Source: Octopus sinensis (lineage: Eukaryota). Taken from it: a stretch of DNA of 64,000 bases. The notes under the pieces were generated by a model that saw only the letters and a list, made by a program, of their open reading frames with translations, ran no database searches and had not been told where the DNA came from. Position 1 is the stretch's first letter, and every line of letters begins with the position of its first letter. The translations under genes and the position numbers were made by a program. The stretch covers positions 68,262,001-68,326,000 of the forward strand of contig NC_042997.1 in NCBI RefSeq assembly GCF_006345805.1, written 5' to 3'. Shown here one piece after another: positions 1 to 64,000 of the stretch.

Positions 1-11
1 TCTATCTATCA

Positions 12-421
12 TCTTTTTCCTTTTAATTGTTTCATTGTCAGACTGCGGTCTTGCTGGGGCCAGCCTTGATAATAAATTGACCCCTGTACTTATATTTTTA
101 TAGGCTTAGTACTTATCATACCCTTTTTTCCCGTTGGAGTACTAATTTATGGAGACGTAAGCACGCAACACCGGTGTCAAACAGTGGTGGATGCAAACAC
201 AGACGCAAAGACACATACACATAGATATCTATATACACATACACATACACGCACGTGCGCGCGCACACACACGCACAAACGCATATAAACAGAAACACTC
301 ACAAGGCTTTAGTCGGCCCGAGACTATTGTAGAAGGCACTTGCTCAAGGTGCTACATGGTGAACCTGAGCCTGGATCGGGTCCATGTGGCTGGGAAGCAA
401 ACTACTTAGCACACAAAGCCG
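12..421 (-). mobile_element. tRNA-derived SINE, family 1 (has an internal TA/CA microsatellite)
   Basis: Matches other copies in the window (e.g. 16163-16560, 32205-32622). The reverse strand has a pol III A/B-box-like head near 421-350. Confidence 0.8.
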
Positions 422-468
422 TATAATATATATATATATATAATATATTATATATATATATATATATA

Positions 469-539
<71 letters not shown>

Positions 540-1685
540 AGGTATGTATGTATACAAAAGTTGGTATGGATTTGAGCGTTATTTACCAAGACAGGAGCTT
601 TCATATGGACTTTTGGCATTGCGACCTATAAATGAACTTGTTTATGTTGGCGGCGGGCGAGAGCCGTCCGTTATGTGGCGGCTTTATGAGGGATCCTCCC
701 TTTGGAAAATATTGCAGTATTTTGTGCTAACGCAACAGCGACTTTAAGTGAAAGATAAATATTACGTTTTGATATTAATACTGCTTCTGTCGCTATTAAT
801 TATTATCATTGTAATCCTTCATGTCGAATTGTGACAACGCCCACTCTGACAGTATAGTTAGTAAAACAAGTAAGACCACGACTACCTATGACATTCTATT
901 TCGTACTCTCTGTTTATACTGGCTAACGTCACCTTATTTATGGTGACTTTCACATACCACTCGTCCCGTGGGAGGGGTACCATTATTACTATTATCCCCA
1001 CAACAATTATATACCTAGCTAACTAGCTAGCTACCTACCTACCTACTTACCTATCTACCTACCTACCTACCTACATACCTACCTACCTACATACCTACCT
1101 ACCTTCCTACCTACCTACCTACCTACCTATCTACCTATCTACCTACCTATCTACCTACAAACATACATACATAGATACATACCTACATGCATATACATAT
1201 ATATACATATGTGTGTGTGTGTGTATGTATATGTATATGCATGTATATATGCACACATATACATACGTTTATATAAACGTATGTATATAGTAATGCTGAT
1301 GTTGCGCAGAAGACCACCATTGGCTATTGTCCATGTAAAATGCCAGCAATGGTCATGCATGAGGTCAATGCATCAGCAGTCGGCTTCACCCGGGCTCGCA
1401 TCTGCGGCTTCCATATTCGCCGCAGCACCCCTCTACTTGACCAGGCATCGGACAGACACCTCGCTTTGAATGACCTAAAAACCTAAAATTTAAGGTCTAA
1501 TAAGGCTTGCAAAATACCTAACAGACCCTCTCACTCTACTGACAAGTTCCAAATAGAAGCCAGGACAAAATATCCAGTGCCAATAGGAGTCGCAGGCAAA
1601 ATGAATGTGGGAGCACCATGATCTGAAGTGCAAGCAAAAGATCCCCAAAATGTTTAATGCTATTCCCTACGTACCCGGTTTTATA

Positions 1686-1996
1686 AAGCACTCCGTCGGT
1701 TACAACGACGAGAGTCCTAGCTGATACGATCAACGGAACAGCTTGCTCGTGAAATTAACGTGCAAGTGGCTGAGCAATCCACAGACACGTGTACCCAGGG
1801 AGATTCAGCGTGATAAAGAGTGTGACATAGCTGGCCCTTTGAAATACAGATACAACTCATTTTTGCCAGCTGAGTGGATTAGAGCAACGTGAAATAAAGT
1901 GTATTGCTTAAGGACACAACACATCGCCGGGAATTGAACTCACGACTTTACAATCGTGAGTCGAATGCCCTAACCACTAAGCCACGCGCCTTCACA
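1686..1996 (-). mobile_element. tRNA-derived SINE, family 3, full length with 14-bp TSD
   Basis: Minus-strand head GGCGCGTGGCTTAGTGGTTAGGG...GTTCAATTCC. Direct repeat TACCCGGTTTTATA at 1672-1685 and 1997-2010. Homologous copies at 47556, 49583 and 56495. Confidence 0.9.
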
Positions 1997-2190
1997 TACC
2001 CGGTTTTATATCAGAACGATCCTCTCCTAGAGACACGCTTTAAAACCAACCCGGAATTTCCGGGGGCCCATACTACTACTGAATAGTTGTGGAACCTACA
2101 CTAAGTTCCTACGTCTTTTTGAAAGATCTTTTTTTAAGTCTTGTTGGGTTTCTTGCAACCGACCTTACTAGGCATGCCTAGTCGTTATAT

Positions 2191-2246
<56 letters not shown>

Positions 2247-2314
2247 ATATATATAATATAAATAATTATAAATACATATATGTACATACCTACATCTATA
2301 TGTATGTATACATG

Positions 2315-2495
2315 CATATATGGGTTATAGACATGAAAACAAAAACGTTGACCTCAATGAGAAACGAAAACATAAAAACAAAAGCATAGAAACGAACTGT
2401 TTTCAAACAACGAAAAGACCCCAGAGAAACAAGGTATACAACACAAGGAATATTCCCCTTCTTCATTTGTCTCTATTCATCTACTCCGCGTTCGT
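2315..2495. repeat. Interspersed repeat fragment, same family as 36855-37210
   Basis: Shares GAAAACAAA...ACATAGAAA...AATATTCCCCTTCTTCA(T/G)TTGTC with 36900-36985. Both copies sit between (TA)n tracts. Confidence 0.6.
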
Positions 2496-2611
2496 ATATA
2501 CATACATATATAACTATATATATATATATATAATTATATATATTATATATGATATAAGAGAGAGAGAGAGAGAGAGAGAGAGACACGCACATACATATAT
2601 ACATATGCATA

Positions 2612-2643
<32 letters not shown>

Positions 2644-2649
2644 CATGTT

Positions 2650-4560
2650 TGCGTATACGAGCTCCATTGCTCGGGTACCGAACATATGAAAATGGTTTTG
2701 TTACACTTATATAACTTATAGCAAAAATTTATGTAATGATTTTTAAATGCTCCTATATTTGCATAATTATATTTATAGTAAAGAAGAAACATGTTTATAG
2801 TTTCCAGGTTTCCGTGAAGTGTATAATTTTTGAGAGTGTGTTTATTGATAATTTTTATTGTAATTTAAGATAATAGTGTCGTTATGTTTTAATTTATTTA
2901 TTTTCTCGTAATTCTAAATTGATATTTAATATATTACACAAAATCACTTCTAAGAGAAATATGTTTATTCAACAAGAGCTCGTGGGCATAGTACTTGTCT
3001 TGTTCTGCAGTTCGGTGCACTGATTAAAAGATATCTTGACATACAACATAGAGCTGACTAAGAGACACAAAGATTAACTTGTTTATTCTATCTCTGATGG
3101 ACTGTGATTCATATTGAGGATGACATATGAAGACAGTAAACTGAATACTTATAAGTAACGTTGCATATCTGATAGGATGCAGAGGATACGTGACATGAAC
3201 ACATCTCCCTAGTCATAAGCTTTCATGAGCATAACAGTCTTGGCGTTTAGTCAAGTACTGTTAATGAGTTGTGATGCATTTTGATATCATAGAAACATAA
3301 TGTGTGTTCTGTCTTTTAGCTGTATATTGTGAAGGGAGATCCCAGCGTGTCGAAGAGAAACAAAATATGTTTGGTACATCGTTAACACCATCCCATGCGA
3401 GAACCGACTAATACCACCTGGAATGAGCTGGTACTTGTTTAATGATGATTTTGGGGATCAACGATAGATCTTTATAAAGCCACTTGTGGTTGCTATAATT
3501 CTTTAAGCAATTATGAGTAAACTTTCAATAGCGTTTACTATGTCTTGAGATAGGATGATTGTTCCGCATTGAGTGTCAGGTGATGTAGCTGACCAGTAGC
3601 CCCACCATTTGAAGTAAAATATTTGCAAACTGGGTTACTAAGATATCTGTATAAAGTGCAACTCATAATCGTAGAAAAGTGATATTCCCCAAAATACAGG
3701 ACTTTTTGAGATATGCTGTCAACTCATCAACAGGTGTATCTTTCAGAGAGGCTGGTAGAGTTTGCCTGAAATCACCAGTGAGTAAGAGAGTGACTCAAGA
3801 CATGGTATTAGCGCTTCCTCTGACGCTTTGTAAGATGCAATTAAAAGTCATACATACAAACCCTCGAGACATTGTACATTTATTTCATACGTTCAGCGTG
3901 GCCAGCCTTAGAACTTCCACGCAAGTCTGCTCTGCGTACAAGTTTGAGTGGAAGGTTAAAAGTGGAATGAATAGTCTTACCACGTGTGAACTAAGTTATG
4001 GCTATTCCTATTCCGGATAAGGACACTACAATAGCAGTTTATCAATACCAGGCTGGTAAAAATGTTTTACTGTTCCACCAGAGATATCAAGGAAAGCTGT
4101 TCCTTCTTAGTCAGCGCCCACCACACGTTTGATCATTGTATAAACTTTTTAAAATGTAGAACAAAGAATACATATACACTTCAGGTTTCATGAAGAGTCC
4201 CCCTCGGCTAAGTGTTTGCATTGGAATTAGCACGCTACACGCGTCAATATTCTTGCCTTAAATGGACTAATGTAATAGTGGTTAGGTCGTACATGGAGGA
4301 GGCTAACTTATTAAAAATACCACACAGTATGTTTCTTGCTTTTTGTTTTTCACTTTTACTCAACTTGAGAGTGTAAGACTGCATCATCTTCTAAAGTATT
4401 GTTCCAAGAGACACTGCTTCTGGCAAACTTTGCTGAACCTTGTACAGTGATACCAAGCAGCCGTTTATGGGGCTCTGCAGTGAGGTTGTACCATGAACGT
4501 TCTGCATGTGCTGTAAATTTGAATATGTTATCAAATTTTCTCATTTAAAAATCATATCTT
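2650..4560 (-). mobile_element. Decayed Helitron; PIF1-type helicase half of RepHel
   Basis: Hand translation of the minus strand gives PIF1/Helitron motifs in the correct order: FLDISGGT-K (Walker A, ~4096-4061), GKTIHSTFNLPL (~3985-3950), CTMS (DECTM-like), VTLLLTGDFRQTLP (~3795-3753), GISLHNIQLK, GDVFMSRILCILSDM, IQFTV and SQLYVVC (~3060-3040). Many stops and frameshifts. Boundaries are approximate. Confidence 0.8.
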
Positions 4561-4645
4561 CAAAAAGTTAGTACGCAATTTAAAACACGTGGGAGATTAA
4601 GTTATTTCATTGTTTCATACCAAAATTTTATATATCGCTCGCAGA

Positions 4646-4790
4646 CCATGCTTGCTTGCTTCCAATCCACATGGCTCTGGGTTCAGTCATACTGCTTGAG
4701 ACCTTGAGTAAGTGTCTTCTACTATAGCCTCGGGCCGACTAAAGCCTTGTGAGTGGATTTGGTAGACGGAAACTGGAAGAAGCCCGTCGT
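4646..4790 (+). mobile_element. SINE family 1, 5' half (3' half at ~8060-8245)
   Basis: GGGTTCAGTC...AAGTGTCTTCTACTATAGCCTCGGGCCGAC...GAAGCCCGTCG runs into the (TATC)n tract that hosts the LINE. Confidence 0.8.
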
Positions 4791-4791
4791 A

Positions 4792-4895
<104 letters not shown>

Positions 4896-7475
4896 AGGGG
4901 CACGAATTGCTCTAGCCAAGTAAACTGTGTGAGGCCTTTCAACAGCATTTTGCCCGACTGTTCGAGACGAGTGGCGGGCAAGAACGTAGGGTGGACTTCA
5001 GTGCCTATCTACACAGCCGACCACGACTCTCGACAAGAGAGGCAGGGCGCTGGGAAGATGCCATCACGGCGGTGGAAGTGCAGAACACGATGGCAGAATG
5101 CTCGAGGGACAAATCGCCGGGTTTGGATGGTCTACTCTACGAGCTTTACAGTTGTATGCCAGACTTGTTTGGAGACGTCTTGATAGCGGTGTACTGCAAC
5201 TGGCAGCAAAACGGGAGCATTCCTGGTTTTGTGAGCCGAGGAGCCGTAACACTGCTGAAGAAAGATCTAAACAAGGGGAATGTAATAGATAACTTTAGGC
5301 CCATCACTCTGCTTAATGCAGACTTGAAAATTTTGGCCAAGGTGTTAGCCAAGAGGTTGGCGCTTGTCCTTGAGAAATTGATCGACAAGGTGCAAACATG
5401 CGCCTGCCGGGCCGGAGCATTCATGACAATCTCCACCTGATGCGCTACATCATAGACAGGGTAGTTAAGGAACCTGGCATGGGTGGGGCGCTGATCAATT
5501 TGGATCAATCGAAAGCTTTCGATAGGGTAAATCATCGATACTTGGAGGCTGTCCTCAGAGCGGCTGGTTTCGGTCCCGTCTTCCGCGGCTGGATAGCCGC
5601 TTTGTACAGAGGTATCCGTTCGGTAATTCGCGTAAATGGACATCTATCGAGACCTTTCGACATTGCATGTTTGGTTCGTCAGGGATGCCCCCTCTCGTCG
5701 CTTCTCTACGTATTGACTCTCGAGCCATTATTGCGGAAGCTGGCAACTCTGAGAGGCATCCCGCGAGAATTAGGATGCGGGACGAGCATGTCTGCATACG
5801 CGGACGATGTCACCGTCATAGTGTCTAGCCGCGAGCACATCGAGCAGGTCGGCGAGACACTGAAAGACTACGAAGCGGTGACAGGAGCGAAAATCAACCG
5901 GGAAAAATCAGTGGGCTTGCGGCACGGCACCTGGAGAAGCAAGCCCATGCCGTAAACCAGCGCCTCCATCGTGGGACGCTGGACCGACGGTCCGGCTGAG
6001 TTGCTCGGGGTCTGGTTTGGTCCGAACCTCCAAATGAAGAAAAACTGGAACGAGATAACGAGTAGGGTGGTCACTCTCTGCAGGCAATGGACCGAGAGGA
6101 AACTGTCCCTAAAAGGTCGGGCGGAGGTGGCGAACTCGTACATCGCGTCCGTCATCTACTACCGCCTGACCGTCGTGCCCTGTCCCGACCCTACTATCAC
6201 CAAACAGAACTCATTCTCTTTCGCTTCTTGTGGAAAGGATGCGTCCCGATGGTCAGGCGATCCATTTGCTGTCAACACCCGTTAAAAGGAGGACTGGGCA
6301 TGCCGTGGTTGATGATGCGCAGACATGCACTGGGACTGCGACATCTCAGGCTCTACGTAGACGACAGTGAACATGTGTGGTCGCCGTTTGTGAGGCACGC
6401 TTTACCGCAACTCATCTCTATGACCGAACTGCAGTCGTGGATCAAAAAGAGGCCGAGAAAGGGCGAATGGCACCGCGAGCGTCGCGTTGCTCTCAAGCAA
6501 CTATGCCGTCCCGGGTCGACCTTGAGTGACTCCATCACAACCCAAGCATTTTATAGGGGATTAGTGGAGGGGAGGTACGACGATGAGCTCGGGGCAAACC
6601 TGGACGTCGACGAGGAATACCTGACCCGCCTGTTCAGGACGACTTTCGGGCCAGGGCCCATGGACAACTTCCAGATCCCTGGCCTGGTAGTGCTACCGAG
6701 AAGCGCTACCCGTTCGGAATAAGCTCTACAGACACGTCTCGAGAAACACGGGGCCGACCTGCCCGAGATGCGGTCAGAGCGATGAAACCGTTCTGTACGC
6801 ACTCGTGGGCTTATGTCGAACGACTGCTGTCACGTGTGGGACGGGTCGGTTTATCAGCCGAGTCTATCGTCAATATTGTCACGTCTCCTTCCTTCAAACG
6901 GGAAGGAAGAGCTATTTTCATCATCCTTGTGGCCATGGCGAAAGAATGTATCTGGTGGACGCGTCTGAAAGGATTGGAGACAAACACTTTCCTCTCTGGT
7001 CAATCTCTCATCAACTTCTTCAAGTATCACTTGAAAAGCAAGGTGAGAGTAGAGAGGCAAGTTTTGTGTAGCGAGTAGCAAGGATGGCACGTATGAATGA
7101 CAAAGCCACCTTGAGCATAATCCTATGAACCCGGAAATTTAAAACAGAGGGTTACCTACTTGCAAACAAATGTGGTAACATGTAACAATATTGATCGAGG
7201 TTACCGTGATATTTTCCGTAGACTTTTCTTCCCACGGATAAACCTTATCTGCTTCCCCCTTTACACCTTACATCATGAGACTGTGAAACACGATCCCTAT
7301 TGATCGTTTTTTTGTTTCTTTTCCTTTTTTTCTTTTTTTTCTTCTTTCCCTTTTACGATCCCTTTTGATCGAAAACCTTCCCCACCTTTTTTTGTTTTCT
7401 TTCCCCAAAAAAGAAAAGCTCTACTTTGTAATCTGTCCCGTCCGTGTGCAGTCCTGTGTGGCTAATAAAGAAACA
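4896..7475 (+). mobile_element. 5'-truncated L1/Tx1-type non-LTR retrotransposon embedded in (TATC)n
   Basis: ORF2 RT fragments, a T-rich 3' UTR, and AATAAA at 7464-7469. The element ends GGCTAATAAAGAAACA and runs directly into (TATC)n; (TATC)n also lies immediately upstream. Confidence 0.9.
4991..7078 (+). pseudogene. Frameshifted ORF2 (reverse transcriptase plus C-terminal zinc knuckle) of the L1/Tx1-type element
   Basis: ORFs 4991-5440, 5398-5955, 5971-6285, 6087-6722 and 6782-7078 carry KSPGLDG, FRPITLLNADLKILAKVLAKRL, LDQSKAFDRV, VRQGCPLS, AYADDV, KINREKS, LSLKGR and GGLG. CPRCGQSDETV is encoded at ~6760-6795. Confidence 0.9.
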
Positions 7476-7495
7476 TATCTATCTATCTATCTATC

Positions 7496-7528
<33 letters not shown>

Positions 7529-7529
7529 G

Positions 7530-7597
<68 letters not shown>

Positions 7598-7600
7598 ATA

Positions 7601-7636
<36 letters not shown>

Positions 7637-7639
7637 GTG

Positions 7640-7686
<47 letters not shown>

Positions 7687-7772
7687 GTGTATGTATTATA
7701 TATATATAATATATATATTATATATATATATAACATGTGTATGTATATATATATATATAGATACATAGTGTA

Positions 7773-7814
<42 letters not shown>

Positions 7815-7964
7815 ATATTACGGAGATGTACTCGCATAGCAAGTATTTGATCTGAGATCGTGTGCTGAAACGAAAACAATTGCAGCGTGGAAGGTGTTTA
7901 TAAGGCATTAAGAAACACACAAAAGCCTTCGATTCACTCCAACATTTAAGTTTAATTTGTCATG

Positions 7965-8030
<66 letters not shown>

Positions 8031-8059
8031 CATATGTAATATATATATATGCATATATG

Positions 8060-8245
8060 TATGTGTGTTTGTATGTGTTGTGTGGTGTGCGTGTGGTTGC
8101 GTCTCTGTTTGTCCTCCTGCCATCGTTTGATGTCTCTGTAACATAGCGGTTTGGCAATGTCCTGGGGTCGATTTGTTCGACTAACAGCATTTAAAGCGGC
8201 GCTCCAGCATGGCAGCAGTGAAATAACTGAAACAAGTAAAGGAAA
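8060..8245 (+). mobile_element. SINE family 1, 3' half
   Basis: GTCCTGGGGTCGATTTGTTCGACTAA...CCAGCATGG...ACTGAAACAAGTAAA matches the family 3' end. Confidence 0.75.
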
Positions 8246-8442
8246 AAAAAAAAAAGAAATATCTGTAACTGGGGCAAGATACACACACACACGTACACGC
8301 GCACATACACTCACTCACACACACACACACACACACACACGTGCGAACACACATTTCACGCACTCACACAAAAGCATATGTATATATAGGTATAACTACA
8401 TAAAATGTGTTAGAGCGTGAGAGAGTAAGTGAGTGAGTGAGT

Positions 8443-8480
<38 letters not shown>

Positions 8481-8769
8481 GACTGAACGTGAGAGAAACA
8501 TTGTCAGTTTGACATGATTGACTGACAGGTTTTCTGAACTATTCCATTACGACATTCAGTCTCCCTGCACCTCATTTCCTGGTGCAGTCCTGTTTTACCC
8601 CAAAAGTAGACCTTGAACACGAGATTTGGTTTGTTGATACGTTTTTCTGGGAAGCATTTTGATATCCACAAGAAATTTGGTAAAGATTCATTGAAAAATG
8701 TTAACATTTCATGTCAAACACATTCTCACACAATCCAATTATGCATATATGGTGTTATGGACGTATGAT

Positions 8770-9905
<1,136 letters not shown>

Positions 9906-10184
9906 AATTGATTTTCAGAGATGTTTGAACTCAGAATCTGAGTAAAGAGCTTGAACAAAAAATGCAAAACATCTTATCTGACGTTCTAAAGATTCTAACA
10001 GTCCAGAACAAAATAGATTTTGCATTCATATAATTATTCCTTCTTTGCCATGGTGTTGAACAATTTTTAGATCCCGGGAAGTACATTTATATGCTCTATT
10101 TACATTTATATGTTCTTACGAAGGAGAAAACCCTGTATTATATTATTGATATGATGCTGTTATTGATATTATATGAGTAAACAA

Positions 10185-10398
10185 GGCAGTAAGCTAGCAG
10201 AGTCGCTAGCACGCCGGACACAATACTTAATGGCATATCGTCTGTCTTTACGTTCTGAGTTCAAATTCCGCTGAGGTCGACTTTTCCTTTCATCCTTTCG
10301 GGTCAGTGAAGTGAGTACCAATTGAACACTGAAGTTGATGTAATAGTGTATGCCCTCCCACAAAATTTCGGGCCTTGTGCCTATAGCAGAAAGGATTT
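10185..10398 (+). mobile_element. tRNA-derived SINE, family 2
   Basis: A-box-like head, GAGTTCAAATTCC B box, and central GTCGACTTT.CCTTTCATCCTTTCGGG. Homologous to 22084, 22306, 50030 and 62383. Confidence 0.8.
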
Positions 10399-10633
10399 TG
10401 CATGAGTGGACATTAGGATATTTTTAATATATTTAGATTACTCAGTAGACTCTTACCTTGTTCGTCAATGGGTCATTATCTCTGTGGTGGCGAATGGGCA
10501 AGGGATATGTTGTTGTAGGGGCAAGACCGGTTTATCTTTGCTGTAATGCCTCAACGCTTATTTGAAATTGTAATACATGCCGAGAATTATACACGCTCAC
10601 ACGCACGCACGCACGCACGAACGCACGCACACA

Positions 10634-10695
<62 letters not shown>

Positions 10696-11207
10696 CACAC
10701 TCACATCTACATACACAGACTGACAGGAACATACAGAAACCTTACACCCAATTGTAACATCCAGTCAGACATACACATTAGCTCACATACACACGTATAA
10801 TCAAACACGAACGCACACATACATACATATATACATACATACATACATGCAAACATACGCACAAATAAAAAATTAAAGGACACAAATATATATACACAAA
10901 CGGAAGTATACACATATCACGCACAAACACATTCACACATGTATTCCTAAACATACATACACGTATCTTTTAAGCATACATATTTGCTTGCGTGCTGGAA
11001 GCTTCTGTGTTTTCTATTTTGTGCTTACAGTGGCCAGGTGGAGAGTAATGAGCTTAGTTGTTTGATGAACAAACACGTCATTTACCTCAAGGGTTGGGGC
11101 AACCTAATTACTCTGACTTCGATAAGATTATATATACATGCAAGCATATAAACAGAGAGACATACATACACACACTTCTGCGCACACATATATTGTATAT
11201 ACATACG

Positions 11208-11314
<107 letters not shown>

Positions 11315-11329
11315 GTATGTCTTTCTATT

Positions 11330-11479
11330 CCTTTTACGATCCCTTTTGATCGACCCCCCCCTTTTTATTATTTTTTATTTTTTTATTTTTATTTTTTATT
11401 TTTTTTACCTTCAAAAGAAAAGCTCTACCTTGTAATTTGTTCTATCTGTGTGCAGCCCTGTGTGGCTAATAAAGAAACA
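11330..11479 (+). mobile_element. Short 3'-end copy of the same Tx1-type LINE, inside (TATC)n
   Basis: Aligns with 7350-7475 (CTTTTACGATCCCTTTTGATCGA...CCTGTGTGGCTAATAAAGAAACA). (TATC)n lies on both sides. Confidence 0.9.
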
Positions 11480-11573
<94 letters not shown>

Positions 11574-11708
11574 AGCATCTACCATCCTACCTCCCTCTCT
11601 CCCTCCCTCCTTCAAAAAAAGATGGGTGAATGTAGGTGGAAAGAATAGTACTTGAATACCGAAGGTAGAGAGATATGCTTTTTTAATTCTGCAAAAACAT
11701 AAAAGAAA

Positions 11709-11748
11709 ACTGTTACTCAGAGTTTCACGTTCCTGTTCGTTGGACAGT
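11709..11748 (-). ncRNA. Degenerate minimal hammerhead-like motif in a Penelope-like fragment (~11620-11810)
   Basis: Minus strand reads ACTGT-CCAACGA-ACAGGAACGT-GAAA-CTCTGAG-TA-ACAGT. Stems I and III and the GAAA/UA elements are intact, but the core differs from CUGANGA at two positions. Confidence 0.5.
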
Positions 11749-11897
11749 TGTGATCAAGACTATTGCTCAGAACTGTCTGGGTAAAGATTTTGCAGCTTTA
11801 GTAAAAAAGTATATATATATATATACTCTTTTACAAAAAATGCTATGCAAAATGACCGTTATACCCCGTTATACCGTTTTCATAGCATTTTTCCGCT

Positions 11898-11969
11898 GGC
11901 CGGATAACTGAAGAGATGGCGGCGTGGATTTCCACCTCGGCATCCGAAACTCGGAGTTTCATCATAGCT
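11898..11969 (+). ncRNA. Type-I minimal hammerhead ribozyme motif, copy 1
   Basis: CTGAAGA at 11908-11914; stem II GATG..GTGGA-TT-TCCAC..CATC; GAAA at 11946-11949; stem III CTCGGAG; UH = TT. Stem I has mismatches. Confidence 0.65.
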
Positions 11970-12060
11970 ACCGAATACTTGTCTCATATTACATTTACAG
12001 ATACATTCCTCTATTTACATAATATCGATGTCTCTTTCTTTCTTTTGTTGCCTTATCATC

Positions 12061-12104
<44 letters not shown>

Positions 12105-12193
12105 TGATAAGGCAACAAAAGAAAGAAAGAGACATCGATATTATGTAAATAGAGGAATGTATCTGTAAATGTAATATGAGACAATTATTCGGT

Positions 12194-12265
12194 AGCCATG
12201 ATGAAACTCCGAGTTTCGGATGCCGAGGTGGAAATCCACGCCGCCATCTCTTCAGTTATCCGGCC
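12194..12265 (-). ncRNA. Type-I minimal hammerhead ribozyme motif, copy 2
   Basis: Reverse complement of the same motif; stem I has one mismatch. Confidence 0.65.
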
Positions 12266-12332
12266 ATCGGAAAAATGCTATGAAAATGGTATAACGGGGT
12301 ATAACGGTCATTTTGCATAGCATTTTTTCGAT

Positions 12333-12404
12333 GGCCGGATAACTGAAGAGATGGCGGCGTGGATTTCCACCTCGGCATCCGAAACTCGGAGTTTTATCAT
12401 GGCT
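12333..12404 (+). ncRNA. Type-I minimal hammerhead ribozyme motif, copy 3 (best stem I)
   Basis: GGCCGGATAA-CTGAAGA-[stem II]-C-GAAA-CTCGGAG-TT-TTATCATGGCT. GATAA/TTATC pairs perfectly and extends through GGCCG/TGGCT with one bulge. Confidence 0.75.
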
Positions 12405-12449
12405 ACCGAATAATTGTCTCATGTTACATTTATATATATATATATATAT

Positions 12450-12683
12450 GTATGTGTGTATGTGTGTGTAATATTTGTGCGTCGTGTTTGTCCCCCTAGC
12501 ATTGCTTGACAACCGATGCTGGTGTGTTTACGTCCCTGTCACTTAGCGGTTCGGCAAAAGAGACCGATAGAATAAGTACTAGGCTTTCAAAGAATATGTC
12601 CTGGGGTCGATTTGCTCGACTAAAGGCGGTTCTCCGGCATGGCCGCAGTCAAATGACTGAAAGAAGTAAAAGAGTAAAAGAGT
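12450..12683 (+). mobile_element. SINE family 1, 3' half
   Basis: Close match to the family 3' region, ending ACTGAAAGAAGTAAAAGAGTAAAAGAGTA. Confidence 0.85.
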
Positions 12684-12761
12684 ATATATATATATTATAT
12701 GTATATATAATATATATATAATTAAATCTCAGAATGAGATTGAAACAGTAATCGCTCGATA

Positions 12762-13059
12762 ATGTAAAGTATAGAAGCCATCTTATCATGGCTAACCACA
12801 CTGGGGAGGGGGTGTTACTGTAGCTTTATAGCCCCAAGAGATCGTCGTCTCTAGCTGGCTTTAGACACAATATCAGTGCCCTTGGAGTATTTGCAAAGGG
12901 AGGCGAGGAAGTGATGGGCTCCCTTTGCAAATACTCCAAGGGCACTGATATTGTGTCTAAAGCCAGCTAGAGACGACGATCTCTTGGGGCTATAAAGCTA
13001 CAGTAACACCCCCTCCCCAGTGTGGTTAGCCATGATAAGATGGCTTCTATACTTTACAT
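12762..13059. repeat. Perfect 141-bp inverted repeat with 16-nt loop, inserted in (TA)n
   Basis: 12762-12902 is the exact reverse complement of 12919-13059. An unpaired ~40-bp extension lies at 12720-12761. Confidence 0.95.
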
Positions 13060-13104
13060 ATAATATATATATATCTTCTATATATGTATATATAATATAT
13101 ATAT

Positions 13105-13521
13105 ATATCTTCTGCTTGTTCCAGTCATTATACTGCGGCCATGCTAGGGCACCGCTTTCAATTTTTAGTGGATGGAATCGGCCCTAGTATTTCTTTTATT
13201 AAGACTTGTACTTATTCTATCGGACTCTTTTTGTCGAACCGCTAGATAACAGGGACGTAAACACACCAACACCGGTTGTCAAAGCAGTGATGGGAGGGGA
13301 CGAACACAGACACATAAACACACCCTCATAGATACGCACACACACACACATATATATACGACGGGATTCTTTCAGTTTCCATCTGCCAAATCCACTCACA
13401 AGGCTTTGGTCTGTTCGAGGCTATAGTAGAAGACACTTGCCCAAGGTCGCACGTAATGGAACTGAACCCGAACCATGTGGTTGGGAAGCAAGCTTCTTAC
13501 AACACACCCACTCCTGCACCT
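13105..13521 (-). mobile_element. SINE family 1
   Basis: Full-length homolog of 16163-16560. Confidence 0.85.
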
Positions 13522-13552
13522 ATATATCTATATGTGTGTGTGTGTATATATA

Positions 13553-13636
<84 letters not shown>

Positions 13637-13823
13637 TATATACAGATAATGTGAGTATATAGGAATAAAATTATCTAGGCGGTTACCGTCGTAACTCTCA
13701 TGATGTGGGCTATACCACGGTTACTGTGGTATAGCCCACAGAATGTTGACAGAAACCTCTGTGACATGGTATTTTAAACTAGCCACAAGAAAATACATTA
13801 ACTCAGCTCGCTCCTAACCATAC

Positions 13824-13923
13824 TTGCTGAAAGACCCTGAATGAAGGTACACAGAAAAGTATGCTGGTTGCCTGTGCAAATGCACAACCTCTGTGTTACA
13901 GAAACACGTGTTGGTCATTGCAA
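13824..13923 (+). ncRNA. Hammerhead-like motif with long stem II, in a Penelope-like fragment (~13665-14000)
   Basis: GACC-CTGAATGA-AG-GTACACAGA...TCTGTGTTAC-A-GAAA-CACGTG-TT-GGTC. Stem III is palindromic and the core has one extra base. A 17-bp hairpin at 13706-13742 lies upstream. Confidence 0.6.
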
Positions 13924-13997
13924 CCAAATAATTGTTCAGTAGGACCAACTGTAAAATTAAAAGAAAAAAATGTTGATGACACTCCTGTCTCCGTATT

Positions 13998-14046
<49 letters not shown>

Positions 14047-14789
14047 CGAATGTAGGCGCATGAGGGGGGGGGGGTACAAAGTTTACTGGTTAGGATGTTG
14101 CACTCACGGGGATATGGTGGTGCGTTGTGTTTTGCAATAAAAACTTCATTTCACGCCGCTCTGCGATTGCTTTGATACTTAACGTGTGGAACACTTGTAC
14201 ACTCATTTACGCAACACCGGTTTGATGGAGGAAGTTGGCTAATGTACAGCACACATATTTGATCGTTATAAATAGATTATTTGTGCAGGTGGTTCAGCAG
14301 AACCTGATGACTCACACGTTGTCTTAGGCTATTCCATCATGAATGTATATATGTATATAAGTGAATGTATGCATGGATGTATGTGTCTGGCATTATCTCT
14401 TTTATTCTCACTGTCATCCAAGTTCTCTCTCTCTTTCTCTTTCCATTTCCGTTCCTACGATCCCCTTATTCATCAACCGTTTTACACCCTGCTTTCGATG
14501 CAAGCAGACATCGTTCCTGTATCTTTTTCTTCTCTTACGCATAATTCTTTTACATAAAAAAAAATGATAAACGATGTAACTCGAAGCATTAAATCCTCTT
14601 CCATTTTCATTTACATTTTGTGAATTTACTTTAAATGTACTCACTTCATAATTGTTATTGTCTCTTTTCATTTTCTGTTACCCGTTCTCCCCTACCTAAA
14701 TTTGTAGTTTATTTGCTATTTGCTGGTCCCCTTAACCTATAATCATTCTCGTTTTATTTGCAAATTTTTATATTGTATACATACTTACA

Positions 14790-14855
<66 letters not shown>

Positions 14856-14880
14856 GAGAGAGAGAGAGAGAGAGAGAGTG

Positions 14881-16070
14881 CAATGAATAAACTGTTATCT
14901 AAATTACACAAAAATGAAAATAATACCGGCATCTCATTTTAACAGATACATTTATCAAAATTACATGAAAACGTCTTGAAATACTAAAGAGTAAATGTAT
15001 TCAATAAAATCGCCATTGGCTTCAGCCACGACCTCTAAATGACTTCGGAATCTCCTGCATCTCTTCTGGACTGTCTCTTCGATTAAGTTGGTGAATGCTG
15101 CCATAATCCTTGCCTTCAGTCATCTTTGATATTACAAGGAGTTTTGTTGGTTTCTCGCTCAACTGTGCCCTACACCTAATAATCAAGGGGGTTGCAGTTG
15201 AGTAGGTGACCAAATACTAAGGGTGATGCGGTCGCAGAAATTGTCTGACAGTCATGACTGGGTACTCCTGCTTGTGTGGCATGAAGCAAAATCCTGTTGC
15301 CAGACATGGGGTCCTCCAGCAGCCACTATCTTCACCCAGGATGGCACTATCTCCTCCAGTCTGAGTCTGAGGCCGTGTGGGAAGCTGAATGGAGGTATAA
15401 CGTCGCCATCACTAGCGATCACACCAAACACCATAATGTTGACTGGACGCTTGATTTTTATCACTCTCGGTACATATTTTGGGGTCACGGCAAGTCAACG
15501 GTTGTTCTGTGTGTCCCCCATGATCCTGGCAGAAATGTTTCTTGTCTGGGAAAAACCAAAAGATGTTTGGTTGGATGGCTGCTTGAGTTTGTTCAAAAGC
15601 TTCGTAGGGCGATCTTTCCTCTTGTATGAGGAATGCCGAATGTCTTCATGCACTACCTGCCTAATAAAAAGCTCAAACACTCCCATGTCTATGGCGATGG
15701 ACCTGATTGACTTGGAGGGATGGTTGTCAATCATGGCCTAGATCTCGCCAACAAATTCAGGAATTCTTTCGAGCTGCCGTACCTTCGTAATCACCATTAG
15801 ACTCATCCAACTCTTTCCGAATCATCTGCACTGTCCCCGGATTGACACCCAAACACTCTGAAATGTTCGTATAGGAGCTTCCGGTACGAATGGCAAGCAG
15901 AGCAGCATATTCTTTCCAAATTTCAGGCAGAGTGAATTACATCATGGTAGTGTTTTTCTCACAGACGGTGCCCAACTGATCTTACTATACATTGTAAACA
16001 ACAAAATCAAAAACGAACAATGCGCATGCACGAAATCGAAAAAAATAAAATGGTGACAATTTACCCATCG
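14881..16070 (-). mobile_element. Decayed Tc1/mariner-superfamily transposon, probably maT/DD37D type
   Basis: Transposase remnants SIRSIAIDMGV (HTH), IMVFGVIASDG and VWQQDFASCHTSRSTQ...CNPLDY. The right end CGATGGGTAAATTGTCACC sits next to TA and has a degenerate match at 14881. A deletion prevents an exact D-D count. Confidence 0.8.
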
Positions 16071-16162
16071 TATATATGTGCATACGTATATATACACACA
16101 TATATATGTGCATACATATATATACACACACATGCACACACATATATATGTATATATATATA

Positions 16163-16560
16163 TACTCTTTTACTCCCTTACTTGTTTCAGTCATTTGACT
16201 GCGTCCATGCTGGAGCACCGCCTTTAGTCGAGCAAATCGATCACAGAGCTTATTCTTTGTAAGCCTAGTACTTATTCTATCGTTTTCGTTTGCCGTACCA
16301 TTAAGTTACGGGGACGTAAGCACACCAGCATCGGTTGTCAAGCAATGTTGGAGAAACAAACACAGACACACAAATATATACTCACATATACATATACGAC
16401 GGGCTTCTTCCAGTTTCCGCCTACCAGATCCACTCACAAGGCTTTGATGGGCCCGATGCTATAGTAGAAGACACTTGCCCAAAGTGCCACACTGTGGGAC
16501 TGATCCCGGCACCATGTGGTTGGTAAGAAAGCTAATTACCACACAGCCACTCCTGCGCCT
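16163..16560 (-). mobile_element. SINE family 1, full length
   Basis: Minus-strand head AGGCGCAGGAGTGGCTGTGTGGTAA; tail ...GAAACAAGTAAGGGAGTAAAAGAGTA. Confidence 0.9.
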
Positions 16561-16707
16561 ATATATATATATATATGAACACATACATATAGACATATAC
16601 ACACACACACATATATATATAAATACATACATATAGATACACATATATATGTACATGTATATATATACATATATATGCATAAACATATAGCATCTATATG
16701 CATGTAC

Positions 16708-16765
<58 letters not shown>

Positions 16766-17707
16766 TATATATATATTATATATATATATATATATTTATG
16801 TGTATACATATGTATGTGTATATGAGTATTTGTTTGTGTGTGAATGGGTGTTCATATACGTAGTGATTGTAAGTACTTTCTCGTCTCCTCCAACTCCACT
16901 CACAATCTCTCTAATCCCTCTTTCTATTCTATTCTCCTCCTCGCTTTCTTTCCTCCTCCTCTCCATCCTCTCTCCCTCTCTTCATACCACTCTTACTCAT
17001 CACTTCGTTTCTTTCCCTTCTTCTTCCTTTCCCCTCGTACCCGTTTTCCCCATCTTCCACTCCTCTTCTCTCCTTCCTCCTCTCCGCTCCTCATTATCTC
17101 TATATGATCATTTTAATCCCCCCCCTCTCATCATTATAGGCATATTTTTATGTTGCTTTCGAGAATATACCTATATAATGAGTTTGTCTGTATGTGTGTA
17201 TTCATTTTTGTCAGTACATTTCAGTCAAAATCACGTGAGCTAATTATATATGCATGTGTAGTGGGACGGTATCAATATTTAATTTCTTTTTCTTAGGTAG
17301 ATTGAAGGTAAAATTGTGACCTGATAATGAATCAACCTGTAAATGGTTTGTTGACCTTCAAATAGCAGATGAATATTCCTACAATTGCTTCCTAACATGT
17401 AAGAACAATAGGATGGTTTGATGAAACAGTCTCGGAGAGACAATGCTTCAAGAAATGACGGGACCTTAATAATTTTATATCTCTAGTCTCTTCATTTAGA
17501 GTTACTTGTATTGATGACTTGGTTTCACTCTCTGTTGGAAAGCATTTTACTTCACTTTTTTCCTTGAAAATATTTATGTCTTTGTAGCAGAGTGAACTTT
17601 AACATCCCATTGTTAGAAACATGTGAATTTGCGTCTAGCATTTTAAAACGTTTATGGATTTGATACTTGTAAATATAATTCCTCATGTGCGTGATGTTTT
17701 ACATGCA

Positions 17708-17813
<106 letters not shown>

Positions 17814-18631
17814 CACACACACACACACAAACACACACAAATATAAATAAATACATAGTAGATGCATGTATGTAGGTATGTATATGTATATATGTGTGTT
17901 TGTATCTGTGTGTGTGGGAAAGTTCTCATTAATCCCGATGATGCATCCAGGCGTAATTCCAAGTAGGAATCATTCTGACAATGTTTATTGGCCTGCGTAC
18001 AGTAGCTCTCCTTTATTTCCTTAAAAAATCCTCATTTTTTTCTCTATCTCAGAATAACTATTATGATCATTATAACTACTTTGTTGAAGCCTATCTCACA
18101 TGCTAATACAGAAGCTAAAAATACCTTTAATCTTCTTTGTCTTAATAATAGCCAGATTAGGTCGCAATGGTATTATTATATCTCCTATAAATTTCATTTG
18201 ACAAAATTCAAGGTCAATACGTGACGGGGAAGAGTCTTCGATTGATACAACACAAATATCATAGTGATATATTTACAACCGAAGCTAAGCAAATCAAAGA
18301 TATCTGACTGAGAAGAATTTGAGCTTAGGAAAACGGAGCTACATAGTTAGTTCATACCCTAATAACCTTTGTACTGTAATATTTGGATAAATTTCAGAGA
18401 AGTGAAATGGCACCAAGCTGAATTTATATACTTATTCATTCTCGGTTCACAAGTAATTCACTTCAACTAGATTGTTTTTAATAATTTATTAAATGTCTGA
18501 ATATCATTAGAAACAATTTCCCTATCCTCTAGAAATAAGGGATTTGGCGTCTAGCCAAAACGAAACTAATATTTGCATTAATCTTAAGCCCATGTTATTT
18601 ACTTTATATAATGCGTTGTTTTATTCTTTTT

Positions 18632-18671
<40 letters not shown>

Positions 18672-19174
18672 GAGAGAGAGAGAGAACGATAGAGAAAGAA
18701 AGAGCCGTAGCGAAAAAAAAAAAGAATGAAAGAAAGACAGGAGGAGGACATTTTCCACTCCAACTAAAGCAATAACGCCTAAATTTGTGTGACTATTGCT
18801 CTAATTTTGTTCAAAGGGCTCAGAAAGTGTCAAAGAAAATGCTGGAGGTTTATAATAGATTTGCAAATATATAGGCTAACATTTAATATATTTCCGTATT
18901 TAATATTTAATTACGAATTAATTCAAAGACCCCTGGGGTGAGAGAAATGTCAGAGCGCTTTGCAACATTTAATTTCTTGGTTCTTTAGTTTCCCAAACCA
19001 CCGCTTTTTATCTTCCTAAGTTGTTATATAAGTTAGAGTCATGAATTAAGGTTAGACTAAACTGAGTTAATCGACAGCACAATAGACTTCTGGTTTTGTG
19101 TTTGCCATAAATTTTGAAATAGTTTTTACTTTTCAAAACGCACATATATGGCATGACCTCTTTATCTGGCTGGT

Positions 19175-19842
<668 letters not shown>

Positions 19843-20571
19843 CATACAAACATTCATACGCAAATTCATATATAAATAAATATAAACATACATATCTACA
19901 ACGGAATTCTGTACAGTTTCCATTATCACGATTGGGTGTGATTTGAAAGACATCTAGCCACTATATCTAGAGCAGGTCGAGCAAGCTCATAGTCTGTCCA
20001 AGGTTAACAACACTTCAGTTTTTGCTGGCAATAAGCAGCTGACACAGGATAAGTGCAGCTCACCGTGTGAAGAGCAGAAAAGCTATACAATTTATATGCT
20101 ATAATTTAAAGAAGCTATAATCAAAATAAGCTATAATCATAATAATCTAGCATTAAAATTGATAAGCTGTATAATTAATGCGCTTGTATTTTTAAGTTTA
20201 GGTTTTCCCATAAACCAAAATAAGGTTGCGTATGTATGGTTTGTAGAATATTTTCCCGTTTCGAATCGTCTAGATATTTCATATATATGGTGGGGATGAA
20301 AACATATCAACACAAAATGTAACAAATGACCACGTGAAAACTGGATTTGATTCAATACCTGGGTCTTGCCTAATTACATACATTCTATATTCTCTCTCTT
20401 CATCTCCCCCTCTCTCTCTCTTTATCTCACACATACATACACACTGTCTCGGACACATATATATATAGGAACACTGACTTACATACACATACACACAATA
20501 CATATATAACGGGATAATACGTTACTCGTTTCAGAATTTCATGTTTTTCGGAAACGTAGCACAGGTAATGC

Positions 20572-20623
<52 letters not shown>

Positions 20624-20861
20624 ACACACACAAACGTACATACGCATACACGCACATACGCATACTTACACACACACGTACAAACATACATATATACACT
20701 CACACACATCTAAAATTGACTGTCACCTTTTGATATAATAAGTATATGTATTTACTCTCCTTGGTATATTGAATTCTTTATCAGATAATGTTAGCACTAT
20801 ATAATTTTGCCATATTTTAGAAATTTGACATACATACATACATACAGACAGACAGAAATAC

Positions 20862-20920
20862 AAAAATACCCTGGCTCTTTCTCTATTGACAAGAAATCTT
20901 GAAATAAAATCGGAACAATT
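20862..20920 (+). mobile_element. Internally deleted copy of the (TACA)n-embedded element at 48934-49043
   Basis: AAAAATACCCT...CTTTCTCTATTG.CAAGAAATCTTGAAA.AAAA is shared, and both copies are flanked by (TACA)n. Confidence 0.75.
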
Positions 20921-22083
20921 ACATACATACGCACACGTACATACAAATATTCATATACATGCATACATATTTTACATAGGCGTCTTTGAGAAATTCATAT
21001 TTTTAGCAATGCTATATTTTCACTTTAACCAGCGTAAATTATTGTAAAATCCAAGGAAGTTTGTAGATACCAATGAGTTTGGTTGCCGTTATGTGTGAAT
21101 AAAACAGCCTTTTCTGTCACACGTTCTTTGATGGAGAGGCCAACAATAGGTGGAGGTAATGAAAGAAAGGAAGTGAATTAAAAAGTAATCGCCATGAATA
21201 ACAGATGTAGCCAGTCAGTAAGGTGTGGGAATCTAAAGGGATCAGGTCGGTGAGATTCATTGATTAACCTCTTGTGATCAGACATATCAATTTATGCGAT
21301 TAACACTATTAATACCAGCGCATTGCTGTCAGTAAGAGTAAACGTTATTTGACTGTCAAGTGAGTCAGTATCAGTAGGTCATGGGTCAAGTCGTACCATA
21401 GCGTGTTCTATGAATGTGATGATGTGATTTTTTTTCTGAGGGCATTAACATTGTTATTGAAATGAAGTATTTTAACTAAAGAACCAAATCATATCATCAT
21501 TTCTATTTGCCGTATGCGACCTTCGTTATTAAAGGTTTAGTAACTTGAGTGATTTTTGAAAGAGAAAAGTAAACACGACTGAGTCGACGCATCCCACCCT
21601 CCTAGTAAGTACTTCCTTTATCGATCCCGAGATTTGATGCAAAATCGTAAGGTGGTAAATTTTACAGGTTAAATGAAAAGTAGCAATCATTGTTGATTTA
21701 GGAGCAAATTCCCAGTTACACGAGGGTAATCAAAGCACGTAGTTCAGAGTACAGCATCTCTGCCTTACTTCCAACTCAACTAGGCCGATACGCCAACGGT
21801 TACAATAATGTTATAGTCACTAACAACTCAATAATAATCATAGGGTTATTTTCCTCAAAACACGCAACAAGCTTTACAAGGAATACTCTGTCATATAAGT
21901 TTCTTTCAATAGATGTCGTTTTCAATAAAACTTATTGAAGAGGAAGCAGAAAGAGTGGGGCTGGCTACTAGGTGGAAAAATCAATCAATTTTAGGAGCCA
22001 TAACAATTTCTGCTGACTGGATTCGGCTGGATTTTAAAAACAGAAAACGATAAGAATTATACTTTCATTATTTTCTGCGGTAA

Positions 22084-22535
22084 AGGCGGCGAACTGGCAG
22101 AATCGTTAGCACGCCGTGTATAATGCTTAGCGTCTATCTTTATGTTCTGAGTTCAAATTCCACCGAGGTGCATCTTGCCTTTCGTTCTTCGGATTCAATA
22201 AACTAAGTAGCAGTTGATCACCCCTAGGTCGACCTATTTGACTCAGCTCCTCCTTTGAAATTGCTGGCCTTGTGCCAAAATGCGAAGCCAATATTTGGTG
22301 CGGTCAAAGTAGTGAGCTGACAGAATAATTAGCATGCTGGGGAAAACGCTTAGCGGCATTTCATCCGTCATTATGTTCTCAGTTGTAATTTCGCCGATGT
22401 CGACTTTGACTTTCATCATTTCAGAGTCGATAAAATAACTGCCAGTTGAGTACTGGGATCAATGAAATTGATTTACCCCTCCACCGAAAATGCTGGCATT
22501 ATACCAAACATTTTAAATCAGTATTTAGTGCGGTC
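22084..22535 (+). mobile_element. Tandem pair of family-2 SINEs
   Basis: Two diverged copies (~22084-22290 and ~22306-22520). A TATTT..TGCGGT motif lies before, between and after them. Confidence 0.8.
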
Positions 22536-25500
22536 TGTTTGCATTGTAACATTTTTAATAGGACTTATGTAATATGGGACACTTGATCGAGAAATGTAGT
22601 TTATCGAAAATCCATAAGAAAGTAACGCCGCCTGGATCATTAAAAAGGTTAGCTTTTTGAATAACCCCGTACCCCATATTAGAGTGTCGGACAAAAAGCC
22701 TAGCGGAATTTATTCCGACTCATTACGTGTCGATATATCTTTTATATGTCTGACTCTTTTATAACGTACTCACCTGTCGTGCAACGTAACCATCATATCG
22801 CTTATTAGATGTGTTGTATGTATACTTGCATGGGACGTTCTATTGGTGCGAATGAATTTGTTTTTGTATTCTCCTACAGCCAATGCATATAATATATATA
22901 AATATAAACAAAATTCAGCTATCGATTACATGCAAAACGACGTTTTCTTTGTTGCCTTTAAAAAAGGAATATGTGGTCGATATAACCAATCAATAGGTGA
23001 CTTAATATTCTGTGAGGATTATTTATGTACTGATATATGCACCAGCTGAATATATAATTCCTATTCTATATATTATTCTCATGTTACATACCAGGAAAAT
23101 TCAATGTGTGTCCTCTATATATGTATAAGTATGGATGTGTGTATGCATATGGATACATATGCACGTTTATGTATGCGTATAGATTATCTATAGGCACATA
23201 TATTTCGACAACGAATTCTCAGTTCTTGGTAGGCATTGAGTGAGCTACGTTTGGATGAAAATATCCAGTAATATAGAAAATATGTATAATGGTCACCATG
23301 GTTACCAAAGATAGGAGTCACTTCTATTGCATTTATATTTTGGTCTACTTAAATTGGAGTTCTCTTCCTTTCCCTTTTGAGAACCAATTTTCATTGACCG
23401 TAATTATCTCGTTATCATTAGGGTTATAATTTCAGTTCATTCAAAATTACTTTCGGCTCACTGCATTTGAAATGGTAGCCTGAATTTAACGCTATACTTT
23501 ATCCGCAGGAAATTTACAATTGTCATTATTTTAGTTTATAAATATAATCCATATTGAATATATAATCCATTGAATTCTCTTCATACAAAAATATTGTTTC
23601 TGTTAGTCATTCTGAAGTTTTTATAGTCTTAGTGTGGATTATGAGTCAGTAAGGAGCTCAAATAAGGCAGAAACCTGTCCAGAATTGTGAAGACTGTCAA
23701 AGATGAACTACTCTTCATCTAATTTTTGGTTGATTGAAATTTCAGTTCTTTCTATCTTAATGCAGAATTTTCATATATCACCGTGTATATTTCTCGGTAA
23801 ATATTCATTGTGGAAAAATGTCTATAAAAATAGACGGTAGTGATACACTGCAGAATCGTTGTTGAACTATATTTCTAATTTCCACATTCAGTTACCTACG
23901 CAAATAACGCTGCGAACTTAATAAATAAATTTCACATTCATGACCTAATGCACTTAGTTTCAAATAAGTATTACAATATTAAATACATCGCGCTCAAAGT
24001 GTTATGGACTGTACATATATATAAATATATGGACTATATATTTGTAGCGCGTCGTTGGACGCTATAGTCATTAACTAAATATGAAAGTTCGTGTACCTTA
24101 AGGATTAGGAGTATGTTATCATTTCAGTATTTTCCCTTCGTTTTACACATATAATTATAAATAGCATAGCTAAGGTAAATCAGAAGCAATTTCCTGTCGC
24201 ATTCCAAGCTGTTATTTGGTTTCGATTCGATATTTAAGTCACTACTTTCCTGGCTTGAATATTACGAGTTCTCGTTTCCCTACTTCTCAAATGAATTATC
24301 TTTGTGTCTTACTATCTAAAGAGAGAAATTTATGAAATTTTCTCTTGTTCATTTTCAACTCATTTTCCACTTTTACTTTTAATTTTAATTGCAAACAAAA
24401 AATTCTTAATTGATTAAGAGAAGTGATTCAACTAAGGAAATTAAATCACGTTCAAGAGACATAAAATATCCTTCATTTTCTTCAGGCAATTAATTCTGCC
24501 AACGGTTGCAGTGAACATGGCGGCGTTTCAATGCTTACATTTACAACAATGTTATTAGATTTTATCGATAAACTGAAATCACAGGTTGATGATGGTAACC
24601 AGTGAACTATGTACTTCTATTTTTTCTTTATTTGTCACATCTGCTAATTCAATGAACTTAAATTCTGGAAGATTCAAAGCAACTGCTGAGTCATTAAATT
24701 GCCCGACCACAATGCCTATTTACTCACTTCGAGATATAGAGCTGAGTGCTATAAGCAGAAGCAAGTACAGCCTAAGAGACTAAGAGACGAATGCTTTGTT
24801 AGCTTGAAGCACGAATCCTCTTCTTGTATGCTTTGTATCTTAATACAATAAGAATAATCATTCCAATTACGTATAACTTTATCCAAGTGAAGAGTGCTTC
24901 ATAACAGTTGCTTCCTTCATTGAAAACTCTGATAAACTATAAACTGTGCTCTAGTAAAACTATAAAAAACAAAATCATTATAAGCCATGATTTCCTTGTT
25001 CAGTATTATCTTTCTATGTATTTCGAATTAATTGCCTGCTCTATTTACAATTTATATATATTACATATAGTGATAATTCATTTAATTGTGCGCCAGAGAC
25101 ACTGGACCGGTAAAGAATCCAATATCTTAAACCGCTGAGTTTTATCTTTCTACGTTCAGACTACAAATACTTCCTCGATTGACTTTACTTTTTCTTACTT
25201 CTATGGCCGTTCAGTATATATGTATTAGATGAATTGAATTTACTATATCTGGTCACCCGGAATTTACTATATGGGCCACTCTATTCCCTATATAGATTAA
25301 CTCCAAATGTATAGTTTTTCGTCAATCATGTTGCTTGGCGAACAGTTTCGATTTCCCGTTGAAAATATTATTTTGTGCCTGTATCTTTCTACACTTTTGC
25401 ACAAGTTTGTACTTTCACAAATCCAAGAATCAGCCTGTCAGCTGTGATTGATATTTTGGATTGCTCTATAGAAATGGATTTCTCAAATTGTTTTTACTTC

Positions 25501-28500
25501 ACTTAGGCATCTCTGGTTAAACAAAATTCAACGTGGAATCGATTCAGAAATTTCCGCCCGTCCCATGTAGTTGTACCGCGCTTTTTGAAAATTTTGTTAA
25601 CATAATTAATTCACGGGGACATTACACTTCTCAAATTTCGGCTTCTCTAAATATAAGATGTTTGTGACGAGTTAATTATTGCTTTCCTGTGGAGTAGATG
25701 TCGATTTGCGACTGAAAATTAATTTGTAGCTCTGTTTATATAGCCCAGGAGAACGAAAAGATATTCTTTACAAGTCGAAGTTTCTGTTTTGAAATCATTT
25801 GACCTCTTACATTAGTGTTTTTATGAAAAGTTCAAATGCTATACAAGTCTAGTTAATCGTGTCATGTAAGCGATTTTGATCTTCAGTCTTAATCAATTTC
25901 CTGTTATTCCTTTAATATCCTTAGAACTACAGATGTCCATGGACAACTAGACAAAGGGTCGGTAGTTTATGTCTTATAAACGGCAGTGAGTTTTAAACTA
26001 TGGCTAGGATATTCAACACTCAATGGCTGAATCTCTCTATCCTTAAATAGCATAAGGTAAAAACTACGCAATTCATGAGCCAACGGAAACTCTCTAAATG
26101 GTCATGTAACGTGCTGCAATTGATAGTTACTTATCTTTAAACACGCATCCTACTCGATCAGAGCTTATATGGGGTTAAATAACAACAGTGACAACATTTA
26201 AGTTTTGTCAGTGGCAGCATAACTGTAAAGTTGATAAATATTTTACTATCTGGCAGCGGTTACAATGAGTCCTGTTTTTCAATTGTTTTTACTATCATCG
26301 CAAACACAACTTGAAAATGGATAATTCTTTTGAGGAAAGTCATAAATTCTTCTACGCCAGATTTTTTATAATCTTTAGACTACCAAGCCTAATGAAATAA
26401 ACCTGGTTTGAATACGATACACCTTTGGCATTCCTAGTTTCCCAACAATCCGAATCAATGACTTGTGTTAGGAGTAGCATAAATCCACTATTTTATCTAC
26501 TTTGCTAATGGACATGAGGGCATCACTAATAATAGTGTTATTATTGCTACTACTCTTATTGTTTCCAGTTCATTTGAAATAATTGATGGTTTCAAAAGAA
26601 GTTTGATCCCTTTGTAATCCTGAATATCTTATCAAAGAGAATTTCAAAATCCCACAACAGAAAGACAGTAATCTAAACTCGCAATTGCAAATTAACATGC
26701 AGTTTTCGTTAATTAAGTGGGCTGCACTTGAGTTCTTACTGTCCTGAGCTGAATTTACAAATTGATAAGAATCTTTTTAGGTTGCTGTGCTTAGCTAATT
26801 TGCTCTCTGTTTATTGAATATGGACAAAACATAGCGCGGCGCCAGGGATGAGATATGATCTATCCACAATGAGAACAAATGATTGAAAACTTTGGAAATC
26901 AGCCAACAACAGCTCCTGCTGTCAATAGTCTTTGATGCAAAAAACTCTCATTGATTTTGATAACAGAATTTACATTCAGTATAAATAACCCACTAGTAAT
27001 CACAAATCCTGGCGGATAGGAGTTACGTACTTGAAAATGTGATCAAGGCAATCGCTAAAAATAACAAGCACAGAGTTTTACTTCTTCCAAACAAACTCGT
27101 TATAAAAGAAAGGCTTAAAAAAAGAACTGGCCAAAATAATTGTTATTGTTTTATTCTCTATTTTTATCATCCAATAGGATTCAACATGTAATAATAGCAA
27201 GTCAGTAAGATGAAATGCACATCAAAGTTTTAATATTTTCTATTTCATTTAACCACATTGACAGTATTATAGAACGTTGAATAAACATGTTCTGATTTTG
27301 AAGTTGACTTTACCTTTCGGGTTCAATGAATTATGGTTTCAGTGAATTGCTTGGGATCGATATACTTATTTTCCCCTTGTCGTAAACTGCGTGGCTTTAC
27401 GTGTAAGTAAACTAGAAATCAGTATTTTCATTGTAAGAATTGCGCTCAGTGAGAGAAATGGTTGAGCAATGGACTACACGTTTTACGGTAATAACTTATA
27501 CTCCTTTACGTTTTGACTATATCACACTGATATCGATTTCATTCTTTTAGGATCAAAATAAGTAACATCCATGTTTCAAGGCCGTTTCCTTTACTACATC
27601 AGCTCTCTAAACGTATATTTTGTGGCAATGCTAGAACTAAATAGTTTTATTTTTGAGAAACGGTAGTGTGACCAAATAAACGCCTGACAATATTTATTAC
27701 TTTAATTTCATTTTAGTGAGAGCGGTTAGCTAAGAAAATAGATTACCAAAGAATTAGTCAACTGGTCAGTGGTCCGGATTTTGTCTCAGCAATGTGACAG
27801 TGTATGCGGTCAAATGTTCCCAGTTCACTTTGCTAAAGACAAATACTAGATAGAAAATATAACTCACTGCTCTATGCAAACACAGCACTCTAAAACTGGC
27901 AAATTGTTAGTTATTTGTCACTGGTAAGTCCGAATCTGTATATAGATATATAATTTGAAGAGGGATAAATTCTGTTAGGCTGATCTGCTGAAGGTACAGA
28001 CGATTAAAACTGATTCTTCAGTTCAGTAAAACCTCAGGTTTAAGGATCAACATATTTTTCATCCTTATTGGCTGGATAAAATAACTAGTTGTAATGCGCT
28101 GAGGACAAGTGACGTAATAGGTGCGCAAACCAGGATCAAACAAGCTGAGCAGCAGATGAAATTACAAACGCCCAAGTATGCCAGCCCATTAGTTCAGTGC
28201 TCTGATCATGTTGCTCAAACAGAATATTTTGCATTCATATTGGTCTTGCTATCCATTTTTGTGCACACTATCTGTGTCTTCGAATCAATTAATGATGCCA
28301 TCATGGTCAATGTCACACGCACGCGCGCGCACACACACATATATTTATTTATAACTATTATCATTAATATAGTGTTCTGTTCAATGGTTATTTTACATTA
28401 AGAAATCTTTCAACGAGACACTATTCATTATTTCGGTTTTCCTTTTATGAATTTTTGCTTTTAGAAGTTCCCGGTTCCCTTTTTTAACGTAAGGGAAACT

Positions 28501-28619
28501 GTTACAAAAACACAAAAATAACACAAAAACTACTGTAAACATTATCTGTTGTTTCTATATTACAATTAGCAAGAAAGAACTAGTTACAGGTTTCCAACGA
28601 TTCAATCATTGCTTCATGA

Positions 28620-28865
28620 AGGTGTGTGGCCAGTAGATACGATATCGTAGTGACGATCGCAAGATCATGGTTTCGATCCTCGAACCGAGTGGTGCGTTTA
28701 TATTCTTGAGCAGAACACTTCATATCACGTTACTCCTTTCCCCACTAGCAGTAAATAAGTAACCGCGCGACGGACTGGCATCCAATTCAGGGGGAATGTT
28801 GTGATCTTGGTCACTTATACGCCTTAGAAACTGGATAACCGGGCCTATGAGTCTTAGGACTCGAG
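28620..28865 (+). mobile_element. Degenerate tRNA-derived SINE (family 4-like head)
   Basis: TGGCCAGTAG A-box-like sequence and GGTTTCGATCC B box, followed by TTCTTGAGCAGAACACTTCAT, as in 37457-37745. Confidence 0.55.
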
Positions 28866-29643
28866 TCATGCATATATATTCATTACTTCGTTATATTTTG
28901 TCTTCCATATAACCTCTCTTAGGTCTGCACCTCGTGGGTAACACTCCCATATCATTTCACTGCACTTTATGCAAACAAACTGAAGCAGAATTTCCCAGGT
29001 GCAGAACCATAATCTCAAGTAAGAAATACATGGCCTTATTCATTCTAAGTTTAAATTACAAGCCCGGCTGTCTTCTGACCACTGAGCAATTTGTGTCACT
29101 GTCGTAGCCTTACTATTCGGCAGCAGGGATAATGGCAAGGCTTTTGTAGGTTATGTTATTGTTATTATTGCTGTTGAAACTCAAGTAAAAATTGATCGTG
29201 TAGTTGTCTGATCAAGAAAATTCCAGCATGACAGTTTTTCAATTATTGATCATTGTATATATTCTAGTAGATATTTGTCTAGCGTGCAAACATCGTCATC
29301 GACGTGTAATGTAAAAAGTTTATATCAACTCATAATGGAGTTGATGTGATTTATGGTATCGATGTGTTATTTGATCCTAGGCCAAATGTAATGAGCAGGT
29401 GACATGTAATCAAAAACTTTACAGCAACCAGCATCCTGTCTGTTTAGGGATTTTAGAATTATATCATCTAACGTATTCTTTGCTTTTGTTTTTCAACATG
29501 GTGGCGATTATGAGAGAGGACCTATTCTAATAGGTCAAGCAATCACTCACAGGCTCTCTCGCTGGACCTTGGAGATAATGTATTTCGTACTGGTAATGTG
29601 GGAGGTTGCGTGTTAACTTACTCACATACACACATACCTATGC

Positions 29644-29687
<44 letters not shown>

Positions 29688-29689
29688 TG

Positions 29690-30715
29690 TATCTTTTATC
29701 CTTTACTTGTTTTAGTTGTTAGACTGCGGCCATGCTGGAGCACCATCTTGAACAATTTCTTTTAATCGAATGTATCGACTCCAGTGGTATTTTTCGTTAA
29801 GCCGAGCCGCTGAGTTACTGGTTCGTAACCACACAATCACTTATTGTCGAGCGGTTGTGGGTCACAAACACAGACATAAACACGCACGCACACACACACA
29901 CACGCACACACACACACACACGCACACACACACACACACGTATACGTATATATATATATATATATATATACACGTACTCACACACATATACGACGCGCAT
30001 CTTTCAGTTTCCGTCTCACAAGTATCTAGTCGGCCCAAAGCTATAGTAGAAAACTCACTGCCAAGCAGTGAGACTGTACTCGCAACAATGTAGTTGGGAA
30101 GCAAGCGTCTTTCCATACCGCCAGGAATGAGCCTATGATTGTATATTTGTTTTACCATCTATATTTACAACCAGTGGATGCAGAGGGAGAGAAATAAAAG
30201 TGTGGTGGGCCGAGAAGCGTTTAAAATAAAACAATAATAAAAATTGTCGAAAAAGGTGCAGGCGTAGCTGTGTTGCAAGAAACTTGCTTTCCAACCATAT
30301 GATTCTGGGTTCTGTCCCACTGTGTGCCATCTTGTGCAAGTGTCTCCTACTTTAGCCCCACGCCGACCAAAGCCCTGTGAGTGGATTTGGTAGACGGAAA
30401 CTGAAAGAGATCCATCGTATGTATGTATGTATGTATGTATGTATGTATGTATGTATGTATGTATGTATGTATGTATGTATGTGTGTATCAGTGTATCTAT
30501 CAGTCTATGTGTCTCTGCATCTCTGTTGGTGTGTTTACGTCCCCGTAACTTTGCGGTTCGACAAATTATATAACAGATACAGATAGAATTATATAAATAT
30601 ACCGATATAATAAGTACCAGGCTTTAAACAACAGTACTGAGGTCAATTCATTCGACTAAAAATGCGGTGCCCCAGCATGGCCGTAGTCTTATGACTGAAA
30701 CAATTAAATGATAAA
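29690..30715. mobile_element. Two head-to-head SINE family 1 copies (29690-30130 minus; 30258-30715 plus)
   Basis: Both match the family head, central microsatellite and tail. Confidence 0.8.
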
Positions 30716-30934
30716 AAATAAATACCACTGGAAGCATCATAGTACATGAGTATCAATAATGTAAGATTAATTACTTAAGAATTGTTTGGAATAAAATATT
30801 CATGTCTGTGTACTGTTGCTTCTCATACCGTTGCCATTGTTGTTTTTGTTGTTGCTGTTGTTTAAACCCATCATCCGTAAATGAACAAACGTAAGTTCAA
30901 TAGCTGTGTATACCTCATATCTTATTCAGATAGC

Positions 30935-31014
30935 ATGCATAGCACTAACTATGCATAACACTAACAATGCATGGCACTAACTATGCATAACACTAACAAT
31001 GCATGGCACTAACT
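30935..31014 (+). repeat. Minisatellite, 5 x 16 bp with alternating (32-bp) higher-order structure
   Basis: ATGCATAGCACTAACT / ATGCATAACACTAACA / ATGCATGGCACTAACT / ATGCATAACACTAACA / ATGCATGGCACTAACT. Confidence 0.95.
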
Positions 31015-31514
31015 ACACTACCCAACGCTTGGTTTTTTTCTCTCTTTGGTTTGCTTATAAGAGAGTATGACACTATTTGAAGAAAGTTTGAAGGTAATTA
31101 CTAGCTGGTCGACAGATCACACAAGAAGCTCTATCACTGGCTTGTGTGTCATTGTTGTGAAACAACTCGGGGTGTGTAGTGGAGCTTTTGAAACTTAATA
31201 TTGGCTTAACCTACATAGAGATAATCCTTTAAGGGACACTGACATAGTTTCTTGACTCCCATGTAGGTTCTGAAATAATACTTTGTGTATTAAACTTTTG
31301 CTTCTAGGAAATATGACCCACAGTAAAACAAAATGATTCGCATTGTCGAAGCAAATTTATATTGTTCAGTTTGTTCAAAAAGAAAAAAAAATCATTATTA
31401 TAAGAATAGATTAAAATTACCTGAGCGAATTGGAGGAATGTCGTCATATTCAGAGTTATATAATTTCTTGCATAAACACAAGGTATTAAGACAGAGGAAG
31501 GGACACTTGATTAA

Positions 31515-32198
31515 CCCTTAGACAGCGGGAAAGGGCTGCATCAATGTGTGCCAAGCAGGCAAAAAACAGAGAAAGAAACCCTTTTTCTTAAGGGCAATTT
31601 TTATATTTTCACTTTAAATAAGTACAAAACTATAATTATTAGTATCTCTCACAATAATATTTATGAAAAAGTACCGTAAAATATTACTTTTCTTTGCATC
31701 CGGCATAAGCATGAATTCATTTGAGATTTCCGCGTCGTTGCTTTCAAAGGAATGTATAAATGGAGAAAAAATCGGTGCACTTTTCCCATCCAGAGCTAGT
31801 TAAAGAATAATTTTCTTCTGTACTATCTGGAGTATAATCATCATTATCTACTTCATCTGATGATGAAGGAAAGTCAGAAAGAATTTCTTCATCGCTATAT
31901 AAATCTTTCATTTACAACTTGGTTTCTCCCATCAATACGGCCTGCTTATGCTGAGGGGCATTAAACGAAGTAGCCTCTCGAGCATCAATTGATGAGTGCC
32001 GTATCCATTATAAAAATCTTTGGAGCATCAGTAGATGTTTGCCGTTTAAGTGTTAAATCGATTTCGGTACTTAACTGATGTTTTATTTTAACGATGCCGT
32101 GTTCTTCCGTGGTATTTGAACTCAAAACGTAAAAATCTGAAACACAAACTTTTCTCCGCCGCTCTACTAATCTCATAAATTCTCCACACTGACATTAA
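31515..32198 (-). mobile_element. Possible piggyBac-like remnant
   Basis: TTAA followed by CCCTTAG at 31511. A minus-strand acidic N-terminus-like peptide MKDLYSDEEILSDFPSSSDEVD starts at 31911. No clear second TIR. Confidence 0.3.
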
Positions 32199-32204
32199 GT
32201 AATA

Positions 32205-32432
32205 ACTCTAACTCTTTTACTTTTTTACTTGTTTCAGTCATTTGACTGTAGCCATGCTGGAGCACCGTCCTTAGTCGAGCAAATCGACCCCAGGACTTAT
32301 TCTTTGTAAGCCTAGTACTTATTCTATCGGTCTCTTTTGCCGAACCGCAATGTTACGGGGACGTAAACACATCAGCATCGGTTGTCAAGCAATGTTGGGA
32401 GGACAAACACAGACACACAAACATATACACAC

Positions 32433-32463
<31 letters not shown>

Positions 32464-32622
32464 CATATATACGACGGGCTTCTTTCAGTTTCTGTCTACC
32501 AAATCCATTACCAGGCTTTGGTCGGCCCGAGGCTATAGTAGAAGACACTTGCCCAAGGTTCCACGCAGTGGGAGTGAACCCGGAACCATGTGGTTGGTTA
32601 GCAAGCTACTTACCACACAGCT
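32205..32622 (-). mobile_element. SINE family 1, young-looking copy
   Basis: High identity to 16163-16560 and to the reverse complement of 12450-12683. Confidence 0.9.
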
Positions 32623-34344
32623 ACGGGAATTTCATGAACAAATCGAAGACAAAACCGAAATCCGAGACACAAGCTGCAAATATGACAAGATTAACTGATT
32701 CTAGCAAAAGGAAGCTTGCAATGACTAAGTAAATATGACAGCTTGAATGTTGCGGCGAAGGGCAGAAAATGGCATAACATATGTTCTACTTAGGCAAATA
32801 TTGACAATTAGTTAACAGAAGATGAGGAAGAAGGAGATATAATTACTTTAAAAATAAACAACAACTATATTAAGTTAAAGTATTTTACAAATTAAAGCAG
32901 GAAGAAACATAAAAAAATATTAAGTCTTGTGAGCAATTAGTACAGCATTTGCGGCTTATAATGGTACCCTCTGTTAGATGCATTACACATTTGGTAATCT
33001 GTATGTCTCTCTCTTCAACAGTAGCGCAAGCTATCGTGCTGGCCACTTCAGTTAAGTTAGAAAATAATTTACTCCATAAACCAAGCCGACCATTGCGCCT
33101 GGTGCCTTGTGTAAATCTGAGGCTTTAATGAAAAAAATAAGAAAGTCCTATAAACTACATAATCATTCACTTCAGGAAACGCGCGCGCGCGCACTCACAG
33201 TTACATTCGCACATATTTCCTCTCTCTCTCCATTCTCTCCCCTCTCTTTCTCTCCCCCCTCTTTCTCTCTGCTGGTAATTAATGCATTGATTTTTGTAAG
33301 AATGAAGTGCAAAGCCAATACTAGTGATATTTCAACTCAGAAAATAGAACAGAACTAAATATTGAAATTGTGTTCGTAACCAAGTTGTAGAAATGTGATG
33401 AAATTTTTTAACTCTTCGCACTATTAAGAAATAAACTAAAATTGAATATAACAGCAACATTTTCTGTGCTCTTGAATAATAACTAAAATGGCTCTTCCAC
33501 AATATAAATGCTCTGAAGTCGTACACATCGTATTCAACCATTTCTACAAGCAACAATGACTTTTAATAAGGATCATTAATTAAACAGGAAATTATTTGTC
33601 ATGAACAACTGTGTGTATAATATCAATGAAACAAGGAAACATAAGCGTCAGAAGCCACGCTCATTGATTTACTACGCCAGTGAGCAAGCAAAGATAACTA
33701 ACGCCAAAAAACAATGTAAACTGTTTTAAATTCTAAAATGGACAAAAACGAAGACATTGAATACAACAGGCAGTATTAAAACATGGATCATACTGTATAT
33801 ATATGAGATATTAATTCATCTTGGTTAGTCACCAGAAAACATTGATAAACAAAGCGGAAACGATGCTGCAAACGGTATTCATATATATTTTAAGATGATT
33901 GACACACTCGAGACTCAACTATTACAAACTTAACTTTTACTTTTATTCTGCTCGATGCAAACATATATGGTATATTTCACTATATGACTGTCACTGTCAC
34001 AAGGCTCAACATTTTTGGGGAAGGCACCAGTCGATTAGATCGACCCCAGTACGCAACTAGTACTTAAATTATCGACACTAGAAGGATGAAAGGCAAAGTC
34101 GACCTCGGCGGAATATGACCGTCATTCTATTGGCTACTGGAAGTTGTTATATAGCGTTGGTCACGATGCGCTTTATTACATTGTTGTAGTTTTCGAATGT
34201 ATATATGTATGCATGTGTAAGGATGTATATATATATATTATATATATATGTCTGCATGTACTCTTATGCATTGAACCCACAACTCGACTGCACTCGATGC
34301 ATGTTGGAATACCTCGATTCTAACGGATCTTACAACTAAATGAT

Positions 34345-35240
<896 letters not shown>

Positions 35241-35241
35241 A

Positions 35242-35294
<53 letters not shown>

Positions 35295-35297
<3 letters not shown>

Positions 35298-35563
35298 CGT
35301 GATCACCGTGACCGATCAGGTTATCAGATGTTGCTACATATCGCTGGTCACAATGCGCTGCGCATTGTTTTAGCCTTCAAATGACGCCACCCCGCTGGTG
35401 AGAGAAAGTTGTGGCGAAAGAGTACATCAGGAATCGCCACTACCCCCTGCAGGAGCCTCGTGAAGCTTTAGGTGTCTTCACTCAATAAACACTCACAACA
35501 AGGAATCGAAACCGCGATCCTACGATCGCGAGTCCGCTGCCCAAACCACTGGGCCATTGCGCT

Positions 35564-35565
<2 letters not shown>
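35295..35565 (-). mobile_element. tRNA-derived SINE, family 4
   Basis: Minus-strand head GGAGCGCAATGGCCCAGTGG...GGTTTCGATTCC; tail ...CATCTGATAACCTGATCGGTCACGGTGATCACGGTGA. Confidence 0.8.
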
Positions 35566-35600
<35 letters not shown>

Positions 35601-35631
35601 AACATACATACATACAAACATACATACATAC

Positions 35632-35700
<69 letters not shown>

Positions 35701-35701
<1 letters not shown>

Positions 35702-36703
35702 TAGCATTATGACCCGTCGTTGCCGGGTTATAGTGCTACTGTATGTATATATGTGTATATATATGTGTACATATTACATGTACATCTATATATATACATC
35801 TACACATAAAATACAAGATACAAAGTTATATCTTGATATCGCTAGTGATAACAATAATCAAAATATACAACAGACTGGAATTGTAAGCCCGTCTCTTGCA
35901 ATTTCGATCAATTGTATCTTGTCCTCCCTCTTGTATAGAAGTATGGCTACAATCCAGCCTACCTCTACTGCTGGGGGGGGGGGCATTTTAAATTTTTATC
36001 TGGGACGTACGACGTCCCGGTAAAAATAAAATATTTCCACTTTACAAGTTCGAGTCGAGTACTCCCTCGCACACTCCGTTGACTCGAACATTGCTTCTAT
36101 TGTGGCAAATTTACCGCCTCTGGTTAGATATCTTTCATAGTCGCACCAAGACACTTTTCGATGGTGCTTTCCTCCAGGTTTTCAAGTCTTTTTTCTCTAC
36201 ATTGTATACTTTATAGACAATAGTCTTTTCTTTAATTTAATTTTTTATTATCCATCTGAACTATTCAATTTCTGCACGCTAATTTTATCTTTAGTTTATT
36301 CCCATTCATGTGAAACCACTTATTCAAGTTCAAGTCATTGATGCAATTTTGTACCAATTGCTATTTTTACTTTTGTTATGTTACGATTATATTATACTTT
36401 AGTTTGATTTTAATTATTACTTACATATAATTCAATTGTTATTATTATTTTTATTGTTAAAGTGAAAGCATCTGACATAAAATAGAGAAATGTTTTTGTT
36501 TTACTTTTAACACGTAATACTGAAATAGTGGAGAAGATATGATATTGCTATGGGCTCGCTCTAGGCAAGAAGTTGAACATTTTTTCCCCATGAAACTACA
36601 TGGACCCTAAGTAAGGCATGTGTAAAATTTGAATGAAATTGGTTGTGTAGTTCTCAAGTTTTAGGGAAATACACAGACTGACAGACAGTCAGACACATTC
36701 TCA

Positions 36704-36710
<7 letters not shown>
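35701..36710 (-). mobile_element. Non-autonomous Helitron-like element
   Basis: The 3' end reads hairpin ACCCG-GCAACGA-CGGGT then CTAG|T (35728-35700). The 5' end TATATATAAAACTGAGAATGTGTCTGACTGTCTGTC...CCAATTTCATTCAAATTT resembles non-autonomous Helitron starts. Confidence 0.7.
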
Positions 36711-36746
<36 letters not shown>

Positions 36747-36854
36747 TATATATACATATATATATATGTAAAATATAAATAATATATAGATATATGTATA
36801 TATACATAAGTATATGTACATACCTACATATATATGTACATGCATATATATGTA

Positions 36855-37210
36855 TATGTACAGGACATAAAAATAAATAAAACGTTGAACACAATGAAAA
36901 ACGAAAACAAAGACAAAAACATAGAAAAAAGCAAACAGAGATACGAGACATACAACATAAAGAATATTCCCCTTCTTCAGTTGTCCCTACTTCGCGTTTT
37001 CGAATGTAAGGACAAGACGCAACATAGTTGAAACAGTCCTTCCCGCAAAGCAAATTAAATAAAATTTGCGATTTTTTTGCGGAGGATCAAAGTGCTAACA
37101 AGAACAGGACAGTGAGAACAAATCAGTAAAAACAAACGTTGAGAGCTGTTGAGCCAAGACGATAGAAACATTCTTCTGAACGCTAGGAGGACGAGCTTAT
37201 GAAGGAGACA
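36855..37210. repeat. Interspersed repeat inserted in (TA)n, related to 2315-2495
   Basis: Shared sequence with 2315-2495. Confidence 0.6.
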
Positions 37211-37259
<49 letters not shown>

Positions 37260-37456
37260 ATACATACATACATACATACATACATACATACATACATACA
37301 TACATACATACATACATTCATACATATATACATACATACATGCATACATACATACATACATGCGCACATACATACATACATACATATATATATGTGTGTG
37401 TGTGTGTGTGTTGGTATATATATATATACATCATACATGTATGCGCGCATGTGTGT

Positions 37457-37745
37457 GTGTGGTCTAGTGCTATTGATTTTGCGCTCACGTCGCCAGATCC
37501 TGGGTTCAAATTCCGGACCGTGCAGCGCAGTGTGTTCGCGAGTAGAACACTTTATTTCACGTTCTTCCAATCCACTTATCCGCAAAGGGTAACCCTGCGG
37601 CGGACTAGCCTTCCTATCAGGATAAATGTTGGCCTGTTCGTCTAGCCTGTGGGGTAGCATCATTCGAAAGTTAAAACGATACAAAGTGCATTGTGTCTAG
37701 CGACGTATAACAACATCTGATAGTGTGGTTGATCATGTGTTCTCA
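37457..37745 (+). mobile_element. tRNA-derived SINE related to family 4
   Basis: TGGTCTAGTG A box and GGGTTCAAATTCC B box. The tail CAACATCTGATAG..TGATCA matches the 35295 family. Confidence 0.7.
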
Positions 37746-37769
37746 TGATATATATACATGTATATGTAT

Positions 37770-38200
37770 CTTTTATTGTTTATCATTTACTTGATTTAAT
37801 CATTAGACTGTAACCATGCTGGGTGACGTCCTTGAAAAAATTTTAATGGAATGAAACATCGCGATTACTTATTTTTAAAGCTTCGTATTTATTCTGTCGA
37901 TCTTTTTTACGGAACCGCTAAGTTACGGAGTTATGAATACATCAACATCGGTTGTCTAGCAGTGGTTGGAGACAAACATATACACAAAGACACTCCCTCA
38001 TTCTCTCTCTTTCTCACTCTCTCACACACACATGCACACGCGCACGTGCATGCATATTCGTATATACGTCAGGCTTCCCACTGTTTCCGTCTACCGAATC
38101 CACTCACAAGACTTTAGTTGGCCTGATGCTATAGTAGAAGGTACCACTCAGTGGGACTTAACGCTGAACCATGTGGTTGCGAAGCAAACTTCTATCCACA
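37770..38200 (-). mobile_element. SINE family 1, diverged
   Basis: Homology to the family body and head. Confidence 0.75.
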
Positions 38201-38263
38201 AGTACAGACATTCTTTTATTCTTTTCTATGCTTCAGCCCTGAGGCCGTGGCCATGCTGAGGCA

Positions 38264-38487
38264 GGCCGAAACAACTGTAAGATGTAATCTATACTTATAA
38301 TTATATTTACTTATATTTATATTCTCTTTTATATATATTCTACTTATTATACATCATTACTCTTTTATGTACACTTTTTTATGTAACCCTACGGTCTCTT
38401 ATGTGGTGGTTTAATAAAGTATGTGATTGAGTATTATCGTGTAATTGATATTTGATTTAGATGTATTTCTCCATTTTCTTATCTTGT
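38264..38487 (+). mobile_element. Truncated Penelope-like terminal fragment starting with the 3' half of a hammerhead
   Basis: GGCC-GAAA-CAACTG-TA has the same GAAA/stem III/UA as 46075-46086. It is followed by an AT-rich region with AATAAA and ends in (TA)n. Confidence 0.45.
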
Positions 38488-38489
38488 AT

Positions 38490-38547
<58 letters not shown>

Positions 38548-40719
38548 CATACATACACACGTATATATACATATACATACATGCATACATACATACATAC
38601 ATACATACATACATACATACATACATACATACATACATACCTGTATATATGTTCTCTACTAGAAGTGTGAAATAATTCTTCACTTTGATGTCGAATTGCT
38701 TTTACATATAAACATAAAAAAACAAACATCCTCACTTGTGTGTATGTGGGTGGGTTTGTGTGTGTATTTGTGTGATATGTGAGTTTGTAATTGTGTGTAA
38801 AGAAGGAGAGTGGAGAATGAGTGATTATTGTTGCATAGGATAGATTATCGAACAACCAGCTGTTCATCTTCTGTCAACTATGCCGTTGAAACTGAAACCA
38901 TACAGCCCCAGGAATATTGCCAAGAGGCTTTTTAGTTAGTAATGCCCAGTACATTACTTCCCGTGGGTTCTTGCTCGTAGAAAAGTAATCTGAGCATCAG
39001 CAAGCTTATTTGTAGCAAGCCACACAATCACTCATTTGCACAAGGGAGTCATCACAAGCATTTGCTTTTTGAATATCATGTAAATTGAAATAGGATATAC
39101 AGAATATCATAACAAGTTAAACCTAAAAAAATCCCTATCATTTTGTAAAACAAATGCCTTATCTGTAAAAGACAGTATACTGATGTTTATAAATAGTGCA
39201 GAAAATAAGTGAGATAAAAATAGTTAGGTTTTTAGTTTGAATAGCACATCACTGCTATCTAGCTCCATTTATGAGTGTGCGCGTTTGTTGTATGTGAGTA
39301 TCTGTATGAGTCGTATGCGTGTGAGTGTCTGTGTGTGTGAAGTTGTAAGAAACATCTGTTATGATGTTTTCATAAGTTTATATTTCTATGAATGATGCAT
39401 GCATTAATATTTTTGATCGTAAAATGTTTCGTATGAGGAACACAATAATTACAGCAGTAAACTAATTAGCACTCATTGTTTCATTGGGGGAAAAATATCG
39501 TTATGTCCCAATTTATCACTAGAAAGTATCTCAGCTATATTGCCTTTTATATTTGTTCACTGTTAGATTGTTTCTGTTTATTTCTTTTGTTCTTTCCTTG
39601 AATAATTATTTGGTTATTTTTAACAATGGTCTGTTTTTCTTGACTTCATTTAGCTTCCCAAAACAAATAGATGAATAAATATAACATTTTAAAGTTTGTT
39701 TGGATCCTGAGTACAAGCGGTATAATATTAGAAATTTTGCATAGTTTTATTACATTCATCATATAAAAAAATCGATGGATCAATGAATGAACAATAGTAG
39801 AGAGGAAATAAAGACATTGCAGTAATTTGTTGTTAAAACTGTAACAGAATTAACCTTGTTAGGAAGATTTAAGACAGAACACAACTGTTTGTGGTTGCAT
39901 ATTGCTTTCCCTTCATATTTTACCTTCTCTTTATTTCAATAAAATATGAATGGGTGCAACATCGATTTTCCGGATAACTGATTTTTTTACGAACCAAAGG
40001 TGATCACCTCTAAATTAAATACAAAATTTACTTAAATAATTAAATGAAATACAGGTACATTAATACTTTAGTATAAATGATCCAAGTTTATTGATACTGT
40101 TCTGTACAAGAGACTATGAATCATGGTCGTTCAGTAACCTAGCTTAGAGGCCGCGGGAATTTGAGGTTCTTGCTCGTAAAATACTGTGGATTACAAGAGG
40201 CTCTGGTCCCGAAAGTCGGTGTTTTATCAGCATGAAGACTTAATCGACTATATTTTCATATTTTACGATATAAATTTGCCTAAAGAATTCAGCTATATCG
40301 ATTCGTTAAAGTTCTCAGTCATAATGACACAAATCTATTAACAAAATCTGTGTTTCTTTTTCAGTTTTAACTTGAAATTGTTTTACATTAAGAAATGATA
40401 TAAGTGTTATAATATTCTTATACAGTTGATGTTACAACGTTCCTCAAGTAAAACATGAAGGTTAATTTAGGACATTTCAGTTGAATCACTTTGACTGCAG
40501 TAGATAAGTGTTATTTTCTGACCGGCAGAGTGAGGACGTTGAAGGGGTTTCAATTCCGAACCGAGACCTATATTTCATTAAAAGAGTACTCATGTAAATA
40601 CTATTATGACCTAACCCGCATTTGTTTATCTAACTTAGTAAAAGAATGTTTTGACAAAGCAGTTACATATTGGGCGTATTGTGACCAACGGTGGAAGTCA
40701 ATATCCAATAGTCTCATCG

Positions 40720-42373
40720 ATACAATTTCTTTTGCCGTTTTCGCTAGAGTTGAGAGGCATTCTAGTGATAAGCCGACTTCTTGCCCTGGCTTCTTCTTCT
40801 TCTTCTTCTTCTTCTTCTTCTTCTTCTTCTTCTTCTTCTTCTTCTTCTTCTTCTTCTTCTTCTTCTTCTTCTCTTCTTCTTCTTCTTCTTCTTCTTCTTC
40901 TTCTTCTTCTTCTTCTTCTTCTTCACTTGCTGACTTCGTCCTCTCTGTCAGATCATCATCCGTTAACGGATCTAAGTGGGTCTCAATCAAATTATTAACG
41001 TTCTCGGTAGTCACATCAGTGAAATTATATCCTCTTAACAATTTTGCCAGTTTCACTGTCTTATCTACTACAGAGTGATAGATTTCGTCAGGAGAAAATC
41101 CTTTATAGACGTGGACCGCTTCTGGCCACAATTTCTTCCAGCTGGCATTCAAAGTTTCGTTCTTCATTTCCTTTAAGGCCTTCTGAATATTTTAGAGACA
41201 TGAGGAAATGGTGTACCCACACCAGTACTCCTTCAGCGAGGAGTAATCATCCGAGTTCATAGCTTCGACTAGGTGTTGCAGGGAGTTTCGCGTATAGAGC
41301 GCCCTAAAAGCACGAATAACGCCTTGATCCAAAGGCTGGATCAGTGACGTGGTGTTAGGCGGTAAGAATTCGATTTGTACACCCTCATAAAGAGATCGAG
41401 CGCGTGACTTCAAGCATTAGCCATTAGTTCTGTTTCAGAGAGATAAACCTTGACTTCGGAGATGAAGCACTGGTGAAATCAACCCGATATCAGTGGTTTC
41501 GTTATCCATGCCTTTTGATTGTGCATCCAATGCACTGGCAGCAGGTTCTTATTTTTGTTTTTGAGGGCCCTTGGGATTTTTAACTTAAATATAAGATCTG
41601 GCCTTATCATAAAGCACTCAGCATTTCCACACAGTATAATTGTGACGCGATCTTTGTACGCCTTAAATCTAGGTGCTCTGACTTCCTCCTTCATAATAAA
41701 TGCCCACGACAGCATCCGTTTCCAAAAGAGGCCGGTCTCCTCCATATTGTAAACTTGTTCACGCGAATATCCCCCTGCCTCGACGATGGTCTTGAACGTC
41801 TCGTTCACGTATTCTTCAGCAGCGGTTTTTTTTCAGCAGAAGCAGCTTCTCCATGCAGGGACACATTCTCAAGGTTGAACTTCCTTTGAAATTTATCAAA
41901 CCAGCCCTTGCTAGCATTAAATTCGGTTAATTTGGTGGGAGATGCCGTAGATGCTCCTAGTTCAGGGTCGTCTGGGTCGTCGTCACTGTCATCCGTAAAT
42001 TTGCCGTATAGCTGCCTGACCTTTTCATGGATGTTGTTGGTATCTAGTGCAATGCTCTTCCTACAGTCACTGATCCAAAGGGCTAATGCAGACTCCATCC
42101 CTACGATGGCCTTATTGCAGGAAGTTACCACTCTTTTCGTTGTCTTGTTAAAAATCATTTTTGCCGTCGCCCTTATGATTTTCCCGTCCTTCTTGATGTA
42201 GCGAATGGTAGATTCATTGATGATGTAATGGCGGCCTATATCCGCATACCTTCTCCCTTACTTAAGCTTGTCGAAGAGTCTCACCTTCTCTGCTATAGTA
42301 AGCATATTCCTCTCCTTTGAGGCTTGGGTTCAATGCCAGAGGCCTTAGAAGGTGTAGAACGTTTGGGCGACAT
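40720..42373 (-). pseudogene. Disrupted Tigger/pogo (CENP-B-like) transposase
   Basis: MLTIAEKV...YIINESTIRYIKK (psq HTH), FNASKGWFDKFQRKF (Tc5 HTH), VYNMEETGLFWK, KDRVTIILCGNA, FLPPNTTSLIQPLDQGVIRAF, LNASWKKLWP and an acidic tail. Multiple frameshifts. Confidence 0.9.
40790..40924. repeat. (TTC)n expansion within the transposase acidic tail
   Basis: About 45 units with one frameshifting interruption near 40871. Confidence 0.95.
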
Positions 42374-42765
42374 CGTAGGGGTTGAAATAATTTCACAATT
42401 TGACACACAAATGCAAAACAACACCACACACTCACCTCCCGAGTTTTGTTTTCCATACAAAATGTGCGATTCTTTGTTTACTCATCTATGGTACACTACG
42501 TATCTTCTTTTGATATATTTTAATTAATGTGTTGTACAGTGCAGTACTGTACTGTATTTTTATTGGTTAATTTATTATTTTTTATTGCTTCTTTTATCAC
42601 AAAAATAATTAAAATCTAAAAAAAAATATATAGATAAATATCTGTTGAAGAAACCCGCGATATATTGAGGAGTCCACGATATAAGTTTACATATACTAGC
42701 CAGAAAACTCCGCAATGTACTGAGGGCGCAATAGGTGAACCGCGATATGGCGAGCGATTACTGTA

Positions 42766-42900
42766 TATATGACAGGGTTCATTCAGTTTCCGTTTACCAA
42801 ATCCACTCACAAGGCTATTGTAGAAGACACTTACTTGCCTAAGGTGCCACATCTGAGCACTGAACTCGGAATCATGTGGTTGGGAAGCAATAACGCTTCC
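42766..42900 (-). mobile_element. SINE family 1, 5' half abutting the Tigger end
   Basis: CAGTTTCCGTTTACCAAATCCACTCACAAGGC...CATGTGGTTGGGAAGCAA. Confidence 0.75.
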
Positions 42901-43542
42901 AAAAGGACATAGCAAATTTCCCTCGATGCACAGTAAATATGCCTTAGTAAACATCCCAGTGGAAGGTTATCAAAAATATGCTATCATGGTGTTTGAGTCC
43001 CACGAGTTTCCAATGAAAAGTCTTTTCCTGAAATCTAATAATTTATCATATTCATCCCATTTATACGCAGAAATTGTCGATTGGTAATAACTTATTCAGT
43101 TTATATATCAGAATTTTGATGCATTATTTATGAGCTGGTGATTTTAACTGATAAGACGATTGCTTTTCTAAGTCGAACTCTAGCTTAACGATCAAAATAT
43201 GTAAAAAATAATAGTGAAAGATAGTGCTTCATACATTGATGTGACATAGCAGAATCGCTTACCTTAAAGCATGTCGTACCCAATACTCGTTCATTGCCTC
43301 TTCCCGTCCTCTTCCTCTCCCCTCCTCCTCCTCCATCTCCATCGTCGTCGTCGTCGTCATCATCATAATCATCATCATTATCATCATCATCATCAATAGC
43401 TGCAGAAGCAGCAGTGGTAGCAGCATTTTCCCCTCTCTGTTTTTTCTCGCTTACTGTATATATGACAGGGTTTATTGAAAATCTTCAATGAAGGAAAGGG
43501 TCACATTGAATATTTTCATATTCTTTCTGAAATATCATTCAG

Positions 43543-43573
43543 AGAGGATGAAGAACCTCCCCCGCGTCCAAAT
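43543..43573 (+). CDS. Candidate 31-nt exon of an unidentified host gene (one frame: EDEEPPPRPN)
   Basis: Pyrimidine-rich acceptor ...ATCATTCAG, a GC-richer body, and a perfect GTAAGT donor at 43574. No homology evidence. Confidence 0.35.
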
Positions 43574-43620
43574 GTAAGTTAATGGTTTTCCTTCTATGTA
43601 GCTAATGCCAAGAAAGAAGT

Positions 43621-43665
<45 letters not shown>

Positions 43666-43857
43666 ACAACAATTATGAGACGCCATAAATATTATTGAGA
43701 AACGGTACGTTGTGATGCTTCATGTATGATTCACAGTACACTTAGCATTTCTATTTGGTAGTAATTTCGTTTTACTAAGGTATTACATTCCAGATTTATT
43801 AGGTAAGCTAAATGGAATACAGTTATATTAATACCTTTCCAGAAAATATTAACTATA

Positions 43858-44693
43858 CTAGCTTAAAGTGACCCGCTCTACGCGCGAGTAAGAGTGTGGT
43901 TGTTACTTTCTGTTGCTTCCTTTCTGTTTTTTATCACCACATTCTCCCTCTTTGTTTCTCTCTCCTTTCTCCTTTCTCTTACTTTCTCTACCTATCTCTC
44001 TTCCATTTATAAACAAGAAAAGATCTTGAGTAAGTTGAGGAAAAAATATTTTGAAAGATCAATCATAAATATCAGGCAGTGACAACGGAAAGGTCTGCTT
44101 CAAGGCAGACAGCAAAACACTAACATTTAAAAGGGACAGACGAACTTGCGAGCTGAATAAAAATAAAAAAAAAATATTGGAAACCAAAGTTTGAAGTGAT
44201 AGAATCTGAGGATAGTAGAGTCACCATGGCTGGCATTTCTTAACGACGGACAGCAACGTAGTGGCAGTTTAACGTCTTGTGTAAAATTTTGATCTTGATG
44301 TAAAAGAAAATTCCTAAACACCAAGTTTTGAAGATATTCTTTCTCACGGCAGTAAACTCACCATGGCAAGCATTCAAAACTTCTTCATCATGGACGGCAA
44401 CACATTGACGATTTAAAGGCTGGAGCAAATTTTTTTGTTTGATGTAACAGAAAATTCCTAAACACCCGCTCCTATAAATTTTAATCCCCTTCCAGCCCCA
44501 TTTAGATCCCTTTTCACATTTTGGTTAATATAACCCGATTTCATTCGGGTTACTCGGGACACATTTTATGAGATGAGGAAATTTTTTCCTAGAGGTCACG
44601 CCTCTCATTTGAGGAAAGAAATAGTTGCCATGCAAACTCGCTAGCACTTTTAACATAGGTGTGCATATTTTCAGCTCAACCGACCAAATAATG

Positions 44694-44773
<80 letters not shown>

Positions 44774-44978
44774 CGCATTAAATATACATATGTACATATA
44801 TACGTATTATATATATATATATTATATATGTGTGTGTGTACGTATTATATATATATATACAGATTGTATATATATATATATATCAATTAACCCACTAAAT
44901 ATCTGATTCATAATATCTGTTCTCGTGATTGTGTGGTGGTGGTGGCGATGATAATTCTCTCTATGAATGCAGACAGAC

Positions 44979-45019
<41 letters not shown>

Positions 45020-45510
45020 ATAGGTGAAAGAGTGAGAGCGCTGGCGAAGGGGGTGGGAGAAAGATAGTAGACGCTGTCAAACGTCGTTATAGAGAGAAAG
45101 TGAAAGGAGGGAGGAAAGAGAGAGAGAGAGAGAGAGAGAGAGGATATAGGTGAAAGAGTGAGAGCGCTGGCGAAGGGGGTGGGAGAAAGATAGTAGACGC
45201 TGTCAAACGTCGTTATAGAGAGAAAGTGAAAGGAGGGAGGAAAGAGAGAGAGAGAGAGAGAGAGACGGAGGAAGACCGGCAGATAAGAGAATGAGAGAAG
45301 CGAGAAAGACTTGTCAAAGTGTGGAGTTTTTTGCACTAGTAACCACAGCTTTTGAGATAGGGATTTCTAACCTAGCCCACTCACAACCACACCTCATTTT
45401 ACATGTCCCTGTCAATTTTGGAGTGAATCCGACGGCATCTAGTGCCCTTTAACCCGTTACAATGCCAAAACCAGACAAACAAACAAACTTTCTCATTTTA
45501 GATTTATCGA
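43858..45510 (-). mobile_element. Non-autonomous Helitron-like element
   Basis: A|CTAG at 43857-43861 with an imperfect GC hairpin at 43871-43889. The opposite end reads A|TCGATAAATCTAAAATGAGAAAGTTTGTTTGTTTGTC, similar to the start of the 35701-36710 element. Confidence 0.6.
45016..45265. repeat. Exact tandem duplication, 126-bp period, bounded by (GA)n
   Basis: GGATATAGGTGAAAG...GGAGGGAGGAAA starts at both 45016 and 45142. Confidence 0.95.
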
Positions 45511-45971
45511 TATTGATATTTGAAGTGCTTTACAGTGTTTATATTAATTTTGTTTCGATGTTTCTTTGATTTACTAGTCGGAGAGAAAGTGTCATGGGTA
45601 ATACATATCAAGGCATTTATGGATAGTTTCATATGATTAAGTGGCGTTCCATTTAAGATTCAAAATTTGAGGTCTTTGTAAAACAGACTGGATTTTGATT
45701 CATGAATGAATCAACATAACAAACAAACCCCTGTTGATATATGCATAATACCAGTTTATAATCAATCTTTGTTGAATGCTAGCTTTAAAATTAAGTGTTT
45801 AGTTTGGGTCGCCACGTAGATACATCTAAAGTTACATTGCAGTTAGTTTCCATAAAGACTCTCATTTGTCAACTACTGTCATGTACCATTTCAAATTGTT
45901 CGGATTTGCATAAAGGGATACTTACTATCTACTGAATCACAGTATATATCTATATGCAGTTGTTTTGTTTT

Positions 45972-46090
45972 GGCTCTGAAGAAGATAGCTTTGAGGTAGT
46001 AGTTCCGCATAGTTTCAGTTGATCAATCGATCGATCGAGGAGATTGAACCAGGAACGCACTCAAACGAATATCTGAAACAACTGTAAGTC
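45972..46090 (+). ncRNA. Type-I hammerhead motif with extended stem II
   Basis: GGCT-CTGAAGA-AGATA..TTTGAG...CTCAAA..TATCT-GAAA-CAACTG-TA-AGTC. All core positions are canonical and AATAAA lies just downstream. Confidence 0.7.
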
Positions 46091-47456
46091 TATAATAAAT
46101 AAATGTATACAACTCATTAGTTTTTGTCTATTCTGTGTTTCACTCTATAAAAGTATACCATTTTAACTGGGTTATAGAACCAACTATGGATTTACGATTT
46201 TTACTGGTGATGGACTTTGATTTGGATTACCTGGAGTACAATGCCGATCACAAGACTTTTGGTTAGCCTGGTTTATTTTATCTGCAGAGAGTTTAAGAAG
46301 TATTTCGCCCGGATTACAAATATCTTTGTGTTTTGTATGTATGTATATATATATATATATAACCTTATAACCTTTACTCTTGTTATAAACCTTTACCACA
46401 TGCTAATCAGTTTCTTTAAGATCATGAGTTCAAGTTTAATTTTTACCAAATGAATTCATACAAAACTGAAAACGTTGATATTTAAATATAATCACCTTTA
46501 AAAAGGACCATCCATGGAAAGTATTTTGCAAAGTGCTCTGCTGCAGTATCATTTCCAAGTATACATTAATGTTCGATTCGAGAGAGAACGGATTTAGGCA
46601 TCCAAGTATTCTCGTGAAAACAATTTTCCTAAATAGCTAGCGAGATGCCGAAAATAGAAGTTTCATAGCAAAGAACGAAGAAAATAATTTTTAAAAACAG
46701 TTTCATTCCACATTGCTTGCAGTGTATGTAACTTTTGAAAGATATCTTTGAACATGAAGGCACGAAATGAAATTTTTGTGGATGTGGCGGCTGGCCTCCA
46801 ACTAGAGAAAGATAAAAGAAACCGTGGGAGAAAACGATAAATATTGAGAAAGAAAAAAATAATTTAGATACACTTTAGAGATAAAATACATTCAAAGTTT
46901 AAAATTGCTGAAGCAATTTGGTTAGAAAAAAAGAGTTTTGGCAATCCAGTGATTCAAGGGGGAGGTGGGGAATCACATTTTTTCTTGTCCAAAAGTGTCA
47001 TGGATATGTATGGAAAACATATTTTAAAATAAAAACATCGAAATGCTTTACGTCTGATAAAATACGAAGACCATTGTCAACGGATTGCAAATAATTTCGA
47101 TCTAGTTATATTTTTCTACAATAATTTTCAATTCCATTTCGATTTTGTTGGGTAGCCATCAGGGTAAAACATTTGCTGCTGTGTTTTGTTCTGTTTGCAA
47201 GGCTTTCATATGGTAACCTTACATATTTTCGGAAAACTATAGTTTCATCCCTCTTATTAATTTTTATGTTATATTCAGTTAGCAAACATTTCAAATATAC
47301 TTAAGTTTTTTATTAGATGCTTCAGATTTTTGAATCACTTCTCTGAGGTTCACGTTATCGATTATTCGTGTGATTGAAGCAGGAAAACAGTTTCTATCTA
47401 TCTACCTACTACCTACCTACCTACCTACCTACCTACCTACCTACCTACCTACCTAC

Positions 47457-47539
<83 letters not shown>

Positions 47540-47555
47540 GCTATCAATCTTAAGG

Positions 47556-47871
47556 TGAAGGTGTATCGTAGTAGTTAGGATATTCGGCTCCTGATTCTAA
47601 GGTCGTGAGCTCAATTCCAATTGGCGCGTTGTATCCTTGAGCAAGGTACTTTATTTCGCCATTACCCCAGTCTACTCAGCTGGCAAAAATGAGTAGCATC
47701 TGTATTTAAAAGATCCAGCCTAGTCACACTCTGTGTCACGCCGAATCTCCTTCAAAACTATGTTAAAGGAGCGCGTGTCTGTGGGGTGTCCACTTGAATG
47801 TTAATTTCATAAGCAAGCTGTTCCGTTGATCGGATCGACTGGAACACTCGTCATCGAGACTGTCGAAGTGC

Positions 47872-47872
<1 letters not shown>
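47556..47872 (+). mobile_element. SINE family 3 between (TATC)n arrays
   Basis: Reverse-complement homolog of 1686-1996. Confidence 0.85.
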
Positions 47873-47956
<84 letters not shown>

Positions 47957-47960
47957 AACC

Positions 47961-48000
<40 letters not shown>

Positions 48001-48429
48001 AGCCAGCCTGCCTGCCTGCCTGCCTGTCTGTCTGTCTGTCTACCTTGCAACCAAAAACGAGAAAAAAGTAGAAAAATGCCGAAATACCAGATGTTAACTA
48101 TGATCAATAAAAGTAAATAAAAATCACAATTAAGATTGATATGAAGTGTCGCGAGGCTTGAAAATAGTCCCCCAGCATAGCTATTGTCCAATAAATGAGG
48201 TAAAAAAAATAAAGAATGCAAATATGTACTGGTGAATTTAATGAAGCGTGATAAATAAGTACTTAGCGCATCGATCCAGGTGGAATAAAAAGACAATGTA
48301 AACTTCTACGAAATTCGAACATAAAGCCTAGTAACAAATGTAGGAAAATGGTTTTTCCGACGCTCTACTGGTTCTATGAAATAACTTGATGGCGGTAATT
48401 GGATTAATTAGCAAGAAAATAACATTTCT

Positions 48430-48550
48430 AGTAGTCGTAGTCGTAGTAATAGCAGCCACCGCAGCATCAGCGGCATCAGCGGCAGCTGTAGCAGCGGCAG
48501 CAGCAGCAGCAGCAGCAGCGACAGCAATAGCAGCGTAAGCAGTAGCAGTG
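48430..48550. repeat. Degenerate (GCA/GTA)n trinucleotide tract
   Basis: Direct inspection. Confidence 0.85.
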
Positions 48551-48933
48551 AACCGGAGGAAAGAGCAGGGTGTCGGGAAAAATGACTTATAGTAAATGCT
48601 TCATCAGATTTGAAATATGACTCAGATCAATTTTCGCCCTTATGTGTGTGTGTGTGTACACACACACACACGCACACACACACACACACATACATACATA
48701 CATACATACATACATACATACAAACACACATACATACATACATACATACATACATACATACATACACACATACATACATACATACATACAAACACACATA
48801 CATACATACATACATACATACATACATACAAACACACATACATACATACAAACACACATACATACATACATACATACATACATACATACATACAAACACA
48901 CATACACATATACATACATACATACATACATAC

Positions 48934-49043
48934 AAAAATACCCTCTTGTTGATGTTGGAATTCCAATGGAGGATCGTAGGATCTAGGTTAGAAACCGACC
49001 CTTTCTCTATTGGCAAGAAATCTTGAAAGAAAACGGAATAGTG
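48934..49043 (+). mobile_element. Short element embedded in (TACA)n, probably the 3' end of a non-LTR retrotransposon
   Basis: Second copy at 20862-20920. Both end at a polyA-signal-like GAAA(T/G)AAAA about 10 nt before (TACA)n. Confidence 0.6.
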
Positions 49044-49193
49044 ACATACATACATACATTCATACATACATATTTTTTTATTAAAACGTTTCGGCCCTTG
49101 AGTTAATCACGTTTTGAGATCTAACTTTCCTGTTTCCATCACCAAACCTGTACAAAAATGCGCGCGCGACTGATTATTTCAGTCAGTGAATGA

Positions 49194-49247
<54 letters not shown>

Positions 49248-49582
49248 TGTGTGCGGGCGCTCAGCACATCGGAAATCAGAATTGAATGTAAATTTAAACT
49301 TCATAAAGCTTCACTGTAAGCTTCACTTTATAAAGCTTCAGTGAATCAAAAGAGCTGAAATAAACACAAACGTGATAAAGACCGAGTGTATGTCGTATAA
49401 TAACGTAAGCACTTTCGTTCTGTACTATCGATATGCGGAAGGAAAAAGGTCGAGTATTTTGACACACTATTTCACAGTATTTTTATCGCTCCTCAGAGAA
49501 GACTTCAAGGTTCTTTTCAAATCAATAGCTCGATCAGTTGCATATGAAATACTCAAAAATACGTTCATGGATACACAGCCAT

Positions 49583-49890
49583 TGCACTCTGTCTGTTATG
49601 ACAACGAGAGTTCCGGTTGACCCAATCAACGGAACAGCCTGCTCATGAAATTAACATGCAAGTGGCTGAACACTCCACATATACGTGTATTCGCGACGTA
49701 GTTCTCAGGAAGATTTAACATGACACAGAATATAACAAGGTTGGCCCTTTGAAATTCAGGTACAACTAAGTTTTGCCAGCTGAGTGGACTGGAGTAATGA
49801 GAAATATTTTCTTGCTCAAGAACACAACGCGCCGCCGGGAATCGAACTCCAATCTTTAGAATCCCCGTGAGTCGAATACTCTAACCTTTA
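49583..49890 (-). mobile_element. SINE family 3
   Basis: Homolog of 1686-1996. Confidence 0.85.
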
Positions 49891-50029
49891 TGTCATGCAC
49901 CACTGCACACACACGCATGCTCACACGCACACAGAAACAAACATATATACACGAACACGTCTACACACATAAAAAACACATACACACGTTTATATATGTA
50001 ACTTAAATTCTTCTGACCACCAAAAGTAT

Positions 50030-50240
50030 ATGGGAAGCTGTCAGCATTGGGCAAAATGCTTAGCAGTATTTCTTCCGGCTCTTTACGTTCTAAACTCAAA
50101 GACTGTCAGGATCGACCTTGTCTTCCATTTTCTTCGGATCGATAAAATAAAGTAAAAGTCAAGAACTGGTAGGTGGGGAGGATGTAATCGACATTCCCCT
50201 CCCCTCAAAACTAGTGACCTTTTGCCAACATTAGAAGAAT
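50030..50240 (+). mobile_element. SINE family 2, diverged
   Basis: AAATGCTTAGCAGTATTTC...GATCGATAAAATAAAGTA...GATGTAATCGAC. Confidence 0.7.
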
Positions 50241-51877
50241 TATATTATTGGTATTGTTATTTTTTGTGACTTAGATGTATGTCGTTAGTGCTTTAATTCA
50301 GCGCAGTCACTTTCTTCATTCTCAGTTTATCTAGCATTAGAAATAAGATTTTCTGGCGAGTAAATAGAGAAAGGTCGACATGACTTATCTCACGTTGATG
50401 GCTACTGCCGATAACGGAGGTCAAGCATCTAACATTCCTTATCGTCTCTATATTTATCCTGTTGCTATATATATTTACAGAAAAGTCTACGATAACATCC
50501 TCCTAGTCGATGAATTCATAGATGTGCTATTAAGAAGTATATTTGGCACCTATATGTTTTTCAATATACTTTACCCCCACTGCGCGCAGTCTGAGACTGT
50601 AGAGCATGTCCTTGTTTTGCTCACTACGTGCATCCTGAAGAATTGAATCTAACCGACAGACTGCCTTGTTTGTGAAATTTGGTAGCCAGAGTAACTGTTT
50701 CTCTTCTTGGGTGCTAGACTTAATCCGTTAACCGGTTTACGTCTAGTAACTGGCATTTAGCTACCTTCAGCGGAACCTGCATTTTTGCAAGGTCAGATCC
50801 TCGGACTGTAGACTGTGTCCCTGGTTTTGTCACCAGTCTCAGAGATCTTGAAAAGGGTCATTTGCCTTGTCCTTGCTACTTTCGCTAAGTTGTTGGTAAC
50901 GACTGTAAGAACCTGATTTAAATATTGTAAAATTGTAAGGAGAAATGACCATGATTTAAACTTTATGTACCTTGGTTCTCTTCAGAGTAATACAACCTAA
51001 ATTTTAATTGTAGTGAAATACGGTGTATTATAAAAGAAATAAAAGTGACGTAATACGGAAACGAAAAGACATTGGCCCGAATATTTATTCCTTGCTAATT
51101 AATTAAGTTGAGTTATATTGGTTTATATTGATTATACATAATGTCCAGTTGCTTTTCTGGTATTTGTTGTTGATGTTGTTTTGTTTAACCCCAGACTAAC
51201 CCTCAGTGTCAATAGTTTTACAGCTATCATCAACTCGTTTTTGTTTTCAGGCATCACATATTTAATATCGTTGTTTTAGGTTTCATCTTTTTTAGAACGG
51301 TGAAGAGACAGGAAGCCTCAGTAGTTGATTTACGCTAAATATATTCCAGCTTTGCTGTTGCTATATATCTCCGGTCTGGTTAACGAAGATCGAGCAAATC
51401 TGGGATGAACGATATATGATCAAATGCGTTCCAATAGTGCCTGTATATCAGAAACAACATTGCCAAAACGTTCGTTCTTTCTAAGGTGCCTGAGAAAAGA
51501 TTGGCTGCTGTATCTAGGAGGTCGACGCACACCTCTTCTGCTTCCATATACCGGGATTTGTTCAAGAAACTGACCTTATATATCGGGACGTGTTCAAGAT
51601 ACTCCAAACGAAATGAAGTTTTCAGATTTTCTTTAATGATCAACTGAGTTACAGGATGTTTGAATATGCTACGAGAATTGTCTTTGTTATACCCTTCATT
51701 TGATCATAGATCATAGATCTACTTGTTTAAATGTTTAACTTCATCGTTTCACAGTGTGAAGTGTCATATTCTCTGCTGTTTAGTTTTCGCTAACTTCCAG
51801 TGTACAAATTAAATCCTAAAATTATAGTTGAATAAATTCTTGTCACCTACTGCTCAAATTGTATTGATCTTAATGAA

Positions 51878-51901
51878 TCTCTCTCTTCCTCTCTTCCCCA
51901 C

Positions 51902-51936
<35 letters not shown>

Positions 51937-52038
51937 CTCTCTCTCTCTCTCGCTCTTTTTTACCCTTTCTCTCAATTAATTTGCCTTTTTACTGTATTTA
52001 AATTAATTGTGCTTCTTTTTTCAATTTTGCAGGTAAGC
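51878..52038 (+). promoter_or_regulatory. Long polypyrimidine tract ending in a juxtaposed 3'/5' splice site (CAG|GTAAGC)
   Basis: ...TGCTTCTTTTTTCAATTTTGCAG (AG at 52031-52032) is immediately followed by GTAAGC. Confidence 0.5.
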
Positions 52039-52443
52039 ATACTTTAAGCACCAATCACGGACAATTTCATTTTCGTCGTTGCTGATTTGATGCTGGATAT
52101 AGGTATGGCAGTTTCATATTTAAGGTTTTTATCATGTTGAAAAGTTTAATACGTAGTAATGAGTCTCTGAGAGCGAGCGTGAGAGTGAATGAGTAAGTGA
52201 GAGAGAAAAGATTTGGAAGATGTATATAATTAAGAGACAAAATCTCTATTAAGTAATTCAATTAATAGTGAAAGATATTATCTATAATAAATCATATAGA
52301 AAGAATTTGAATTTATTATAATAAATATTATTCTAAAAAATCACTAAATTAAATAAACATTAAATTGACTACGCACGTTTCGTGACTATATATTTAAATC
52401 GATAATATTAAAAGTTAATATTAATTCGATTATATATATATAT

Positions 52444-52675
52444 ATACTAATAAAAAGGGCTCAGCAAAGAATTGCCTCACCACACACCGAAGTTCAGAAA
52501 TAGCAGCCAAAAATCTTAGCCATTTCTTCTACTTTAAAAAGGGTCTTCCAGAGAAACCAAAATACTTTAAAAAGACCCTTTTTAAAGTAGAAGAAATGGC
52601 TAAGATTTTTGGCTGCTATTTCTGAACTTCGGTGTGTGGTGAGGCAATTCTTTGCTGAACCCTTTTTATTAGTAT
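52444..52675. repeat. 104-bp inverted repeat (1 mismatch) with 24-nt loop, in (TA)n
   Basis: 52444-52547 pairs with 52572-52675. An unpaired extension runs to ~52772, followed by (TA)n. Confidence 0.95.
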
Positions 52676-53261
52676 TACTAAAAATTTACCGTGTAACGGT
52701 CCTGTTTTCATACCGAATTCTACTTGGAGAAATTTATTGATTACTTTTTAATTAATTAATTTTACCCTTTGTTATATATATATGGATATACTGTATGTGT
52801 GAAGGATATCTTGAAGGATGTATTGAAATGTAAGTTAAGATACGTAAATCATATATTTTGTTATTAAGTATACAGTTTAGCACGGTTGTGAGTACTAAAC
52901 AAAAATATTATGCCACAGATTTTCTATCGTTCCTGGGGCAGAAAAGAGGAAACAGTTTGATAAATTAGTATCTTTTTTCATCTTCCCTAAGGACAGGATA
53001 CTCCACAAGAGATTATTAGCTTATATCTATATACAATTCATACAAATTCGGGCAGAGCTAAACTGGTTTATCTGAATTGCATACAATGCTTGCGGTGACA
53101 AGTTAATAGTCTTTCTGCTATGCAAAGTAGACAGACTGGTTAGATCTGTCTGAGTTTGCATACACTATAAATATATTGTAAATTAACATTTTCGTGAACA
53201 GAAGAGAGAAATCATTCCACTGATCAAAATCTAACATGACGCTAAAATCTGTGGTGACTTT

Positions 53262-53409
53262 ACGTGGCTGTGTGGTAAGAAGCTTGCTTCTCAACCACAT
53301 GATTCCGGGTTCTGTCCCGGTGTCTTGGGCAAGTGTCTTCTACTATAGCCTCGGGCCGACCAAATCCTTGTGAATAGATTTCGTAGACAGAAACTGAAAG
53401 AAGCCCGTC

Positions 53410-53412
<3 letters not shown>
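53262..53412 (+). mobile_element. SINE family 1, 5' half
   Basis: GTGGCTGTGTGGTAAGAAGCTTGC...GAAAGAAGCCCGTCG followed by (TA)n. Confidence 0.85.
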
Positions 53413-53462
<50 letters not shown>

Positions 53463-53468
<6 letters not shown>

Positions 53469-54089
53469 CAGGTATAAGCCTGAGCTTGTAATCTGGATAG
53501 GGTAACTGCAGATTTTTCAGTAGTTCAGCATAGGTATTCTCTTTTTCATTGAACAACCGCCGGGCAGCTTATTTCCACAACTGCGCACAGTTTCTCTTCT
53601 CTATCCCAAATCATTATATAAGGTCTGTTGTACTTAGATTTTATTGAGGTCTTCACTGGGACATTCCACCAGAACTCCTTTTTATTATGAGTGGCTATGG
53701 CTTCTACCATACTGTGGGTTCTTATTTCTTTGTCCTTGGGGTTATCCTTCCAACAGATTTCATTATAGAGTGTCCCAGCCACATTATCATCTCCCATCGG
53801 TAGATTTTACCGTGATGACATTTTCGGACAATTGCTTATGATGTGGGTGATATTTTCATTGTTAACTCCACAAAGTCTGCATTGATTGTCACATTTTACT
53901 GTGTTTCTTTTCTGCATATCTATCCCATTTGTGCATCAGATATTTGGTTGATATTTTCTGTTCAATAATATACCCATGCATAATATTTTGCTCATATAGG
54001 TTCACTCTTTCATCTGATAACACGTTGCAGTAGAGTCGTGCGACTCCTTTGGACATGTATTCTAGGTTATCAGACAAGGAATGTTGCTC

Positions 54090-54090
<1 letters not shown>
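53463..54090 (-). pseudogene. C-terminal fragment of an RLE-type non-LTR retrotransposon (R4/Dong-like): CCHC knuckle plus restriction-like endonuclease
   Basis: Minus strand gives IMHGY, EQKISTKYL, CRLCGVNNENITHIISNCP (53881-53825), DDNVA (RHD-like), FWWN, NRPYIMIWD (RPD-like), VVEISCPA, EKENTY and LIPVII. Confidence 0.8.
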
Positions 54091-54120
<30 letters not shown>

Positions 54121-55069
54121 TGTATGTATGTATAAAACTCAAGTAAACAACATGCAGAAAGATATACGCATCCATAAACAGGATGTGTATAGTAAGAAAA
54201 ATTTTTACCGTTATAAATAGACACATCCGCGATCCCAAATTGCAACACTCAAGCTCTACACTATACACAAATCAGAAAATACATGATGGGGTCAACAACA
54301 AACAATCTGACCTTTCATACATATAGTACTCCGTTCACTTGTTGATTGAAAAAGGTTTCAAAGGGTTGTTAACTTTCAAGTTGATGTTTATTTTTACTGC
54401 ATTGAATGCATTTATTATTTACATGGATACAGTGTCATAAAATAAACGATTACGTGTTCAAAAAAGAAATGTACGATTGTTGTATAGATTACTATAACCT
54501 ACACTTTGTGAAAATAAAATGTTTTCATCAATACAGCAACATATTATATCAGTAATATAGCATAATGGTAGAACCTGATAATATAGAAAATAATTGGATT
54601 TTTTTTCATGATCTTGAAAGAAAATTATTTAAAAAAATAAGCTATAAAAATATCTCAAAGCTTTTCATGATTAAATAGCTTCATTAACATAAAGAAAGAT
54701 TTTCAAAAAAATAGCTAAAAAATTTTAATTTAAGTGTATTTAGGAAAAATAAAACTAAAATAATTACCTAACAAAACAACAAAAATAATTTTTAATAAAA
54801 ATGTATCAATAAAAATTTAAGCATGCAGCAGGGCCAGTTATCCAACGTAGTTTTTGAAACGTAAAAGTGAAGGCTACGAAAGTACATTATTTGTCAGTTA
54901 GTTTTAAAGGTTAATGAAAATATATATGTTAAAAAATTACCACTTGAGCGTTGATAAAAACCTCAATGTAAAAAAGAAAATTCTAAAGAAATAACTGTCT
55001 ATTAATTATTCTATATACCATGGTTAAATATGTTATTTCTCCATTCGCCTGATGCTTCAAATAACACTT

Positions 55070-55302
55070 AACACTTCGCTTGTCCTGTGTATCCTGTATT
55101 ATACACAAAATATATTTCCTGGTGCCCATGCATCATATATAATTCGCATTCCTAATTTTTTCAACCACGAGAATATCTTGGCACTTATGAAAGGAACGTT
55201 TTATATTACTGAGCACGTTTGAAACAAGCTCTAAGAGTCTGAATACAAGCATAGACGCGTGAGGCAAACTTATGAAAATGCTTTTGACATTTAAAGGGTT
55301 AA
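55070..55302. mobile_element. MITE-like repeat with TTAA-type ends; related copy at ~62635-62815
   Basis: TTAACACTT...AAAGGGTTAA. The segment AGTCTGAA.ACAA.C.T.GACGC...CAAAC.TATGAAAATG.TTT.GAC is shared with 62750-62805. Confidence 0.5.
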
Positions 55303-56494
55303 ACGAGGAAAATAATTAATTTTTTTTATCCAGATAAAGTCTTTAGAAATATTTCTAAATGTTAAATTTATTATTTGATAATCGAAGGGTCATTGCCTAG
55401 TGGTATGGTAACAGTGCATATAACATTTTATTAGAATTTGAAGTACAGATTTTAGGTCATATGGGATAAAAATAAGATTTGACATAATAAACTATCTTAC
55501 AGCACTCCGGAAGCAATTAAACATTTATGCGAAAATAGATAAATTGAGATCTATTCAACTAATATTGCCGTAAATTCACAAATTTACGTATCACACTATA
55601 GTAATTATTTGTTTTTGAAATCTGTTACAAACATAAAACATTACAAAATCTGCTAATTTATTATTAATTTGTGTTAGTCACTTAAACGCATCAAAAATAA
55701 ACTAGCTTTTCGCTAAGAATACAAACTTTCAATTGAATATAATGTTATTTGTGTCTAGAAATATGCTAATATGGATTCGATAAATTTAGTTGGCCTACCG
55801 AGTAAATTAATTAATAGGTCGACAGACTGCGACCCTTTTTGTGTAAATGGTTTTCGAAATTTTCCAGCTCAATGGGAATTGTTTCTATTTGAACACATTT
55901 TGACTGTAGTTAGGGAGCTTTACCTTAAAAATTTTTAAAGGAAAAACTGTGAGATACCATCCAGATCTGACAATGCTTCAATTTGTAAAGGTAGTCAAAA
56001 CTGAGTTGGATGCAAAATTTATATAAATTGTTTTATTACTAACAGAATTGCTATTAAACTCTTTTACATCATCTAAAATGAAAACAGATTAAAGAAATTA
56101 AAAACCTTTATCAAAATCTTCAAGCATTAAGTGATTATCATGAAATACTTGCATAGCAATATTTTTACAACTTAACCTAGATTTAATATATTTAGAGTAT
56201 TTCGGAATTTAGAATATGTATTTCATGATTAAAATTATCACGACGTTTCAATTTTCAAAATACCAAAATAACCGTTGTCGAAACTTTGCAGTACGAAATT
56301 TTCTTACGAATTTTGTGCAAATTTTCTGTCCTTTTATGGAATTTTCATGCGGCGAGTGACCAAAATTGCGATACATAGAACAAAACTATTATAAGGGACC
56401 CGATTCTGTCATACAATCATTTATTTGCTCCACTCTTTTAACTACTACTAAGACTAGCAAAACCTTCGGCTCTGTTGTCTTACTATGCTGACAC

Positions 56495-56680
56495 TGCGTC
56501 GGTTGATCCGATCCGTGGAACAACCTGCTCGTGAAATTAGCGTGCAAGTGGCTGAACACTCTACAGACACACGTACTCTTAACATAGTTTTCAGGGAGAT
56601 TTAGCTTAGTACAGAGTGTGACAAGGCTGACCTTTTGAAAAACAGGTACTACTCATTTTTACCATCGGAGTGGGCCGTCG
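56495..56680 (-). mobile_element. SINE family 3, 3' part
   Basis: Homolog of 1720-1880. Confidence 0.8.
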
Positions 56681-56789
56681 ACTATACACTCATACAAAAT
56701 ATTCAGCACCACCTTAAGAAGCCGCGTAAACTGCTTGACAAGCTTATCATTTGGTGTGCAAAGATAACACATCCAAGGCATGCAGTATC

Positions 56790-57520
56790 ACAAGACTCAG
56801 CAAACTCACCTAGGTTTTTTCACCAGTCCTTTTCACCCCGCGCACAAATAAGGCGTTCCCACACCATTACACAAAATATGTACAGTATCCAATGCAAAAG
56901 ACATCACGTCCCAATTCTTACACTATTCTTCACTCTCTGTTGAATAAGCACTGTAACACTACTTAAATTACATTAAAACCTGGTTCCAGAGCAACATGCT
57001 TAAAGTAGCACCTAGTAAGTGTACTGCTTTTTTTTATATAGGAACTCATATACAACTATCACACTCAACAGCAAAAACATTCCCCTCAGATCGAAATAAA
57101 ATATTGGCAAATACACACAAACTCACCAAAATATTCACATCATGCACTGAAGATTTAATAAAGAAATACTTGGAGAAAGCAGAAAGAATTTAACAATGAT
57201 GTACAAACAAATAAACCATATTAAACTTAACTGGGCACTCAATCACGTCACAATAAACTACGAACACAGAGCATTGCAAGACGCTGGTTGTACACAGCCA
57301 ACAGCCGCAGACCAGCATCTAGACGAAATAAAAATACTCAAGCTGCAAGACCAACAAAACTTGTAAAATACCGAATTCATTGCAACAGAGATACACAGGC
57401 AACAATGACAACACTTATCCCAAACAAAAATAAATACAGAAACACACACATATTTCCAATATCATTTGCCTCGCTCGACCCCAAATACTTTGCAGGGATA
57501 CATCCTATCAAAAATACTTA
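56790..57520 (+). pseudogene. Possible highly decayed Penelope-like RT/linker remnant
   Basis: A/C-rich strand bias and the peptide HPAH...KICTVSN, reminiscent of the PLE RT C-terminus. No intact motif. Confidence 0.3.
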
Positions 57521-58647
57521 TGGATAAGCAGCAACTGTCATGCTCCGACGGAATTCCCTTTATTTGTGTCTACTGTTATATCGCCAGTATTTACAGACAT
57601 AGATATAGATTGTATATTAGAGAGAGTGCAATATGTCCAAATAATCACACTGCATTCCATTAGATTCATCATTGCATATTGTAATGTGCAGCAAGTTCAT
57701 TCAAGCAGACGGAGATTTTGTATAACGGGGAAATTGGATATATGGGTCATTTGGCTGATTGTGTTATAGGACTTCTCGATCGGCGCTGATCTGGGGCTGC
57801 ACTTCAACAACCATAATAATATAACTGCTATGCTATAAGCACCAGCACAAACGGCAGCTCAAACATCAACATCAGCACCTGCGCTACCAGTATCAGCAGC
57901 ATCACCACCACTACCACTTGTCTGTTCAATCATTGTATGTCCACTCATCTATTCATTCGCTGTCATTCGTTGCCTGTTCATACGTTGTCTTCTTACTGGT
58001 CTGTTTGTTTACTCGTGTACCAGTTCGCACGTCTGCTTAGTCTTGTATGTTCATTCGTTTAGCTAGTTGCCTGTTCATTTGTTGCTTGCTCATATATTAA
58101 ATCCTCATTGTCTGTTTACTCGTTCCTCGTTTCATTATTGCCTTTGCTTTCCTTAAATGTTCACCCATTGCCTATACATTTGTATGTCGATCGCTCGTCT
58201 CTTGTTTGTCAACTCGCTGTCAGTATGCTTGTCATATAAAACTTTCGACAAATTTAAAAGAATATTATTTAATTTTCTGATATTTTGTTTCGTATTTGCT
58301 AAACAACAACAGCGCTGTTTGTAAGATGTTTAGTTAACAAGTAATTCAAATTTTATTTGCATTACATTTTTGATTTGTAAAGGTACATGCGACAGGAAAC
58401 CAAAGATTAATGCAAATAAAATCTGCATTACTTTCTGACTCTTCCTCGGAGAGTTCCAGCAATCCAATTACTGGCTCACTGCATTTCTGGTAGTGATAGC
58501 AACAATGGTGGGTTTGAATGACTATAGTTGGATGTAGACAGGTTATCACAAAAATTACACCCAGAAATCATCAGTTAGCGGGTTTCTCGTTAAGATTTAC
58601 AACTTTGTCCGTCATATGCCAGCAAAGAATGCACGCCATTATATATA

Positions 58648-59906
58648 CAAGGGTTAGACAAGATGATGGAAACACATTAAAATTTCAAACACATTTATTT
58701 TAATATGGGGTAGGACCGCCTTTGGCAGTTATTACAGCTTGAATTCTATGGGGTATGGAATCGTATAAAGCTTGAATTGTTTCCAAAGGAAGTTTCATCC
58801 ATTCTTCAGCTAAAACAGTCTCCAGTTCTTGTAGTGATGGCGGTGGAGGATATCGACTCCTTACTTGTTTTTCGAAAATGCATCATAAATATTCAATAAT
58901 ATTGAGATCTGGGGCCTGTGATAACCAGATACGATCTTCAACTTCACTAGAATGTTCCTCATGCCATTCAGTAACAACTTTAGCTGTGTGAATTGGTGAA
59001 TTATCATCCTGAAAGATTGCGTTTCCCTCCGGAAACATTTCTGCAACCATAGGATGAATTTCGTTAGATAAAGTGCTTAAATAGTCTTGACTATTAATTC
59101 TGCTATGAAGGGAAACCATTGGGCAGGCGGATTTCCAAGATACAGACCCCCGGATCATCACATATCCTCCTCCATGTTTAACAGTTGGGTCAAATGCTTC
59201 TTATGGCTGTCTCCAGACATATACTCGGCCGGTGGTCGGAAATTAGGTAAAGATAACTCGCCCGAGAGTCATTCTTCCACTGCTCTAGAGACCAATTCTG
59301 TAGGTTTTTACTCCACTCTAAACGCTTTGCAACGTTTCTTTTTGAACTTAGTGGTTTTCTGATTGCTGCCCTCCCGTGAAATCCGGCTTTGTGCAGCTCC
59401 CGGCGAACAGTTTTTGTGGAAACTGGGTTTTCGAGGTGGTCATTAAGCTCTGCCGTAATTTTGGGAGCTGTATTTTTGTGATCCTTTCTAACAATTCACG
59501 TAAGAGTCCGACGGTCCCTATCTGAAAGTTTTGGTTTTCTTCAGGAGTTTTGTTTCGACAAGGAATTTTTTTCCCTGTTTCTCAAAGGCTGTCATTATTT
59601 TCCAGACAGTACGTCTTGATACAGCAAACGTTTCGGCTGTTTTCGTTACGCTAGCGCCTGCCATATGACTACGAACAATTTGACAATTTGATCTCTTTGG
59701 AAGTCCGTTAGATCTGTCATTTTAATGAATTTTAATTACCTTTTTCTGGTGATATCTGAAAAGAAACAGCAATTTTAGCAAAGCGTATTAAGCAACACTT
59801 ATAATGAATAAAAAAAAACATAAAAATAAAGCTTTTGACGGTTATATAGCTATTTCAAAATTATGATGCTTTGATGCCAGGTGTTTCCATTATTTTGACC
59901 AACCCT

Positions 59907-59908
<2 letters not shown>
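58648..59908 (-). mobile_element. Tc1-like DNA transposon with DD36E spacing, both TIRs, TA target
   Basis: 28-bp TIRs CAAGGGTT(A/G)G(A/T)CAA(G/A)AT(G/A)ATGGAAACAC flanked by TA. Start MTDLTDFQR at 59720; GASVTKTAETFAVSR (HTH); FQDDNSPIH...APDLNIIE. The ORF is disrupted. Confidence 0.92.
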
Positions 59909-59941
<33 letters not shown>

Positions 59942-60170
59942 TTTTTATCTCAGTCTTTGGCATAGGCAATGCTGATGCTCTGTCTTGAAGAGTTTTAGTT
60001 GAACGAATCGACCTCAATACTTATTAATTTTAGCCTGGTACTTATTCTATGCCGAAACCAGTAATTTGTGGAGATCTAAGAGATGTAGACGAACCAACAC
60101 AATTTACCAAGAGGTGGTGGAGGACAAACATAAAAAAGACACACACACACACACACACACACATACACAT

Positions 60171-60202
<32 letters not shown>

Positions 60203-60501
60203 TAAGTACATAATTATAAAAATATAATTATAATTAAGGGCGCTGGAATGCCAGTGCCTATACGCTAGAAGGAAATGTCAAATACCTACCATCCACTCTA
60301 AATTTATTCTCTATTATGACCCAAGGTTGAATGCGAGGTAACGAGCAAGAAGATTTACAAAATTTCGGATAATCCTATATCTTAAGATTCATGCTATGTA
60401 ATAAAGATAACTTTACACTCCTCAGTAGAGATATACCGACAATATACAGGCGAAAAGTACATATACATACTGATAACTTTTTGCGTACAGATACCAATAT
60501 A

Positions 60502-60786
60502 CATTATTTACATTATTTACATTTTACGGGTACTTGTTCTCATCTTGTTTGTTGTTAATACAACGTTTCGGCTGATATACCCTCCTGCCTTCATCAGGTG
60601 CCATGGGGAAATACCTTACAAATAAGAACCCAGGTTCGACATTTCCCCAAGACACCTGATGCAGGCTGGAAGTTATATCAGCCGAAAGTTTGCGTTAACA
60701 ACAAACAAGATGAGAGCAAATATCCGTCAAATGTAAATAATGTAAATAAGGTTCCATAATTCCTCATCTCTTAAATATAGAACTGT
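60502..60786. mobile_element. Foldback element with a hammerhead motif in each arm, a one-sided tail and a 13-bp TSD
   Basis: Arms at ~60502-60612 and ~60641-60750; tail to 60786. AGATACCAATATA occurs at 60489-60501 and 60787-60799. Confidence 0.85.
60559..60600 (-). ncRNA. Minimal hammerhead motif
   Basis: CAC-CTGATGA-A-GGCAG-GAGGGTATAT-CAGCC-GAAA-CG-TT-GTA, with a palindromic ACGT stem III. The mirror copy at 60653-60694 (+) has core mutations but an intact GGCTG/CAGCC stem II. Confidence 0.7.
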
Positions 60787-61089
60787 AGATACCAATATAT
60801 CCATCATTTCCCGAAATTTTGTAAATCTTCTTGCTCATTACTTCGCATTTGACCTTGGGTTATAAAGAGAGAAAATATTTAGAGTGGATTATATGTATTT
60901 GACATCTACTTCTAGCGTATAGGCGCTGGCATTCTCGCGCCCTTAATTATAATTATATTTTTCATACTTATATACCATATCGGTAAAAATTATTTTTACC
61001 GATATGGTTGTTTTTATACGCTAGCCACTGATACAATCATTTTAATGATTATACCCTCAATTTATTAGTATATATATAATATATATATA

Positions 61090-61735
61090 GCGTCGACTTC
61101 TTTCAGTTTCGTTTGGTCGACCAGTGCTAGAGTAGAAGACATTTGCTCAGGGTAACACGCTGTAGGACTGAACCTGGCAGAGAGTGGTTGAGAAGCAAAC
61201 TTCTTCCTACGCGCGTTAATGCATATAAGTGTATGTGCATACACACACGTACACACACATACATCTGTTTATGTATTCATGTTGTTATATACATACATAT
61301 GTGTGCATCTATGTATACACACGGCCATATGCACAGTCGATGTTCAAGGACACCAGAATACAAAGTAGTCTTTATATTAATTCTTCAGATATTTGCAGAA
61401 TATATATATATATATATATATATAGCGTCGACTTCTTTCAGTTTCGTTTGGTCGACCAGTGCTAGAGTAGAAGACATTTGCTCAGGGTAACACGCTGTAG
61501 GACTGAACCTGGCAGAGAGTGGTTGAGAAGCAAACTTCTTCCTACGCGCGTTAATGCATATAAGTGTATGTGCATACACACACGTACACACACATACATC
61601 TGTTTATGTATTCATGTTGTTATATACATACATATGTGTGCATCTATGTATACACACGGCCATATGCACAGTCGATGTTCAAGGACACCAGAATACAAAG
61701 TAGTCTTTATATTAATTCTTCAGATATTTGCAGAA
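61090..61735. repeat. Exact tandem duplication, 335-bp period, bounded by (TA)n
   Basis: 61090-61400 is repeated at 61425-61735. Confidence 0.95.
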
Positions 61736-61738
61736 TAT

Positions 61739-61841
<103 letters not shown>

Positions 61842-62382
61842 AACATTATAATGCCTTGCAATAGTTTCTATGTAATACATATATTACATAGAAATATAAA
61901 TCATTATTAAAAAATGATTTTATCATATTAATAAAAATATATAATTATATAAATGGAGACAGAAAAATATTATATGGCCTGGAAGCTACATTACACACAC
62001 ACAGTTAAATGCACACATATATATGTATGCACTCTGTAACACACAAGGAACGCGCGCACACACATATATATATGTGTGTGTGTGTACGTGCATGTGTATG
62101 AATGTATGTATGTACGTGTGAGGTCGCACGCGCTTGTTTGTGTATGCGTGTGTGTGTCTGTCTGTTGGTGTGTTTACGTACCGTAACTTAGCGGTGTGTA
62201 CTTTTAAAGTACCAAGCTTTAAAAAAAAAGCACTGGAATCAATTTATTCGACTTAAAACATTCAATCTAATGATTGAAACACATAGTATGAAAAACATAG
62301 AGACATCGATGTTTATCTTAGTGTAAAGAAATTAAAAGTGCAAAAGAAATGTTTAGCTACTTTTAATATTTTGCCTGTCCAA

Positions 62383-62596
62383 GACGGCGAGCTGGCAGAT
62401 TTGTTAGCACGTCGGGCAAAATGCTTAGCGGCATTTCGTACGTCTTCACCTTCAGGGTTCAAATTCCGCCGAAGCCGACTTCGCCTTTCATCCTTCCGTG
62501 GATAACTAAAATAAGTATCAGTTGAGCACTGAGGTCGATCTAATCGATTCACGCTTCCACCGAAATTGCTGACCTCGTGCCAAAATCTAAAATCAG
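62383..62596 (+). mobile_element. SINE family 2 with probable TSD
   Basis: A box TGGCAGATTTG and B box GGTTCAAATTCC. TATTTTGCCT lies on both sides (62367 and 62597). Confidence 0.85.
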
Positions 62597-63539
62597 TATT
62601 TTGCCTACTTATGAATCACATATGACGCACAAAGTATATTTCCCTAGCGTCCATACATCACATATGATACATATTTCCAATTACATTCGACTACAAGAAT
62701 AACTTGGGGTTTATATTACTCAGAATATATGAATGAAGAGTTAACTTAAAGTCTGAAAACAAACGTGGACGCATCGGACAAACCTATGAAAATGTTTTGG
62801 ACTGGTAACGGATTAAAATCTGTAAATTTTTTTTAAGTGTGTGTGTGGTGGGGTAGGTAAAGTTCTATATATATCTTGTTCTAGATCATCAAAATATGCC
62901 TGATGCAATCCACTGTTGAAAGAAAAGTATTTGAAATGTTCTTAAAGTAATCTGATATTCGAAAGTTTATCATCATCACTGTAGATTAAAATTTTGGCAC
63001 CGTTAAAAATCATAGAGTATATTATCTTATATCATTGCATATATGTATAAAACATCTGACTCTTATACATAAAAATCCATAATGTATTAGTGCCTGATAC
63101 TTTGCTAAAACAAAATCGCCGTTATCTAAGGTATTGACGCCAGAATACTTAGCACTTTGCACACTGTAAAATGAACTTTTAGGTCATATGTTACTTTGTC
63201 TAGTAACCTTAATTTCGGGTTAATCAACCCTTGAAAGAACTGAATTAGGCAGAGTTAGCACATATATCATTACCGTGTAATACTTAAAATATTAAACGTA
63301 ATTTCTCCTCTATTATGGAATAAGAGAACTTCAACAATGAAACAGTTTAACAGGATTAACCACAATCAACTACAAATTTAATTAGTCTTGTATTATATCA
63401 ACTTTTCCTCCGCCTAAATCATCACACTAGTTAGTATATTTGAGATTAAGATAATTTTTTCCCGCAAAATAAATCGTTTTACTGTATTTTTGTCTTCGTA
63501 AGTTAATTCGGACTCGGAGAGCAGAATGAGAGAGGAGAG

Positions 63540-64000
63540 CAATTCGTCATCATACCAGAGGCGAAAAGGCTTTACTTCAGGAACAACCTATTGAAGAAGA
63601 TGGAGAAGAGATGAACCTGGATAGCACCGAACGCAAGGGACCGAAACGACGTCGGCTACATCTTGGTAATGTTGCAAAACGTCTCAGTTGTAGCGCTGTT
63701 CAACACAGGAAGCAACAACCGCCTTGTGCATGTGAAGATTGTGCTGGATAAGATCAGGGATAAGACACTGCATTAAACGTCGGGGGAACAGCGCGTGAAT
63801 ATTGTGGGTAAAGTAAAGCTGATGAAAAAGGGCAAAACACCGTGCAGCGACGATATAACATCCAAAATGCTGCATGCTGGCGGTGAGCAGCTGTAACCAA
63901 TGGAAAGAGTCGAATATCATTCTTTCGGACAAGAAGTGTGATCGGGAAGATCTCATGAACTATCGTCCAATATACCTCCTGTCTCAGATATGTAAAATGT
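63540..64000 (+). pseudogene. Decayed RTE-type LINE reverse transcriptase, running off the window end
   Basis: MKKGKTPCSDDI (~63823), then WKESNIILSDKKCDREDLMNYRPIYLLSQICKM (63901-63999), matching the conserved K-GD--D--NYRPISLL block. The 5' boundary is approximate. Confidence 0.8.

What the first reader, a model, noticed from the sequence alone, without database searches (positions are those of the whole stretch)
11836..12431. Three hammerhead ribozyme motifs in a non-coding double palindrome with a shared foldback junction
Seen: units A (+, 11836-12060), A' (-, 12104-12328) and A'' (+, 12317-12431) each carry CUGAAGA/GAAA/UU, a hairpin stem II and a very short stem III (ACU-CGG-AGU). A'-A'' is a hairpin with a one-sided ~60-nt tail. 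A begins with the same AAAAAATGCTATG|CAAAATGACC inversion junction as A'/A'' but differs from A' at about 4 positions. Known: Penelope-like elements carry minimal hammerheads in their pLTRs and often insert as inverted repeats with a tail, and such minimal hammerheads are reported to cleave as dimers. Inference: either a fixed, ORF-less foldback unit moves as a family (retrozyme-like) or it was locally duplicated long ago. Two same-strand hammerheads 435 nt apart could excise a unit-length, largely double-stranded RNA.
Basis: partly seen in the sequence, partly recalled or inferred. Interest (0 to 1): 0.75.

Follow-up and report, generated by a model that had tools for sequence, protein, structure and literature searches.

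The report
Penelope retrotransposon ends, locally folded back
These three hammerhead-ribozyme motifs are the cut-off ends of a common Penelope-type jumping gene (over 1,700 such motifs in this genome): two form its usual hairpin-with-tail insertion and the third is likely a one-off local fold-back copy, so the spot is ordinary and is predicted not to release an RNA unit.

Summary
The three hammerhead motifs, both palindromes, the 62-nt tail and the 4 A/A' differences are real. The unit is the 3' end (pLTR) of a Hydra-clade Penelope-like element. Elsewhere in G000 it flanks a broken RT + GIY-YIG ORF with the RWK, DKT and CxCx5C motifs, and 1,741 intact-core copies exist. A'-A'' is the family's standard hairpin-plus-tail insertion into (TA)n: 15 of 40 position-ordered loci are such hairpins, each with one long and one short arm. 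The exact junction occurs only in this window, so no fold-back unit moves as a family. A is likely a local fold-back duplicate; shorter fold-backs occur at 4 other loci. Folding predicts the two plus-strand cuts exclude each other. Caveat: contigs of four public runs hold A's junction but none shows the A'/A'' junction, so the triple may be polymorphic, under-sequenced or mis-assembled. Cleavage and transcription are untested. The scan has noted similar pLTR hammerheads on other DNA of this genome. The closest published relative is Hydra-1_Obim.

The parts
11801..11834 (.). 9-bp inverted repeat (1 mismatch) around (TA)8 at the left end of A: a short fold-back of the flank, or the 9-nt remnant of a SINE-like repeat end
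   Evidence: sequence; the same 9-mer plus TA also ends the repeat at 12674-12695 (joint table)
11835..11876 (+). Head of copy A: reverse complement of the start of A'' plus the 12-nt junction insert
   Evidence: junction unique to this locus; a contig spanning it and running into left-flank-like sequence stands in 4 of 4 runs
11877..12060 (+). Copy A: pLTR 3' end with tail; inverted duplicate of A' with 4 changes, all away from the family-majority letter
   Evidence: exact 48-nt contig with A's letter at 11978 at single-copy depth in run X1
11897..11970 (+). Hammerhead of A (core 11908-11958, predicted cut after 11958); helix I damaged
12061..12103 (.). (TA)n(GA)n spacer: insertion target and centre of the A/A' palindrome
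12104..12287 (-). Copy A': long arm of the PLE insertion, ending at the family's distal 3' end (site 2); 12104-12165 is the 62-nt tail
12193..12266 (-). Hammerhead of A' (core 12255-12205); predicted to be fully paired to an antisense arm in a minus-strand read-through
12288..12299 (.). 5' inversion junction; 12288-12307 is a 10-nt tandem duplication, likely a templated insert
   Evidence: sequence; pattern unique in G000; A'/A''-type version not seen in contigs of 5 runs
12300..12432 (+). Copy A'': short arm, ending 9 nt before the family's proximal 3' end (site 1), followed by (TA)n
12332..12405 (+). Hammerhead of A'' (core 12343-12393, predicted cut after 12393); the only copy with intact helix I
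   Evidence: (z -2.68)
12433..12450 (.). (TA)n right target flank

Best explanation
The three motifs are 5'-truncated ends (pLTRs) of an abundant Hydra-clade Penelope-like retrotransposon: A'-A'' has the family's usual hairpin-plus-tail form in a (TA)n tract, and A is likely a one-off inverted copy of A' and its junction, made by fold-back priming in the self-complementary TA tract. Shown: family membership, link to an RT + GIY-YIG ORF, (TA)n flanks, two preferred 3' ends about 63 nt apart, uniqueness of the junction. Inferred: the endonuclease cut (TA)n; two cDNAs started at the two fixed RNA sites and were joined after 130-190 nt with a 10-nt templated insert; then, at insertion or later, a 3' end in the TA tract folded back, copied A' through the junction and rejoined the left flank. 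The hammerhead likely serves the parent element as a dimer- or protein-assisted type I ribozyme. At this locus the copies are predicted to be passengers, largely silenced by their own antisense arms.
For: Family: 1,918 first-look candidates, 49 matches listed from 40 scored, full-length hits mostly 92-94% identical; 1,741 intact-core matches, control 0. Of 9 long loci, 2 read pLTR-ORF-pLTR in direct order (L063 with a period of about 3.17 kb, L065) and 2 read inverted pLTR-ORF-pLTR (L068, L069). ORF pieces show RWK, DKT, YKDD, CxCx5C, a GIY-YIG-like motif and CxxC, the Hydra signature of PMC8557442. That paper's supplement lists Hydra-1_Obim, whose protein shares long identical stretches by eye and whose hammerhead has the same core start and a GUU site. 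In 40 position-ordered loci, 23 of 50 arms end at q159-173 and 22 of 50 at q234-240; 15 of 40 loci are head-to-head hairpins, and all 15 have exactly one long arm. In the best-hit set 14 of 15 are asymmetric, with spacers of 0-422 nt. A shares one rare letter with A' (q126; 2 of 70 in the family) and one with the head of A'' (q46; 0 of 43), so it was copied from this insertion. Four other loci show 15-47-nt inverted copies of the tail end across a short TA tract. Core positions are less substituted than downstream ones (26/844 vs 114/2223, p=0.015).
Against: No contig of runs X1-X5 carries the A'/A''-type junction, whereas the A-type junction runs unbroken into left-flank-like sequence in 4 of 4 runs. 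All 4 A/A' differences have A' in the family-like state (4:0, p=0.125), as polishing by reads of other copies would also give. Pfam support is weak: RVT_1 E=0.033 and GIY-YIG E=0.006, both below cut-off, on 1 of 7 pieces each, and none on 5 full-length homologues. No clade tree was built. Covariation in the hammerhead is not significant (66/500 and 57/500 shuffles as high). Rfam does not recognise the motif. The timing of A is open: divergence 4/225 vs 4/121, p=0.46. The other fold-backs are 5-15 times shorter than A.
Confidence: 0.78

Rival explanations
1. The element identity stands, but the three-copy array does not exist in most individuals or at all. Either A'-A'' was deleted between the two TA tracts in the sampled animals, or the assembly joined two alleles or a mis-oriented TA-bounded segment, and polishing pulled A' to family-majority letters.
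For: In X2, X3 and X4 all depth at 12287 carries the A-type letter. One contig per run spans the junction and continues into left-flank-like sequence at about single-copy depth (49 vs 46-48 in X1; 69 vs 59 in X2; 13 vs 14 in X4). At 100% likeness no 61-nt or 47-nt piece lies over 12257-12345 in X1, X2, X4 or X5. Junctions of other family hairpins do appear in these contigs (table 5).
Against: Contigs show presence, not absence; X1 and X3 were read only in part (76% and 80%). Long hairpins drop out of amplified short-read libraries (recalled). A'-A'' has both family 3' ends and TA flanks, and A's head can only come from such a junction. The window has no N gap, and G000 holds no other copy of the junction.
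Confidence: 0.15
2. A read-through RNA is cut by A and by A'' and releases a 435-nt, mostly double-stranded unit (retrozyme-like or circular RNA).
For: Two plus-strand cores lie 435 nt apart with intact catalytic letters. In the full transcript A' pairs with A, which leaves A'' free to form helices I and II (P 0.64-1.0). A is transcribed about 230 nt before its antisense appears.
Against: In the full transcript A's helices have P=0; after a cut in A, A'' helices have P=0; A alone cannot form helix I. Helix III needs a second free copy (dimer -69.1 vs 2 x -30.1 kcal/mol). PLE hammerheads cleave poorly without dimer or protein (PMC4209133 passages; PMC11167929). The 435-nt interval is not a repeated unit. 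No RNA run was laid, so transcription is untested.
Confidence: 0.05
3. A fixed ORF-less fold-back unit with this junction is itself a mobile family.
For: The junction occurs twice here, and inversion points of other copies fall in the same region just upstream of the hammerhead.
Against: The junction 22-mer with up to 1 mismatch has 2 matches in the genome, both in the window. Other hairpins each have their own junction and spacer. The unit continues upstream into the 3' UTR of a coding element.
Confidence: 0.02

Closest known systems
Hydra-clade EN+ Penelope-like elements, especially Hydra-1_Obim (Craig et al. 2021, PMC8557442; seen: passages of the main text and search hits in supplementary file 1)
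   Same: RWK, DKT, CxCx5C linker, C-terminal GIY-YIG without CCHH, about 700 aa, (TA)n targets, type I hammerhead near the 3' end with the same core start and a GUU site; inverted 5'-truncated copies and a one-sided tail.
   Different: A distinct family: the helix II and III sequences differ from the Hydra-1_Obim entry (one of the two DNA motifs searched is absent from the supplement). Here pLTRs are evident, whereas the paper notes 'no pLTR' for Hydra-1_Obim. The period is about 3.2 kb vs 2.5 kb, and the tail about 63 nt vs the 30-40 nt quoted for PLEs. Protein identity was judged by eye, not computed.
PAc, Poseidon PLE of Anolis carolinensis (Frangieh et al. 2024, PMC11167929; parts 1-2 of 4 read)
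   Same: Two internal reverse-transcription start sites define the tail; AT-rich target; inserted copies keep the whole uncut hammerhead.
   Different: Different clade. In vitro PAc showed no strand difference in start site, whereas here 15 of 15 hairpins pair one long with one short arm.
PLE hammerheads with small palindromic helix III (Cervera and de la Pena 2014, PMC4209133; passages read)
   Same: Type I fold, short quasi-palindromic helix III that favours a dimer, G10.1-C11.1 possible, located in the pLTR.
   Different: Not a minimal hammerhead: long interrupted helix II, bulged C beside GAAA, two-part helix I.
Animal non-LTR retrozymes (Li, Clavereau and Pollet 2026, bioRxiv 10.64898/2026.07.22.740005; part 1 of 5 read)
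   Same: Non-coding stretch with type I hammerheads derived from a PLE pLTR.
   Different: Retrozymes are tandem direct repeats with a hammerhead in each unit. Here the copies are inverted, unequal and have a unique junction.
Fold-back templated inverted duplications at DNA breaks (Yu et al. 2024, PMC11724301; abstract and outline only)
   Same: Inverted duplication primed by microhomology next to a break, with the other end captured by end joining.
   Different: Mostly 5-34 bp in yeast; A is about 225 bp. The mechanism here is inferred by analogy.

Membership tests
EN+ Penelope-like element | Single ORF with RT and GIY-YIG endonuclease flanked by pLTRs | tested here: met
   L063 and L065 read pLTR-ORF-pLTR; broken ORF pieces cover residues 1-707 of the 714-aa homologue P0026 at 37-48% identity. 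Pfam hits are weak and below cut-off. There is no ORF remnant in the window itself.
EN+ Penelope-like element | 5' truncation, inverted 5' copy and one-sided tail | tested here: met
   15 of 40 position-ordered loci are hairpins, all with one long arm.
Hydra clade | RWK motif and DKT in place of DKG | tested here: met
   RMRWK and SDKTK in L064, L066, L070.
Hydra clade | CxCx5C linker; C-terminal GIY-YIG lacking CCHH; CxxC and CxH near the end | tested here: met
   CSCRNKKLC or CSCRDKNLC, IIYEA..KYVG and CxxC are present in L066, L067 and L069, with no CCHH seen. CxH was seen in the homologues but not checked in frame in the broken genomic copies.
Hydra clade | (TA)n insertion preference and canonical hammerhead | tested here: met
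   Most arm ends run into TA or CA repeats; hammerhead core found.
Hydra clade | Placement in the Hydra clade of an RT tree | not tested
   No reference PLE proteins were held as session sequences; compared with Hydra-1_Obim by eye only.
Type I hammerhead ribozyme | CUGANGA, GAAA and NUH core with three helices, helix I open | tested here: met
   93.8% of cells paired in 65 distinct copies vs 31-48% for slid partners.
Type I hammerhead ribozyme | Covariation supporting the helices | tested here: inconclusive
   66/500 (percent paired) and 57/500 (covariation score) shuffles as high; the family is too uniform.
Type I hammerhead ribozyme | Match to an Rfam hammerhead model | tested here: not met
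   0 matches at E<=10.
Type I hammerhead ribozyme | Self-cleavage | not testable with these tools
   Needs an in vitro assay; only contigs were available for this stretch.
Non-LTR retrozyme | At least two consecutive tandem units, each with a hammerhead | tested here: not met
   A and A'' share 141 nt 435 apart with an antisense copy between them.
Non-LTR retrozyme | Unit dispersed as a family with fixed junction | tested here: not met
   Junction unique to this locus.
Non-LTR retrozyme | Circular RNA produced | not testable with these tools
   No raw RNA reads were on offer.

The most novel reading that the evidence does not exclude
Penelope hairpin insertions obey a strict rule: the two cDNAs of one event start at different fixed RNA sites (15 of 15 hairpins pair a site-2 arm with a shorter arm). 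This points to an asymmetric RT dimer on one uncut RNA. The same TA ends can also snap back and copy the new insertion, here over 225 nt, and this third copy titrates the antisense arm and re-opens an otherwise silenced ribozyme (A'').
Probability: 0.3. Interest if true: 0.45.

Novelty: new member of a known kind. Interest (0 to 1): 0.2.

Why it matters
Little at this locus: it is debris of a known class of retrotransposon. Two by-products have modest value. First, the family gives thousands of natural integration products with two sharp 3' ends about 63 nt apart and always asymmetric hairpins. That extends the two-start-site model of PAc to the Hydra clade and makes the asymmetry testable in vitro. 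Second, tail fold-backs at (TA)n show how PLE insertions can seed long palindromes, which are unstable and hard to assemble. The short-read result is a warning that such arrays need long-read confirmation.

Tried and rejected
Rfam: only microRNA-type hits caused by palindromes and microsatellites, and none on the single unit. PDB sequence search with the RT piece: 1 chance hit, E=0.77. Pfam on 5 homologues: no RT or GIY-YIG hit. A weak Pfam hit to Ntox35 (E=0.041, below cut-off) was taken as chance. Covariation test: not significant; 6 of 71 arms with indels or short matches were left out of that alignment. Test for one vs two RNA templates per hairpin: arms of one locus share 1.0 non-majority letters vs 0.25 for unrelated arms (15 vs 2,467 pairs), driven by a few loci and not decisive. 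Host gene or strand of transcription: the 61 open frames >=110 aa look like microsatellite frames and transposon remnants by eye; not scanned against Pfam. The second read-laying at 100% likeness did not lay A's head contig either, likely because of a different TA length or repeat masking, so lack of cover there is not evidence. Look-up of earlier findings by sequence gave nothing. Paper searches listed no description of this exact family or of a three-arm array. Only file 1 of the PMC8557442 supplement was searched (4 motif and name terms plus taxon words); supplements of the other papers and Repbase or Dfam were not seen and may hold this family.

Full report
Numbering: q counts along A' on the minus strand (q = 12329 minus window position); the hammerhead spans q63-q137.

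Observation. The stretch lies in a microsatellite-rich 2.72-Gb genome; earlier notes call it octopus-like, which I did not test. Two overlapping palindromes are present. A loose type I hammerhead descriptor finds three hits in the window, at + 11908, - 12255 and + 12343, against a mean of 0.35 in 40 shuffles. A and A' differ at 4 positions, and A' extends 62 nt beyond A''. The fold is CUGAAGA, an 11-bp interrupted helix II with a bulged C, GAAA, a 3-bp helix III with a CGG loop, a GUU triplet and a 5+5-bp helix I. Helix III does not fold alone but pairs with a second copy (-9.7 kcal/mol), and an A'' dimer is favoured over two monomers by about 9 kcal/mol. Rfam does not score the motif.

What the unit is. 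It is the 3' end of a large family: 1,918 first-look candidates and 1,741 copies with an intact core pattern, control 0. Upstream, other copies continue for hundreds of bases. Locus L021 held an ORF start between two arms, and following it led to near-complete elements. Of 9 long loci, L063 and L065 read pLTR-ORF-pLTR, L068 and L069 read inverted pLTR-ORF-pLTR, L066 has the ORF and a 3' pLTR, L064 and L067 have a 5' pLTR or part of one and the ORF, and L070 and L071 are truncated. All copies seen are broken by stops or frameshifts. One RT piece has 569 homologues at E<=1e-20 among 2,625 candidates; the best are 46-54% identical and many are about 700 aa long. [quoted passage not shown] Its supplement lists Hydra-1_Obim, with a similar protein by eye and a hammerhead with the same core start and a GUU site but other helices. 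Pfam support is weak and no tree was built, so the clade call rests on motifs.

A'-A'' is the standard product. I took 40 of the first 43 loci on contig C1 in position order, leaving out the window and two divergent copies. Of 50 arms that span the hammerhead, 23 end at q159-173 and 22 at q234-240, mostly into TA or CA repeats. Read from that output, 15 of 40 loci are head-to-head hairpins. All 15 have one arm ending at q235-240 and one ending earlier (13 at q159-172, one at 155, one at 128). In the best-hit set 14 of 15 pairs are asymmetric, with spacers from 0 to 422 nt. A' ends at the distal site, with a slightly shortened tail end, and A'' at q163. This matches the two reverse-transcription start sites that define the PLE tail (PMC11167929) and the inverted-copy-plus-tail layout in PMC8557442. 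Arms contain the whole hammerhead across its cut site, so their templates were likely uncut or re-ligated RNA (inference; PAc uses unprocessed RNA in vitro).

The junction does not travel. Its 22-mer, with 1 mismatch allowed, has two matches in the genome, both in the window.

Copy A. A is the reverse complement of 12104-12328, junction included. It shares a rare letter with A' (q126) and another with the head of A'' (q46), and its 4 own changes all depart from the family-like state kept by A'. So it was copied from this insertion. Among the first 100 intact-core matches listed, this is the only tail-to-tail pair. An exact pattern for tail-to-tail ends across up to 60 nt found 4 loci. In them the second arm is a 15-47-nt inverted copy of the tail end, in L075 100% identical including local variants. 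This supports fold-back priming in the TA tract, like the short fold-back duplications at yeast breaks (PMC11724301, abstract). Whether A arose at insertion or later is open (p=0.46).

Result against this reading. Contigs of four runs from four studies each hold one contig across the junction. It has the A-type letter, runs on into left-flank-like sequence and has about single-copy depth; in X2-X4 no laid contig has the A'/A'' letter. At 100% likeness no piece covers the A'/A'' junction in X1, X2, X4 or X5, while X1 has an exact 48-nt contig with one of A's own letters. So A is confirmed outside the assembly and A'-A'' is not. Contigs cannot prove absence, and long hairpins are known to drop out of short-read libraries (recalled), but junctions of other family hairpins do appear. 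I give 0.15 to polymorphism or mis-assembly.

Function here. In a plus-strand read-through, A pairs with A' (hammerhead helices P=0) and A'' is free (P 0.64-1.0). If A is cut first, A' captures A'' (P=0). On the minus strand A' is always captured, and A alone cannot form helix I. The two cuts needed for a 435-nt unit are thus predicted to exclude each other, and A'' would still lack a dimer partner. These are equilibrium predictions. Across the family the core is somewhat better kept than flanking positions (3.1% vs 5.1-5.5% non-CpG changes, p=0.015 and 0.003; 39 of 71 arms have an intact core), which suggests the ribozyme matters to the parent element; covariation is inconclusive. Cleavage and transcription were not tested.

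Verdict. A new family of a known kind (Hydra-clade PLE with pLTR hammerhead), in a known insertion form, plus a rare local fold-back copy whose presence outside this assembly is only half confirmed. Earlier notes of this scan describe the same kind of thing elsewhere in this genome; they are unchecked and add no independent weight. Interest 0.2.

Noticed in passing
window 12718-13059: A second, younger hairpin-plus-tail insertion in (TA)n: 141-nt arms 100% complementary and a tail of about 44 nt. It belongs to another large family (2,087 first-look candidates, 97-99% identity). Other copies form tandem units of about 360 nt and carry a minimal hammerhead-like motif with U in place of C3 and a palindromic helix III just upstream of where the window copy is cut off (7 of 11 loci matched the core pattern).
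   Followed up: partly
L033-L062 (loci found with the ORF start of the Hydra family): In 16 of 30 loci a 100-300-nt piece of the ORF start is followed directly by a pLTR arm whose 5' end lies at q37-62, that is 1-26 nt upstream of hammerhead helix I, each with a different junction (one, L062, has unrelated bases between). This may mark an RNA 5' end or a template-jump hot spot.
   Followed up: partly
L096 (G000:C1:37388402-37390246): Another three-arm locus: a short inverted arm followed by two direct copies 394 nt apart, each ending in TA repeats.
   Followed up: no
window 12506-12673 and 13108-13282: Two inverted copies of a very abundant SINE-like repeat (78-89% complementary; very high contig depth) enclose the second hairpin.
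   Followed up: no
window 4916-7078 (+): Open frames that read by eye like a broken non-LTR reverse transcriptase; not scanned.
   Followed up: no
window 40604-42257 (-): Open frames that read by eye like a broken Tigger/pogo-type transposase; not scanned.
   Followed up: no
G000:C1 matches at 15454684, 40550883, 140668547, 162907979, 173763904: Divergent members of the same hammerhead family with C or U at position 7, other helix II letters and in two cases a GUC triplet. They would be the better set for a covariation test.
   Followed up: no
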